DNA of 64,000 nt from Leptolyngbyaceae cyanobacterium. Its GTDB lineage: Bacteria > Cyanobacteriota > Cyanobacteriia > Phormidesmidales > Phormidesmidaceae. A model generated the notes under the pieces. That model searched no databases. It was not told where the DNA came from and saw only the letters and a program-made list of their open reading frames with translations. Both the position numbers and the translations under genes were made by a program. The stretch lies in assembly GCA_965263355.1 (NCBI GenBank), contig CBDHHL010000056.1, positions 1,120,001 to 1,184,000 of the forward strand, read 5' to 3'. Positions 1-64,000 of the stretch are shown in pieces; positions within the stretch are counted from its first letter, which is position 1, and each line of letters begins with the position of its first letter.

Positions 1-404
1 TGGATGACCCGGTGCTGGTGCAGCTCATCGAGAATGTCGGCCAGCTGAGTTGCGATGCTAAGGATCTCCACAAGCTCTAAGGAGTATTGCTGCGCATATT
101 GCCCCAGGTCAATTCCGGCAATGTCTTCCATCACTAGGGCATAGCCGTTACCGCAGGGCTCTAGGCGGTGAGGACGGATGATACCTGCTATCGGTAAGTT
201 TTTTGCCACCGTGTACTGATTGCGAAACTGCACCAGTTCTGCAAAGCTCGGATACTCCTGAGACAGCACCTTAATCACCACCGACTGCTGGGTTGCTGTT
301 TCTATGGCTCGGTATACCGTCGTTCGAGTCCCCTGATAAATTGTTTCTGTAAACGAATAACCAGCCAGTTGATGGGAAGAGAGCGGCGCTGCAGTAATGT
401 TCAT
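1..404 (-). CDS. N-terminal part of a Ser/Thr protein kinase, likely the cyanobacterial kinase-AAA-GAF-His kinase type; runs off the window edge
   Basis: Not in the ORF track. Manual translation from ATG 404 gives MNITAAPLSSHQLAGYSFTETIYQGTRTTVYRA...VVIKVL...ELVQFRNQY...YALVMED...LHQHRVIH, which covers kinase subdomains I-VIb. Downstream domains are inferred only. Confidence 0.85.
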   Translation of the reverse strand, partial: MNITAAPLSSHQLAGYSFTETIYQGTRTTVYRAIETATQQSVVIKVLSQEYPSFAELVQFRNQYTVAKNLPIAGIIRPHRLEPCGNGYALVMEDIAGIDLGQYAQQYSLELVEILSIATQLADILDELHQHRVI

Positions 405-546
405 GAGTTGGACTATTCAGGCAATTCAGACTGCTCTTAAATTTCCCAAAATCCGACCTGACCGTATTGGCTATCGAAGCTGAGTAACCTTTCCGCCAAC
501 TAACGTCGTCCAACTTTTATAATGGACAGACTTAATCACATTTTCA

Positions 547-1947
547 ATGACAGTCTCTTCATGCAATCCCATCCATGTTATCGGTGGCGGTCTTGCCGGT
601 ACGGAAGCCACCTGGCAAATTGCCCAGGCAGGGGTTCCCGTAATGCTGCACGAAATGCGCCCGATCAAGCAGAGCCCTGCTCACCATTCGGAACATGTGG
701 CTGAGTTGGTGTGTAGCAATTCCTTTGGGGCCAAGGCGACAGATCGCGCGTCGGGACTACTCCATGAAGAACTGCGGCAGCTAGGGTCTGTGGTGATTGG
801 TAAAGCGGATGAACATGCAGTACCGGCAGGCGGTGCCCTGGCAGTGGATCGAGCTGTCTTTAGCCGTGACCTGACAGAAACACTGGAACAGCATCCGTTG
901 ATTGAGCTACGTCGCGATGAGGTAACTGAGATTCCAACGGATAGCACGGTGGTATTAACCACTGGGCCGTTAACCAGCGATGCCCTGGCAGCAGATCTAC
1001 GTCGGTTTACGGGCCAGGACTATATGAGCTTTTTTGATGCGGCCAGCCCCATTATTGTGGGTGAGTCCATCAATCATGAGATTGCCTTTATGGCCTCTCG
1101 CTATGACCGGGGGGAGGCAGCCTATCTTAACTGCCCCATGGACAAGGAACAGTATCTGGCCTTTTGGCAGGCGCTGTGTGCAGCGGAACAGGCTGAATTA
1201 AAAGACTTTGAGCAGGAAACAGCGAAGTTTTTTGAAGGCTGTTTACCCATTGAGCAAATGGCTCGCCGGGGGGAAGACACCATGCGCTATGGTCCCCTAA
1301 AGCCCGTTGGCCTGTTTGATACAAACCGATATGGGGCCTTTGATGCGCCAGAAAATAAAGGTAAAAAGCCCTACGCGGTGGTACAGCTTCGTCAAGAAGA
1401 TAAGGGCGGTCAGCTATGGAATATGGTAGGGTTTCAGACCAACTTGCGTTGGGGTGAACAAAAGCGAGTTTTTCGCATGATTCCGGGGCTAGAGCATGCA
1501 GAGTTTGTACGGATGGGCGTGATGCACCGCAATACCTTTATTAATTCGCCAGAGCTGTTGAGCAATGCTCTACAGTTTCACCAGCGGGCAACCCTGTTTG
1601 CGGCGGGTCAACTGGTGGGGACTGAAGGATACACGGCTGCCTGTGCCGGTGGCTGGCTAGCTGGGACAAATGCGGCTCGGTCAGTTTTGGGACTACCGCT
1701 GGTATCATTGCCAGTGACCACCATGATCGGAGCGTTGTTTGGCTTTATTAGCTCAGCAGAACCGAAGCATTTTCAGCCGATGCCGCCTAATTTTGGCATT
1801 TTTCCAGCATTGCCCCAGCGGATTCGCAATAAGCGGGAACGCTATGGGCAATATCGAGATCGCAGCTTTGCCGATCTCCACACCTGGGCCGCCGCCAACC
1901 AAATCAATTTAAAACAACCGAAACAACCGGTTTTAGCCACCGCGTAG
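547..1947 (+). CDS. trmFO: FADH2-oxidizing methylenetetrahydrofolate-tRNA (uracil-54) methyltransferase
   Basis: [11 protein letters not shown] motif, [38 protein letters not shown] motifs. Confidence 0.96.
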
Positions 1948-1976
1948 AATAGATATGGCCCATCGCCCCAAAGGCA

Positions 1977-2885
1977 ATGAACAAAAGCCATTTTATTCTG
2001 TTGTTTTTAGATGGATTGGGGTTAGGTACAGCGGGTCCCCACAATCCCTTGAGCGATGCTGCAACCATGCCGAATGTGCGATCGCTATGTGGTCTCCCTT
2101 GGCTAGCAGAAGTCCATATTCAACGGCCAAGTTTTCTCCTCAAACCCATTGACGCCACCCTGGGCGTTCCCGGTTTGCCCCAAAGTGCCACAGGACAAAC
2201 CACCCTCTACACGGGGCATAATGCTGCCAAGTTTCGAGGGAAACACCAAACTGGGTTTGCCAACGGCTCCCTGCGGCAGCTAATCGAACCCTATGGTCTC
2301 TTTAAACAAGTACTGAACCAAGGCGGGACTGCCACCCTGGCCAACTTGTATTCCCCCGCCTATTTTGAAGCCATTGCCCAGCGACGATGGCGATATTCCG
2401 TCTGTACGCTGCTGAACATGACCGCCGGTCTTCCTTTTCGTATGCAATATGAATATGAACAAGGAGAAGCCATTTTTTGGGACATTACCGGGGAAATTGC
2501 CAGCTCTCGCGGTATTATCAAATCGCCTATTAGTCCCGAATTTGCCGGTAAAATTCTAGCAGCCTTAGGCAGTTGTCATAACGTTACTCTCTTTGAGTGC
2601 TATCTGAGTGACTATGCAGGACATGCCCAGGTCCAAGATCAGGCCGTAGCGGTGTTGCAGCGGATTGACCGTTTCTTAGCTGCAGTGATCGACTGCCTAG
2701 GGACAGATACCACACTGATCGTAGTCAGTGACCATGGCAATGTAGAGAATTTGGGCACCAAACGTCATACATTTAACGCAGTCCCCCTGTGGGTAGTGGG
2801 ACCAGCTGCCCACAAATTTATCAATATCCAGGATTTGACTGGCATTACCCCCACTATTTTGACCCATTTATTGCGTCAGGCGTAA
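1977..2885 (+). CDS. Alkaline-phosphatase-superfamily metalloenzyme (phosphoglycerate mutase/phosphopentomutase-like)
   Basis: LFLDGLGLG, PQSATGQT, DYAGH, SDHGN and H metal-binding motifs. Confidence 0.8.
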   Translation: MNKSHFILLFLDGLGLGTAGPHNPLSDAATMPNVRSLCGLPWLAEVHIQRPSFLLKPIDATLGVPGLPQSATGQTTLYTGHNAAKFRGKHQTGFANGSLRQLIEPYGLFKQVLNQGGTATLANLYSPAYFEAIAQRRWRYSVCTLLNMTAGLPFRMQYEYEQGEAIFWDITGEIASSRGIIKSPISPEFAGKILAALGSCHNVTLFECYLSDYAGHAQVQDQAVAVLQRIDRFLAAVIDCLGTDTTLIVVSDHGNVENLGTKRHTFNAVPLWVVGPAAHKFINIQDLTGITPTILTHLLRQA

Positions 2886-2917
2886 AGCCTTCCCAATCAG
2901 AAAAATTGAGGCTTTCC

Positions 2918-5467
2918 CTACACCGATGCCTTAATAGTGTTACTTGCTGTTTTATGATTATTAAATTTGTTATTTATACCCTCAGAAAGAGAGTCTTCCC
3001 TCTGTCCCTGATGACAGGTATTAAGGACCGTTAATAGCTTTTTAAGATTTTTACTTCTAGGCAGATTATCAACTTTCCCTAGAGAGTAACTAAATTGTTT
3101 ATCAGGTAACTTGGTTTGCACAATGACCGGGATTTCAGCATGGGTAGGATTATCGTCAAGGGCTTCGAATATATCACAGTCATCTTCCCTGAGCATAATT
3201 GAATCTAAGAGAATGATATCGGGCAAAAGTTGATCGACCATTTTTAACCCCTTACGTTTACTGTGGGTCAAAACCACAAAATACCCCTGACTGACCAAGG
3301 TTTTCCAAATTAATTTGCAGTTCTCATCATCCTCATCAACTACCAATATGCATTCCGAATTGGGAACTTTTATGAGCGACGAAATAGGCTCTTCTAGAGC
3401 AGACATAATCTGCTTTTCATCATTCTCATCAGTACTGGGTGCCAATTTTTCTATTGTAGTTAGTTCAGAGGTTTCAGACGACAATACAGTCTCTGTGATG
3501 GTTTGTGGAATTCTGATAGTAAACGTCGTACCTTGACCAACTTCGCTCTCAACATTGACTGTGCCACCCATCATCTGCACAAATCTCTTAGTAATGGTTA
3601 ATCCGAGACCGGTTCCACCATATTTTCGTGTAGTTGAAGAGTCAGCCTGGGCAAAGGCATTAAAAATCTTTTGCAATTGTTCAGGTAACATGCCGATACC
3701 TGTATCTTGAATTTGAAAATTTATCCACTGCCCATTGCTGGTATTTTCAGCCGTGGCACTCAAAGTAATCGTTCCACCTTGAGTGAACTTGCTAGCATTG
3801 CTCAATAGATTGAAAAGGCTTTGACGTACTTTAACCTCATCTGCATACATGTTACCAATGTGATTGTCACACTGGATTTTTAGAATGTTGTTATTCTTTT
3901 CAATAACAGGCTGCATTGTTGCTGCAACATCCTGCACCAAGGAGGTAATTGAAAATGTCTCTAAATACATTTCCATACGTCCAGCCTCTACCTTAGAGAG
4001 ATCTAGGACATCGTTAATTAGGCCCAAGAGGTGTTTTCCTGCACCTTGAATCTTTTGGAGTTCCGGAATAAAGTCTTCCTGCTTAAAATCCTCTGCATCT
4101 TCCTCAAGCATTTCACTATAGCCAATAATGGCATTGAGTGGAGTACGTAGCTCATGGCTCATATTGGCAAGAAACTCACTTTTTGCCTGGTTAGCCTTTT
4201 CTGCTTTAAGGCGCTCAGCTTCAGCCTTTTCTTGGGCTTCATAGGCTTTTCTCAAAGCCTCATCATTGGCCTCAAGGCTCAAGGCCAGTTGAAATTCAGC
4301 TTTTTTGCGAGAGCTGATATCTTGCCAAAAGATTGAAAGACCTTCTGCACTAGGGTTAAGACGAACCTCAAACCAACGCGCTTTGACAGCAAACCGAGTT
4401 TCAAACGTTATTAAGGTTTGTTGGTTACGTGCTGCTTGATAATTATTTTCTTGATCCTTGCCGAGTTCTGCAGGAAATACATGCCAAATCAGTTGTCCGA
4501 TCAGTTTATCTGGTGACTGATCTAAATCTCTTGCAGCATGGGCGTTGGCATAGATGATTTTCCAATGACTATCGACATCGATAAAGGCATCATCAATACT
4601 CTCAGATAAAAAGTTAGTGATTTTTTCAACTTTTCGAGATTGAATCCTTTGTAGAACCACATAAAAGGTGACGCCTACAATGCCAATTCCCCATAGGAGC
4701 GCTGCTAGCTGGAATAACTTAACTCTTTTATTTACTGTCAGATAGGCATCATCATAGGTGTCCGACAGAGTTTTTAACTGCTGCACTGTGGGTAATGCCG
4801 ATAAAGCTTGGGTACTTTGAATAGTCCGAGGCTTGTTATCTAGGATAACTCTAATGTTCTCCAGAATAGTCTCAACATCACTGCTGTAGCTAACATCACC
4901 ACTATCTAGCGCCTGAACTTCAGGAATTCGCCGTTGGATATCAGGGACTAATGCCTCATCTGAGGAAACGGTGTAAAGTACAACCAGATTAAGGAGTTCA
5001 ATCAGAGGTTCATAAATCTGACTCACATTGGATGACCTGCTTTTGACCTTGATATCATTGGTCAACGTCATCAAGGTTGATAGTGAATCCTTAATGAGCA
5101 AATTTTGCGCTTGAAATTGTTCTGAAAGATCAGCTTTCTGAGCTAGTAGCTGGTTATATTTGTCAAGTTTTTTTTGTAGTTTCTGAACTTGCTGATTGGT
5201 TAGAAAGTCAGGAAATTCTTCAAGCTTATTTTGAACTTCAGTGAGCTGATATAGGTTTTGAATTAATTGTTCGTGGGAGGGCTGCAGTGCCTGTTGGTTG
5301 TCTATAACAGTCTGATTAACCGCTAAATCGTTTTGAAGTTGCTCTGATAGGTAATCTTGATAGCGCAAATGCTCATCAACGTTAACTGAATATCCTTTTA
5401 TTAAAAGCCCAAACCAAATTAGCAGTGAACTCACTGTGACCGAAAGTATGACTGGTTTATATTTCAT
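2918..5467 (-). CDS. Membrane hybrid sensor histidine kinase: 2 TM, helical extracytoplasmic (DAHL-like) sensor, PAS, HisKA, HATPase, receiver
   Basis: [15 protein letters not shown]-box, [23 protein letters not shown]-terminal PDIILLD receiver; the sensor family is inferred. Confidence 0.9.
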
Positions 5468-5972
5468 ACTTCATTCCATCGGAAAATTAACGCTCAGCAC
5501 ATTGAATAAAAGGGTCCCATCGATATCTGCTTATTTAAGAGACCCTGCTCACAGGGAAATTGCCCATATTTCTTGCCATTTGAACATAGGTTGCAGGTTA
5601 TTGCTGTGTAGATTTTTCGATAGGCACTAGGTAATCTAGTGATGGCAACAGTAAACACAAATACCAATACAAGCAGACAAGATATTTATCTGGAAAGAAT
5701 GGCACAATCTATCACTAGAAAACTGATTATTATGCAATTTAGGTGATTATCAAAATACGCCGATTAAAAAGATAAAAACTTAAAAATTTATCTGAAATCT
5801 GGGGAACTTTCTAAAAGTTGAGTCATTAACGATAAATCTCTTTATTAGGGAAAATCTTAACTCACTGAGCTGGCTGTTTATTCAGAATTTATTTAGCAAA
5901 GAGATTATGCATTAAGGGGACTGAATAAAAATAGGGTTACCTCTAGTGATATAGATTTGCTTAAGTATAAGT

Positions 5973-6836
5973 CTATTGGTGGTAGAGTTTCTCATAAAAC
6001 TGAATGAGAGTTTGGCTAAAAATCTCTGGCTCTACTAAAAATGCCCAATGGTTTCCGGGAATTGTCTGGATCTCTAAATTCTTTAAAAATTTCTGATAAG
6101 GCTTAAGTTGCCAGTTAAACCGATTTACACCAGTCTCTGGTTGCATAAACAAACTGGGAACATTTATCTCTTTGATCAACCCTGGAATGCGCAGTACTGC
6201 ATCAAAGATGCCATCCCGTGCTTCAACCGTAAACTTGCTGCCCACTGTACCATCGGATTTCTCTTCCAAACTCTGTCGGAAAACAGATTCTTGTAATGCG
6301 TTCCAGTCTCCATACTGTTTCATTTGCTTCCCCTGCAGAATGGCTGCATTCCAATCGGCAAATGGTCCCATCCCCTTTAGAAAAGGTAGAGTTCCATAAA
6401 ATAGAGGAAACGTCAATCGAAAGACACCTGGCATCCCATACACAAAAATTGGGTCCACTAGCACCATGCTTAAAAACCGTTCTGGCTGCCTGGTTGCCCA
6501 GTAGGTCGCCACCTTACCCGACCATGAGTGCCCAATGACATGGGCCGCAGACCAACCCAGATAATCCATCAGCTGCGTCAGGTCATTCATTACCGTATCA
6601 AAGTCATAGCCGCTGTTTGGTTTGTTGCTTTCACCATGGCCCCTCATATCCACAGCAATTGGACGATAACAATGGGCTAATTGGTCACCTACAGCAGTCC
6701 AAACCAGCGCATGATCTGCCAAACCATGAAGTAGCAAAACTGGTTCACCATCAGTTTGCCAATCTAGATAGGACAGTTCAATCTGGTTTAGGGAAACCGT
6801 ATTTCTGATTGCCATCGGGGCAGACATACACAGCAC
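5973..6836 (-). CDS. Alpha/beta fold hydrolase
   Basis: LLLHGL, DMRGHGES, GHSWSG nucleophile elbow, C-terminal GNH; true start may be an internal ATG. Confidence 0.9.
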   Translation of the reverse strand: MLCMSAPMAIRNTVSLNQIELSYLDWQTDGEPVLLLHGLADHALVWTAVGDQLAHCYRPIAVDMRGHGESNKPNSGYDFDTVMNDLTQLMDYLGWSAAHVIGHSWSGKVATYWATRQPERFLSMVLVDPIFVYGMPGVFRLTFPLFYGTLPFLKGMGPFADWNAAILQGKQMKQYGDWNALQESVFRQSLEEKSDGTVGSKFTVEARDGIFDAVLRIPGLIKEINVPSLFMQPETGVNRFNWQLKPYQKFLKNLEIQTIPGNHWAFLVEPEIFSQTLIQFYEKLYHQ

Positions 6837-6997
6837 TTTCTATAATCGCACCCTTAAGTCCATACAGTCTTGACGTTTCCTAAACAGACGCTGCCCCTGA
6901 GAACATAGGAACCATGGCATCTTTATTCAAGTCCAATAGAGAAATAGCATTATTGATTTTTAGGACAGACTGGCAAAATCAATGTAATTCGTCAAAA

Positions 6998-7039
6998 CTT
7001 TATAAACTTCATCCTTGCTTTATAAATTTCATCCTTGCC
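6998..7039. repeat. Two-copy ~21-bp tandem repeat CTTTATAAA(C/T)TTCATCCTTG in a divergent promoter region
   Basis: Seen directly between the hydrolase and the multi-GAF kinase. Confidence 0.7.
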
Positions 7040-7294
7040 AACCTTGGTAACATTGAAGAAGAAATCATTGATGGGCTGCATTTATCATCGACATTAGGTC
7101 AAAGGATCACTTACTAACCTATCCAGAGCAGTATACTGACTGTGCAAATATGGAGCGTAGAACTTATTTTAAGTTCTAGACTCTATGGATTTCATTCTTC
7201 TCAGCTTACTAAGCATTTTGAAATTACAGGATGAATTTAGCCACTGTTCTAGTATGTAAGTTTTGACCTGTGGATCTTTCTGTAAATTGATGAA

Positions 7295-10200
7295 ATGCAA
7301 TTCATCCCCAGATTCAGCAATGCCAAGCAACCTACACGCTACCAACCCATCGCCACTGTGTCTTCCGAAGATAGACATTCTGTAGAAGAATTCAAAGCTA
7401 TCTGTCGTCCATTAGGGCTTGATCCTGTCTTGAACGATACCATAGCAGAAATCAGACAGCTGCTTAATGTAGACCGAGTTGCTGTTTTTCAATTCGTTTC
7501 AGATACCCATGGAGATGGTTCATTTATTGCTGAAGATGTGGCTTCAGGTTACCCATCTGTGCTAGCTGGAAAGCTTTATGAACATTTTGGGGATGAGCAA
7601 TCTATTGTTCAATATCAAGTAGGGCAACCAGAGGTTGTAGCGGATATTCATACAGCTGACTTGAGTGCTCAGTATGTGGAGGTTCTAGATCAGTTACATG
7701 TGCGTTCTAGTTTGGTTGTCCCCATCCTTAAAGAAAAATGTTTATGGGGATTATTGTGTGTGCATGCCTGCCAAGTTTCTCGTCTATGGCGTACAGAAGA
7801 AATTAATTTGGTACAACAAATTGTAGATCAGCTTAGAGTAAGCCTACAGCCAAAAGAAGAGCCTGCCAAGTTATATCTCCCAGTTAAAGAAATTGCCTAT
7901 ATTGATCGAGACAAGGCCCTTGCTAAAACCATTAATAAGATTCGTCAGTCCTTTGATATAGATATCCTATTTCAATCTGTCACAACGGAAATCCGTCATC
8001 TTTTGGCAGCAGATCGGGTGGCGGTATTTCAGTTTACACGTGATCAAAGTTGGGAAGGGGAATTTGTGTCTGAGGATGTTTCAGACAATTGGCGTTCTAT
8101 TTTAACTCAGAGGGTATACGAACATGACTTTGAGGAGCAATTTGTTAATCAACATGATGAGAGACGAGTGCATACGATTAGTGATATTTACACCGCTGAT
8201 CTAAATAGCAGTCATATCAATGTTTTAGAGCGGTTTGAGGTGAGGGCAAGCTTGGTCGTGCCTATCCTTCAGGGCAAACAACTGTGGGGATTACTCTGCG
8301 TCCATCAATGTGAACGTGTCCGTCACTGGAGTGCGGACGATATTAAATTTGTACAGCAAATTGTTGAGTATTTAAGCTTTGCTTTGCAACAACTTAGTCT
8401 GCTGGAACGGTTGCGTTATCAGACTGAACAGCAAAAATCTCTGACTGGTGTGATTACTCGTATCCGCGAATCACTAAACTTAGAAACTATTTTCCAAACA
8501 ACTGCCCAGGAAGTTCGACAGCTTTTGAAGACCGATCAAGTCAGTATTTTCTTTTTTCAAAATGAAGAACTTTGGGAAGGTCAGTTTGTGGCTGAAGATT
8601 GTGGTGAGGGGATTACTTCAATCTTGGAGGAGCAAATCTACGACCAACATTTTGGTAAAAACTATGCGCTTCTCTATGAGGAAGGACGCATGTATATCTC
8701 AAACAATATTTATGAAAGTAACCTCAAGGAGAACTATATTCAAACACTAGAGCGGTTTGGCATTAAGGCGAATGTAGTGTCGCCTATTATGAATGGTGCA
8801 GAGTTATGGGGATTACTTTGCATTCACCAGTGTCAGGGACCTCGACAGTGGCAGATTTCTGAGATTGAGTTTATTGATCAAATCGCTAAACATTTGGGGG
8901 TAGCCCTTGAGCAGTGGAGCCAGGTTGAGCAATTAAAGCTGCAAGCAGCTCAATTGGCTTATATTTCGTCTCGTGAACAGGCTCTAGAACAACAGCAATT
9001 ATTATCTCAGACCATTAATGCTATTCGTGATTCTCTACAAATCGAAGAGATTTTTGATACGACAACAAAAAGCATTCAATCGTTATTTAAAACTGATCGA
9101 GTTGTCATTTATCAATTTAATTCTGACTGGAGTGGTCAGTTTGTGGCCGAATCCGTAGCCGATGGCTGGCCTAAACTGGTGCGTTCCCAGGGGGTTATTC
9201 AAGACGCCTATTTGATGAAAACCTATGGCGGACGCTATGCACAGCAGGAAACGTTAGCTGTTAATGATATCTTCCAGACTGACTGTGAAGCTGATCATAT
9301 GACGCTATTGCAAGGCTCATCTGCTCGTGCCTATATAATTGTGCCGATTATGGAAGGCAGTCGCCTCTGGGGGCTATTAGCAGCTTGCCAAAACTCTTGC
9401 CCTCGTCATTGGGAAACGGATGAAATTGATTTCTTATCTCAGATAAGTACGCAATTGGGGGTGGCGCTTAATCAAGCAGAAACCGTTGCCCAAGTACGTG
9501 AACAAGCTGCAGCTTTACAAAAAGCAACGGATCGCCAAAGGGCACTCACACTAACCATTGATAAAATTCGTCAATCGTTAGATATTGACGTAATTTTTAC
9601 GACGACAACCCAAGAGGTACGACAACTGCTTGAGGTAGATCGGGTAGCTATTTATCGCTTTAATTCTGATTGGAGTGGGGCTTTTGTCGCTGATTCGATT
9701 GTAGATGGTTGGCAGCCCGCTGTACCGACTCAAGCCATTATTCAAGATGTGTTTTCTAGGCCTGATCAAGTGGGTCAGTTGCCGCGCAATGAATTTTTTG
9801 TTCCTATCTCTCAAGGGGAAAAGCTTTGGGGCTTATTGATGGCCTATCAAACGTCAAAGCCTCGATACTGGGATGATGACGAAGTGGGGCTATTGGCCCA
9901 GGTAGGAACACAACTGGGTATAGCGTTACAGCAGGCAGAACTGTTAAATAAAACTCAACAACAAACTGCAACGTTAAACCAGACATTACAAACGTTAAAA
10001 AATACCCAAGCTCGATTAGTACAAGGTGAGAAGATGGCGGGCTTGGGGCAATTATCGGCGGGTATCGCCCACGAAATCAATAATCCAGTTGGGTTTATTT
10101 CTAGTAATCTGGAACCAATGCAAGAATATGTTGCGGGTCTCCTGGAGTTACTGCAGCTTTACCAGCAGCATTACTCCGAACCAGCACAATTGATTCAGGA

Positions 10201-10861
10201 AAAAATAGATGATATTGAGCTGGAGTTTATATTAGAAGACTTACCCAAGATCATGGCATCTATGAGAATGGGGACTGATCGCATTGTCGATATTGTTAAG
10301 AGCATGCAGAACTTTTCTCGCGTGGATGAGTCAGCGATTAAAAATGTAGATATTCACCAGGGAATTGACAGCGCGCTATTAATTTTGAGGCATCGTTTGA
10401 AGGCCTATAAACAACGACCCACGATCAAGGTTGTGAAATCCTATGGGAATTTACCTTTGATTCAATGCTATGCGAGCCATCTCAATCAGGTGTTTATGAA
10501 TATTCTAGTCAATGCTGTAGACGCATTTGATGACTATCAGTTTTCGGATAGTCACAGCCCAGAAATTCGGATATCTACCCATTGGCAAGAAAATCAGAAC
10601 TCTCTGTCGATAGAATTTTCAGACAATGGTCCTGGCATTCCCGAGGATATTTTGGCTAATATTTTTAATCCGTTTTTTACCACCAAACCTGTGGGTAAGG
10701 GGACTGGGTTAGGGCTATCCATTAGCTATCAAATTGTAACGGAAATGCACGGAGGTAAGCTGTCTTGCCAATCTAAGATAGGCTTAGGAACGACGTTTTG
10801 CATTGAGATGCCGTTGACTATTTCAGGGTTGAACGCGGGTGAGGTTAAGCAGATTATTTGA
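7295..10861 (+). CDS. Multi-GAF (5x, cyanobacteriochrome-like) sensor histidine kinase
   Basis: Five DRV..(F/Y).F...LWGLL...R.W GAF repeats, then [11 protein letters not shown]-box, [23 protein letters not shown]. Confidence 0.92.
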
Positions 10862-13544
10862 TCACGGCTTTTTTGAGTTCTACGGCCCAAAAGCTGATAG
10901 TGCCGAGAAGAAGCGCGATCGCAACCTCCCCACCGCTCAATGGCACCGTTGAGAAAAATACCTGACATACCGGTACATAAATGACCACCAGCTGTAGACA
11001 AACCGTTAACAACACGGCCCCCAACAACTTTGTATTGGACAACAGCCCAATCCTAAATAGCGACTCCGATGACGATCGGACCGATTCCGACAGGGCAATC
11101 CGTGAGAACGCTAGGGTGGTAAACACAATGGTTTGCCAGGCAGGGTTGTTATCACTCCAGTAGTGATAGGCAACCAGAATTAAAACAACTCCCAACAGCA
11201 ATCCAATCCAAAGAATATCGGTACCCATACCCCGACTAAAAACACTCTCATTGGGCCGGTGAGGGGGGCGTTTCATTACCTGTCGCTCAGCCGGTTCAAA
11301 GCTCAAAGCCAGAGCTAGCAGACCATCTGCAATCAAATTTATCCACAAAATCTGAATTGGCACCAACGGAATGGGCATGCCTAAAAATGGGGCCAATAAC
11401 AATAACCATAGCTGCCCCACATTTCCCGCCAGGGTATATTTAATAAACTTACGAATGTTGTCATAAATGACGCGCCCTTCTCTGACAGCCGCCACAATTG
11501 ACGCAAAATTGTCATCTTGAAGCACAATGTCAGCGGCTTCTTTGGCCACATCAGTCCCCGTGATGCCCATGGCCACACCAATATCTGCCTGTTTTAGGGC
11601 CGGGGCGTCGTTCACCCCATCGCCAGTCATGGCCACTATGTGCCCATGACGTTGTAGCGCCTGAACAATTCTCAGTTTGTCCTCTGGGGTTACTCGGGCG
11701 TAAACACTGGTGTCAGTAACAGCGCTGTCTAACACTTCGACTGGCATTTTACCCAGAGCCTTGCCCGTTAACAATGTCTGACTGCCTATGCCAAGATCCT
11801 GGGCAATGTGCTGAGCCGTTAAGGGATGATCACCGGTAATCATAACGACCTGAATACCAGCTGTTTGACATAGATCAATGGCCTCTTTCACCTCTGGACG
11901 GGCGGGATCCATCAGCCCCAACATGCCGAGAAAGACCAGCTGTTTTTCTAGCTGCTCAGGGGGTGTTGACAGGGGGCGAAAGGCCAGCCCCAATACTCGC
12001 AATCCCCGGTTTGCCAGCTGATCATGGGTGGTCACAATGCGTTGGCGTAAGTCATCGGTAAGCACCTTTACCTGGCCATCAACCCAGGCCCGATCAAGGG
12101 TGGGCATTAGGCTATTTAAAGCGCCTTTGCTAAAGACAACGGTACGGGTATTAATGGGCACCACCTGTTGCCATAGTTGCTGTAGATGAGGGGGCAATGG
12201 TTGCTCACAACGATGATAGGTGGTCATCCGTTTGCGGGTGGAGTCAAAGGGCACCTCATCAATGCGGGGCCATAGTTGGTCAAGCTTATGTTTGGGTAAG
12301 CCCATTTGGGCGGCGGTGGTGACGAGAGCAGTTTCTGTGGGGTCACCAATGGCGTGATTATTGTCTAAAGACGCATCGTTACAAAGGGTACCGCTAAGCA
12401 ATAACAAGTTCAGGTCTGGAATCCCCATGGCCTGGTCAGTCGTCAGGTTGAGTTCTTGTCCAGCGATGGCTGCTACGGTCACAGTCATCCGGTTTTCAGT
12501 TAAGGTGCCGGTTTTGTCAGAACAAATGGTGGTGACTGACCCAAGGGTTTCTACGGCAGGTAGATGCCGAATCAGGGCATGGCGCTTGAGCATGCGTTCT
12601 GCCCCCAAAGCGAGGGCGATGGTAACTACCGCCGGTAGCCCCTCTGGCACAGCGGCAACGGCGACACTAACAGCGGTAAGCAGCATTTGGCGAGGGGGTT
12701 CTCCCTGTATCAGACCCATGGTGGCAATCACCAGGGAAATGGCAATGGCTCCGGCTCCGAGCACCTTACCTAGCTGGGTGAGGCGCTTTTGCAGGGGAGT
12801 AGCATCAGCCTCCACCGACTGCAACATGCAGGCAATGTGACCAATTTCTGTACCCATGCCGGTTTCGGTGACCATAAAGGTACCGCGTCCACGGGTAATG
12901 GTCGTGCTGTGGTAAACCATATTGCACCGATCGCCCAGGGGTTGCTCTTCGACAAATAGGGCCTCCGCTTGTTTATCCACAGGGACCGACTCGCCAGTCA
13001 AGGCAGATTCTTGCACCTGCAGGTTAATGCCTTCGATTAAACGGCCATCGGCGGGGACAATATTGCCCGCTTCTAATAGCACCAGATCGCCTCGCACAAG
13101 GCTCTCCATGGAACATTCCTGAATTTGGCCATCGCGTCGTACCCGCACCGTGGGTACGGCCAATTGTTTGAGGGCCGCCATAGCCCGCTCGGCTTTGCGC
13201 TCTTGGCGAAAACCGAGAACAGCATTAAAAATGACAATGGCGAGAATTGCGATCGCATCCCGTAAATCCCCCACTATCCAAGAAATAATGGCCGCCACCA
13301 GCAACATCACCACCAGAGGTTCACTAATTTGCGCCCAAAGCACTTGCCAGGGAGATTTTCCTGGAGCAGCGATTAACTCATTGGGGCCATCGTTTAGCAG
13401 CCGCTGTTGGGCAGCCGCTGTCGTCAATCCGTCCTTTAAATGGCTATTAACCTGTCGAGCTACGACATCGGTGCCAAGTTGATACCAGTGACTCACAGTG
13501 TTTTTTGGGGGGAATGGGCAGTGGGTGTTCTGCGCTTGACACAA
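10854..13544 (-). CDS. Cation-transporting P-type ATPase (type IIA, Ca2+/PacL-like)
   Basis: TGES, PEGL, DKTGTLT phosphorylation site, TGDGVNDAPALK, ILWINL; start uncertain. Confidence 0.93.
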   Translation of the reverse strand: MCQAQNTHCPFPPKNTVSHWYQLGTDVVARQVNSHLKDGLTTAAAQQRLLNDGPNELIAAPGKSPWQVLWAQISEPLVVMLLVAAIISWIVGDLRDAIAILAIVIFNAVLGFRQERKAERAMAALKQLAVPTVRVRRDGQIQECSMESLVRGDLVLLEAGNIVPADGRLIEGINLQVQESALTGESVPVDKQAEALFVEEQPLGDRCNMVYHSTTITRGRGTFMVTETGMGTEIGHIACMLQSVEADATPLQKRLTQLGKVLGAGAIAISLVIATMGLIQGEPPRQMLLTAVSVAVAAVPEGLPAVVTIALALGAERMLKRHALIRHLPAVETLGSVTTICSDKTGTLTENRMTVTVAAIAGQELNLTTDQAMGIPDLNLLLLSGTLCNDASLDNNHAIGDPTETALVTTAAQMGLPKHKLDQLWPRIDEVPFDSTRKRMTTYHRCEQPLPPHLQQLWQQVVPINTRTVVFSKGALNSLMPTLDRAWVDGQVKVLTDDLRQRIVTTHDQLANRGLRVLGLAFRPLSTPPEQLEKQLVFLGMLGLMDPARPEVKEAIDLCQTAGIQVVMITGDHPLTAQHIAQDLGIGSQTLLTGKALGKMPVEVLDSAVTDTSVYARVTPEDKLRIVQALQRHGHIVAMTGDGVNDAPALKQADIGVAMGITGTDVAKEAADIVLQDDNFASIVAAVREGRVIYDNIRKFIKYTLAGNVGQLWLLLLAPFLGMPIPLVPIQILWINLIADGLLALALSFEPAERQVMKRPPHRPNESVFSRGMGTDILWIGLLLGVVLILVAYHYWSDNNPAWQTIVFTTLAFSRIALSESVRSSSESLFRIGLLSNTKLLGAVLLTVCLQLVVIYVPVCQVFFSTVPLSGGEVAIALLLGTISFWAVELKKAVIK

Positions 13545-13595
13545 TACTAGTGTAACGCTACCGCACAGTGTAGTTTTTGACCTTATGGGGAGAAT

Positions 13596-13635
13596 AAAAA
13601 GCTTCAGCGAAATCTGTACCTCGCTGAAGCTTTTT
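13596..13635. terminator. Intrinsic terminator, potentially bidirectional
   Basis: AAAAAGCTTCAGCGA-loop-TCGCTGAAGCTTTTT, downstream of the minus-strand gene ending at 13746. Confidence 0.8.
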
Positions 13636-13745
13636 GTTGATGTTTGACTGTTGCAATCAATGGGTATTGATCCAATGCGGATTGTTTACCCACTGCCCCT
13701 GATCATTGGGGACTCTACTTTTAGCTCGCCCTTTGGCTGATGCCC

Positions 13746-14321
13746 TTAATTTTGATATAGCACAATTGACTGATCAGGCTCAATCACGACTACGGTAGGG
13801 GCTGTAACATTACCGACAACCACACCAGCGGCAGCACCACCTAATATTTCTAGGAAGTCTACATCCCCCAAGATTTCGCCAATAATGAGACCACCAGCAG
13901 CACCAATGGCTGCATCTTCAATAATATCGTCAACGTCAGTTTGGCGAGGATCTTTTCGGTCGGTAAGCGTCTCAGAGACAGCACTGAGGTCAAAAATTCG
14001 GTCGCCGACTTCTGCAGAATCGGCAACATAGCGCAGACCTCCATCCACGGGTTCAAACTGCCCGCGAATAATGCTACCCTCTGGTAAAAAGCGACCATTT
14101 ACGGCGGTGCGATCCTCTAGTATCAGGTTATATTCATGGACCGCATTCTTGTCTAGATAAAGAGTTTCATCACTGCGGATAACGGTGTTTAAAGGGTCTG
14201 TTGCCTGGGCAACAATAACTGGCTCAGCGACAGTCTCCTGAGCTAACACGGGACTAACAATAGCACCGAGAGAAATGAGTGTACTAGCAATTGCAACAGC
14301 CTTCATAGTGGATACCCCCAC
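13746..14321 (-). CDS. Exported hypothetical protein with a glycine-zipper segment
   Basis: Signal peptide (PVLA/Q) and AAIGAAGG...ILGGAAAG glycine zipper; probable start ATG 14306. Confidence 0.75.
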   Translation of the reverse strand: MGVSTMKAVAIASTLISLGAIVSPVLAQETVAEPVIVAQATDPLNTVIRSDETLYLDKNAVHEYNLILEDRTAVNGRFLPEGSIIRGQFEPVDGGLRYVADSAEVGDRIFDLSAVSETLTDRKDPRQTDVDDIIEDAAIGAAGGLIIGEILGDVDFLEILGGAAAGVVVGNVTAPTVVVIEPDQSIVLYQN

Positions 14322-14457
14322 AGATTACTTGACTTGTTCTGGCAGATTGTTAATTTAGTAGCACCGATCTGTATGACCAGAACAAATTGATTAAACCAAT
14401 CTAAACCGCAAACAAACAGATAACTATGACAGTTGAAATGCTGTCATAGCTACTCGT

Positions 14458-14500
14458 TTAGAGATTTCTATAAAGTTGGCTTAGAGATTTCTACAAAGCT
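14458..14500. repeat. 22-bp-period direct repeat TTAGAGATTTCTA(T/C)AAAG x2, possible regulator site
   Basis: Seen directly, about 140 bp upstream of the 13746-14321 gene. Confidence 0.65.
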
Positions 14501-14512
14501 AGATTGCATCTG

Positions 14513-15169
14513 TTACAGGTTTGCTAGAAATGCACCAATTTGGTCTAAGAAGATAGGATTGTACGCCGCCAGTACACCGCCGAAGAAACCAAACATGTGA
14601 GCTTCCCATGACAAGGTGGTCTTCTCAGAATCAGGTAGCATGGTCGAAACCTGATCGCCATAGAGCAACATGACAACAAATGCTAAGCCAATGGTCATTA
14701 GGGTAACTTCAAGATACCCCCGAGCAATTAAATATCCTAAATATCCAAAAATTAAACCACTTGCCCCCAAATGAATGGCAGAACGGCCAAAAAGCCAAGT
14801 TCCTAAACCACTGACCAATACAATAGCGGCGCTTAGGGCATAAAAATTATCTACACCCTGCAATAGTACTAACCAGCCCAAAATGGCAAAAGGCAATGTA
14901 TTGGCAATTAAATGCCCTGCATTGCGATGGAGAAAGGGTGAAAACAAAATACCGAGTAACCCCAACGCCTCACGGGGACGAATGCCCAGTAACCGATTTA
15001 ACCCCCCCCCTAGATAGGCAAAGTTGACAATGCCCACTACCCAAGCCATGACAATACAGTCTCGCAAGACTTTTGCTTGGGTTTGCCAGTCAATAGGTAC
15101 AAACATTGAGACAATGACTGTGCCCAAGATCATATAGATAAGGACCAGCTGCTGCTTTACCCCTGTCAT
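14513..15169 (-). CDS. Rhomboid-family intramembrane serine protease
   Basis: H..H...N motif, GASG catalytic Ser, SWEAH catalytic His, several TM segments; ATG 15169 preferred over TTG 15253. Confidence 0.88.
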   Translation of the reverse strand: MTGVKQQLVLIYMILGTVIVSMFVPIDWQTQAKVLRDCIVMAWVVGIVNFAYLGGGLNRLLGIRPREALGLLGILFSPFLHRNAGHLIANTLPFAILGWLVLLQGVDNFYALSAAIVLVSGLGTWLFGRSAIHLGASGLIFGYLGYLIARGYLEVTLMTIGLAFVVMLLYGDQVSTMLPDSEKTTLSWEAHMFGFFGGVLAAYNPIFLDQIGAFLANL

Positions 15170-15551
15170 GACAGAAAACCTGCTGCTACAAACTTTTCGA
15201 CTTTTTAGATCCAAATAAATTCGAAAGCGTAGAGCACCCTGGTCATACCTCAAGGTAATGAGATATGGCTACGTAAGTAGACGGTTATACTTAATTTTAC
15301 TTAGTTTTCTGTAAAAAACGCACAAAAACTTTGATGCTTAAACAAAAGTCAATATGAACACAGGGATAGCAGGCATTGCGATTGCTTGTACCACATGGTG
15401 TGGATGTTCTAAGTGTTTTGTGATACTCACTAACCCTAATAGTGTACGAGTGCTAGCTGAGAATGACCGTCTGCTTTTAGGATGGAGTAGGTGACGGAGT
15501 AAATGACATCGAAGCCTGGAACCATTTGGACATTTCACGCGTGGAAAAAGG

Positions 15552-16121
15552 ATGAACGTAAAATCGTTGGCAACGGGGCTTGGTGCCGTACTGCTATTGT
15601 TATTGGGGATGTTAAGTTTTGCGCCTGCTAGCTGGGCGTATGTCCAAGACGATGTGGATATGCTGCTAGAGCTTAAGGACTGTCCAGTTTGTGTGCTCAA
15701 TGAAGCTGATTTGTCGGGGGAAGATTTTTCCAAGGTCAATCTCAAAGTGGCAGAACTAACGGCTGCAAATTTGAGTCACACCGATTTACAACAAGCAAAT
15801 CTAATGCTGGCAGAACTCAAGCAGGCTGACTTGACTCAAGCTAACCTTAAAGGAGCTTCTATGAACGGTGCACGTCTACAGGGAGCCAACCTGAGTGGGG
15901 CTAATCTGACTGGCGCAGTGTTGACCCAGGCAAATATGGCAGGGGCTAATTTCCAGGGTGCCAATCTGGAGAATGCAGAGCTGACGGCAGCGGTGATTGG
16001 TGATGCTGATTGGCGAGGTGCCAATCTTAAAGGAGCTAATTTGCGGGGTGCTATTTGGTCAGAGGCGATCGTTTGTGACACGGTGCTGCCCGATGGTAGC
16101 GTTGGCGATCGCAACTGCTAG
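15552..16121 (+). CDS. Exported pentapeptide-repeat protein
   Basis: Signal peptide ending ASWA, CPVC, then many A(D/N)LXX repeats. Confidence 0.92.
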   Translation: MNVKSLATGLGAVLLLLLGMLSFAPASWAYVQDDVDMLLELKDCPVCVLNEADLSGEDFSKVNLKVAELTAANLSHTDLQQANLMLAELKQADLTQANLKGASMNGARLQGANLSGANLTGAVLTQANMAGANFQGANLENAELTAAVIGDADWRGANLKGANLRGAIWSEAIVCDTVLPDGSVGDRNC

Positions 16122-16187
16122 ATCCCTAAACAAGCGCAGCCACGTTTAAGCCATGTCGTTGCGTTTGCCTAGTTTTACTGCCAAACC

Positions 16188-16880
16188 ATGAGCCAAATCA
16201 CCCTAAATCTCATCGCTATCTCGGTTTTTTCGGTAACAATGCTGATTTTGCTGGGCCCTCTGTTGTCGATTTCGCCGGAGGGTCTGGCTACAGTGACAGC
16301 TAGTTTGCTGGGGCTGTTAGCAATTGATCAACTAGGCTGGCAAGGACGTGGGGGTCGATTGCTAATAGATTGGCTATCGCAACGGTCGCCGGAATATTGC
16401 GATCGCATCGCGCGCCATGAAGCCGGACATTTCCTCACCGCCTACCTGCTCGGTATTCCCATCGACACCTATACCCTGACCGCTTGGGAGGCCTTACAGT
16501 CTGGTGTCAACGGCAATGGTGGCGTCATCTTCAAAACCGACAACATTGACCGAGCCATTGACATCGGTAAAATCAGTCAACAAGAAATTGACCGCTATTG
16601 CACCGTTTGGATGGCAGGCATTGCCGCCGAAGAAATCACCTACGGCACAGCCCAGGGCGGACAGGACGACCGCTTAAAACTAAACCTGCTATGGCAGCAA
16701 ATGAACCGCCCCCTGGCAGAAGTGCCTCTAAAGCAACGCTGGTCTATGCTACAAGCCAAAACCCTAATCGAAAAGCAACCCGTTGCCTACAGTGCCCTGG
16801 TTAATGCCATGGTCGATCGTCGTCCAGTAAGTGAATGTTGCGAGCTAATCGAACAACATTTGCAATCAGCAAACATATAA
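16188..16880 (+). CDS. Membrane Zn-dependent protease-like protein (M41-like domain without ATPase)
   Basis: Two N-terminal TMs, HEAGH zinc motif, MAGIAAE, GGQDD. Confidence 0.82.
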   Translation: MSQITLNLIAISVFSVTMLILLGPLLSISPEGLATVTASLLGLLAIDQLGWQGRGGRLLIDWLSQRSPEYCDRIARHEAGHFLTAYLLGIPIDTYTLTAWEALQSGVNGNGGVIFKTDNIDRAIDIGKISQQEIDRYCTVWMAGIAAEEITYGTAQGGQDDRLKLNLLWQQMNRPLAEVPLKQRWSMLQAKTLIEKQPVAYSALVNAMVDRRPVSECCELIEQHLQSANI

Positions 16881-17013
16881 GCAAAAGCCACTAACAACTT
16901 TGAGACAACATCGTTCAGAATAGTAAAACCACAAACCGCTGGTTTCTCATTTCCCATTGATTAATCAGCCCGTCCGCAAACCTAAGTCCGCCAAGCGCGT
17001 TCCCCAAAAAACA

Positions 17014-19653
17014 ATGCCTAAGTCAAAACCTGGGTTAAAAAAAACCGTCACCACTGGCGCTGGAATCCGCCAAGCCTTTCTCAAATTCTACGAAGACAAA
17101 GGCCACACCATCATGCCCAGCGCCTCGTTAGTGCCCGAAGACCCCACGGTTTTGCTCACCATCGCAGGCATGTTGCCCTTTAAGCCTATTTTTCTAGGCC
17201 AGCGCAAGGCCCCCGTAGACCGAGCAACAACGTCTCAAAAATGCATTCGCACCAACGACATTGAAAACGTAGGCCGCACCGCCCGCCACCACACATTCTT
17301 TGAAATGCTAGGCAACTTTAGCTTTGGCGACTATTTCAAAGAACAAGCCGTTGCCTGGGCCTGGGAGCTATCCACCCAAGTCTTTAAGCTAGACCCCAAA
17401 AATCTAATCGTCAGCGTCTTCCGAGAAGATGACGACGCCTATGACATCTGGCGAGACCAGGTGGGCGTCCCCGAAAAACGCATCATCCGCATGGATGAAG
17501 AAGACAACTTCTGGACCTCTGGCCCCACCGGTCCCTGTGGTCCCTGTTCTGAAATTTACTACGACTTCCATCCAGAGCTAGGGGACGACGACATTGATTT
17601 AGAAGACGATACCCGGTTTATCGAGTTCTATAACCTGGTATTTATGCAATACAACCGGGATGCCGACGGCAACCTCACACCGCTCCAAGCCCAGAACATC
17701 GATACTGGCATGGGGCTAGAGCGCATGGCTCAAATTCTTCAGAAAAAACCCAATAACTACGAAACCGACCTCATTTTCCCAATTATCCAAACCGCCGCAG
17801 ATATCGCTAAGGTGGACTACTTCAAGCAGAACGATACGGCTCAAGTCTCCCTCAAGGTGATTGGTGACCACGTGCGGTCTGTGGTGCACATGATTTCCGA
17901 TGGCATCACCGCCTCCAATGTGGGTCGCGGCTATATTTTGCGCCGATTGATCCGGCGGGTAGTACGCCATGGGCGGTTGCTGGGCATCGAAGGTCCCTTT
18001 ATTAATGAAGTAGCGGAGAGTGCTATTACCCTGTGCGAATCCGCCTATCCAGACCTGCGAGAGCGTGAAGCCATTATCAAAGCCGAGCTAAAGCGCGAAG
18101 AAGACCAGTTTCTCAAAACCCTGGAGCGGGGTGAAAAGCTGCTGGCCGAGATTCTAGAGCAAAAGCCAACGCAAATTTCTGGTGAAGACGCCTTCAAGCT
18201 ATTTGATACCTTTGGTTTCCCCCTAGAACTCACCCAGGAAATTGCCGAAGAAAACGACCTGACCGTTGATGTAGCGGGCTTTGAACAAGAAATGGAGGCC
18301 CAGCGTGAGCGCTCCAAGAGTGCCCATGAAACCATCGATCTACTGGCCCAGGGCAGCCTTAGCAAGTTGGGTATCGACTCCACCGATTTTCTTGGCTACA
18401 CCGATGTCACCAGTCACAGTGTTGTCAAAGCCATTTTAGTCAATGGCGAGACGGTCGATACCGCTGAAGCTGGCACCGACGTACAGCTTGTACTCGATAA
18501 AACACCCTTCTATGCCGAGTCCGGTGGTCAGATCGGTGACCGAGGTTTTCTCTCAGGCGACACCCTGGTAGTACGCATCGAAGATGTCCAAAAAGACAAC
18601 AATCTGTTTATCCATGTGGGTCGGGTAGAGCGGGGCACGCTGACCATTGACGATAGCGTTAGCGCTCAAATCGACCGTGCCTGCCGTCGTCGCGCCCAGG
18701 CCAACCACAGTGCTACCCACCTGCTCCAGTCCGCCCTCAAAAAGCTAGTAGATGACAGCATTTCCCAGGCCGGTTCCTTAGTTAGCTTTGACCGGCTGCG
18801 GTTTGACTGTAACTGTCCCCGTGCCCTCACCCCAGACGAAGTGCAACAGGTAGAAGCCCAGGTCAATACCTGGATTGCCGAAGCCCACGATGCCCAGGTG
18901 GAGGTAATGCCCATTGACGATGCTAAAGCCAGGGGCGCGACTGCTATGTTTGGAGAAAAATATGGCGATGAGGTGCGGGTAATTGATTTCCCTGGCGTTT
19001 CCATGGAACTGTGCGGCGGCACCCATGTGGGCAATACCGCTGAGATCGGCGTGTTTAAGATTATTTCTGAGACGGGCATTGCAGCCGGTGTACGGCGCAT
19101 AGAAGCAGTCGCCGGACCGGCGGTGCTGGAGTACTTAAATGTGCGCGACCAGATTGTGAAGGATCTAAGCGATACGTTTAAGGCCAAGCCCGAGGAGCTG
19201 GTGGACCGGATTACCAATCTGCAAACTGAGCTAAAGGCTACTCAAAAAACAGTGGATGGTCTGAAGTCAGAGTTGGCATTGTTAAAATCTGACCAGTTGC
19301 TAGACCAGGCAGAGACCATGGGTGATTTTCAGGTACTGGTGGCCAATATGGGCGAAGTGGATGCCGACTCCCTAAAAACAGCAGCCGAGCGTTTGCTGCA
19401 GAAGTTAGGCGATGGTGCGGTGGTATTGGGCTCTATTCCAGCGGAGGGTAAGGTAAGCCTGGTGGCAGCGTTTAGTAAACCTGCCATGGACAAGGGGTTA
19501 AAAGCAGGCAAGTTTATTGGCGGTATTGCCAAGATTACCGGCGGCGGCGGCGGCGGTCGGCCTAATTTTGCGCAAGCGGGTGGTCGTGATGCATCAAAAT
19601 TGCCCGAAGCGTTGGAGACAGCCAAAGAACAGTTACAAGAGGCATTAGCGTAG
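17014..19653 (+). CDS. alaS: Alanine-tRNA ligase
   Basis: [40 protein letters not shown] editing motif, ELCGGTH, GGGGGR; ORF opens at TTG 16957. Confidence 0.98.
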
Positions 19654-19675
19654 GGTGCGATGCATCGCACCCTCC
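19650..19675. repeat. REP-like GTAG palindrome overlapping the alaS stop codon
   Basis: GT-AGGGTGCGATG|CATCGCACCCT perfect inverted repeat. Related elements at about 20114, 20201, 20897, 20998, 24755, 25154, 26480, 27966, 58651. Confidence 0.75.
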
Positions 19676-19715
19676 AGAATTTGGCGCTATCGGTTAACCC
19701 TCATCCCCTACGATT

Positions 19716-20117
19716 ATGCAACTACCGCCCGATGAAGACTCTCGTCTGACTATTAACATCGTGCCGATGATCGATGTGGTGTTTGCCATTCTGGCGTTTT
19801 TTATTTTATCTACGCTGTATCTAACGCGGGCGGAGGGGTTGCCGGTGACGCTACCGACGGCGGTTACCTCGGTCAGTCAGGATGAGGCGGCGCTAACGTT
19901 GACGATTACGGCGGATGGGGATCTTTATTTGGGGGATGAGCCAGTGACCCTGGAGAATTTGACGGGAGATGTGCAAGCCCTGATTGCACCGGGGCAGCCC
20001 GCCATGGTGACAGTTAAAGCGGATGCGGCAACGCCCCATGGGCAGGTGGTGGCGGTGATGGATCGAATTCGTACCGTCGAGGGTGTACGATTGGGTATTG
20101 CCACCCAACAACCGTAG
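19716..20117 (+). CDS. exbD: Biopolymer transporter ExbD/TolR family protein
   Basis: INIVPMIDVVFAILAFFIL TM with conserved Asp; ADAATPHGQVVAVMD. Confidence 0.9.
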   Translation: MQLPPDEDSRLTINIVPMIDVVFAILAFFILSTLYLTRAEGLPVTLPTAVTSVSQDEAALTLTITADGDLYLGDEPVTLENLTGDVQALIAPGQPAMVTVKADAATPHGQVVAVMDRIRTVEGVRLGIATQQP

Positions 20118-20272
20118 GGTGGGCACGGCCCACCATTTACACACCATTTTCAATCACATATTGAAATGGCACAATATTCTCTCTGACTTATGTATACACC
20201 GTAGCCCCTTGTGGGTGCCCTGGATACCTATGGGATGGTCCAATCGTTGATTAGCACGCCATGGAAAACCAA

Positions 20273-20833
20273 TTAATTCATTCTTAACAAGTTAAACAGC
20301 TGAGTAGACGTTATATCCAAATCGATACTATCAGGGACGGTCAGTGTGGCGTCCCCTTCATAGAAACTGGGGAGTTGGTTGGGCTGGTAGACAGCCACTG
20401 ATCGATCAGCTGGATCGATTAGCCAGCCAAGGGAACAACCATGTTGCAAACAATAAACGATATTGTCTACGACCCGGTTGGGTGACTGGTCAGGAGAGAG
20501 AATTTCAATGGTCCAATCGGGCGGGCGGATAACGTTATCAAAGGGTTCTCCATTGGTATCTAGGTCGATGTTTTGCCAGTAAAAAACGGCGATATCTGGG
20601 ACAATGGAACGGGTATCAAAGCTGCAACGTAGTTCTGGAAAGGCATAGGCTATTTGGACGGCTTCGGTGACAGCGTTAATGGTATTGCAGAGTTTAAGCT
20701 GTAGGCGGCTATGTTTGCCTTTGGGCATGACCTTTTGACTGATTTTGCCATCTACAAATTCACTGGCGGGGGTGGTCTCCGGCAGTGCTAGGAAGTCGTT
20801 GAGGGTAAGGGGTTTGGGGATGGCTTGGGTCAT
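20273..20833 (-). CDS. Uma2-family (DUF820) PD-(D/E)XK endonuclease-like protein
   Basis: LTLNDFL.LPE, H..LQ, PELRC, VPDIA, PDW.IEILSP, WLIDP; ATG 20833 preferred. Confidence 0.9.
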   Translation of the reverse strand: MTQAIPKPLTLNDFLALPETTPASEFVDGKISQKVMPKGKHSRLQLKLCNTINAVTEAVQIAYAFPELRCSFDTRSIVPDIAVFYWQNIDLDTNGEPFDNVIRPPDWTIEILSPDQSPNRVVDNIVYCLQHGCSLGWLIDPADRSVAVYQPNQLPSFYEGDATLTVPDSIDLDITSTQLFNLLRMN

Positions 20834-21062
20834 GGTGTCATGGTGGAGCCATGGTGGAATGTAGGTGCATTGTATCGCAGCGAATGGTGAGCAGACGCAG
20901 GGTGGGCAGGCTCGATACCCTATGTTTATTGCCAATGGTTACATCTGCCCACCGTTTTCCCATGGTTGAGTTAGGTGCGATAAACATTATCGATGATGGT
21001 GGGCAAGCTTAGACATTGGTGGTGATACAACAGATATCTATAGGAGGTACCCACCCTACTGG

Positions 21063-24000
21063 TTACTCGATATCGGAATCGTCTGACAACAGATTTTTTA
21101 GGATTGTTTGGGTGAGGGGATGATCTGAAAGTTGTTGTGTTTGGTTGGTTTCGATCACCTTGCGCAAGATAGTAATAAAGTTGTTGCCAACAGTTTGGGT
21201 GTTGGGATGGTCCTGTCCTAGTTTGGCAAGAAAAACTTCTAAGGCTTTGACACCAACGTTAGCTGACTCCGCATAACGTTCTAACCCATAAAGAAACATT
21301 GCCATATTGTTATAGCTTCCGGCGGTGTCGGGATGATCAGGGCCGAGCTGGGTTTCTCTGATTTGAAGGGATCGGGTGTAGAGCGGTTCGGCGTCTTCGT
21401 AGCGACCCATCGTGTCGTACAGCGCTCCTAAATTATTCAGACTCAGAGCGGTATCGGGATGATCAGGGCCGAGCTGGGTTTCATTGATTTGAAGGGATCG
21501 GGTGTAGAGCGGTTCGGCGTCTTCGTAGCGACCCATCGTGTCGTACAGCGCTCCTAAATTATTCAGACTCCGAGCGGTATCGGGATGATCAGGGCCGAGC
21601 TGGGTTTCATTGATTTGAAGGGATCGGGTGTAGAGCGGTTCGGCGTCTTCGTAGCGACCCATCGTGTCGTACAGTCTTCTAAATTATTCAGACTCAGAGC
21701 GGTATCGGGATGATCAGGGCCGAGCTGGGTTTCTTTGATTTGAAGGGATCGGGTGTAGAGCGGTTCGGCGTCTTCGTAGCGACCCATCGTGCGATACAGC
21801 GCTCCTAAATTATTCAGACTCAGAGCGGTATCGGGATGATCAGGGCCGAGCTGGGTTTCTCTGATTTGAAGGGATCGGGTGTAGAGCGGTTCGGCGTCTT
21901 CGTAGCGACCCATCGTGTCGTACAGCAATCCTAAATTATTCAGACTCAGAGCGGTATCGGGATGATCAGGGCCGAGCTGGGTTTCTTTGATTTGAAGGGA
22001 TCGGGTGTAGAGCGGTTCGGCGTCTTCGTAGCGACCCATCGTGCGTACAGTGCTAAATAGAGCGGTATCGGGATGATCAGGGCCGAGCTGGGTTTCATTG
22101 ATTTGAAGGGATCGGGTGTAGAGCGGTTCGGCGTCTTCGTAGCGACCCATCGTGCGATACAGCGCTCCTAAATTATTCAGACTCCGAGCGGTATCGGGAT
22201 GATCAGGGCCGAGCTGGGTTTCTCTGATTTGAAGGGATCGGGTGTAGAGCGGTTCGGCGTCTTCGTAGCGACCCATCGTGCGATACAGCGCTGCTAAATT
22301 ATTCAGACTCCGAGCGGTATCGGGATGATCAGGGCCGAGCTGGGTTTCATTGATTTGAAGGGATCGGGTGTAGAGCGGTTCGGCGTCTTCGTAGCGACCC
22401 ATCGTGTCGTACAGCGCTCCTAAATTATTCAGACTCAGAGCGGTATCGGGATGATCAGGGCCGAGCTGGGTTTCTGATTGATTTAAGGGATCGGGTGTAG
22501 AGCGGTTCGGCGTCTTCGTAGCGACCCATCGTGCGATACAGCTCTGCTAAATTATTCAGACTCAGAGCGGTATCGGGATGATCAGGGCCGAGCTGGGTTT
22601 CTTGATTTGAAGGGATCGGGTGTAGAGCGGTTCGGCGTCTTCGTAGCGACCCATCGTGCGATACAGCCCTGCTAAATTATTCAGACTCAGAGCGGTATCG
22701 GGATGATCGCAGCCAAATCGTTCCTCCGTTATTTCCAAGCAAGATTGATACCAATGGTGTACCTCTGACCATAGACTTTGACTTTCATAAAACCGAGCCA
22801 GACTCACAAATGGCCACAAACTATCCGTACTGTCTTCAATAATATGACTCAGTTCCCGAGCGATCAGTTCCATATGGGGAACCGCTTCACCCAATGCCTG
22901 CCGCGCACTAAGCGTAACAATCTGCTGTGTTTGCTGAGCAAAACTAACCAACGCGTCGGCCACGCCTTTTTGCAATGCAGACGTTTGATCACTGAGTTCA
23001 GTTTCTAACTTACCCACCGTAAATTCACGGATCAACTGATGCAGCTGATAGCTTCCATCCCCACCACTCTGTAACAAATTACGCCTGACCAGCTCCACAT
23101 CCAGCCCATCTTCCAAATCTTCCTCATCCCACTCCGGCAGTGCCCCTTCGATCAATCCCTTCGGTATGGGTGCCGCCGCAAACACCGCCAACAGCCCCAT
23201 CAACGTTTTTGCCGCTGGCGTCAGATCCTGCCAGCTCAACTCAAACGCCGCCTGTATTGGCGCTTCATAAGTCTGCAACTGGTCATAGGCCACCTCTTCC
23301 GAGGCACTATTCAGCGCCTTCGTTTCCAACCGTTTCCGGTTTAGCCTTTCCTGCAGTTTTACAAATGTTGTATTCGGATGCAGTGCCAAATACCGCGCAA
23401 TTAACTCTACCCCCAACGGCAGCCGTCCCACCCATTCACATAAAGCCTCTGCCTCATTTAATTGTTGTTTGACCCGGTGCTCATTATCCACTAACCGCAT
23501 CAACAACGCCATCGCCTCCCCCAGGGGCAACACCCCCAGATCCAACCGATCCACAGGCTTTTCAAACCGCTGCCGCGAGGTCATCAACACTCGAAAGCTA
23601 ACATCCTCCTGGGGCAACAGGTTCTTTATATCGTCATAAGCCTGCACATCATCCAACAACAACAACCTCGCCCCTGGAAAATGATGACACCACTGGTCAT
23701 AACACCAGTTTGCCCTGGCCCTATCGTCCGCCAAATCATCCGGCAACTGCCAGCCAAAAATGTTGGCCGCCCCCACCAACTGCGTCACCAAATTCTGTTC
23801 TCGCACCTTAAAGTACCAGCGCCCACCAGGGTATTGCCCCTTCGCCTCTCGCACATACTGCTGCGCCAGGGCCGTCTTACCAATGCCCCCCATACCCGAC
23901 ACCGCAGTAATCGCCACCTGGTCCGAGTGATTTAGTTTTTGAGCAAGTTGTTCTAGCTCAGACCGTCGCCCAACAAACTCGCGGGCAACAAGATTTTCAA

Positions 24001-24070
24001 GACCATAATCTGGGGTGATTTTCTTTGGCGGTTTCCGTACCGACGACTGCAGCTAATCCTTAGAGGACAT
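21063..24070 (-). pseudogene. NLR-like NB-ARC/STAND ATPase + TPR protein, interrupted in this sequence (three frame-shifting repeat units plus an early in-frame TAG); may be intact in vivo
   Basis: FVGR..EL, GMGGIGKT Walker A, LLLLDDV Walker B, RLPL, LHQLIRE, then 42-aa HPDTA.SLNNL TPR repeats; split in the ORF track as 22562-23917, 21563-22402 and 21063-21662. Confidence 0.8.
21331..22710 (-). repeat. Tandem array of 11 near-identical ~126-bp units encoding 42-aa TPR repeats
   Basis: GGATGATC anchor at 21331, 21457, 21583, 21708, 21834, 21960, 22071, 22197, 22323, 22449, 22576, 22701. Confidence 0.95.
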
Positions 24071-24563
24071 TACCAAGGTTTAAAGTTCCGACATCACCAA
24101 TGTTATAAACAGTAGCCCCATCACTGGCGTTGTTAACAGTTGCACCAGGGGCATTAACATTAACCTGATTATTGTTGCCACCAAAATTTTGCTGTACCGA
24201 ATCAGCATTCATATCATTCATATTAAAGACTACCTGATGCAGATCGTCAGCAACCTGTTCAACTTCCTTGGCAAAGTCATCGCTAGCCTCTATTGCTTTG
24301 TCGATATAGTCCTTGAGCACTTTAATATCGTCTTCAGAGCCCTTGGCGGCAGCGTCTAACCGTTGGTCAATTCCTTTATCCTTAAAGCAACGCTGCCAGA
24401 TCAAATCACCCAGCTGCATGATTTTTTCATTGGCCTTTTCGATGACGGTGCCGCCCAGCTTCGTAGCGGTTTCTTCAAGTTTTTGGCCAGCGCCATCAAA
24501 GAATTTGTCGAGGACGATTTTGGCTAGGGCTGTAGCAGCGGTCAAGGAAAGTGCTTCGAGCAT
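24060..24563 (-). CDS. Small helical NLR-associated protein (Bell/HeLo-like candidate) with an N/Q/G-rich C-terminal tail
   Basis: Hydrophobic N-terminal helix, helical body, tail VQQNFGGNNNQVNVNAPGATVNNASDGATVYNIGDVGTLNLG; abuts the NLR gene; family call is inferred. Confidence 0.7.
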   Translation of the reverse strand: MLEALSLTAATALAKIVLDKFFDGAGQKLEETATKLGGTVIEKANEKIMQLGDLIWQRCFKDKGIDQRLDAAAKGSEDDIKVLKDYIDKAIEASDDFAKEVEQVADDLHQVVFNMNDMNADSVQQNFGGNNNQVNVNAPGATVNNASDGATVYNIGDVGTLNLGNVL

Positions 24564-24800
24564 AGATTTTGTGCAGATAGTCAGGGTACCTACGTTTTAG
24601 CAATTTTGTTTGATATTGTCAGGTACCCCAAGAGGGTATGTTTGCGCTTGGTAGGGGCAGGGGATGAGGGCTATCCTCTTTGCTAAAAAAAATTTCGCTT
24701 TGGTCAGCGAATTTTGACGGGGCCTAAGCTGATAGCTGGCTCTATGGGTGGAATGGTGGGCGGTGTCCACCCTACGGGGGCTCCGGCTGGGCAAAATTAG

Positions 24801-25148
24801 TTGGGGAATGTGTCTGTGTATCAATTATTGCAACTGGTTCATTTGATTGTGCTGCGACTGATGCAATGGCTGCAGCCCTATTTGGGGCCTGTTTGCTTGG
24901 TCCTGGCTTGGGGCTTGGTTGCTTTGGGTATCTGGCAGGTAATTGTGGCTACCCGTGAGGGTGTGCAACGGGCCCAGACGATGCATCGTATTCCTTGCTC
25001 AGACTGTAGCTTTTTTACTAACCAGGCCGTTCTTAAATGTCCGCTCCATCCGACCACCGCACTGTCAGAAGAGGCCATTGACTGTTTGGATTTTGAAACC
25101 GCAAACCCTACACTGGCGGCTCACCAACGGTTTAACGCGTCTAATTAA
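24801..25148 (+). CDS. Small membrane protein with a Cys/His-rich C-terminal domain
   Basis: One TM, then HRIPCSDC...KCPLHP...DCLDF; start uncertain. Confidence 0.7.
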   Translation: MGNVSVYQLLQLVHLIVLRLMQWLQPYLGPVCLVLAWGLVALGIWQVIVATREGVQRAQTMHRIPCSDCSFFTNQAVLKCPLHPTTALSEEAIDCLDFETANPTLAAHQRFNASN

Positions 25149-25153
25149 CCTAT

Positions 25154-25195
25154 GGGACGTGTAGAGGCGTTCCATGGAACGCCTCTACACGTCCC
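25154..25195. repeat. Perfect 42-bp palindrome (REP-like, GTAG-containing)
   Basis: GGGACGTGTAGAGGCGTTCCA|TGGAACGCCTCTACACGTCCC. Confidence 0.85.
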
Positions 25196-25382
25196 CCAAA
25201 AAATCTACGCAATATCCTTACAACGTATAGATTAATTTTGACTGAATTTAACGTGTCCTTTATGGGCTGGTCAAACTAAACCAAATATTCTGTAGTTAGG
25301 TCGCTTTTTTGATGTGCTTGTCAATAAAAAAGGGCATTCTGGTCAAAAGAGCTGATAAAACGGCTGGTTGAGTGTTTCTTGA

Positions 25383-25455
25383 TAAACCACGTCCAAGTTC
25401 AACCCTTTAAGTTCTTCTACGGAAAAACTTCTGTTCTGGACGTGGACAAGGTTTA
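25383..25455 (+). repeat. 73-bp dispersed repeat / putative MITE, copy 1
   Basis: TAAACCACGTCC...GGACGTGGACAAGGTTTA; homologous copies at 39267, 42427 and 46308 (minus). Confidence 0.85.
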
Positions 25456-25489
25456 GTTGGATCGTTGGGTGATTTTTTAGGGCATCGCG

Positions 25490-26380
25490 ATGATATCGAT
25501 TTTTATTTTGACTCACAATGAAGAGCGAGATATTGCAGCCTGTATAGAGTCAGCTTTGATTTCGGATGATGTGATTGTGGTCGATTCGATTAGTAGCGAT
25601 CGCACCCTAGAAATCGCCCAGCGTTATCCCGTTCGTATCGTTCAGCATGCGTTTGAAAGCCATGGCAAACAGCGCACCTGGATGCTCCGCAACGTACCCA
25701 CTAAATACGAGTGGGTATACATCCTGGAAGCAGACGAACGGATGACACCAGAATTATTTAACGAATGCAACATAGCCGCTCAGTCTGATGAACATGTGGG
25801 CTACTACGCCGCTGAGCGCGTCATGTTCATGAATCACTGGATTCGCTATAGCACCCAGTATCCCCGCTATCAGCTACGGCTGCTCGATAAGCAGCGAGTC
25901 TGGTTTGACGACTACGGCCACACCGAACGGGAAGTGTGTGACGGAACCACCGGTTTTCTCAAAGAAACCTATCCCCATTACACCTGTAGTAAAGGCTTTG
26001 ACCGTTGGATCGAAAAACACAACCGCTACTCCAGCGACGAAGCCGCCGAAACCATTAAGCAATTATCGGACCATGGCATCAATTGGGGTGCCCTGCTATT
26101 TGGCCGGTCTGAAGTAGACCGTCGCCGCGCCCTCAAAGACCTATCCCTACGGATGCCGCTACGGCCCCTGGTGCGGTTTATCTATATGTACTTCTTCCTA
26201 GGCGGTATCTTAGATGGCCGCGCCGGATTTACCTGGTGCTTACTGCAAGCATTTTATGAGTACCTGATCACCTTAAAAGTGTGGGAACTCCAACATGGAT
26301 ACACCAGCGATGTCGTCGGTGTACCGACTGATAGCGATGCCGTAACCCATAATCCTAAAGAGCTAGCCAGGTCCGCTTAG
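25490..26380 (+). CDS. Glycosyltransferase family 2
   Basis: ILTHNEE, VVDS.S.DRT, LEADE DxD-like motif, W..KHNRYS, LDG..G. Confidence 0.92.
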   Translation: MISIFILTHNEERDIAACIESALISDDVIVVDSISSDRTLEIAQRYPVRIVQHAFESHGKQRTWMLRNVPTKYEWVYILEADERMTPELFNECNIAAQSDEHVGYYAAERVMFMNHWIRYSTQYPRYQLRLLDKQRVWFDDYGHTEREVCDGTTGFLKETYPHYTCSKGFDRWIEKHNRYSSDEAAETIKQLSDHGINWGALLFGRSEVDRRRALKDLSLRMPLRPLVRFIYMYFFLGGILDGRAGFTWCLLQAFYEYLITLKVWELQHGYTSDVVGVPTDSDAVTHNPKELARSA

Positions 26381-26774
26381 AATTACGTCACTTACTAAAA
26401 GAGCCTGAGGTTGTGCGCTGACGCGTACCACCACTTACCATCTAATACGAAATCCTGCCTGATAGCACCTGGTATTGAAGGGCATCCACAAGGGAGTGCC
26501 CCTACAGGATTGTTCATGTGTAATCGGTTTTAATGCACTCGGATTTGGTGTAACCCAAAATTTTGCACTTGAGATACCCCTTAGGCTATTGGCTAGTCCA
26601 GCCATAGCAAATCCTGAGAAATTATCGTTTTTCCCTGCAGAATAGCGGTATTTGGCTAACGACGGGCAAACTAGGCCTAAGGTGCACAGCGGATAGGCGC
26701 ATGACCTCTTGCCTACCCAAACGTTTTTGCTTGATGCATTTAATGCCAACACCAGAGCCTTAAAGTGTAGTCAT

Positions 26775-27917
26775 ATGCTGATTCAGGCCCAATCCGTATC
26801 CGAGTATTTGCTCACCCTGGCCCAACACCATCAAACTGGCGAACTCATAGTTGGGGCAGCAACGAATGAGCCCTGGAAGCTTTACTTTTATTCGGGACGC
26901 CTAATCTATGCAACGGGGGGACAACACCCGGTTCGACGCTGGTATCGTTCATTGCGACGCCATAGTCAACAGTTTTCCAGCAGTTGGTTTACTGACATGC
27001 GTACCCCTGGTGATTATTGGGAAGTTGATTTTCTTAACCAGGCAATCAAACGGGAACACATTTCCCTAAATCAGGCTAAGGCGACCATTCAGAGCATTGT
27101 GGATGAGGTGGTGCTGACGCTGATAGATTACCCTGCCGATGATATGCAGTGGCATCCAAATCGGATGGTGGCGCAGCAGGTGGTGTTTTTATCGGTACAG
27201 CAGGCAGTGGTGCGATCGCAACAGATTTATGATGCCTGGCCCACCATCGTAGGCGACCATTTATCCACCCTGGTGCCCCACGAAATTCCCTATTTATCGC
27301 CCATTGTCATTAATCCCCGAGGGTTACAGCTACATCTGTCCACGGCCAAGTACGAGCGTTTAAGCCGTTGGATGCAGGGCAACATCACCATCTGGGATAT
27401 AGCCGCCCAAACCCATCGTTCTCTACCTGAGGTGATCAAACTGCTACTGCCACTAATCTACGAAGGTTGGGTAGATCTGCAATCAATTCCAGATATTCCC
27501 GCCCCCTACATCCCCCCTCGCCACGGAACAACCAATACCCACAGGGTAACGAGGGGACTGATCGCCTGTATTGACGATAGTCCCTTGGTGAGTAAATTTA
27601 TGGCTGAACTAGTGCAGCCCCTGGGCTACGAAGTGCTACCGGTCACTAAGCCAGTGGAACAAATTTCCATACTTACCCAGCATCGGCCCGACTTGATTTT
27701 TCTGGACATTACGATGCCGAATATCAGTGGCTATGAGCTTTGTAAGTTTCTACGTCGAACGGACGTTTTTTACAAAACGCCGATTATTATTTTGACGGGT
27801 CGCGATGGGGTGATCGACCGCATGCGGGCCAAAATGGCGGGTGCAGATGATTTTTTGGCGAAACCTCCAGAGTCTGAGAAGGTGGCGCAATTGCTAGACA
27901 AATATACTTTAGGGTGA
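26775..27917 (+). CDS. PatA-family response regulator (PATAN + receiver)
   Basis: W.LYFYSGRLIYA.GG.HPVRRW PATAN motif; IACIDDSP, PDLIFLDI.MP, FLAKP; ORF opens at TTG 26709. Confidence 0.9.
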   Translation: MLIQAQSVSEYLLTLAQHHQTGELIVGAATNEPWKLYFYSGRLIYATGGQHPVRRWYRSLRRHSQQFSSSWFTDMRTPGDYWEVDFLNQAIKREHISLNQAKATIQSIVDEVVLTLIDYPADDMQWHPNRMVAQQVVFLSVQQAVVRSQQIYDAWPTIVGDHLSTLVPHEIPYLSPIVINPRGLQLHLSTAKYERLSRWMQGNITIWDIAAQTHRSLPEVIKLLLPLIYEGWVDLQSIPDIPAPYIPPRHGTTNTHRVTRGLIACIDDSPLVSKFMAELVQPLGYEVLPVTKPVEQISILTQHRPDLIFLDITMPNISGYELCKFLRRTDVFYKTPIIILTGRDGVIDRMRAKMAGADDFLAKPPESEKVAQLLDKYTLG

Positions 27918-27940
27918 TTGTTTTATTGCGGTTGGGCATC

Positions 27941-28030
27941 GCCCATTGCCCATTCCCCACAGACAAGGTTAGGTTTCGTTTCTCAACCCAACCTACAGCC
28001 TACGGCCCCATTGCCCATTCCCCATTGCCC
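27941..28030. repeat. STRR-like heptamer repeats (CCCATTG/CCCATTC) flanking a REP-like palindrome
   Basis: Seen directly upstream of lysS. Confidence 0.6.
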
Positions 28031-28073
28031 AAATACAATTAACACCTGCACAATTATTACTCCCCCTTAACAC

Positions 28074-29594
28074 ATGGCCAGCTCCCAGCCCAATGATCAA
28101 AGTCCTCGCGAAATTCGCGCTGCTCGTTTACAAAAAGTAAACGAACTGAAACAGCTGGGCCTGAATCCATATGCCTATACCTGGAATGTCACCCATCAAG
28201 CCGCAGCACTCCAGGAAAAATTTGCTGACTTGCCCACAGGGGAAGAAACGGACTTTGAGGTCAGTATCGCCGGTCGAATTATGGTCCGGCGCGTGTTTGG
28301 TAAGCTGGCCTTTTTTACCCTCCAGGATGAAACCGGCTCCATTCAACTGTTTCTGGATAAAAAGACGATTCAGGCAGCGATGGCTGAGATTGATGAGCAG
28401 GCGTTTACCCACCTTAAGCAGCTGACCGACGTGGGTGACTTTTTTGGGGTCAAGGGCATTATCAAACGCACCGATAAGGGTGAACTTTCTGTCAAAGTCA
28501 GTACCTACGCTATTCTTACCAAAGCACTACTGCCCCTGCCAGATAAGTGGCATGGCCTCACCGATGTGGCTAAGCGCTACCGTCAGCGCTATGTCGATTT
28601 AATTGTTAATCCTGAGGTAAGGGATACCTTTCGTAAGCGCGCCCTGATTACGGCCTCGATTCGACGCTATCTGGACCAGCAAAACTTTATTGAAATTGAA
28701 ACCCCAGTTTTGCAGGCTGAGCCCGGTGGTGCAGATGCTCGACCATTTATCACCCATCACAACACCCTAGATATGCAGCTTTATCTACGGATTGCCACAG
28801 AGCTGCACTTAAAACGGCTGATAGTGGGTGGGTTTGAGCGGGTTTTTGAAATGGGACGCATCTTTCGCAATGAAGGTATTTCTACCCGTCATAATCCGGA
28901 ATTTACCTCCATTGAGCTGTATCAGGCCTATGCTGATTACCATGACATGATGGATATTACTGAAGCCCTGATTGTCAATGCCGCTGAAGAGGTACTAGGC
29001 ACAACCCAGATTACCTATCAGGGAGAGCCCATTAACTTGAGTACTCCCTGGAAACGCATCACCATGCATGATGCTGTGTTGGAAAAGACTGGAGTTAATT
29101 TTGCTGAGTTTACCGATTTAGACGCCGCCAAGGCCGCCGCTAAGGAAGCGGCACTGCATGGCATCGATGACTGCCCCAGCATCGGCCATGTTTTAAACGA
29201 AGCCTTTGAGCAAACCGTTGAACCGACGTTAATACAGCCCACATTTATCATTGATTACCCAGTGGAGATTTCCCCACTGGCTAAACCCCATCGGGATAAG
29301 CCCGGCCTGGTGGAACGGTTTGAGTTATTTATTGTCGGACGCGAAACGGCCAATAGCTTCTCAGAGTTAACGGATCCGGTGGATCAACGGCAGCGGCTAG
29401 AAGCCCAGGCCGCCAAAAAAGCAGCGGGTGACCTTGAAGCCCATAGTCTGGACGAAGACTTTGTGACGGCTCTGGAGTATGGCATGCCGCCCACTGGCGG
29501 TATGGGTATGGGCATCGACCGTTTAGTCATGCTCCTAACTGACGCCCCCAGTATTCGAGATGTGATTGCATTTCCGTTGCTCAAGCCTGAATAA
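28074..29594 (+). CDS. lysS: Lysine-tRNA ligase (class II)
   Basis: [49 protein letters not shown]. Confidence 0.98.
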
Positions 29595-29874
29595 ACCGGT
29601 TTCTTACCCGCCTACAGTGATGATTTGCCCTGAGGCTGCGCTTTAATGCTGACTATTCAGCTTGCGAATTAAGTAAACGTGTTTATGGAGTTATCAGTCA
29701 ATCTAGCCAAACTGATTAAACTAGAGGGGAAGCTGTTGAGGGCAAACTATAGTTAATAGAGTTGTCTACCAGAGTTTAGAGGGTACCTTAGTGCATGCTT
29801 TAACTTAGCCTGCATACTATAGGGTTGATTAATTTCCGTTAAATTATAATTTTGGCTAATCCGTATAAATAACT

Positions 29875-32463
29875 ATGGCTCAGTCATCTGCAGATAGTAC
29901 GTTGGCCCGTTTGTCACAGGGCACTATGCCTGGTCGGCTTAAGGCTCAGGTTCAGCATTTATCTAAACCCAGATTTATTGAGCTTCTGGAGTTGATTATC
30001 CAAGAATTTGAGTACTTTCTCAAAGCGATCAACCTGATTAATAATCAATCCTTAGAAACGCTGCTAGAAGAGCTGTTGGAGGCGTTTACCTTAAAAATCG
30101 GCCAGATTCTTGAGGCGGATCGCACTACTATCTTCATTGTTGATCATGGGAATCAAGAACTTTGGTCAAAAATAGCCCAGGGAGAAGGGGAAAAGGCCGT
30201 CGAGATTAGAATACCGATGAACAGAGGTATTGCTGGCTATGTGGCTGAGACCAAGAAAACCCTTAATATTCCAAATGCCTACGCTGATCCAAGGTTTAAT
30301 AAGGCAACCGATGAGGAAACGGGGTATCGCACTAACAATATTTTGTGCATGCCTATTTTTAGCAACGACGTTAATGTGGTCGCGGTTGTCCAGCTGTTAA
30401 ATAAAATTGGCGGCAATCAGTTTACCCTCCAAGATGAAAAAGAATTTGAATCCTTTGCTCGCTCCATCGGCATACTCCTGGAGAGCTGTAATTCGTTTTA
30501 CACGGCGGCACGCACCCAAAAAGGGCTGAATGCCTTGTTAAATGCGATTTCTTCCTTGGAACAGAGTTTAGACCTAGAGGTGACGCTACAGTCGGTAATG
30601 GCCGAGGCCCGCAAGCTGATGCAGGCTGATCGCAGTACCTTGTGGCTGATGGAAATGGATAGCAATCAGCTATGGTCTAAGGTGCAAAGTGCAGATGGCA
30701 CAAAGCTTGTAGAACTGCGCCAGGCCAATGATAAAGATAGTATTGTGGGCTATGTGGCCTCCACGGGGGAGACTCTGAATATTCCCGATGCCTACAGAGA
30801 TAGCCGCTTTGATAGTTCGGCTGATGATCGTACGGGCTATCGTACCCACAGTATTTTATGTATGCCGGTGTTTGACTCAGCAGGCAAGATCATGGGGGTG
30901 ACCCAGCTGATTAATAAAAACCAAGGGTCCTTCACTCGTTCAGATGAGTCCTTTATGCGGGCGTTTAATACTCAGGCCGGTATTGCCTTAGAAAATGCTC
31001 AGCTTTATGAAAATGTGTTGCTGGAAAAGCAATATCAAAAGGATATTCTTCAAAGTCTTTCAGATGCAGTGATCTCCACCGATATGGGGGGGCGCATTGT
31101 CACCATTAATGAAGCGGCTTTGAGCCTATTGGGTTGCCCGACCGAAGTCCCAACGATAAATCCGGAGGTTTCCCTGGAGGCGCTACAGCAAACTTGGGAA
31201 GAGAGGCTAACGGGTCGTTTGATTTGGGAAGTGGTGCCGATTGAAAATTTGCGATCGCGCCTAGCCGACAGTTTAGAATTTGGCACCGAGCAGTACGTCC
31301 CAGAACAAACACTCCAGGTAGCCGTGGCAGCCATTGACGGACAACAGGCATTGCTAGTGCCCGCAGAAATCCGTAGCAAACCCTCCACATTTATGCCCCA
31401 GGAAAATACGGAGGTTGATCAAACCTATTATCTTTGGGGCCATAAAGCCAGAGCCATTAATGCCCCCAAGAATTTGCAACAGTTAGCGCACAGCATCAAT
31501 TTAACCGTAAATCCCTTAACGAATCCGGGTGGGGGTGTCCGAGGTGGTCTGGTCGTTCTAGAAGACATCAGCCAGGAAAAGCGGATGAAGACCACACTCT
31601 ATCGCTACATGACTCCCAGTGTGGCAGAGCAGGTCATGGCCCTTGGGGAAGATTCTTTGATGGTGGGCCAACGTCGGGATGTGACTGTACTATTTTCCGA
31701 TATTCGTGGCTACACTACCCTGACTGAAAGTCTGGAAGCCTCCCAGGTGGTATCCATGCTCAATGAGTACTTTGAGACCATGGTGGAAGCTGTCTTTAAC
31801 CACCAGGGCACCTTAGATAAGTTTATTGGCGATGCCCTGATGGCCGTCTTTGGGGCACCGTTGCCCTTGGAAAACCATGGCTGGTCAGCGGTAGAATCGG
31901 CCTTAGATATGCGGGAACGACTGATTCACTTTAACCGCTCCCGGCAGGCTAACAATCAGCCAAAAATCAATATTGGCATTGGTCTAAGTTCTGGGGAAGT
32001 GGTCTCTGGCAACATTGGTTCCCGTCGCAAAATGGAATATACAGTCATCGGCGATGGGGTGAACCTCAGTTCACGACTGGAAGGGGTAACTAAGCAGTAC
32101 GGCTGTGACATCGTCATGAGTGAGCATACCTATAACCGCTGTCGTGACTTAGTTTGGGTGAGGGAACTCGATCTGATTCGGGTCAAAGGTAAGACTAAAC
32201 CAGTTAAGATTTATCATCTGATTGGTAGTCGGCATAGTGACCAATTAGATGCCAATACCCAAGATTTTTTAGATCTCTATCAGCAGGGTCGCCAGGCCTA
32301 TACGTCTCAAAAATTTACTCGTGCCTTGGACCTATTTACTCGCGCTAAGAAAATAAGTCCCCACGATCAAGCGGTAGAGGTTCATATAGATCGCATTCAT
32401 TCCTATTTGAAGAATCCACCGCCGGCTAATTGGGATGGGGTGCATGTGATGATGACCAAATAA
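29875..32463 (+). CDS. Class III adenylate cyclase, GAF-GAF-PAS-CYC-TPR (CyaB1-like)
   Basis: Two NKFDE-type GAFs, PAS, LFSDIRGYT, DKFIGDA, EYTVIGDGVNLSSRLE. Confidence 0.92.
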   Translation: MAQSSADSTLARLSQGTMPGRLKAQVQHLSKPRFIELLELIIQEFEYFLKAINLINNQSLETLLEELLEAFTLKIGQILEADRTTIFIVDHGNQELWSKIAQGEGEKAVEIRIPMNRGIAGYVAETKKTLNIPNAYADPRFNKATDEETGYRTNNILCMPIFSNDVNVVAVVQLLNKIGGNQFTLQDEKEFESFARSIGILLESCNSFYTAARTQKGLNALLNAISSLEQSLDLEVTLQSVMAEARKLMQADRSTLWLMEMDSNQLWSKVQSADGTKLVELRQANDKDSIVGYVASTGETLNIPDAYRDSRFDSSADDRTGYRTHSILCMPVFDSAGKIMGVTQLINKNQGSFTRSDESFMRAFNTQAGIALENAQLYENVLLEKQYQKDILQSLSDAVISTDMGGRIVTINEAALSLLGCPTEVPTINPEVSLEALQQTWEERLTGRLIWEVVPIENLRSRLADSLEFGTEQYVPEQTLQVAVAAIDGQQALLVPAEIRSKPSTFMPQENTEVDQTYYLWGHKARAINAPKNLQQLAHSINLTVNPLTNPGGGVRGGLVVLEDISQEKRMKTTLYRYMTPSVAEQVMALGEDSLMVGQRRDVTVLFSDIRGYTTLTESLEASQVVSMLNEYFETMVEAVFNHQGTLDKFIGDALMAVFGAPLPLENHGWSAVESALDMRERLIHFNRSRQANNQPKINIGIGLSSGEVVSGNIGSRRKMEYTVIGDGVNLSSRLEGVTKQYGCDIVMSEHTYNRCRDLVWVRELDLIRVKGKTKPVKIYHLIGSRHSDQLDANTQDFLDLYQQGRQAYTSQKFTRALDLFTRAKKISPHDQAVEVHIDRIHSYLKNPPPANWDGVHVMMTK

Positions 32464-32510
32464 ATGAATCCCACGCTAAAATTAGCGATGCAATTTTTTG
32501 GGGAGGCCCC

Positions 32511-33239
32511 ATGGCTGAGCGGCAAAAGCTCTACGAAGGCAAGGCAAAGATTCTCTATGCTACTGAGGACCCGGCAGTATTGGTGACCTATTTCAAAGAT
32601 GATGCTACTGCATTTAATGCGCAGAAGCGGGGCACCATCGCCAATAAGGGCCGGATTAACAATGCGGTATCTACCCACTTGTTTAAGCTGCTAGAGGCCC
32701 AGGGAATTGCCACCCATTGGATTGATTCGCCGAATGAACGGGAGATGCTGGTCAAGCCGGTGACCATTGTGCCGTTGGAAGTGGTGGTGCGTAATCTGGC
32801 GGCGGGCAGTCTCTGCCGGCAGACGGGGCTCCCCTTGGGTACACTGCTGACACCGCCATTGGTAGAGTTTTACTACAAAAATGATGATTTAGGTGATCCG
32901 TTGCTGACTCGCGATCGCATCCGGGCGATGGCCATTGCCAGTGACGATATCGTTAACCAGCTGCAACAGATGGCCCAACGGATTAACCAAATACTGAAAA
33001 ACTTTTTCAACAGCTGCGATATTACCCTAGTTGATTTCAAACTAGAGTTTGGCACCCTGACCGACGGCACCCTAGTTCTGGCCGATGAAATCAGCCCAGA
33101 TACCTGTCGGCTATGGAACCAAAACGAAACCGATGAATCCCAACGGGTAATGGATAAAGACCGATTCCGACAGGATTTAGGGAACGTGGAATCAGGATAT
33201 CAGCAGGTGTTAGATCGAATTCTGGCACATACAAATTAA
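32511..33239 (+). CDS. purC: Phosphoribosylaminoimidazole-succinocarboxamide synthase
   Basis: LYEGKAK, FKDDATAF, PLEVVVRN, DFKLEFG, DEISPDTCRLW, DKDRFR; GGAGG RBS before ATG 32511. Confidence 0.97.
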   Translation: MAERQKLYEGKAKILYATEDPAVLVTYFKDDATAFNAQKRGTIANKGRINNAVSTHLFKLLEAQGIATHWIDSPNEREMLVKPVTIVPLEVVVRNLAAGSLCRQTGLPLGTLLTPPLVEFYYKNDDLGDPLLTRDRIRAMAIASDDIVNQLQQMAQRINQILKNFFNSCDITLVDFKLEFGTLTDGTLVLADEISPDTCRLWNQNETDESQRVMDKDRFRQDLGNVESGYQQVLDRILAHTN

Positions 33240-33443
33240 GCAATGGGGGAGACGGTGCGGTAGAATCTTTCAGAAAATATTAAATTCTGTTCACATTTTT
33301 CCAGACGTTATCGATAGCGTTTTTGGAAAAAGTGGTTAGTACTTGGGAGTTAGCTATGGACCCCCAAGCCGAATTTAGTGTATGTCATTAACAGTGGCTA
33401 TCGCTGCTGTTCCTATGTGGTGTAAGGAGTACGTTTTTCGCCT

Positions 33444-35825
33444 ATGCGCTTTTCGCCGACTCTATTGGCCTGTTGCACCGTTGCGACATTGTTTGGGGTG
33501 CCCGTACTCGCAGTCGATGCGGCTGAACCTTCAACAGCTGCGGCAGATGATGCCCTGCTAACTGCTGCTCAGTCTACCGAATCAGCGTTAGAGGCTGAGA
33601 CTACTGGCACTACAGAAACCACCAGCATTGCAGCTACAGATGTTGCTACAGGAGAGGATGTTGCTACAGGTGAGACTGACAGTACAGAGGACCTGCCTCT
33701 GCCACAGCCTGAAAACGCAGATGAGACCGTTGCAGCAGCCCCCATTAAGTTACCCGTAATTGAAGCTGAACCATCGCAGGAAGATGCTCTGGTGGTTCAA
33801 GAAACTGTTCAAGAAACGACAGCCCCCCCAGCAGAGACTCGCGAGGAAACACCAGAGGAAACCCTACAACGTCTTTTAGAGGGTATTGGTCGACCGGCTG
33901 AGCCCACGCCCCCCACGGCGGAAGAACTGGAGGTGACTCCCGATGATACCCCAGCCGCTGAGGAACCCGCTTCGGACGAGGAGGTGGTGGAAGAAACCCA
34001 GGACGAAGAAGAGGTGCAGGTCCTGGTAGCTGAGTTGGATGTGGTTACCCTGGATGGTAGTCAACTTGATCCAGAGTTGGAAGATATTGTTTATCAGGCA
34101 ATTACCTTGCGCCCTGGTCGGACGGCAACCCGCAGTCAGCTCCAAGACGATATTAATAACGTTTTTGCTACGGGCTTTTTCGCCAATGTCAGGGCTCGTC
34201 CCGATGATACTGATTTAGGGGTACGGGTTACCTTCGGTGTGCAACCAAACCCTGTCCTAACTGGGGTAAACATCCGCACCGATGGCTCGACAGAAAGCGT
34301 GCTACCTGCAGAAAAGGTCGATGAAATCTTTGGCGATCAGTACGGCAGCATTCTCAACCTGATTGATTTTCAGGACAGTATTTTAGAACTCAACGAATGG
34401 TATCGCGAGCAAGGCTATGTACTGGCGCAGGTAACCGCAGCGCCCCAGGTTTCAGATAATGGTGTGGCTACCCTGATTGTTGCCGAGGGGGTGATTGAGT
34501 CCATTGAAGTTCGTTATATCGATGAAGATGGCAATAGCATCGATGAAGATGGCGAACCCATTGATGGTAAAACTCGCTCCTTTATCGTCACCCGTGAATT
34601 TGAAGATGATTACTTTGAATCTGACGCAGTTAAGCCCGGAGATGTTTTTCAGCAGGACAAGATTCAAAGGGCTTTGCAGCGGGTATTTGGCTTGGGCATT
34701 TTTGATGATGTTCGTCTTTCTTTAGACCCTGGTGATGACGACCCGCGTAAGGTCAAAGTCGTGGTCAATGTCGATGAAGGCAATACAGGGTCAGTGGGAG
34801 CTGCCGTTGGTTTTAATCTTAGCGGTGATGTGTTTGGTAGTATCAGCTATCAGCAGGACAACCTGGGAGGCAACAATCAGACCCTACGCACTGAACTTCA
34901 GCTGAGTGAGCGAGAACTATTGTTCGATGTCAGCTTTACCGATCCTTGGATTGCTGGGGATCCGTACCGAACCTCCTATACAGTGAATGGATTTAATCGC
35001 CGTTCAATCTCTCTAATCTTTGATGGTGGCGATACCGACATTGATTTACCCAATGGCGATACTCCTCGGGTCAATCGCCTGGGGGGCGGTGTAACCTTTG
35101 GTCGTCCTTTGGATAATGGCTGGAGTGGTTCAGTGGGGCTGGAATATCAGCGGGTCTCCATTCGAGATAGTGATGGCGATCTTTCCCCTGAAGACCAGCT
35201 AGGCAATGATTTGAGCTTTAGCGGTGATGGGCGTGACGATCTTGTCAGTGTGCCTGTGAGCTTTGTTTGGGATAAGCGAAATGATGCCTTTGCGCCGACC
35301 AGTGGTAGTTTGTTGCGTCTTGGTTCGGAACAAACCATCCCCATTGGCAAAGGCACAATCTTTTTTAATCGAGTTAGAGCTAGCTACAGTCGTTATTTAC
35401 CAGTGGATTTCCTCAGCTTGGGTGAGGGACCCCAAACCATTGCTCTCAATTTGCAAGGCGGTACTGTCCTGGGTGACTTACCTCCCTACGAGGCTTTTTC
35501 TCTGGGCGGTACAAATTCGGTACGCGGTTTTGATGAGGGAGAGCTAGGGAGTGGTCGGTCCTTTGTTCAGGCAACGGCTGAATATCGTTTCCCATTGTTT
35601 ACATCTTTCCTAGGGGGAGCCTTGTTTGTTGACTATGGTTCTGACCTGGGCACCGGTAACAATGTCCCTGGTGATCCGGCTATTATTCGTGGCAAGCCCG
35701 GCGATGGGTTTGGGTATGGTGCCGGGATTCGCGTGCAGACACCCCTGGGAGCATTGCGTCTCGACTATGGCTTTGGCGATGGCGGTGATGGCCGACTTCA
35801 CTTTGGCATCGGGGAACGGTTCTAA
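33444..35825 (+). CDS. bamA: Omp85/BamA outer-membrane protein assembly factor
   Basis: Signal peptide, long acidic N-region, POTRA domains, SVRGF, C-terminal HFGIGERF; heads the lpx cluster. Confidence 0.92.
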
Positions 35826-36691
35826 TGGCCAACGGAGAGGACGTTCAACATACGTTAGCGGCGTCTATTACTTGTACAGGTGTAGGGTTGCACCTGGGGC
35901 AAATAACGCAGGTAACTTTGTTACCTGCCAGTCCTGACAGCGGTCGTCATTTTGTTCGTACAGATTTAGGGGCTGAACTGATTCCAGCGGCTGTTTCAGC
36001 GGTAAGTCAAACCCGTTTGTCCACTCAATTGGGGGGGGCAGCAGAGCAATTTGTACGTACCGTAGAGCATTTATTGGCGGCCCTATGGGCGGCAGGTGTG
36101 GATAATGTTCGGATCGAAATTGATGGCCCGGAAGTTCCTCTGCTAGATGGGTCTTCCCGTGATTGGAGTAGTTTGATCCAGTCAGTGGGAACGGTGGCGC
36201 AATCTGTGCCACGACGCGTCTGTGCACCGTTGAGTGAACCAGTAATTGTGCGTGATGGCGATGCCTATGTGATGGCAATGCCTGCTTCAGAGCTGCGTTT
36301 TAGCTATGGGATTGACTTTCCGGTAGCCGCCATTGGTAATCAATGGTATAGCTGGACGCCTGCTGGAGAAGACTTTATGGAATCCGTAGCTCCAGCTCGT
36401 ACATTTGCTATGGCCCATCAAATTGACGGTTTGCGATCGCAAGGCCTAATCAAAGGCGGCAGTCTTGAAAATGCTCTCGTTTGTGACCAAGATGGCTGGC
36501 TTAATCCCCCGCTGCGATTTGCAAATGAACCAGCACGTCATAAACTTTTAGACTTAGTAGGGGATCTCAGTTTATTAGGTGTTCTCCCTACGATGCATGT
36601 GACAGCTTATCGAGCCAGTCATAGTTTGCACGTGCAGTTAGCTCGTCAGTTAGCTGCTGTCTGTTTGGCAAAACCATCGGCTCCCGCTTAG
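35825..36691 (+). CDS. lpxC: UDP-3-O-acyl-N-acetylglucosamine deacetylase
   Basis: [40 protein letters not shown]. Confidence 0.96.
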
Positions 36692-36728
36692 CCGAGAACA
36701 CCTACGCCGTTGCTGTTAAAAACCGTTT

Positions 36729-37235
36729 ATGGCCACCGTTATTCAAGATAAAGCTAATACCACCAATCCGGAGTCTCAACCGGCCATCGCCGAGACCTCT
36801 ACTCCTATTACATTTAATCTAGAACAGATTCAGGCATTGTTGCCCCATCGCTATCCATTTGCCCTGGTTGATCGCATCATTGACTATGTTCCTGGCAAAC
36901 AGGCAGTCGGCTTAAAAAATGTCACCTTCAATGAACCTCACTTTCAGGGCCACTTTCCTGGGCGGCCCATTATGCCTGGGGTGTTAATCGTCGAAGCCAT
37001 GGCTCAGGTGGGCGGCATTGTCCTCACTCAAATGCCTGGTGTTAATGGGTTATGTATGTTTGCCGGGATCGACAAAGTGCGGTTTCGCCGCCCTGTTGTG
37101 CCAGGTGACCAGCTGGTTATCACAACAGAATTGCTTAGCGTACGCGGGCTAAAATTCGGCAAAATGCAGGCCAAGGCTGAAGTTGATGGCCAATTGGTGT
37201 GTGAAGGCACCCTTATGTTTTCTGTGGTTGAGTAA
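36729..37235 (+). CDS. fabZ: 3-hydroxyacyl-ACP dehydratase
   Basis: [30 protein letters not shown]. Confidence 0.97.
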
Positions 37236-37242
37236 ATAATCA

Positions 37243-38067
37243 ATGCTTCCAACTGCTCTGATTCATCCCACGGCGGTCGTTCATCCCAGGGCCCAGGTTC
37301 ACCCCAGTGTGAAAGTGGGACCCTATGCTGTAATTGGGGAAAAGGTCAGCGTTGGTAAAGACACCGAAATTGGTCCCCATGTGGTGTTAGACGGTCACAC
37401 CGAGATTGGTGAACGCAATCGGATTTTTACCGGAGCTGCCATTGGTTTAGAGCCCCAAGACCTCAAGTATGATGGTTCCGAAAGTCTGGTGTCGATCGGC
37501 GACGATAACAACCTGCGGGAATATGTCACCGTTAACCGACCAACGCGGTTTGGTGAAATCACTCGTTTAGGTAATGGTAATTTGCTGATGGCCTATGCCC
37601 ATGTCGCCCATAACTGTGTGATTCAAGATAGCGTTATTATTGCCAACTCGGTAGCTTTGGCCGGTCATGTTCACATTGAATCCAATGTCCGGATTAGCGG
37701 TCTTGTTGGCATTCATCAGTTTGTTCACATTGGCCGCCATGCCATGGTGGGTGGAATGAGTCGGATTGAACGTGATGTTCCTCCCTACATGATGGTAGAA
37801 GGTAATCCATCACGGGTGCGGGGGCTTAACCAGGTAGGATTGAAACGTTCGGGCATTGGCGATTTAGAAGCCGGTCGTGTATATGACGAACTCAAGCAGG
37901 CATATCGTTTACTCTATCGGTCTGGGCTCACATTTAGTGAGGCCCTGAACAAATTAGACTCTATTGCCAATAACGAATACGTGCAACATCTACATCGATT
38001 TTTGGTGGCCTCCCAACAAGCTAGTCGACGAGGTGTGATTCCAGGGCGTCTGATCTCTCGATCTTAA
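37243..38067 (+). CDS. lpxA: Acyl-ACP-UDP-N-acetylglucosamine O-acyltransferase
   Basis: Hexapeptide repeats, PQDLKY, AHVAHNC, LAGHV, HQF. Confidence 0.96.
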   Translation: MLPTALIHPTAVVHPRAQVHPSVKVGPYAVIGEKVSVGKDTEIGPHVVLDGHTEIGERNRIFTGAAIGLEPQDLKYDGSESLVSIGDDNNLREYVTVNRPTRFGEITRLGNGNLLMAYAHVAHNCVIQDSVIIANSVALAGHVHIESNVRISGLVGIHQFVHIGRHAMVGGMSRIERDVPPYMMVEGNPSRVRGLNQVGLKRSGIGDLEAGRVYDELKQAYRLLYRSGLTFSEALNKLDSIANNEYVQHLHRFLVASQQASRRGVIPGRLISRS

Positions 38068-38070
38068 GTT

Positions 38071-39285
38071 ATGTCCAATTTGATTGCTTCTGAGCGGACG
38101 CTACGAGTGTTTATCCACACAGGAGACGTTTCTGGGGATATGCAGGGTGGCTTGTTGGTGAAAGCCCTAGAACGCCAAGCTGCCAGACGCAGGATCGCCA
38201 TTGAGATTACGGCCATGGGGGGGGACCGAATCGCGGCGGCTGGCGCTAAGCTCATAGGCGATACCGTATCGGTCAGTTCCATTGGTTTTCTGGAAGCATT
38301 GCCCCATATTGCAGCGGCACTAAAACTCAATCAACAGGCTAGGCAACATCTTAAAGCCTTGCCGCCAGATGTCGTCGTCTTGATTGACTATATGGGTCCC
38401 AATGTAGCGATTGGCAAATTTATTCGTCGGCAGTTTCCCAAGCTGCCTATTGCCTACTACATTGCACCCCATTTGTGGGTTTGTGCGACAATACCTGGAG
38501 ATACGGCTAAGATTTTGTCGGTTTCCGATCGAATACTAGCAATTTTTCCAGAAGAGTCCCGTTATTACCAAGAAAAGGGGGGACAGGTCTCCTGGGTAGG
38601 GCATCCTTTTTTGGACAGATTTGCTGATTATTGTCCAAGCTTGGCCAGGCAAAAGGCCCGTCAACGGTTAGGTCTGACGCCAGACGATAGGGTTATTACC
38701 CTGTTGCCAGCTTCTCGACAACAGGAATTAACCTATGTGCTACCAATTATGTTTACGGCGGCCCAACAGCTTCAGACTCAGCTGCCTCAGCTTAAATTCT
38801 TGGTGCCCCCGGCCCGTGAATCGTTTCGCAACACCTTAAATAATGCCCTTAAGGACTATTGTCTCACGGGACAAGTGGTCGCTCAAGATGAGCAAATGTT
38901 GGCAATTTCAGCCGCCGATTTAGCCATTACGAAATCGGGCACAACTAATTTAGAAATTGCCCTGATGGAAGTGCCCCAGGTCGTTATGTATCGGCTGAAC
39001 CGGTTGACTGCATGGCTAGCCGAATTTGTGCTGAAATTTTCAGCTCCCTACGTTTCCCCAGTAAATCTGGTTACTATGGAGCCGACTGTACCGGAGTTTG
39101 TGCAGTGGAATGCCCAACCCGATGATATTAGTCAAGCGGCACTCGATCTGCTGAATAATCCGGATCAACGTCAAAAAATGTTGGAGGGCTACAAAACAAT
39201 GCGACAGCATTTAGGTTCTGTTGGTGTTTGCGATCGCGCCGCCAATGAAATTCTAGATTTGGCCATTAAACCACGTCCCAGTTGA
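38071..39285 (+). CDS. lpxB: Lipid-A-disaccharide synthase
   Basis: GDVSGD, LIDY, YYIAP, VGHP, LLPASR..E, KSGT.NLE; cluster context. Confidence 0.95.
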   Translation: MSNLIASERTLRVFIHTGDVSGDMQGGLLVKALERQAARRRIAIEITAMGGDRIAAAGAKLIGDTVSVSSIGFLEALPHIAAALKLNQQARQHLKALPPDVVVLIDYMGPNVAIGKFIRRQFPKLPIAYYIAPHLWVCATIPGDTAKILSVSDRILAIFPEESRYYQEKGGQVSWVGHPFLDRFADYCPSLARQKARQRLGLTPDDRVITLLPASRQQELTYVLPIMFTAAQQLQTQLPQLKFLVPPARESFRNTLNNALKDYCLTGQVVAQDEQMLAISAADLAITKSGTTNLEIALMEVPQVVMYRLNRLTAWLAEFVLKFSAPYVSPVNLVTMEPTVPEFVQWNAQPDDISQAALDLLNNPDQRQKMLEGYKTMRQHLGSVGVCDRAANEILDLAIKPRPS

Positions 39286-39339
39286 AATCTGTAGATTCTT
39301 CACCGGAAAAACGACCGTTCTGGACGTGGACAACGTTTA
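39267..39339 (+). repeat. 73-bp dispersed repeat / putative MITE, copy 2; overlaps the lpxB 3' end
   Basis: TAAACCACGTCCCAGTTGAAA...GGACGTGGACAACGTTTA. Confidence 0.85.
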
Positions 39340-39435
39340 ATAAAGCCTGTGCTGAAATATGGGTGGAATATTATTGGCCGATTTAGCACCCGAGCAGGGT
39401 AACATGCGTCTGAGAAAGCGTACGGGAGAAAAGGA

Positions 39436-40101
39436 GTGAACATTACTGAACTATTTGCCAGAGGTGGGGTGGCCATGTGGCCCCTGTTAGTCCTATCAGT
39501 AATCGCCCTTGGCACAATTATGGAGCGCATCTGGTTTTGGTCTCGTATCATCACCCGTGAGCGCGAAGTGGCCGGTCGTGTGCTAGAAGCAGCCCGCCGC
39601 GAATGGATCGCCGCCACCGAAATTGCCCAGCGAGCCCATCGGTTACCGATGGGACGTTTTCTCTACGCGGCCCTAAAACTAAAAGATCAAGATCCTGAAG
39701 TTTTTCGACTAGCCCTAGAGACAGCGGCCAACGAAGAATTAGCCGCCATGCGTCGAGGCGATAAGGTCCTGGAGCTGGTAATCGCAGTTTCTCCCATGTT
39801 GGGATTGTTAGGGACTGTTTTAGGCTTAATGAACTCCCTTGGGTCACTCAATCTCAATGATTTGGCCATTGGTAGCGCCACCAGCGGAGCCGCTGTTGGA
39901 ATTGGTCAGTCCCTAATCACCACCGCCACTGGCCTGATTATTGCCATTGTCAGCCTGATGTTTTATCGCCTATTCCAAGGTTTAGTCTTTGGCCAAGCAA
40001 AAGTCTTTCGCCAATCCGGTAGCGAACTAGAGCTGCTTTATCGTCAAGCCTGGTCCCTAACCGATGGTAAACCTAGCGAACTCGGCGCTTCTGTCAACTA
40101 A
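39436..40101 (+). CDS. exbB: ExbB/TolQ/MotA proton channel protein
   Basis: GG..MWPL, PMLGLLGTVLG, GIGQSLITTATGL; GGAG RBS before GTG. Confidence 0.9.
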   Translation: MNITELFARGGVAMWPLLVLSVIALGTIMERIWFWSRIITREREVAGRVLEAARREWIAATEIAQRAHRLPMGRFLYAALKLKDQDPEVFRLALETAANEELAAMRRGDKVLELVIAVSPMLGLLGTVLGLMNSLGSLNLNDLAIGSATSGAAVGIGQSLITTATGLIIAIVSLMFYRLFQGLVFGQAKVFRQSGSELELLYRQAWSLTDGKPSELGASVN

Positions 40102-40139
40102 ACCAATCTTCCTAACCTGCCCAAAAACTGAGCATCGCC

Positions 40140-40787
40140 ATGAAACTAGATTTAGACGAGCAACAAAACGGCGTTGTCATCGAGCTGTTACCCTTAGTCG
40201 ATGTCGTTTTCTGCATTCTCACCTTTTTTATCTTGGCGGCAGTTGGCAGCCGTCAGCAGGCGATTAGCTTAGACCTACCCAACGCCAGTACAGGCTCGGC
40301 ATTACCACCCGCTACCTTGACCACGGGTCGCGATCGCCTGTATGTCAGCGTTGATCCCATTGGTCGCATTTATATTGATCAAGACCCCATTTTGGAACAA
40401 AACCTGTTGGGACTGCTCGGCGACTTTTATACCGGTAATCCTCAGGGAATTGTGGTGCTGTATGCCGCCAAAGACTCCCGCTATGACGATGTTGTGCGAG
40501 TGTTAGATATCCTACGGTCTGTCGGTGGCAATCGTGTTGCCCTGGCCACCTTACCAGCCGGGACACGAGTACCATCAGCCCAAGACTCGTTGCCAAGTGA
40601 ACTGCCAGCGGATATTCAAGACTTAATCAATGGGGGTGGCTCAGGCTCAAATTTGCCAGACAGCGGCTTACCAGCTAGTCCCAGTCCCCTAAATCCATCG
40701 ACCACTACACCAATTCCCATAACTCCGGGTAGTGACCCATTGAGCAATCCGTCGCCTTTGCCAACATTGCCACCCGACGACGAATAA
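40140..40787 (+). CDS. exbD: ExbD/TolR family protein with a Pro/Ser-rich tail
   Basis: LLPLVDVVFCILTFFIL, LDLP.A, Y..VV.VLD. Confidence 0.88.
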   Translation: MKLDLDEQQNGVVIELLPLVDVVFCILTFFILAAVGSRQQAISLDLPNASTGSALPPATLTTGRDRLYVSVDPIGRIYIDQDPILEQNLLGLLGDFYTGNPQGIVVLYAAKDSRYDDVVRVLDILRSVGGNRVALATLPAGTRVPSAQDSLPSELPADIQDLINGGGSGSNLPDSGLPASPSPLNPSTTTPIPITPGSDPLSNPSPLPTLPPDDE

Positions 40788-40840
40788 TTATCAAGTCCGA
40801 GTTTGGTAAACCCGGTTAACAGACCCAGTTAACAGAACAA

Positions 40841-40874
40841 CCCATAGTGGCATTGCATGCAATGCCACTATGGG
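40841..40874. repeat. Perfect 34-bp palindrome between convergent exbD and eno (possible bidirectional terminator)
   Basis: CCCATAGTGGCATTGCA|TGCAATGCCACTATGGG. Confidence 0.8.
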
Positions 40875-40888
40875 CAAGAAAAGTAACT

Positions 40889-42196
<1,308 letters not shown>

Positions 42197-42426
42197 TTAC
42201 TTGTGGATTAACTATGGGCAAATAATCGGGGTGTATATAGAAGAAGTCGGTCAGTAGTCGTGCTAATCATGCCGTGCCCATGGCAAATAAATGCACGATA
42301 ACTCAGCATAGGTGCTATCCTGCCTTACCGATAGGGTCATGGCTCAAAATGTAAGGAAGAGCACATGGATATCCATCGGTATAGACTTCTGGGTGCTCAT
42401 AGAAACTGACCAGCGATAAGATTAGC

Positions 42427-42499
42427 TAAACCACGTCCAAGTTGAAACCCGTAGGGTCTTCTACGAAAAAGCTTCAGTTTTGGGCATGGACAACGTTTA
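42427..42499 (+). repeat. 73-bp dispersed repeat / putative MITE, copy 3
   Basis: TAAACCACGTCCAAGTTGAAA...GGGCATGGACAACGTTTA, ending 27 bp before the gloA ATG. Confidence 0.85.
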
Positions 42500-42526
42500 A
42501 ATCCAACTATTAAGGAAGAAGACGCC

Positions 42527-42949
42527 ATGCGTTTACTGCACACAATGTTGCGAGTGGGCAATCTGGACCAGTCCCTCCAGTTCTATTGCGATGTTTTAGG
42601 CATGACCCTGTTGCGTCAAAAGGACTACCCAGGGGGTAAGTTCACCCTGGCGTTTGTGGGTTACGGTGACGAAAGCGATCATACCGTTCTAGAACTAACT
42701 TACAACTGGGGCGTAGATGCCTATGACCTGGGTGAAGGCTATGGTCACATTGCCCTAGGTGTTGATGATATTTATAAGACCTGCGAAGAGATCAAAGCCA
42801 GGGGTGGGCAGGTTGTGCGAGAACCAGGTCCCATGAAACACGGATCGACCGTTATTGCATTTGTCAACGATCCTGATGGATACAAAGTAGAGTTAATTCA
42901 GCTCAAAGATAAATCTGCATCTAAGCCTGAGGCAGTAGCTACGGCTTAG
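42527..42949 (+). CDS. gloA: Lactoylglutathione lyase (glyoxalase I)
   Basis: [36 protein letters not shown]. Confidence 0.96.
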
Positions 42950-43059
42950 GCTGGTGACTGGTGAGTTAGCAGCGCAGCGAACTAACCAGCGCAGCGTATT
43001 CACCATTCACCCACTTGATATACTGATTAATCGTTTCCCTGCCGAACCATTCAGACTCC

Positions 43060-45696
43060 ATGCAGCCATCTAATCCCGATAAATTTACCGCCAAGGCATG
43101 GGATGCCATCGTTGAAGCTCAAGAGGTAGCTCGGCGTTTTCGTCAGCAATATCTTGAGGTTGAGCATGTGATGATTGCGCTGCTTGAGCAGCAGGGGCTG
43201 GCGGATACGGTTTTGACTAAGGGGGGGCTGGCCCCAGAACTTATTCTGCAAGAGTTAGAAACCTTTGCCCAACGTCAGGCACGGGCACGGGCATCGGCGG
43301 ATAGTAGTTTGTACCTGGGACAAAGTCTTGACCGCATGCTCGATCAGGCAGAGGCGGCCCGCCAACTGCTGCAGGACGATATTATCTCAGTTGAGCATTT
43401 GTTACTGGGGTTTGCTGAAGACGAGCGCATTGGCCGCCGACTGCTACAGGGATTTGAGCTGGATGTCTCTGATATTCGGGCTGCTATTAATCAGGTTCGG
43501 GGTAAGCAAAAGGCCACTGGACAGAATCCAGAGGATTCTTACGAAGCCCTGGAGAAATATGGCCGGGATCTGACCGAAGAAGCTAAGCATGGTAAGCTCG
43601 ACCCGGTGATTGGCCGTGATGAAGAAATCCGCCGGGTGATTCAGGTGGTTTCACGGCGCACTAAGAATAACCCTGTTTTGATTGGGGAACCGGGTGTGGG
43701 CAAAACTGCCATTGCAGAAGGCTTGGCCCAACGGATTGTCAATGGTGATGTACCTGAGTCACTGAAGGATCGTCAGCTGATTTCCTTGGATATCGGTAGC
43801 CTGATTGCCGGAGCAAAATATCGAGGTGAATTTGAAGAACGGCTGCGCTCGGTACTTAAGGAAGTGGCGGAGTCAGATGGTCAGGTGGTGCTGTTTATTG
43901 ATGAGCTACACACGGTGGTAGGGGCCGGTGGCGGGAACAGCAACGTAGATGCGGGCAATTTGCTCAAACCGATTTTGGCCCGTGGCGAGCTGCGGTGCAT
44001 TGGGGCGACTACGTTAGATGAGTATCGTAAACACATTGAGAAGGACGCAGCGTTAGAGCGTCGCTTTCAGCAGGTTTATATTGGTCAGCCCAGTGTCGAA
44101 GATGCCATTTCGATTTTGCGGGGTTTGAAGGAACGCTATGAGGCCCATCATGGTGTAAAAATTGTTGATTCTGCCTTAGTGGCGGCAGCGACGTTATCGG
44201 ATCGCTACATTAGCGATCGCTTTTTACCTGATAAGGCGATTGATCTAATTGATGAGGCTGCCGCCAAGCTAAAAATGGAGATTACCTCCAAGCCAGTGGA
44301 GTTAGAGACCATTGATCGACGATTGCGTCAGCTAGAAATGGAAAAACTCTCTCTCCAGGGAGAGGAGGCCACATCTCGCACATCCAAACAGCGCTTAACG
44401 CGGATTAATAAAGAGGTTGAAAAACTCTCTGTAAAACAACAGAAATTAACCGCCCAGTGGCAGTCTGAAAAACAGGCTCTAGACGCCATTAAAGCGCTAA
44501 AGCAAGAAGAAGATCAGCTGCGAGTCCAGGTAGAGCAAGCAGAGCGCGCCTATGATCTAAACCGGGCCGCCCAGATAAAGTATGGACGCTTAGAAGCTGT
44601 ACAACAAGAGCTAGAGATTTTAGACGGTCAGCTGCAGGAGATGCAAGACAAGGGGGCTACACTACTGCGAGAACAGGTCAGTGAAGCCGATATTGCCGAA
44701 ATTGTCGCTAACTGGACAGGAATTCCTGTAAATCGGCTAATGGAAACGGAACGGCAGAAGTTGTTGCAGTTAGAAGGCTACCTACATCAGCGAGTAATCG
44801 GACAAAGTGAGGCGGTGACCGCTGTAGCTGCTGCGATTCGCCGTGCCCGAGCAGGGATGAAAGATCCGGGTAGACCGATTGGCTCATTTTTGTTTATGGG
44901 ACCGACGGGTGTGGGTAAAACAGAGTTAGCTCGGGCTTTAGCTGACTGTCTGTTTGATACCGAAGAAGCCCTGGTACGGGTGGATATGTCGGAGTATATG
45001 GAAAAACATTCCGTGGCTCGATTGATTGGTGCCCCTCCCGGATATGTTGGCTATGAAGAGGGGGGACAGTTGTCCGAGGCGGTGCGACGACATCCCTATT
45101 CTGTGGTGCTGTTGGATGAGGTAGAGAAGGCCCATCCAGATGTATTTAACATTTTGCTGCAGGTCCTGGACGATGGCCGGATTACCGATTCCCAGGGACG
45201 GACGGTGGACTTCCGCAATACGGTGATTGTGATGACCAGTAACATTGGTAGTGATCACATTCTGGATGTAGCTGGGGATGACTCACAGTTTGATGAAATG
45301 CAGGAGCGGGTTCTGGGGGCATTGCGGGGTCATTTTCGGCCAGAGTTTCTCAATCGAGTGGATGATTTAATAATCTTCCATCCGTTAAGTAAGGAAGAGC
45401 TACGCTCAATTGTGACAATTCAGCTGAAGCGTTTGTATAAACTGTTGGCGGATCAGAAAATTGCTCTACAGGTTTCAGAGTCGGCCATAGACTATGTGGC
45501 AGATAAAGGCTACGACCCTGTCTACGGGGCTAGGCCACTGAAGCGAGCCATTCAGAGGGAATTAGAAAACCCGATCGCAACCAAAATTTTAGAAAACACC
45601 TTTGTCGAAGGCAGTAAAGTGGTAATTGACTACATTGACGACCGGCTTAAGTTTCAGGTGAAGAAAGCCGAGACCTTGGATGAGAAGGCGGCCTAG
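43060..45696 (+). CDS. clpB: ATP-dependent chaperone ClpB
   Basis: Two AAA+ modules ([16 protein letters not shown]), long M-domain coiled coil, GARPLKR. Confidence 0.97.
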
Positions 45697-45819
45697 TGCA
45701 TCGTCAAAGCTAAAAATTCGGGTTGGTTACGGATGAAGAGTGACGGGTAAAGGGTGACTCTTCATCCTTTTGGACTCTTTAACTGTTTTACCCGAAATCT
45801 TAGGCTTGACAGACCACTA
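45694..45819. mobile_element. 126-bp MITE-like element with ~30-bp imperfect terminal inverted repeats and an internal hairpin
   Basis: Left end TAGTGCATCGTCAAAGCTAAAAATTCGGGT, right end ACCCGAAATCTTAGGCTTGACAGACCACTA, TA at both ends; internal GGATGAAGAGT...ACTCTTCATCC. Confidence 0.72.
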
Positions 45820-45831
45820 AGTAAACTTACT

Positions 45832-45868
45832 AAAACAGCCCCCGATGTTTCCATAGACATCGAGGGCT
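45832..45868 (-). terminator. Intrinsic terminator, minus strand
   Basis: Minus strand reads AGCCCTCGATGT-loop-ACATCGGGGGCT followed by GTTTT. Confidence 0.65.
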
Positions 45869-46012
45869 ATTGCATACTTGAAAATCATTGATCCGATGGT
45901 AAATGCAGCGGGTCAAACGGACCTTGATGTTGTCAAATTCTTTAATGAAAGCTAGCTATGGGTAAATGCAGCGTCTTTCACTCTGATTTTGGTTGATTGC
46001 TTTAATGGCAGC

Positions 46013-46165
46013 CTATGATGTCCGAGCACCTTCAATGATACATACATCAATTGCACCCTCTATGCCTGATTTTGTCTGACTTATGCGTTCCAACATGGTA
46101 AGTACAAATCCTTGCGGGGGAAGGTAGCTTGGACGCTTAGCATTCATCACCATAGCCTTGACCAT
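46013..46165 (-). CDS. Putative 50-aa small ORF (leader-peptide-like)
   Basis: GAGGAAG RBS before MVKAMVMNAKRPSYLPPQGF...; ORF opens at 46213; no recognisable homology. Confidence 0.3.
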   Translation of the reverse strand: MVKAMVMNAKRPSYLPPQGFVLTMLERISQTKSGIEGAIDVCIIEGARTS

Positions 46166-46307
46166 AGCTTCCTCTATGCTGCCACCTTCCAAAATCGTGC
46201 TGATTATCCACATATGTACGTAATCGAGAGAACATATTTACATAATCTTTGTATAAGGAGTAAAAATCATCAGCCAATTTAACTAGATATTTATCCAGGA
46301 ATGTAAA

Positions 46308-46377
46308 TAAACCTTTTTGCGTCTAAAACGGTCATTTCTCCGTAAAAACCTACAGATTTCAACGGGGACGTGGTTTA
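46308..46377 (-). repeat. 73-bp repeat family, copy 4 (70 bp, inverted)
   Basis: Reverse complement reads TAAACCACGTCCCCGTTGAAATCTGTAGG...GACCGTTTTAGACGCAAAAAGGTTTA. Confidence 0.8.
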
Positions 46378-46859
46378 AATGTTCGTTTGTTCGAGTGCTA
46401 AGGCCTGAACGTAAAACGTCAGGTCAAGGGGGCAATTGGCCGGTCAAAGCTTAATGTTGTCGGGGGAGCAGTATGCCACTTATTTAAGCGGATATCCAGT
46501 GGCTGAATAACTGCGATCGCAATGATAAGAAACTAGCCAGTAGCAAAAAGCCTTACCCAATCAAGGATATAGGGCTGTTTTACGTGCATCCTGTGTAAGC
46601 ATCCTATGGATTGATGTGAAGTTAATGCAAAAGAATCCACTGTGCCACTTAAGCCAACTTGCCAAAGGTGGCCCATTGGCTGCTGGAGGATTGATAATTT
46701 AGTAATGCGTTCGCAGTCTACGACAAATGGCTGATTTTTCTGCGATGTTCCGGAAATCAGTTTGGTGATAAGGACGTAAATGTAACTACGAATATCAGCG
46801 GAGCACTACTAACAGAATCAATAGAGACCTAAGTTCTAAGTATAAGGAAGTTTAAGCAA

Positions 46860-47039
46860 ATGTTAACGACAGTAGCTTCACCCTTACCCCGCAATCAAAT
46901 ACTTTCTACGATTGATGATGGGGCTAAGCGTCAGCAAGTTCCTCAGCCTTGGCGTAAGTTAATGGTTAGGGTCTTTTTGCAGCCGTTTTTATGGGCCGCT
47001 TGGTTTCGGTCAAGGGTCATTCTCCGTGAAGATTGGTAA
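46860..47039 (+). CDS. Putative 59-aa small basic protein (below the ORF-track cutoff)
   Basis: TAAGGAAG RBS-like site; MLTTVASPLPRNQILSTIDDGAKRQQVPQPWRKLMVRVFLQPFLWAAWFRSRVILREDW. Confidence 0.45.
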   Translation: MLTTVASPLPRNQILSTIDDGAKRQQVPQPWRKLMVRVFLQPFLWAAWFRSRVILREDW

Positions 47040-47079
47040 GCTATTTCCTTAATCAAGATTGGTAAGCTATTTCCTTAAT
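47029..47079. repeat. Exact 25-bp tandem duplication AAGATTGGTAAGCTATTTCCTTAAT
   Basis: Copies at 47029-47053 and 47055-47079. Confidence 0.9.
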
Positions 47080-47199
47080 ATTGGGGTCTTTCTTAGATAG
47101 ACCCTACCCTTCAAACGGGTCTACGGATTGCTAAAGCAGGCGTCTGTAGGCCCGTTTACTCAAACTATTAAAATAGTGGCGACGCATTCCATCGGTTGC

Positions 47200-47631
47200 A
47201 TGAGAAATCGCCATCACCCAAGTCGCTGGGCTGCTGTACGACTTGATAAGCGCAGTGGACTGCCCCAGACAGCAGGTGTTTATGCGGTGATTAAACGCAA
47301 AAAGATTTACTATATTGGCTTTTCAACCAACTTAAATCGAAGATGGCGAGGCAAGGGCCATCATCGGTTTGCCCAGGCTAACCAGTTAGGGCAGCCTAAT
47401 TTGCACTATTTACCGTTGTCCAAGGAATACGCACGAGCGGCTGAAAAGATACTAATTGCTAAATACAGGCCCCCCTGGAATTATTCCAAGGTGCCTGTAG
47501 TGGTTAAGAAGATTAACTGGATAAAGAGAATCGCTATGGCCGCTGCCGGTTTATTGGTGTTGTTTATTTCGAGTCGTAATCTGGTGCTGGGGCTGATGGC
47601 AGCGGTAGTTGCAATTTTACTGTTTCGCTAG
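47200..47631 (+). CDS. GIY-YIG nuclease-domain protein with C-terminal hydrophobic helices
   Basis: LP..AGVYAV, YYIG.S.NL.RRW..HHR, E..LI..Y.PPWN; hydrophobic tail; ATG 47200 preferred over TTG 47128. Confidence 0.82.
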   Translation: MRNRHHPSRWAAVRLDKRSGLPQTAGVYAVIKRKKIYYIGFSTNLNRRWRGKGHHRFAQANQLGQPNLHYLPLSKEYARAAEKILIAKYRPPWNYSKVPVVVKKINWIKRIAMAAAGLLVLFISSRNLVLGLMAAVVAILLFR

Positions 47632-48212
47632 GCTTCGTCAGACTCTGTTAGGTTGCGTTTGCGGATAGCCGCGAAGCCCATACCTAAAAGACCTGGAATA
47701 AGCGCAGGTGTTGGAATGGCCTCTGTATCAAGGTCTACAACAGCATAAAAAGCCGTGCTACCAGGGTCCAATAGACTACCAACAAATGGACCACCAGCTA
47801 TAGTGTTTCCATCGTAAGTGGTAAACGCAGCACTCCCAAATGAGGCTCTACCGTAAATGAAAAGAGGGCCAACAACAAAGTCATCGGTGCCATTAGGGTT
47901 GCTAAATTCGCTGTTTTCAAGACTAAACTGGTTAAAAGCATCAGTCGCCAGCTCGAATGCTATAGTCTCGTCGAATTCTATATCTTCACCATCTATGCCT
48001 TCAATAAACCAAGGGACCAAGTCTAGAAAATTGGCTCTGCCCCTAAGCTCATCAAAAGTGGTTTCTTCTACCGTGACGTTATAATCGTCTCCGCTAGTTG
48101 TTGTGAGGGTCAGGGTCAGAGCCTCAGCAGGAGCAGCAGATAGAGCTACCGTAGTAATAGCAGCAAGACTAGCGAAAAATGTAACAGAACTAGCAACTTT
48201 GCACATTCTCAT
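47628..48212 (-). CDS. PTPA-CTERM (PEP-CTERM-like) sorted surface protein
   Basis: Signal peptide ending APAEA; C-terminal IPTPALIPGLLGMGFAAIRKR sorting signal. Confidence 0.88.
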   Translation of the reverse strand: MRMCKVASSVTFFASLAAITTVALSAAPAEALTLTLTTTSGDDYNVTVEETTFDELRGRANFLDLVPWFIEGIDGEDIEFDETIAFELATDAFNQFSLENSEFSNPNGTDDFVVGPLFIYGRASFGSAAFTTYDGNTIAGGPFVGSLLDPGSTAFYAVVDLDTEAIPTPALIPGLLGMGFAAIRKRNLTESDEA

Positions 48213-48583
48213 GGTGAAATCTGGAAAAACAGCAAAATAAGCTGGATCGATACACAGTTCTCTATACGGAACAAAAGGATTTGCTTAGGGTGAAAACGTA
48301 AATTAGAACATTAAGTAGTAAAAAGTTTATCGTTAGGTCAAGAATTAAAAAAGATAACTATTAAACCTTTTCCTTCAAGTTTAGATAGAGATAGAAACTA
48401 TAGGAAATTTTTTCAACGTTCTAAAGCCTACTTTTGGTTAGTTTCGTAAACCAGCTCTGCCTTTATATAGCGTTTCTCACATATATTGAATACCCCCCAC
48501 TCACTCCCACGGACACCGCCAGAATGTATTTATCTTAGTCAGGAGTCGCTATACAACCACCCTACTATCATTAACAAAGAACA

Positions 48584-49045
48584 ATGTTATCTAATATTCT
48601 TATTGTTGAAGACAGCCAAGGTAGACGAGAAATTGTACTTGATAGCTCTGTCTATTCCATTGGCCGTGATCCAACATGCGATGTTTGTTTAGCCTCACAG
48701 TTTGTCAGTAGACACCATGCGACATTAGTACAGCTTCCTAGAGATGATAAGACTTACGACTACCGGATTGTAGATGGCAATCTAGAGGGTAAATCCAGTG
48801 CTAATGGCGTATTGGTTAACGGTCGTAAACTACAAGCGCATGACCTCAAGAATGAAGATGAAATTGTTTTTGGTCCCCAAGCGCGTGCCATCTACTATCG
48901 CCTAAATCGAGATACCACAGACACTGTGCCCCCGAATTACTTTGACCCCAATGATCCTGCAAACTGTCCTCGGCCCTTATCCCCTTTGGCACCTACATTT
49001 GGAGCAGAAGCGATACCGGACAATGGAGAAAGCCATATTCCCTAG
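48584..49045 (+). CDS. FHA domain protein
   Basis: IGRD, SQFVSRHHA, S.NG, L...DEIVFG. Confidence 0.9.
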   Translation: MLSNILIVEDSQGRREIVLDSSVYSIGRDPTCDVCLASQFVSRHHATLVQLPRDDKTYDYRIVDGNLEGKSSANGVLVNGRKLQAHDLKNEDEIVFGPQARAIYYRLNRDTTDTVPPNYFDPNDPANCPRPLSPLAPTFGAEAIPDNGESHIP

Positions 49046-49269
49046 ACCGTTGTAAACTGCTTATATACTTCAATGCTGGTAATGCAGAGATAGATAGTAA
49101 TTGGCTCGGTAAAGGAAATTTTAACTGTAGCTGTTATCTATAAATATTTTTCGTCAAGCATTTCGATAACAGCGAGATAACCCAAAGACCCTAAAACTGG
49201 GAGTTTGGGGGCATGAATAACGCCTGTCCATCACCAAACTCCCTACTTCTCTTCTGCCTTAACTCTCTC

Positions 49270-50790
49270 CTACCTTGAGAAGAAGTTATCCTTCTTGCGA
49301 ACAAACAGATCCGTAAAGAAGGAGATAACCGTGCGCTTTTCTGTCTTGATATTTGCATTTAGCGACATACCAGACTGTAGCGTATAGGTTTCACCCCTAG
49401 ATTCGAGGACCTGAGACTGCAGCTGAATCTCTGCCGGGAATCGATAGAATGGATAAACCTCATCGGGGGGTAAGGCGTCAGAACCAATGCTGATTAGGTG
49501 ACCGTCGATGTCGCCGTACTCACTATAGGTAAACGCATCAATCCGCACATCAACTGCCTTACACTCAGCCTTGATGCCTGCCTGGTCCTCAGCTCGAACC
49601 GCAGCACGACAATCATCGGTTAACTGAACAAAACCGATGTCTTTGTTAGGAATAAAGACGCGGGCAATCAGGTTCTCTTGGGGAACAATTTCTAAAATCG
49701 GTTCGGTGGAGTTAGCGGCATAGCCAGGCTGGTTGGCCTTGAGGTTAAACACAACGCCACTGACAGGGGCTGTTAGCTCACGAAACTGTAATTGTTCTTC
49801 GAGCTGGGCAATGCGACTACCTAGTTCTTGTCGTTGGGTCTCATTTTGTAAGACCGCCTGCCCCAGGTCACTGTCAATGGATGAAATGCGCTCACGATTC
49901 GTACGAATCTGGTCGCGACGGATGCGTTCAAATTCGAAATCGGCACGGGCAATTTCTGCCTCAGCCTGCTTAATTTGAGCATCAAGACGGCTAATTTCAT
50001 CCTTGAGCGTATTAACCCGAGTGATGCGAGTGCTCACTTCTTGTTCTTGTTGTAGTCGACTGAGTTCTGCAACAGCGCCCTCTTCTTCTAGCCACTGTAA
50101 TCGGCTGAGAATTTCGTCATTGGTGTCCAGGTCGTTTTCAGCGTTGATCAATTCAAACCGTGCCTGACTTAATCGGGCTTGTAGGTCAGTAATTTGCTCA
50201 CGGTTTTGAGTTTGCCGAGCCTGGACTTCTTCCCTGGCAATATCCACATCGGCAGCAGCGACGGCAGATAGGTCACTGGTATCACCATCAATTTGGGCTT
50301 GATAAATTTGGTTGCTGGCTTCTAATTCGTTTCGTTCTTCTAATCGCTGTTGTAAATCTCCAGCAACGGCCCCTGTAACCACAATGTCACTACCATTGCC
50401 ATTTTGGGCGCGATAAATTTCTGTCTGGTCTGAGAGATATTCACGAATGCTGAGTAACGATTCTAGCTCGGCTTTGGCAGCTGCTTGGTTAAACGTAATT
50501 AATACATCCCCTTTTTTTACCAGATCGCCTTCCTTAACATGGATTTTTTCGATCACACCGCCACTGGGGGTTTGGACTGGCTGTACCACGCCTACGGGTT
50601 CTAACTTGCCCTGGGCTGGGATGGTTTCTTCCACCTTGGCCAGAAACGCCCACAGAACGCAAATGCTTGTAACGCTCAGAATGGCCCACACAATCGCCCG
50701 TGACCACACCGGGGACTGCCGTAAGATGACGGGCTGGTCGAAGGGTTGGACCTGACTGGCACCGTTGTTTTGTAGTTGTTGAGATGTCAT
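49270..50790 (-). CDS. HlyD-family type I secretion membrane-fusion protein
   Basis: N-terminal TM, GKLEP, VKEGD.V.KG, coiled coil, APVSG.V, DIGFV, LQSGM. Confidence 0.92.
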   Translation of the reverse strand: MTSQQLQNNGASQVQPFDQPVILRQSPVWSRAIVWAILSVTSICVLWAFLAKVEETIPAQGKLEPVGVVQPVQTPSGGVIEKIHVKEGDLVKKGDVLITFNQAAAKAELESLLSIREYLSDQTEIYRAQNGNGSDIVVTGAVAGDLQQRLEERNELEASNQIYQAQIDGDTSDLSAVAAADVDIAREEVQARQTQNREQITDLQARLSQARFELINAENDLDTNDEILSRLQWLEEEGAVAELSRLQQEQEVSTRITRVNTLKDEISRLDAQIKQAEAEIARADFEFERIRRDQIRTNRERISSIDSDLGQAVLQNETQRQELGSRIAQLEEQLQFRELTAPVSGVVFNLKANQPGYAANSTEPILEIVPQENLIARVFIPNKDIGFVQLTDDCRAAVRAEDQAGIKAECKAVDVRIDAFTYSEYGDIDGHLISIGSDALPPDEVYPFYRFPAEIQLQSQVLESRGETYTLQSGMSLNANIKTEKRTVISFFTDLFVRKKDNFFSR

Positions 50791-50792
50791 GA

Positions 50793-53783
50793 CTAACCGT
50801 TCCCTTGTTGTTGGTGTAGACAGTAGTAACGCCCCTTAAGTGCCAAAAGCTCATCGTGGGTGCCTTCTTCGACGATAGAGCCCTGGTCCATCACGATAAT
50901 ATTATTGGCGGTACGTAGGGCTCCCAGTCGGTGGGTAATAAAGAAGACGGTGCGTCCTTTGGCCCATTGCATCAGGTTAGCGGAGACTTGAGCCTCGGTG
51001 TCGTAGTCAAGGGCACTGGTGGCCTCGTCCAAAATTAGTAGCCGAGGATTTTGCAAAATTGTGCGTGCGATCGCAACCCGCTGTCGCTGTCCCCCCGATA
51101 AGGATGACCCTCGTTCTCCTACCCGAGTGTTGTAGCCCACCGGTAGCCCCATAATAAAGTCATGACAGCAGGCAATCTGAGCAGCCTGAATTACTTCTTC
51201 AGTAGTCGCTTCAGGATTGGTCAACGCGATATTTTCCTGAATGGTGCCCTCAAACAGCAGACTATCCTGGGGCACAATACCTACCTGTCGTCGTAAGGAA
51301 TATAGCTCCACCTTATTAATATCGTAATTATCAATCAGGATACGGCCCGAGTTCGGAGCATATAGCCTGGGTAACAGTTTCATCATGGTACTTTTACCCG
51401 AACCACTGAGCCCCACTAGCCCGACAAATTGACCCGCTGGAAACTCGGCATTGATATTTGAGAGCTGCAATGGGCCAGATGCCCCAAATCGGAAAGAGAC
51501 ATTCTCATAGCGGACATGACCTTTCACGTCCGGCATCGGAATTTGGCTACGCTGCTCGTCCTCTTGTTCTTGGGGATGGTCGATGATATCGCTCAAACGC
51601 TCCAAGGACAGGGCCGTTTCTTGGAAGTTTTGCCATAGCTGGGTCAATCGCAACAACGGCTGAGTCACATACCCCGCAATAATTCGGAAGGCAATTAATT
51701 CACCCAGGGTCAACTCGCCTTCAAGCACCAGGTAAGCACCAAACCACAGCACCAGCAAACCCGAAATTTTATTCAGGAAGTTACTAGCAGAGCTAGCGGT
51801 GGTGGAGGTAAGCACCGTCTTAAACCCGTCACTCACATAGCGGCCATATCGGTCCTGCCATTTCCAACGGGTATTCAGCTCAATATTCTGGGCCTTAACC
51901 GTTTGAATACCCGATAGGGCCTCCACCAAAAATGATTGGGTCTTGGCATTTTGCTCTGCCTTAGCCCGCAACTGACGCCGGACAATCGGTGACACAAAAA
52001 AGGTCAACCCCAAAAAGAGGGGAATGGTTGCCAGGGATACCACCGTCAGCTTGATGCTGTAAATCAGCATAACGAGGATATAAACCACTGAGAAAACCGC
52101 ATCCAACACCACGGTCAGGGCCGTACCGGTGAGAAATTGACGGATATTTTCTAGCTCGTTCACTCGGCTGGACAGTTCACCCACTGGACGCCGGTCAAAA
52201 TATTTCAGCGGCAACCGCAGCAGGTGGTCGATAGTTTGAGACGCCAGGGTCATGTCGATACGGTTGGTGGTATCGACAAATAGATAGGTACGCAGACTGC
52301 CAAGAATGGCCTCAAACACAGCCACAATCACCAGGAATATGCCAAGCACGTGCAGTGTATCGACGCTTTGCTGCACAATCACTCGGTCAATAATCACCTG
52401 AATCATCAGGGGATTGGCCAAGCCAAATATTTGATAGAAGAATGAAGCAGCTAATACCTCAACCAGAATCCACTTGTACTTCTGGAGGGAAGGCACAAAC
52501 CAAGACAACCCAAAGCGTTGCTGGGGCGTCTGAGCGGTGGCCTCTAATAAAAGCACCTCACCCTCAGGTCCCCAGATTTCTTCAAAGGCTTGGGGGGAGT
52601 GGCGCACGGTTCCCCGGTCTCCAGGGCTACCAATGACGTATTGCTTTGCTGAGGTTTCATAAATGATGGCGTAGCTATCGCGCCATTTAATCAAAGCTAA
52701 CTTGGGCAGTCGGCCAATGGCACTGGCAGGTACCTTAGCGAGCTGAGGTTTAAGGCCCAACATGTCGGCAACCGCCCCGCAAGAAGGTAGGGAAACTTGG
52801 CCCAAACGCGCCTTTTGGTTGGCCAGAACCTTGCGTACAACATCCCGCTTAAAGGGCATATTGAAATACTTGGCCAACATCTCAAAGCAGGCAACCAGGG
52901 TGTCTAGCTCACCGCGAGCACGGATATGGGGATAAGCCTGATTGCTAAGTTCTGTGTCGTTGTCAATATCTTGGGGAATCGCATTGGCGTAGGGAATCGT
53001 CGACTCAGCAGCCGATGTATCTGGTGCGTCCGCCTCTCCCCAAGGGTCATCGTTTAACACTTCTACCGTTTTGGTTTCCACCTGGGTAGCCAGAATGGCA
53101 TGGGGAATACCGATTAGACGAGCGCCACTGGCACTAATTACTTCAGTCGAGGCGATGGTAGGACTCAACTGATCGCCTTGTTCATGAAACGCTACGTTCC
53201 CACGGCTAATAAACCAGAGGTTTTGCTTATCTAAGTCACTATGTGTCAGCGGACCATTAGGGACTTCTTTAACCGTAATTCCCTGACGGAGAATAGTTTC
53301 TGTCAGGGTAGCGATATCGCCAACATTATGAGCCTGCTTTTCAAAATATTTGCCGAGAATTTCGAATAGCTCTGCCAGGTAGCAATGGTTTTGGACGGCA
53401 TTGGCAAAGTTGGGCTGACTGGAAATAAGCTGCTTGATGATATTGACTGGGATGGCGGCTGCCACAATTTCAGTGGATGCGATCGCGCTTTCGCACGCCA
53501 CTCCCCTGGCAGGACCTGCCAGACCCAAAATGTCCCCAGGACCCAATAATTTTAACGTAATTGGATTTTTGGTGTAAGGGTCATATCCCAGTAGGCGTAC
53601 CTGACCCTCTTTAATTAGGATCACCTGATGGGGCATCGTTTCACGCCGCAGGATAGGCTGGCCCATGCGGTATCTCAACAGTTGACTTTTATCAGCCAAC
53701 GTCTGTAATACCTCTGCCGGTAAGCGATCAAACGGCGTCATATCGCTTAGCAGTTGATATATAGGGTTCACAGTATAAGTCAT
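50793..53783 (-). CDS. HlyB-like type I secretion ABC transporter (cNMP-binding + C39-like + TMD + ATPase)
   Basis: GLSGSGKST, LSGGQRQR, LILDEATSALD; N-terminal cNMP-binding-like and C39-like domains. Confidence 0.93.
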   Translation of the reverse strand: MTYTVNPIYQLLSDMTPFDRLPAEVLQTLADKSQLLRYRMGQPILRRETMPHQVILIKEGQVRLLGYDPYTKNPITLKLLGPGDILGLAGPARGVACESAIASTEIVAAAIPVNIIKQLISSQPNFANAVQNHCYLAELFEILGKYFEKQAHNVGDIATLTETILRQGITVKEVPNGPLTHSDLDKQNLWFISRGNVAFHEQGDQLSPTIASTEVISASGARLIGIPHAILATQVETKTVEVLNDDPWGEADAPDTSAAESTIPYANAIPQDIDNDTELSNQAYPHIRARGELDTLVACFEMLAKYFNMPFKRDVVRKVLANQKARLGQVSLPSCGAVADMLGLKPQLAKVPASAIGRLPKLALIKWRDSYAIIYETSAKQYVIGSPGDRGTVRHSPQAFEEIWGPEGEVLLLEATAQTPQQRFGLSWFVPSLQKYKWILVEVLAASFFYQIFGLANPLMIQVIIDRVIVQQSVDTLHVLGIFLVIVAVFEAILGSLRTYLFVDTTNRIDMTLASQTIDHLLRLPLKYFDRRPVGELSSRVNELENIRQFLTGTALTVVLDAVFSVVYILVMLIYSIKLTVVSLATIPLFLGLTFFVSPIVRRQLRAKAEQNAKTQSFLVEALSGIQTVKAQNIELNTRWKWQDRYGRYVSDGFKTVLTSTTASSASNFLNKISGLLVLWFGAYLVLEGELTLGELIAFRIIAGYVTQPLLRLTQLWQNFQETALSLERLSDIIDHPQEQEDEQRSQIPMPDVKGHVRYENVSFRFGASGPLQLSNINAEFPAGQFVGLVGLSGSGKSTMMKLLPRLYAPNSGRILIDNYDINKVELYSLRRQVGIVPQDSLLFEGTIQENIALTNPEATTEEVIQAAQIACCHDFIMGLPVGYNTRVGERGSSLSGGQRQRVAIARTILQNPRLLILDEATSALDYDTEAQVSANLMQWAKGRTVFFITHRLGALRTANNIIVMDQGSIVEEGTHDELLALKGRYYCLHQQQGNG

Positions 53784-53818
53784 ACGCTATGCAAATTCAT
53801 TCTTAATTAGCTAATGTC

Positions 53819-54541
53819 TTAGGACACAAGGGGTTGAACGCCTGTTACCTGAGTCGTTTCCCTAAGCCAGGTTTCAAAGAGTTCATTGAGCAGCTGCTGG
53901 CGCATGGAGTCATCAAACTGAGCCGGTACAAATTTTTCTAAACGAGTAATGACATACCATTCGCCAATGGGTGTGGGAGACCAAAGCTGCCCAGGTTGAC
54001 TGACTGAAAGCATCCGACCAATCATCGGGTGGGGTACGGTCAGGGCAACAGGGCCAATTAAGCCACCGGTTTGGGATTCCTGGCCTTCGGAGTAAGCACG
54101 AGCCAAATCACTAAAGGATTCACCGTCGTCATTGAGACGAAAATAAAGCTCTTGGGCCAGACTTGGATCTTTGGTGCGAATCAATGAATAGAGCACCCGA
54201 TCAAACTTGGCCTTACGCTCTAAAAAATACGACTCTGTTTGATTACCCCAGGTATCCTCCTTAAACTTTGCCAGCTTGGCTTCTCGCAACGCCCTCATAT
54301 ACATCTGCTCTTGGGTCAGCTTGTTTTGGGTTTGCCATGCCTGCTGCTGCTGTTCAGTTAGCAACTTACGTTGCGAGCAAAAGGTTTTGTAAGCTTCTTC
54401 GGGATCACACTCAACAGAGTCTATTGCTTGATCAATAACGACCTCCTGCACCAGCTTAGGCAAAAGCTGATATTGATCCAGTCGTTCTAACAAAGCTCGA
54501 ATATCAAGCTCTAAATCACCAATTTTCAAGACTGCTGCCAT
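53819..54541 (-). CDS. PpiC/parvulin-type peptidyl-prolyl isomerase associated with the T1SS
   Basis: YSLIR, AQELYFR, F..LA..YS.G.E..TGG.IGP. Confidence 0.88.
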   Translation of the reverse strand: MAAVLKIGDLELDIRALLERLDQYQLLPKLVQEVVIDQAIDSVECDPEEAYKTFCSQRKLLTEQQQQAWQTQNKLTQEQMYMRALREAKLAKFKEDTWGNQTESYFLERKAKFDRVLYSLIRTKDPSLAQELYFRLNDDGESFSDLARAYSEGQESQTGGLIGPVALTVPHPMIGRMLSVSQPGQLWSPTPIGEWYVITRLEKFVPAQFDDSMRQQLLNELFETWLRETTQVTGVQPLVS

Positions 54542-55466
54542 TAAAAACCCCTGATAGATTAAAATGCTGTCGCGTCATACCTGACGGTGGTTAAGCAAGA
54601 TTTAGTTAGATAAGGTTAGGAATTAGAAGTATGAGCGATTTTACAAGGTCAAATTCCTAGGCTTGGAAAACTCAAAACCATAATCAGGAAAAATCGTTAA
54701 TGCTAGATAAGTCCAACCTAGCATCAGGAAAAATCGCTACAACCTCCATATTTATATATTTGAAATAATTTTACAGATTCACAAAAGGGAGCTTGCTTAA
54801 TTTTTCCCGCTACAACTTTGTACCAAACAAGTTTATTAGATAAATCTGACTAGATAGTAATGATTAAAGTTTGGGCATATCCATAAAAGTTAAAGTTACA
54901 CAGACTGAACCAGTTAATACATACGACCTTTATCAAATTAAGACAATCAAGTTAACTAGTTCTTCACAAATAGAGGGCTTGCTCCGGTTGTTTTTCCATA
55001 CAGTTATGTCATTGATTCAGGGCCTGTTCAACCAGAGTTAGTTTTGACAGACCACTAGTAAAAACTATAGTTTTGATTAATTTTGAATCGATACTGATTG
55101 ATATAAGGTTCACCATAACTTTTTGATGAGAGTTGATCCTATGACCCATGCACAGTTTTGTTGATAAGTCAATAAATTTATTGTTGCTATGGGGCAGTGG
55201 CAAGACAGTGCATTCCTAGCAATTATCTTGGCTGGCCTTAGACGTATTGCTGGGATATTTAGTTTAGTCATATTGGGTATCCACTCAAGCCGGGAAATTC
55301 TGGTTAACTAGGAATCTAGAATCCAGGAGCCAGAATGGAGAAGGGATATGGCTTCTGGCTCCTGACTTCTGACATCTATCCTTGGGAAAACTGCCCGCTT
55401 TAAGTTGGTACCCGTCATATTAAAATTTTCATCAGACAGGAGGGCAGGATCAATCAAAACTAAAGA

Positions 55467-56189
55467 ATGCAACGGATTACTATTAGTCCAGCCCAACGGG
55501 TGAACAATACTCTCCAGTTAACCAGTGAACAGATTCATTATCTACAGCGGGTGCTACGGCTAAGACCGGGGGATTTGTTTATTGCTCAGGATGGCCAGGG
55601 GCAACAGTGGCAAGGACGGTTAACGGAAACCCCGGAATGGGCTCAAATTCTCTCTACATTGGTGCCATTATTACGGCCAGCGACGCTAGAGCTGGTAGCA
55701 GCTTTACCGAAAAGCGGGTTTGATGATGTGGTCCGTCAGGCCACTGAGTTGGGGGTAACGGCAATTCAACCCTTGCTGAGTGAGCGCACCTTGCTTAACC
55801 CAAGTTCAAAGAAGCTAGTGCGTTGGCAGCGGATAGCCCAGGAAGCGTCGGAGCAATGTGAACGTGGTTATATACCGAAACTGATGCCGCCCATAAGGTT
55901 TGCAGATTGGGTAAACACAGAGTCTGTATCTGTAGGGAACTATTTTTGTGTTACCAGAGTCAATGCACCTGGGCTATTGCCTTGTGTACAAGCACTTCTG
56001 ACCGATTCTCCTCAGCAATCGATTCGGGTGGTGATTGGTCCGGAGGGGGGCTGGACGTCTGAGGAAATCGCGGTTGCGATCGCATATGGTTACCAAGAAA
56101 TCTCTCTTGGATCCGGGATATTACGCGCAACAACAGCTGCGCTTACCGCCTTGGCGATTATCTCATCAGTTAGAGAGCAGTTGATATAA
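55467..56189 (+). CDS. rsmE: 16S rRNA (uracil-1498-N3)-methyltransferase
   Basis: HYL.RVLRL, ATELGV, EASEQC.R, IGPEGG, LG..ILRA. Confidence 0.95.
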   Translation: MQRITISPAQRVNNTLQLTSEQIHYLQRVLRLRPGDLFIAQDGQGQQWQGRLTETPEWAQILSTLVPLLRPATLELVAALPKSGFDDVVRQATELGVTAIQPLLSERTLLNPSSKKLVRWQRIAQEASEQCERGYIPKLMPPIRFADWVNTESVSVGNYFCVTRVNAPGLLPCVQALLTDSPQQSIRVVIGPEGGWTSEEIAVAIAYGYQEISLGSGILRATTAALTALAIISSVREQLI

Positions 56190-56328
56190 ACAAATCTCGC
56201 GTGTTTGTCCGGATGGCCTGCTGTCGTAACCTTGGCTAAGTTGGGAACAAATTCAGATGATATAGATAGGTGTTATTAACCTTATCTGCGTTTGGATATG
56301 GGGTTTAGTGTTTATTCAAATAGTAACC

Positions 56329-56604
56329 ATGCAAAGTTCAGTTAATCAGGAACACGTATTTTCAGGATTTCATGCATTATCAGAACCTATTCGCATTCAG
56401 GTTTTAGAACTTCTACGCGAAGGAGAGTTTTGTGTCGGCGACATGTGTGAGCGACTTAGTATTGCTCAATCAAAACTATCTTTTCATCTTAAAACGCTTA
56501 AGCAAGCAGGTCTGGTATCTGCTCGTCAGCAGGGACGCTGGATGTACTATAGTCTTAATCCCGAGCAATTCAATGTTTTAGAGACCTATCTGTCTAACTA
56601 TTAG
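56329..56604 (+). CDS. ArsR/SmtB-family transcriptional regulator
   Basis: FHALSEPIR, EFCVGD, QSKLSFHLK.L..AGLV, GRWMYYSL. Confidence 0.9.
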   Translation: MQSSVNQEHVFSGFHALSEPIRIQVLELLREGEFCVGDMCERLSIAQSKLSFHLKTLKQAGLVSARQQGRWMYYSLNPEQFNVLETYLSNY

Positions 56605-56656
56605 CTCTCTGCACCAGAGACTCATTAACAAAAACGCATAAAAGTCATTTAAGAAT

Positions 56657-56690
56657 CACAACCGTAGTGTTAATTGACACTGCGGTTGTG
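56657..56690. terminator. Hairpin between convergent ArsR and TpsB genes
   Basis: CACAACCGTAGTGT-loop-ACACTGCGGTTGTG. Confidence 0.6.
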
Positions 56691-56752
56691 TTGTATTAAA
56701 CGGTGCACGGATCACAGTGCATGACCCACCAATCAAGACAATGGGCTCGTGC

Positions 56753-58492
56753 CTAAAAACTAGGTTGATAATCCAACAAAAAGTACAGCCCATTTTCCTG
56801 CAGTGAATCGCCAGAATCATCGGTATCAGTCAAGGGAATACCATAATCCAGACGCACGGATAAATCAGGGTTCACCCGCCATCGTAGACCAACACCCAAG
56901 CCCGCCAAAAACGATGGATCTGGATCTGGAATTTCGTTATTCCAACCCACACCAGCCTCTAAAAAAGGAGTTACCTGTAATGTATTGGGATTTTTGGTAA
57001 CGGGAATCCGGAATTCTACTGACCCTGTAATCGCATTGTCAGCTACCAGCTGGTTTTGACTGTAGCCCCGCACGGTACCAACACCGCCCAAGCTAAAACG
57101 TTCTACGGGTAATAACCCATCGGGTGTAAGCTGGGCACCGACACGGGTTAAGACTAAAAATCGCGGTGATACTTGCTCAATCCATTGAAACTGGCCTAAC
57201 CAGCTAAAAAAGCGACCATCAATACCAGAATCATTAACCGTGGCATCAAACAGGTCTAACCCCACGCTAAACTGCGAGCGTGCGGCTAAGACTCGCGACT
57301 GACTGCGTTTAACCCAATCTTGATAAAACCGTAGGGCACTGATCTGGGAACGACCGTCTTCAGGACCTAACGAAAATGAAAAGGGAATATCATCCAAAAT
57401 AAAGCTACGGCTACGCTTCCAGTCAAAATCTAAGCCGAGGGCAAACTCTTCGGCAGGAGTGCGGACAATGGGTTGGCGAAATCCTGCTGATACGGTGGTA
57501 GTTTCACTGCGAATACCCACATCTTCAAAAGCATCTTGAATGATACGGCTATCGCTATTGCTGAATCTTAGTTGAAATGTGCCATTCTTCGCATTGATGG
57601 GAATGGCATAGCTGATGTCATATAGGTTAAGCCCTTCAGTAGAGCCAAAGCTCCCAGTTAAACGATCCCCCAGACCCAGGGGGTGACGGGCTGTAAACCC
57701 TATATTGACACCTTCTGAGCCAATACTAGGAGAACGATAGTTGTCGGTGCTAAAAGAAAGGGCAAAGGCATCAACTTCTTCGAGATCTAAAATCAGTAGA
57801 CTTTTGCCAGGGCCATTACCAGCGGTTAGTTCGGCATTGACCCGCTCTAGGGATGGATCAAGTTGTAGAAGCTGCAGTCCCCGTTCTAAATCCTGTTGGT
57901 TAAAGGGAGCTTCCATAGCCTGGCCCAACCGGTCACGAATATAGCTTTGGCGCAGTCGTACTAAGCCATTGATCTGTAGGGCTTCGATTTCTCCTTCAAC
58001 AACTTGAATATTAACGGTTGTGTTGTCGGGGCTTAATTCTTGATTGTTGGGGACAAAGGCTCCGGAGGTAATATAGCCTGAGGTGATATATAGCTGGGTG
58101 ATTCGCGATCGCAAATTAAATAAATCAGACAGCCGAATCTCTTTGCCTTCGTAACAAGCGACCTGTTCTGCAATCTCCTCTTCCAGAATGGTATTACCCA
58201 GCACATTAATGGTCGTTGCTTGAAATGCAATTTCTGGAGTATCAGCTAAGGCCGGGCACTCTTGCAAGTTAAGCACATCAGGAATACCAGCCTCAGGCAA
58301 GATATCGTCCTGGGAGCCAGGCTGCTCTTCTGGAATCGGCTCCTGAGGTGTCTGTGATTCCACCTCGGGGTTAAAGCCTTCGGGCAACGCAGGAACGTCT
58401 GAGTTGGGGGCTTCTTGGGCAATGGCTGACAGACCGTAGCCAACAATTGCTAGATAACTGAAAATTGCGACAAAAAATCGGGGGCTAGGCAC
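56753..58492 (-). CDS. ShlB/FhaC/HecB (TpsB) two-partner secretion outer-membrane transporter
   Basis: Signal peptide, POTRA (GYITSGA), DNYRSPSIG, GGVGTVRGY, RLDYGIPL, aromatic C-terminus. Confidence 0.92.
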   Translation of the reverse strand: MPSPRFFVAIFSYLAIVGYGLSAIAQEAPNSDVPALPEGFNPEVESQTPQEPIPEEQPGSQDDILPEAGIPDVLNLQECPALADTPEIAFQATTINVLGNTILEEEIAEQVACYEGKEIRLSDLFNLRSRITQLYITSGYITSGAFVPNNQELSPDNTTVNIQVVEGEIEALQINGLVRLRQSYIRDRLGQAMEAPFNQQDLERGLQLLQLDPSLERVNAELTAGNGPGKSLLILDLEEVDAFALSFSTDNYRSPSIGSEGVNIGFTARHPLGLGDRLTGSFGSTEGLNLYDISYAIPINAKNGTFQLRFSNSDSRIIQDAFEDVGIRSETTTVSAGFRQPIVRTPAEEFALGLDFDWKRSRSFILDDIPFSFSLGPEDGRSQISALRFYQDWVKRSQSRVLAARSQFSVGLDLFDATVNDSGIDGRFFSWLGQFQWIEQVSPRFLVLTRVGAQLTPDGLLPVERFSLGGVGTVRGYSQNQLVADNAITGSVEFRIPVTKNPNTLQVTPFLEAGVGWNNEIPDPDPSFLAGLGVGLRWRVNPDLSVRLDYGIPLTDTDDSGDSLQENGLYFLLDYQPSF

Positions 58493-58912
58493 AACCGGCT
58501 TAAAATACTGCTTTGTAATATGAACCGTTGCTTATCATACTAAAGCTGTCAATTTTACATTGTTTAAAGAATTACTAATGTTGGAAAACTTGACATAGCT
58601 TGGCCAATCCTAGGCCCATTCCCCCATTAGTGGCATTGAGGGGGGAATAGGTAGGGGCGCAGTCCCGTCGTAGGTTGGGCAGAGTCCCGAACCCCAACAA
58701 GCCTATGCAATGGACAATGGGCAGCAGCGGCAGGATTCAATTCATAAGAGAAACGCCTTATGTAGATTTCTGCAATCTAGTTTTTCTAATTAGGGAAATT
58801 GACATTAACCGTTTTGTCCGGTGATTTGCAGGATTGTTGCTTTTAAGCTTGAGCTAACGATGCTGAACGCAGTCTTACAGCCAACTCAACTCCTGAAATG
58901 TAAAAGGTCCCA

Positions 58913-59056
58913 ATGAACAAGACGCTCCTACGCCTGACCAGTTCTAGTTTGTTAGCGACTACATCAATGTTTGCGTTGGGTTTAGCTAAACCCAGTATGC
59001 CAAAGGCATCGCCAACTCTCTCAATTAATCAAGCCGCTGTTTTAGCCTGGAACTAG
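58913..59056 (+). CDS. Putative 47-aa peptide with a signal-peptide-like N-terminus (not in the ORF track)
   Basis: MNKTLLRLTSSSLLATTSMFALGLAKPSMPKASPTLSINQAAVLAWN; AAAAGG upstream. Confidence 0.45.
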   Translation: MNKTLLRLTSSSLLATTSMFALGLAKPSMPKASPTLSINQAAVLAWN

Positions 59057-59070
59057 GGAGAACAAAAAAG

Positions 59071-59217
59071 ATGGAAAAGTTTTTGACAGCATTGTTAGTC
59101 ACCTTTGGTTTGGTCATTTTACACAATGTGACAAGCGTCCCAATAACCGAGAGTCAATCCTCTGGGGTGATTTTCTCCGAAATTTCTTTCCAAGAAAATA
59201 CATTACTCTATCGTTAG
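59071..59217 (+). CDS. Putative 48-aa peptide with a hydrophobic signal/anchor N-terminus (not in the ORF track)
   Basis: GGAG RBS; MEKFLTALLVTFGLVILHNVTSVPITESQSSGVIFSEISFQENTLLYR. Confidence 0.5.
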   Translation: MEKFLTALLVTFGLVILHNVTSVPITESQSSGVIFSEISFQENTLLYR

Positions 59218-59346
59218 TGATTTTGTTATGGGTCCATGTCTCTACACCATCTTCCTAGGTTGACGATGCAAATCATAACGTCAGATTCTGAGACACATCT
59301 GGTAGGCTAAAGGCAAACGCCCCCTGCATTTTCCGGAGCTGTCGCT

Positions 59347-62028
59347 ATGCGTCGTTTTTGCCTGAGGTTACTGACCCGACGGACCTTTACGATTCTCTGC
59401 AGTTTAAGCCTCCTAGTCACCCTTTGGGTCGGTCATCCTTTCAAAAAGACGGCACCACTGGCCCAGGCGCAAGATGTGCGTCAGTTAGTGCAAACAGGGG
59501 TGGATTATTACCAAACTGGAGACTTTATCGCCGCCATTGACCCATGGCTGACCGCCTATGGTGTCTATCAAGCGAGCCAGGATCTGCCTGCCCTGGCTAT
59601 TGTCAGCGAAAATCTAGCACGGGCTTATCAACAAATGGGGCGTACCCCAGAAGAAATTACCTACTGGCAGCAGGCCATAACAGTGATTGAGCGGCTGGGG
59701 GATCGCCAAAAACTAGGGCGCTTATTAACGGAGGAAGCACAGGCCTATAGCCGTTTGGGGCAGCATCGCCGTGCCATTACCCTCCTATGTGGTACGGCTC
59801 CCGATGCAGGTGACTGTCAGCCTAATAGTGCCTTAAGGTTAGCCCAGGATACGGCGGACCCATTGGGCCAGATAACAGCTTTAGGGAGTTTAGGAGAAGC
59901 GTATCGGTCAAGCGGCAATCTGGACATTGCCGAAGATTATCTGATGGCAGGATATGCCATTGGTCGTAACCTGGATAATCAAATTCTGGTCGCCTCGCTG
60001 CTGAATGGTTTAGGTAACATATCCGCTAATGTTGCCCTGATCAATGATCGACGGGCAGAGGAATCCCTGGATCGGGGTGATACAAACCTGGCTATAGCCC
60101 TCGAAGCTAACGCTAACACTGACAATGCCAAAGCCATTAATTACTTTTTAGAAAGCTATACCCTGGGCGTTAACAATCAGCGTAATGACATCCAGCTCTA
60201 TGCCTTGCTCAATTTGATCCCGGCCTATGAACGCGCCGGGGATACTGCGGCAGTGGAGACGTATCGAGGGTTGGCGATCAACGTACTACAACAGCTGCCC
60301 GATGCAAAGCCTAAAGCCTTTGCCGCTATTAAGTTAGCTGATTTCTTAGATCCTCCTGAAGTACGGCGATCGCAACGTACCTTGAGTGCTACACCTATGC
60401 CATCTGCTGACCTAGAAGCCCAAGCAATTGCCCTATTAGAGCAGGCCCGTGATATTGGTGAAACAATCGATAATCCTCGGCTTGTGTCCTTTGCCCTGGG
60501 TAAGCTGGGGACATTGGACGAGCGTGCTGGTCGCTATGATGCGGCGCTAGAAAAAACACAGCAGGCTCGCTTTGCTGCCGATCAAGACCGGGCGGCCCAG
60601 GATAGTCTCTACTTGTGGGAATGGCAGTTGGGACGTATTTACAATGCCTTAGGCAAGCAAGAGGATGCCAGTCAGGCCTATGGTCAGGCCGTATCCGTAT
60701 TAGATGAAATCCGCAGTGATATTCTCAGCGCCAATCGAGATCTACAGTTTGATTTTCGCGATACGGTAGAACCGCTTTATCGTCAGTATGCAGAGCTGAG
60801 TCTGGCAGATGTCCCTAAAAGAAAAACCCTCAAACAAAAGGACCCTACATTTAAAGACCTTGAAACTGCACTAACCACCCTTAACTCACTTAAAGTGGCT
60901 GAATTGCAGAGTTATTTTGCCAATGACTGTGTCATTGTCCCCGCTGAAATCCGTGCGGATGAGGTGACTCAGAATACACCTACAGGCGTATTGAGTACAG
61001 CGATTTCAGACAAAGGATTGACGGTCATCTTAAGTTTGCCGGATGGTGGCCGCAAGGTTGTCCCTATTCTGGAGTCTGAAGCGGTAGTAGAGGCCACAAT
61101 TAATGAGTTTCGCAAAAGTTTAGAGCTTGGCAGCAGGGATTATACATTTAAAGATCGAGAAGCAATACAGCTGTATAGATGGTTGATTGCCCCCTTTGAG
61201 GAAGACCTTAAGGCAACGGGTGTGGAGACTCTGGTGTTTGTCAATGATGGTCTCTTGCGAAGCGTACCAATGGCAGCTTTGTATGACGGTCAGCAGTATT
61301 TAATTGAAAAATATGCGGTTGCAACCACACCCAGCCTCACCTTGACCACACCCAAAAAGGTAGAACGAGGCAAGCTAAATGCATTACTAGTCGGTGTGAG
61401 TGAGCCTTCACAACTACCTGAAAAGACATTTATTCCCTTACCTGCAGTGAATAAAGAGTTAGAGGATTTGTCAAAACAACTGCCCGATAGCACGATTTTG
61501 TTAAATCAGGATTTTTCCATTGAGGCAGTTCAACAGACACTGGCAGCAAAGGATTATCGCATTTTGCACATGGCTACCCATGGTGAATTTGGCTTTGCCC
61601 CGGAGAACAACTTTATTATTGCCGGTGCCAAACAAACTGGTGAGCTAAGTAGCTATAACCAAAAGCTAACCATCAGTCAGTTAGATGCGTTAATTCGCGA
61701 AATTAATGACCCTACCCGCGAACCGATTGAATTACTCACACTATCTGCTTGCGAAACCGGGATTGGTGATAATCGTTCTACCCTGGGGTTAGCAGGGGTG
61801 GCTGTCCGGGCAGGGGTACGCAGTGCTATCGCTACCCTGTGGACCGTCAGCGACAATTCCACCGCTGAAGTCATGGCTAACTTTTATGAAAAGTTGCAGG
61901 AACCATCATTGACTAAGGCCCAGGCACTACAACAGGCGCAGCTGGCTATGTTACAGTCCGATGACGGTAGTGGTAAGTCTCATCCATACCGCTGGGCACC
62001 GTTTATTCTGATTGGGAACTGGCTATAG
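59347..62028 (+). CDS. Exported TPR + CHAT (caspase-like) domain protein
   Basis: Signal-like N-terminus ending AQA, TPRs, ILHMATHG and LTLSACETG His/Cys dyad, HPYRWAPFILIGNW. Confidence 0.93.
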   Translation: MRRFCLRLLTRRTFTILCSLSLLVTLWVGHPFKKTAPLAQAQDVRQLVQTGVDYYQTGDFIAAIDPWLTAYGVYQASQDLPALAIVSENLARAYQQMGRTPEEITYWQQAITVIERLGDRQKLGRLLTEEAQAYSRLGQHRRAITLLCGTAPDAGDCQPNSALRLAQDTADPLGQITALGSLGEAYRSSGNLDIAEDYLMAGYAIGRNLDNQILVASLLNGLGNISANVALINDRRAEESLDRGDTNLAIALEANANTDNAKAINYFLESYTLGVNNQRNDIQLYALLNLIPAYERAGDTAAVETYRGLAINVLQQLPDAKPKAFAAIKLADFLDPPEVRRSQRTLSATPMPSADLEAQAIALLEQARDIGETIDNPRLVSFALGKLGTLDERAGRYDAALEKTQQARFAADQDRAAQDSLYLWEWQLGRIYNALGKQEDASQAYGQAVSVLDEIRSDILSANRDLQFDFRDTVEPLYRQYAELSLADVPKRKTLKQKDPTFKDLETALTTLNSLKVAELQSYFANDCVIVPAEIRADEVTQNTPTGVLSTAISDKGLTVILSLPDGGRKVVPILESEAVVEATINEFRKSLELGSRDYTFKDREAIQLYRWLIAPFEEDLKATGVETLVFVNDGLLRSVPMAALYDGQQYLIEKYAVATTPSLTLTTPKKVERGKLNALLVGVSEPSQLPEKTFIPLPAVNKELEDLSKQLPDSTILLNQDFSIEAVQQTLAAKDYRILHMATHGEFGFAPENNFIIAGAKQTGELSSYNQKLTISQLDALIREINDPTREPIELLTLSACETGIGDNRSTLGLAGVAVRAGVRSAIATLWTVSDNSTAEVMANFYEKLQEPSLTKAQALQQAQLAMLQSDDGSGKSHPYRWAPFILIGNWL

Positions 62029-62052
62029 CCTGCCTGCCCATTCCCCATCGCC

Positions 62053-62922
62053 CTAAGGCGCAGGCGTAGTTGCTGCGACAATCGCTAAAATATCCTGCCG
62101 TAACGGGTCAGATTCGGGACTAATGCTATTGGCTAAATCAGATAACAGTCCACCACGGGTTTGTTGAGCCGTTAATGTGGTTGCCTCGGCCACCTCTGCG
62201 ATCGCATTGTACCAAATGCCTGCTTGACCATAGGCGAGGGCCCGTTCAGCATCTGTTGTTGCTGTTGATAATGCCTGAGACAGGGTAGCAGTTGGAGCCA
62301 CTACTTCAAACGATAACTCTTGGACCAACGAGCGAGATGGATAGGCCGGGTTACACTCAACAATGACCTGCCAGCGATAATTTACCCCTGGAGAAAGCGC
62401 CTTCTCTGTTTGGGGTAGCTGATATTTAAAAAATCCAGCCGTATAGTCCAAACTTTCTTCGAAAATGGGAATGGGGGTATTGGCCTCGTTGGGCTCCAGA
62501 AGTCTAAAAATGATCGTAAATGGAGTTTCTGACTCGGGTAGGTACCAAACAAATTCTGGATGAGTAGACACTGTTTGACCCATCACAAGTTCTGTATCCT
62601 TAGGCCCCAGAGTAGTAAATGTGGTGTCGGTCAAACCCAAACAACCGCCGTAGCGCGAACCGCCTGGGGTAGCTGGCCCCCGTAAGGGTCTGGCATCTTT
62701 AGGAGGCGTAAAGTAGGTTCCCGCTGTTATGGTGGGCATGTCACCTGCGTCCGCGTCTTCGGGGGGGATAAACGCATCGTTTTCAGTTGTCAGCGCAAAA
62801 TCCAGCTTAGAACTTGGTAAGGTTTGCTCTACCTGAAGGCTGAATGGCGTAGCCTCACCTCCCAGTAACAAGAGAACTGGCGTTACAACGAGCAGAGCAG
62901 ATGTAAGTTTGGTGACAACCAT
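62053..62922 (-). CDS. DUF928 domain exported protein
   Basis: Signal-like N-terminus, GGSR..GC, T.STHP.F.WY.P, YRWQV...C, Y..AGIWY.A; ATG 62922 preferred. Confidence 0.85.
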   Translation of the reverse strand: MVVTKLTSALLVVTPVLLLLGGEATPFSLQVEQTLPSSKLDFALTTENDAFIPPEDADAGDMPTITAGTYFTPPKDARPLRGPATPGGSRYGGCLGLTDTTFTTLGPKDTELVMGQTVSTHPEFVWYLPESETPFTIIFRLLEPNEANTPIPIFEESLDYTAGFFKYQLPQTEKALSPGVNYRWQVIVECNPAYPSRSLVQELSFEVVAPTATLSQALSTATTDAERALAYGQAGIWYNAIAEVAEATTLTAQQTRGGLLSDLANSISPESDPLRQDILAIVAATTPAP

Positions 62923-63365
62923 GATTAATAATCGGGAATACAACCTAAAGAAATGATCCAATACATTCGGTTGATATTTCAAGACACTGTCTGTGGAGTA
63001 CTGAAAACAGTTTGTTGTTTGCTCCGTACTCGGCCTTGACGTTGTAAGCGATGGCAGTAACGTATTACACGAATACTCCAATACACAACGGTAACGATTA
63101 GCAGGATTGTACTTAACCAATGTAACCAAGGCCAGTGCAAACCGAGACGAGTCAGTGTAAATACGGCAATATCATCAACAAAGTTTAAAGCTAGCAATAA
63201 GCTTTTGTGAATTAAGCCAGTGAGGTTACTAAATTGCATGATGTCAAGGTCCAGGTCACAATTGCCATAACTTTAAGCAAGTTGACCGATGTAATCAGCT
63301 ACAAAATCCGCCAATTGAATTACGGAAAACGGGTAAATTGCCTTGCACATATGTGCAAAGTAGCG

Positions 63366-64000
63366 TTAACCCAGCCAACGTTTCCAGACTGGTTGCTGGG
63401 TAGGCCAGCGGAGTTCACACCGCACTCCCTTAGGGGTGATATTGACCCGTTGAAACTGGCCATTGAGACTCCGGGCTAATGTTTGAGCCTGGCGGGTGCC
63501 ATACCCTTGGGTCTTTGAGACCGTTATGTTCTGTATACCTTCACCGTTATCGATTACTTTAAGGACATTAGTGCCGTTTTGCTGACGGCAGTCGATGGTC
63601 AATCGGGTAGTAGTTTTGGCATATTTTTTGACATTGATCAGCGCTTCTTCTAAAAAGCGACCCAGATTGCGCTTTTGAGCCATGCTCAGGTGTTCATCTG
63701 CCAGGGGTTCAAAGGCAACGATTTTGAGAATCGGTGTAAAGAAATCGGGATCCCGTTCCAGGGTAATTTGATAAGCTTCTCGGAACAGCTCATGCAGGGG
63801 CAGTTGCAAATCTACACTTTTTTGGCCAGTCAATACGAGCTGCTCAGTCGACGACAGCATTTCTTGCTGCATAGCATCGTATACGTCCCGCAGCTCCTGA
63901 TTGAGATTGCTCAGGTCTGTACGTAATGCGGCGGGGGCAGATTGGTTGACGGGCCAGCGACTAAGCATGCTAGCCAGGGTTTGCAGGGGACCATTATGAA
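63366..64000 (-). CDS. C-terminal part of a sensor histidine kinase (HisKA_3-like H-box, HATPase); N-terminus lies outside the window
   Basis: Frame is open to the window edge: HNGPLQTLA, FLEEALINV.K, DNGEG, GYGT.QA. Confidence 0.85.
   Translation of the reverse strand, partial: HNGPLQTLASMLSRWPVNQSAPAALRTDLSNLNQELRDVYDAMQQEMLSSTEQLVLTGQKSVDLQLPLHELFREAYQITLERDPDFFTPILKIVAFEPLADEHLSMAQKRNLGRFLEEALINVKKYAKTTTRLTIDCRQQNGTNVLKVIDNGEGIQNITVSKTQGYGTRQAQTLARSLNGQFQRVNITPKGVRCELRWPTQQPVWKRWLG

What the first reader, a model, noticed from the sequence alone, without database searches (positions are those of the whole stretch)
21063..24563. Candidate amyloid-signalling NLR immune/cell-death pair: helical effector with an N/Q/G tail next to an NB-ARC-TPR receptor
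Seen: a 167-aa protein with a hydrophobic N-terminal helix and helical body ends in a ~50-aa low-complexity tail (NADSVQQNFGGNNNQVNVNAPGATVNNASDGATVYNIGDVGTLNLG, with GATV repeated). It abuts an NB-ARC + TPR gene that has no N-terminal effector domain. Established: in fungi (HET-S/NWD2) and multicellular bacteria (Bell domain/BASS motifs), NLRs activate adjacent HeLo/Bell-type effectors by amyloid templating. Unusual here: the NLR frame has no matching amyloid motif at its N-terminus (LQSSVRKPPKKITPDYG...), so coupling would need another route, such as a recoded fusion or a different interface. The Bell assignment is inference.
Basis: partly seen in the sequence, partly recalled or inferred. 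Interest (0 to 1): 0.8.

Follow-up and report, generated by a model that had tools for sequence, protein, structure and literature searches.

The report
Stop-readthrough links effector to immune sensor
In many filamentous cyanobacteria a small probable cell-death protein and the immune sensor behind it look like one gene interrupted by a single stop codon, which a conserved RNA fold probably lets some ribosomes read through, so that one gene makes both partners with the same amyloid-type signalling tail.

Summary
In detail: a 167-aa helical protein with an N/Q/G tail precedes an NB-ARC-TPR frame that has no start codon and no motif copy. The window's junction is out of frame, but three contigs spanning it and 17 of 26 related loci put both parts in ONE frame, split by a single TAG or TGA. 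A gapless ~45-nt element follows the stop: 8-nt spacer, covarying 5-bp stem, probable pseudoknot; no Rfam match. In 401 cyanobacterial genomes, 36 of 120 full-length homologues carry it: 34 TGA, 2 TAG, no TAA, and the next frame is open in all 36. Element and motif copy exclude each other: 0 of 29 versus 31 of 48. Best reading: programmed stop-codon readthrough makes much free Bell-like effector and a little effector-motif-NLR fusion. This is a third way to encode the Bell/BASS/NLR amyloid circuit, beside gene pairs and full fusions. Not shown: readthrough itself, amyloid formation, toxicity, direct homology to named Bell proteins. The window's copy has at least four frame breaks (probably assembly error). 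I found no such element in print.

The parts
24060..24563 (-). Bell-like helical effector ORF as assembled (167 aa, ends at TAA); 169 codons ending at TAG 24055 with the letters of runs X1/X2
   Evidence: 88% identity to the Adonisia turfae protein
24501..24563 (-). N-terminal hydrophobic helix, acidic residue at position 3, family consensus MxEPxxxLTA
24075..24212 (-). N/Q/G/V/I-rich tail (residues 118-163), candidate amyloid signalling motif
   Evidence: composition; family members duplicate this tail at NLR N-termini; amyloid not tested
24069..24071 (-). Site where the window differs from near-identical contigs and loses the frame; probable consensus error from mixed alleles, or a strain lesion
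   Evidence: tables 3, 4, 8
24053..24055 (-). In-frame TAG between effector and NLR, candidate readthrough codon; T before, C after
24010..24052 (-). Conserved RNA element: 8-nt spacer 24052-24045, stem 1 24044-24040 with 24031-24027 (4 of 5 pairs here), 8-nt loop, A-rich linker, stem 2 24036-24034 with 24015-24013 (2 of 3 pairs here)
   Evidence: no Rfam family
23291..23962 (-). NB-ARC (STAND NTPase) domain
   Evidence: PF00931 E 1.8e-14
21063..24052 (-). NB-ARC-TPR sensor reading frame without a start codon ahead of the domain; broken by indels in this assembly
21210..22705 (-). Array of 12 near-identical 42-aa TPR units (126 bp), three one-base indels and one unit 15 bases short
   Evidence: TPR_12/TPR_10
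24056..24588 (-). Exchangeable effector cassette: other contigs leave the window sequence at 24056 and rejoin at 24588, keeping the TAG and element
   Evidence: tables 5 and 7

Best explanation
Effector and sensor are one reading frame with a programmed leaky stop. Most ribosomes stop at the TAG/TGA and release a free Bell-like protein ending in its amyloid-type tail. A conserved fold 8 nt downstream (stem plus probable H-type pseudoknot) and a pyrimidine-stop-C context let a minority continue, probably by a near-cognate tRNA, giving an effector-tail-linker-NB-ARC-TPR fusion (about 1,160 aa here if the indels are errors). When the TPRs sense their ligand (phage or other non-self; unknown), the NTPase oligomerises, clusters its tails into an amyloid seed and converts the excess free effector, whose hydrophobic first helix attacks the membrane. 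Shown: single frame, stop type, missing start, RNA-level constraint, exclusion with the motif copy. Inferred: readthrough and the inserted residue. Taken from the known Bell/Bab/HET-S systems: amyloid templating, membrane damage, immune role.
For: Frame lock: 17 of 26 loci; 36 of 36 element loci open in frame for at least 60 codons, against 0 and 2 of 36 in the other frames. A pattern without the stop gave 31 hits in 22 of 401 genomes, 0 in the reversed control; 30 of the 30 fetched follow an in-frame TGA, 5 of them new loci. RNA-model search: 9 of 11 new hits have the same layout. No TAA in 36, against 38 of 84 without the element (Fisher p 6e-8, relatedness not corrected). Nucleotide constraint: codon +3 is NCG in 50 of 50 with four amino acids; stem cells 203 Watson-Crick, 34 G-U, 4 A-C, 9 other of 250; synonymous divergence 0.00 at codons 3-10 against 0.56 downstream in 9 relatives. 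Covariation score reached by 0 of 500 shuffles in two alignments. Codons upstream of any start are under amino-acid selection: pN/pS 0.11 at codons 16-20, 0.38 at 16-45; first start positions are not conserved (21-46). Motif copy 0 of 29 with, 31 of 48 without the element. The two forms interleave on the tree (14 changes, at least 5 forced). The 8-nt spacer plus pseudoknot is the MuLV geometry and UGA-CUA a known leaky context (PMC3159437).
Against: No RNA, ribosome or peptide data were available. TAG is the commonest stop in this window (17 of 35 genes), so it is not rare in this lineage. The window's own copy is out of frame, has three more breaks and imperfect stems. Stem 2 is short and needs different registers in the two alignments; the count of pairs with two-sided change in A5 was reached by 24 of 500 shuffles. 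The structure was read off these same sequences, and 25 of the 30 pattern hits were already known loci. No TGG (sense) version of the element was found in the 401-genome sample; protein P0047 has W at that place but comes from a 1.7-kb contig of unknown genetic code. 7 of 36 element loci showed no P-loop frame by my regular expression, and some partners are not NLRs (CHASE2, membrane proteins). Structure-stimulated readthrough is documented in the papers I read only for eukaryotic ribosomes.
Confidence: 0.7

Rival explanations
1. Termination and re-initiation: the element directs a non-canonical start at the codon right after the stop (or a little further), so the NLR is a separate protein without the motif and couples to the effector by another surface.
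For: Codon +1 is CTG in 21 of 50. Annotators start the partner at an in-frame TTG 24-102 codons downstream in 3 of 3 plasmid records. Frame openness would follow if the start is at +1.
Against: Codon +1 is CTA in 24, CCG in 2, and CTT, CTC, AAG once each, and these are not known start codons. It does not explain why TAA is excluded, nor why the element replaces the motif copy (0 of 29 vs 31 of 48).
Confidence: 0.1
2. Same two products, other chemistry: A-to-I editing turns UGA or UAG into a Trp codon, or the ribosome hops over the stop; the fold is the recognition or pausing signal, perhaps switched by infection or by a phage suppressor tRNA.
For: TGA and TAG are each one A-to-G change from TGG, TAA is two; TAA never occurs. 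The base before the stop is a pyrimidine in 36 of 36. In-frame stop hopping is named as a possible cause of apparent readthrough in PMC5009743, which knows no natural case.
Against: The stop lies outside the paired region. The context does not match the UACG motif of TadA (recalled, no call). No deaminase gene was seen in the neighbourhoods I looked at; this was not searched systematically.
Confidence: 0.1
3. Selenocysteine or pyrrolysine insertion.
For: Most stops are TGA with a downstream hairpin, the layout of a bacterial SECIS (recalled).
Against: SelA PF03841 in 0 of 5 element-bearing genomes, tRNA-Sec over cut-off in 0 of 5. The same element follows TAG in 10 of 50. No Rfam SECIS/PYLIS match. 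Pyrrolysine genes were not searched.
Confidence: 0.01
4. No recoding: the element is a DNA-level recombination or gene-conversion anchor for swapping effector and sensor modules, or the stops are nonsense mutations in decaying fusions, and the NLR is not made in full.
For: Cassettes do swap at exactly this point, partners differ behind it, and the window copy has four or more breaks; L010 and L074 have an extra internal stop.
Against: The stop sits at the same place across effectors about 20-30% identical and across syntenic loci of several genera. Downstream frames stay open and under purifying selection. G-U exceeds A-C 34 to 4 on the sense strand. One to three copies per genome, no arrays.
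Confidence: 0.06

Closest known systems
Bell-domain / BASS / NLR gene pairs and all-in-one Bell-NLRs of multicellular bacteria (Dyrka et al., bioRxiv 10.1101/2020.01.06.895854)
   Same: Short helical protein with hydrophobic first helix and acidic residue 2/3, N/Q/G/V/I-rich C-terminal motif, collinear NB-ARC/NACHT-TPR neighbour, filamentous cyanobacteria; 31 loci of this family are classical pairs, and fusions exist (P0047, P0076).
   Different: Here the NLR has neither its own start nor its own motif copy; it shares frame with the effector across one stop. The paper's screen needed the motif in the annotated NLR N-terminus (sections 7, 19) and could not see this; 'readthrough', 'stop codon' and 'frameshift' do not occur in its main text.
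Bab/Agp antiphage system of E. coli (Ibarlosa et al., bioRxiv 10.1101/2024.11.07.622273); fungal HET-S/NWD2
   Same: Amyloid motif behind a small helical death domain with a 'MEPIS'-type N-terminus; family consensus here MxEPxxxLTA.
   Different: Two genes with two motif copies; Agp is a TPR-GreA/B-PIN protein; no recoding described in the sections read (abstract, 4, 8).
MuLV gag-pol readthrough signal; alphavirus UGA-CUA/CGG plus 3' stem (Firth et al., PMC3159437)
   Same: Stop, 8-nt spacer, compact pseudoknot; UGA-CUA context; raised synonymous conservation.
   Different: Viral RNA on eukaryotic ribosomes; here a bacterial chromosomal and plasmid element with a smaller fold, used with both UGA and UAG.
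Phage Q-beta coat readthrough; bacterial SECIS
   Same: In-frame passage of UGA on bacterial ribosomes (3-5% for Q-beta, as quoted in PMC13517186).
   Different: Q-beta context is UGAACU and the passages read name no such fold; SECIS needs Sel machinery, not found in 5 of 5 genomes tested.

Membership tests
Bell domain | Short protein with ~100-aa all-helical (five-helix) domain | tested here: met
   Six helical segments over residues 7-114, confident model; family mostly 125-170 aa
Bell domain | Hydrophobic N-terminal helix, acidic residue at position 2 or 3 | tested here: met
   Hydropathy 1.61, E3; 97 of 106 family members acidic at 2 or 3
Bell domain | Sequence homology to the founding proteins (ONI86675.1, RCJ33357.1) | not testable with these tools
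   No Pfam/NCBIfam model matched; the founding sequences were not retrievable; bioRxiv supplements closed; the PMC8086366 data file timed out
Bell domain | Fold likeness to HeLo/MLKL/RPW8/Rx-CC death domains | tested here: inconclusive
   NRG1.1 CC-R Z 4.6 (rmsd 4.2, 84 aligned) and Rx-CC Z 4.5 (rmsd 4.6, 89 aligned) are tied with unrelated bundles; best Z 5.8; Foldseek no hit at E 0.001
BASS effector/NLR pair | C-terminal motif rich in Q,N,G,V,I and poor in K,P,L | tested here: met
   59% and 7% in the window tail; 50% and 11% over 35 element-bearing tails
BASS effector/NLR pair | Adjacent collinear NB-ARC/NACHT + repeat gene | tested here: met
   29 of 36 element loci have a P-loop frame downstream
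BASS effector/NLR pair | Matching motif at the N-terminus of a separately started NLR | tested here: not met
   Absent in the window and in 0 of 29 element loci; present in 31 of 48 family loci without the element
BASS effector/NLR pair | Motif forms amyloid and is templated by the NLR | not testable with these tools
   Needs fibril and prion assays; no ArchCandy or BASS profiles at hand
Structure-stimulated stop-codon readthrough signal | ORF2 in frame, lacks its own start, under coding selection | tested here: met
Structure-stimulated stop-codon readthrough signal | Conserved 3' structure about 8 nt behind the stop with covariation and synonymous constraint | tested here: met
   stem 2 less secure than stem 1
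Structure-stimulated stop-codon readthrough signal | Extended product detected and dependent on the element | not testable with these tools
   No RNA run or proteome available
Selenoprotein (SECIS) recoding | SelA and tRNA-Sec in the genome | tested here: not met
   0 of 5 genomes over cut-off for either; completeness of these genomes not given

The most novel reading that the evidence does not exclude
Filamentous cyanobacteria carry an undescribed family of chromosomal readthrough pseudoknots that works on UGA and UAG without selenocysteine or pyrrolysine. They use it as a portable joint that gives NLRs and other sensors (NACHT, CHASE2, membrane proteins) an amyloid seed identical to their effector's and sets the effector-to-sensor ratio; a second clade does the same by -1 frameshifting. 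The readthrough level might itself rise on infection or stress.
Probability: 0.6. Interest if true: 0.92.

Novelty: new variant of a known kind. Interest (0 to 1): 0.86.

Why it matters
It would give a natural, conserved, structure-stimulated readthrough signal for bacterial ribosomes, a kind of signal described in the papers I read only for eukaryotic viruses and genes, and testable with a 50-nt reporter insert. It explains Bell-like genes whose NLR neighbour has no matching motif: these NLRs would be annotated with wrong, truncated starts (3 of 3 plasmid records). It also solves a design problem of amyloid signalling: seed and target motif cannot drift apart when one sequence encodes both, and the ratio of effector to sensor is built in. 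The element was in 27 of the 65 genomes with a family match, so it is common, not a curiosity.

Tried and rejected
No whole genome is held for the window, so its own Sel genes, suppressor tRNAs and paralogues were not checked. No RNA holder listed. Pfam, NCBIfam and PADLOC gave no credible family for the effector; PDB sequence search best E 0.13; the Atlas returned unnamed cyanobacterial clusters. Four fold searches were inconclusive; Bab, HeLo and MLKL were not listed, which excludes nothing. A metagenome scan with the NB-ARC part found nothing. The element was not found in viral contigs (exact pattern) or phage records. A tail-oligomer prediction never ran, so self-assembly has no verdict. 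Promoter and terminator scans were at chance level. Minimum-free-energy folding of single sequences gave stem 1 in only part of the 17 and not in full for the window; it cannot show pseudoknots. Rejected: general assembly noise (25 other window proteins scanned look whole); CTG start as sole explanation; selenocysteine; P0047's Trp as proof of the inserted residue. My note says 10 of 11 new RNA-model hits fit; the recount is 9 of 11 (L054 and L058 do not; L047 came). Literature searches found no report of readthrough-fused bacterial NLRs; the library lacks most subscription journals, including the journal version of Dyrka et al.
Full report
What is there. The window is from a filamentous marine-type cyanobacterium: the small protein is 87-88% identical to proteins of Leptothoe sp. 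LEGE 181152 and Adonisia turfae. On the minus strand a 167-aa ORF (24563-24060) is followed by an NB-ARC-TPR frame from 24052 to 21063. The small protein has no Pfam or NCBIfam match. Its model has six helices to residue 114 and a low-confidence tail; the first helix is hydrophobic and the tail is rich in Q, N, G, V, I. The NLR frame begins right behind a TAG at 24055-24053 and has no ATG, GTG or TTG until codon 46, which lies inside the NB-ARC match (residues 31-254).

The window's junction is the odd one out. Contigs of runs X1 (1,586 nt, 3 other letters, 1 gap) and X2 (193 nt, 2 other letters, 1 gap) lack one base and differ at two at 24069-24071. With these letters the small ORF runs 169 codons to the TAG, in frame with the NLR, and ends in the same six residues as the homologue in L010. 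A third contig (X3, depth 2.6) is another allele whose ten gap letters sum to +2, which also restores the frame, and it has the window's letters at 24070-24071 (tables 3, 4). A mixed consensus of two alleles is therefore a likely cause; a real lesion in the assembled strain is not excluded. X1 and X3 are one sample, and X1-X3 one study. The TPR array has three further one-base indels and one short unit, while 25 other window proteins scanned look whole. Other contigs leave the window at 24056 and rejoin at 24588, so a different effector allele sits before the same TAG (tables 5, 7).

Relatives. Of 26 loci fetched with the effector alignments, 17 have the effector, one stop (11 TAG, 6 TGA) and an NTPase frame continuing in frame; one was cut by a contig end, four (L013, L017, L021, L023) look by eye like two genes with a motif copy, and four were other or broken. 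L026 repeats L007 at the junction, and L010 has an extra internal stop. The upstream neighbourhood is shared with L001, L003, L007, L011 and L025, at about 80% DNA identity in housekeeping genes, so the stop has lasted through long divergence.

An RNA element follows the stop. The 45 or so bases behind the stop align without gaps: 8-nt spacer, 5-bp stem, 8-nt loop, A-rich linker, and a 3-4-bp helix between loop and linker end. In 17 close sequences 93.4% of cells pair and 5 of 8 pairs change on both sides; 0 of 500 shuffles reach this. In 33 distinct others 93.6% pair and the covariation score is 0.308 against 0.199 (0 of 500), though the number of pairs with two-sided change is reached by 24 of 500 and stem 2 needs a register shifted by one. 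The tool warns that related sequences can beat shuffles, and I read the structure from these sequences. Independent of pairing, codon +3 is NCG in 50 of 50 while coding four amino acids, and G-U pairs outnumber A-C 34 to 4. In nine close relatives synonymous divergence is 0.00 at codons 3-10 and 0.14 at 1-15, against 0.56 further on. Rfam has no match. The window's copy keeps 4 of 5 and 2 of 3 pairs.

Unbiased survey. The family profile matched 126 places in 65 of 401 cyanobacterial genomes; all were fetched and gave 127 segments, of which I dropped 6 fragments and 1 fusion. A weight matrix that leaves out the stop scored 38 segments above the null maximum; 36 of these hits lie directly behind the effector's stop, one inside a separately started NLR (L130) and one is likely chance. 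Two of the 36 were in the training set. The 36 lie in 27 genomes (my count from the locus lists). Their stops are 34 TGA, 2 TAG, 0 TAA, against 38 TAA in the other 84; the frame is open for at least 60 codons in 36 of 36; the base after the stop is C in 35 and the base before a pyrimidine in 36. Over all 120, TGA followed by C has an open frame of 100 or more codons in 41 of 49, TAA followed by C in 0 of 10; about a dozen of the unscored TGA-C loci look like length variants of the element. A stop-free pattern hit 31 places, none in the reversed control; all 30 fetched follow an in-frame TGA behind a small ORF of 124-211 codons (stop to stop), five of them new. An RNA-model search gave 11 new hits, 9 with this layout. 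TAG is ordinary in the window's lineage (17 of 35 stops), so the stop-type argument rests mainly on the TGA group.

Why a fusion is needed. In BASS pairs the NLR carries a copy of the effector's motif (10.1101/2020.01.06.895854, sections 5, 7). In this family 31 of 48 loci without the element have such a copy ahead of the P-loop and 36 of 48 have an ATG; with the element the figures are 0 of 29 and 2 of 29. L120 and L130 have an ATG, a motif copy and a stop-less remnant of the element, which suggests the pair form can arise by duplicating the tail. On a quick tree of 121 effector domains (tails removed, 118 columns, many forks unresolved) the element label needs 14 changes, at least 5 forced by strong branches. 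Full fusions also exist (P0047, P0076 with NB-ARC, P0056 with TIR). The stretch between stop and first possible start is under amino-acid selection (pN/pS 0.11 at codons 16-20, upstream of every start in all nine), so it is translated.

Mechanism. I put in-frame passage of the stop, by any chemistry, at about 0.8, and near-cognate readthrough helped by the fold as the likeliest form. The geometry equals that of the MuLV signal, and UGA-CUA is a known leaky context (PMC3159437, passages). Selenocysteine is unlikely. Editing of A to I would also explain the ban on TAA and remains open. The immune output is inferred from Bell, Bab and HET-S: sensor oligomer, amyloid seed, release of helix 1, membrane damage (10.1101/2024.11.07.622273, abstract and sections 4, 8). 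Partners behind the element include NB-ARC, NACHT-type NTPases, a CHASE2 sensor and membrane proteins, so not every case need be an NLR or antiphage.

Known or new. The locus works like a Bell/BASS/NLR module but fails the pair's defining feature, a motif on a separately started NLR; Bell membership rests on matching features, not on direct homology, and fold searches do not decide it. Papers seen: 10.1101/2020.01.06.895854 (abstract, sections 5-9, 19, 34, term search); 10.1101/2024.11.07.622273 (abstract, sections 4, 8); PMC3159437, PMC9375231, PMC5009743, PMC13517186, PMC13506858 (passages); PMC12261475 (term search, no hits); PMC8086366 (supplement list only; data file not read). Supplementary tables of the Bell paper, which I could not see, may list some of these loci and would settle which BASS family the tail belongs to. 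Eight searches found no readthrough-fused bacterial NLR and no such element.

Verdict. Comparative evidence is strong, experimental evidence absent, and the window's own copy is damaged as assembled. Interest 0.86.

Noticed in passing
L145, L147, L151, L162, L163, L174 (effector stop; six genomes): A second recoding candidate in another clade of the family: the effector ends C_CCA_AAG (five) or A_AAA_AAG (L162) before TAA; the NTPase frame opens 3-10 codons earlier in the -1 frame, with no ATG in 75 codons and no motif copy; a long hairpin is predicted 12-16 nt downstream in five of six. Looks like -1 frameshifting serving the same purpose.
   Followed up: partly
window 24056-24588: Contigs of the same runs carry a different effector allele between fixed boundaries, ending in another beta-rich tail in frame with the same TAG.
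   Followed up: partly
L211 3015-4805; L142, L143, L146, L149: The element or a variant joins the effector in frame to a CHASE2 sensor (Calothrix brevissima plasmid) or to proteins with an early membrane helix rather than an NLR.
   Followed up: no
L120, L130: Two-gene pairs whose NLR starts with ATG, a motif copy and a stop-less remnant of the element: possible intermediates between the two encodings.
   Followed up: partly
window 21210-22705: TPR units are near-identical except at a few codons (for example the residues after SLNNL), as in fast-varying NLR repeat arrays; contig depth near 200 against about 10 shows many similar arrays in the samples. L001's array breaks at a scaffold gap.
   Followed up: no
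L072, L091, L100: The NTPase behind the effector starts with its own ~100-aa helical domain before the motif copy; L091 has two effector genes in tandem with such a gene between.
   Followed up: no
window 20273-20935 (-): Uma2 family endonuclease-fold gene directly downstream of the NLR.
   Followed up: no
window 56753-63129: ShlB/FhaC-type transporter, TPR-CHAT protein and DUF928 genes cluster; a type I secretion pair (peptidase C39 ABC transporter, HlyD) lies at 49270-53783.
   Followed up: no
L047 1495-1546: Leptolyngbya sp. PCC 7375 has a second, diverged element (TGA) joining another effector to a NACHT-like NTPase, besides its TAG locus L003.
   Followed up: partly
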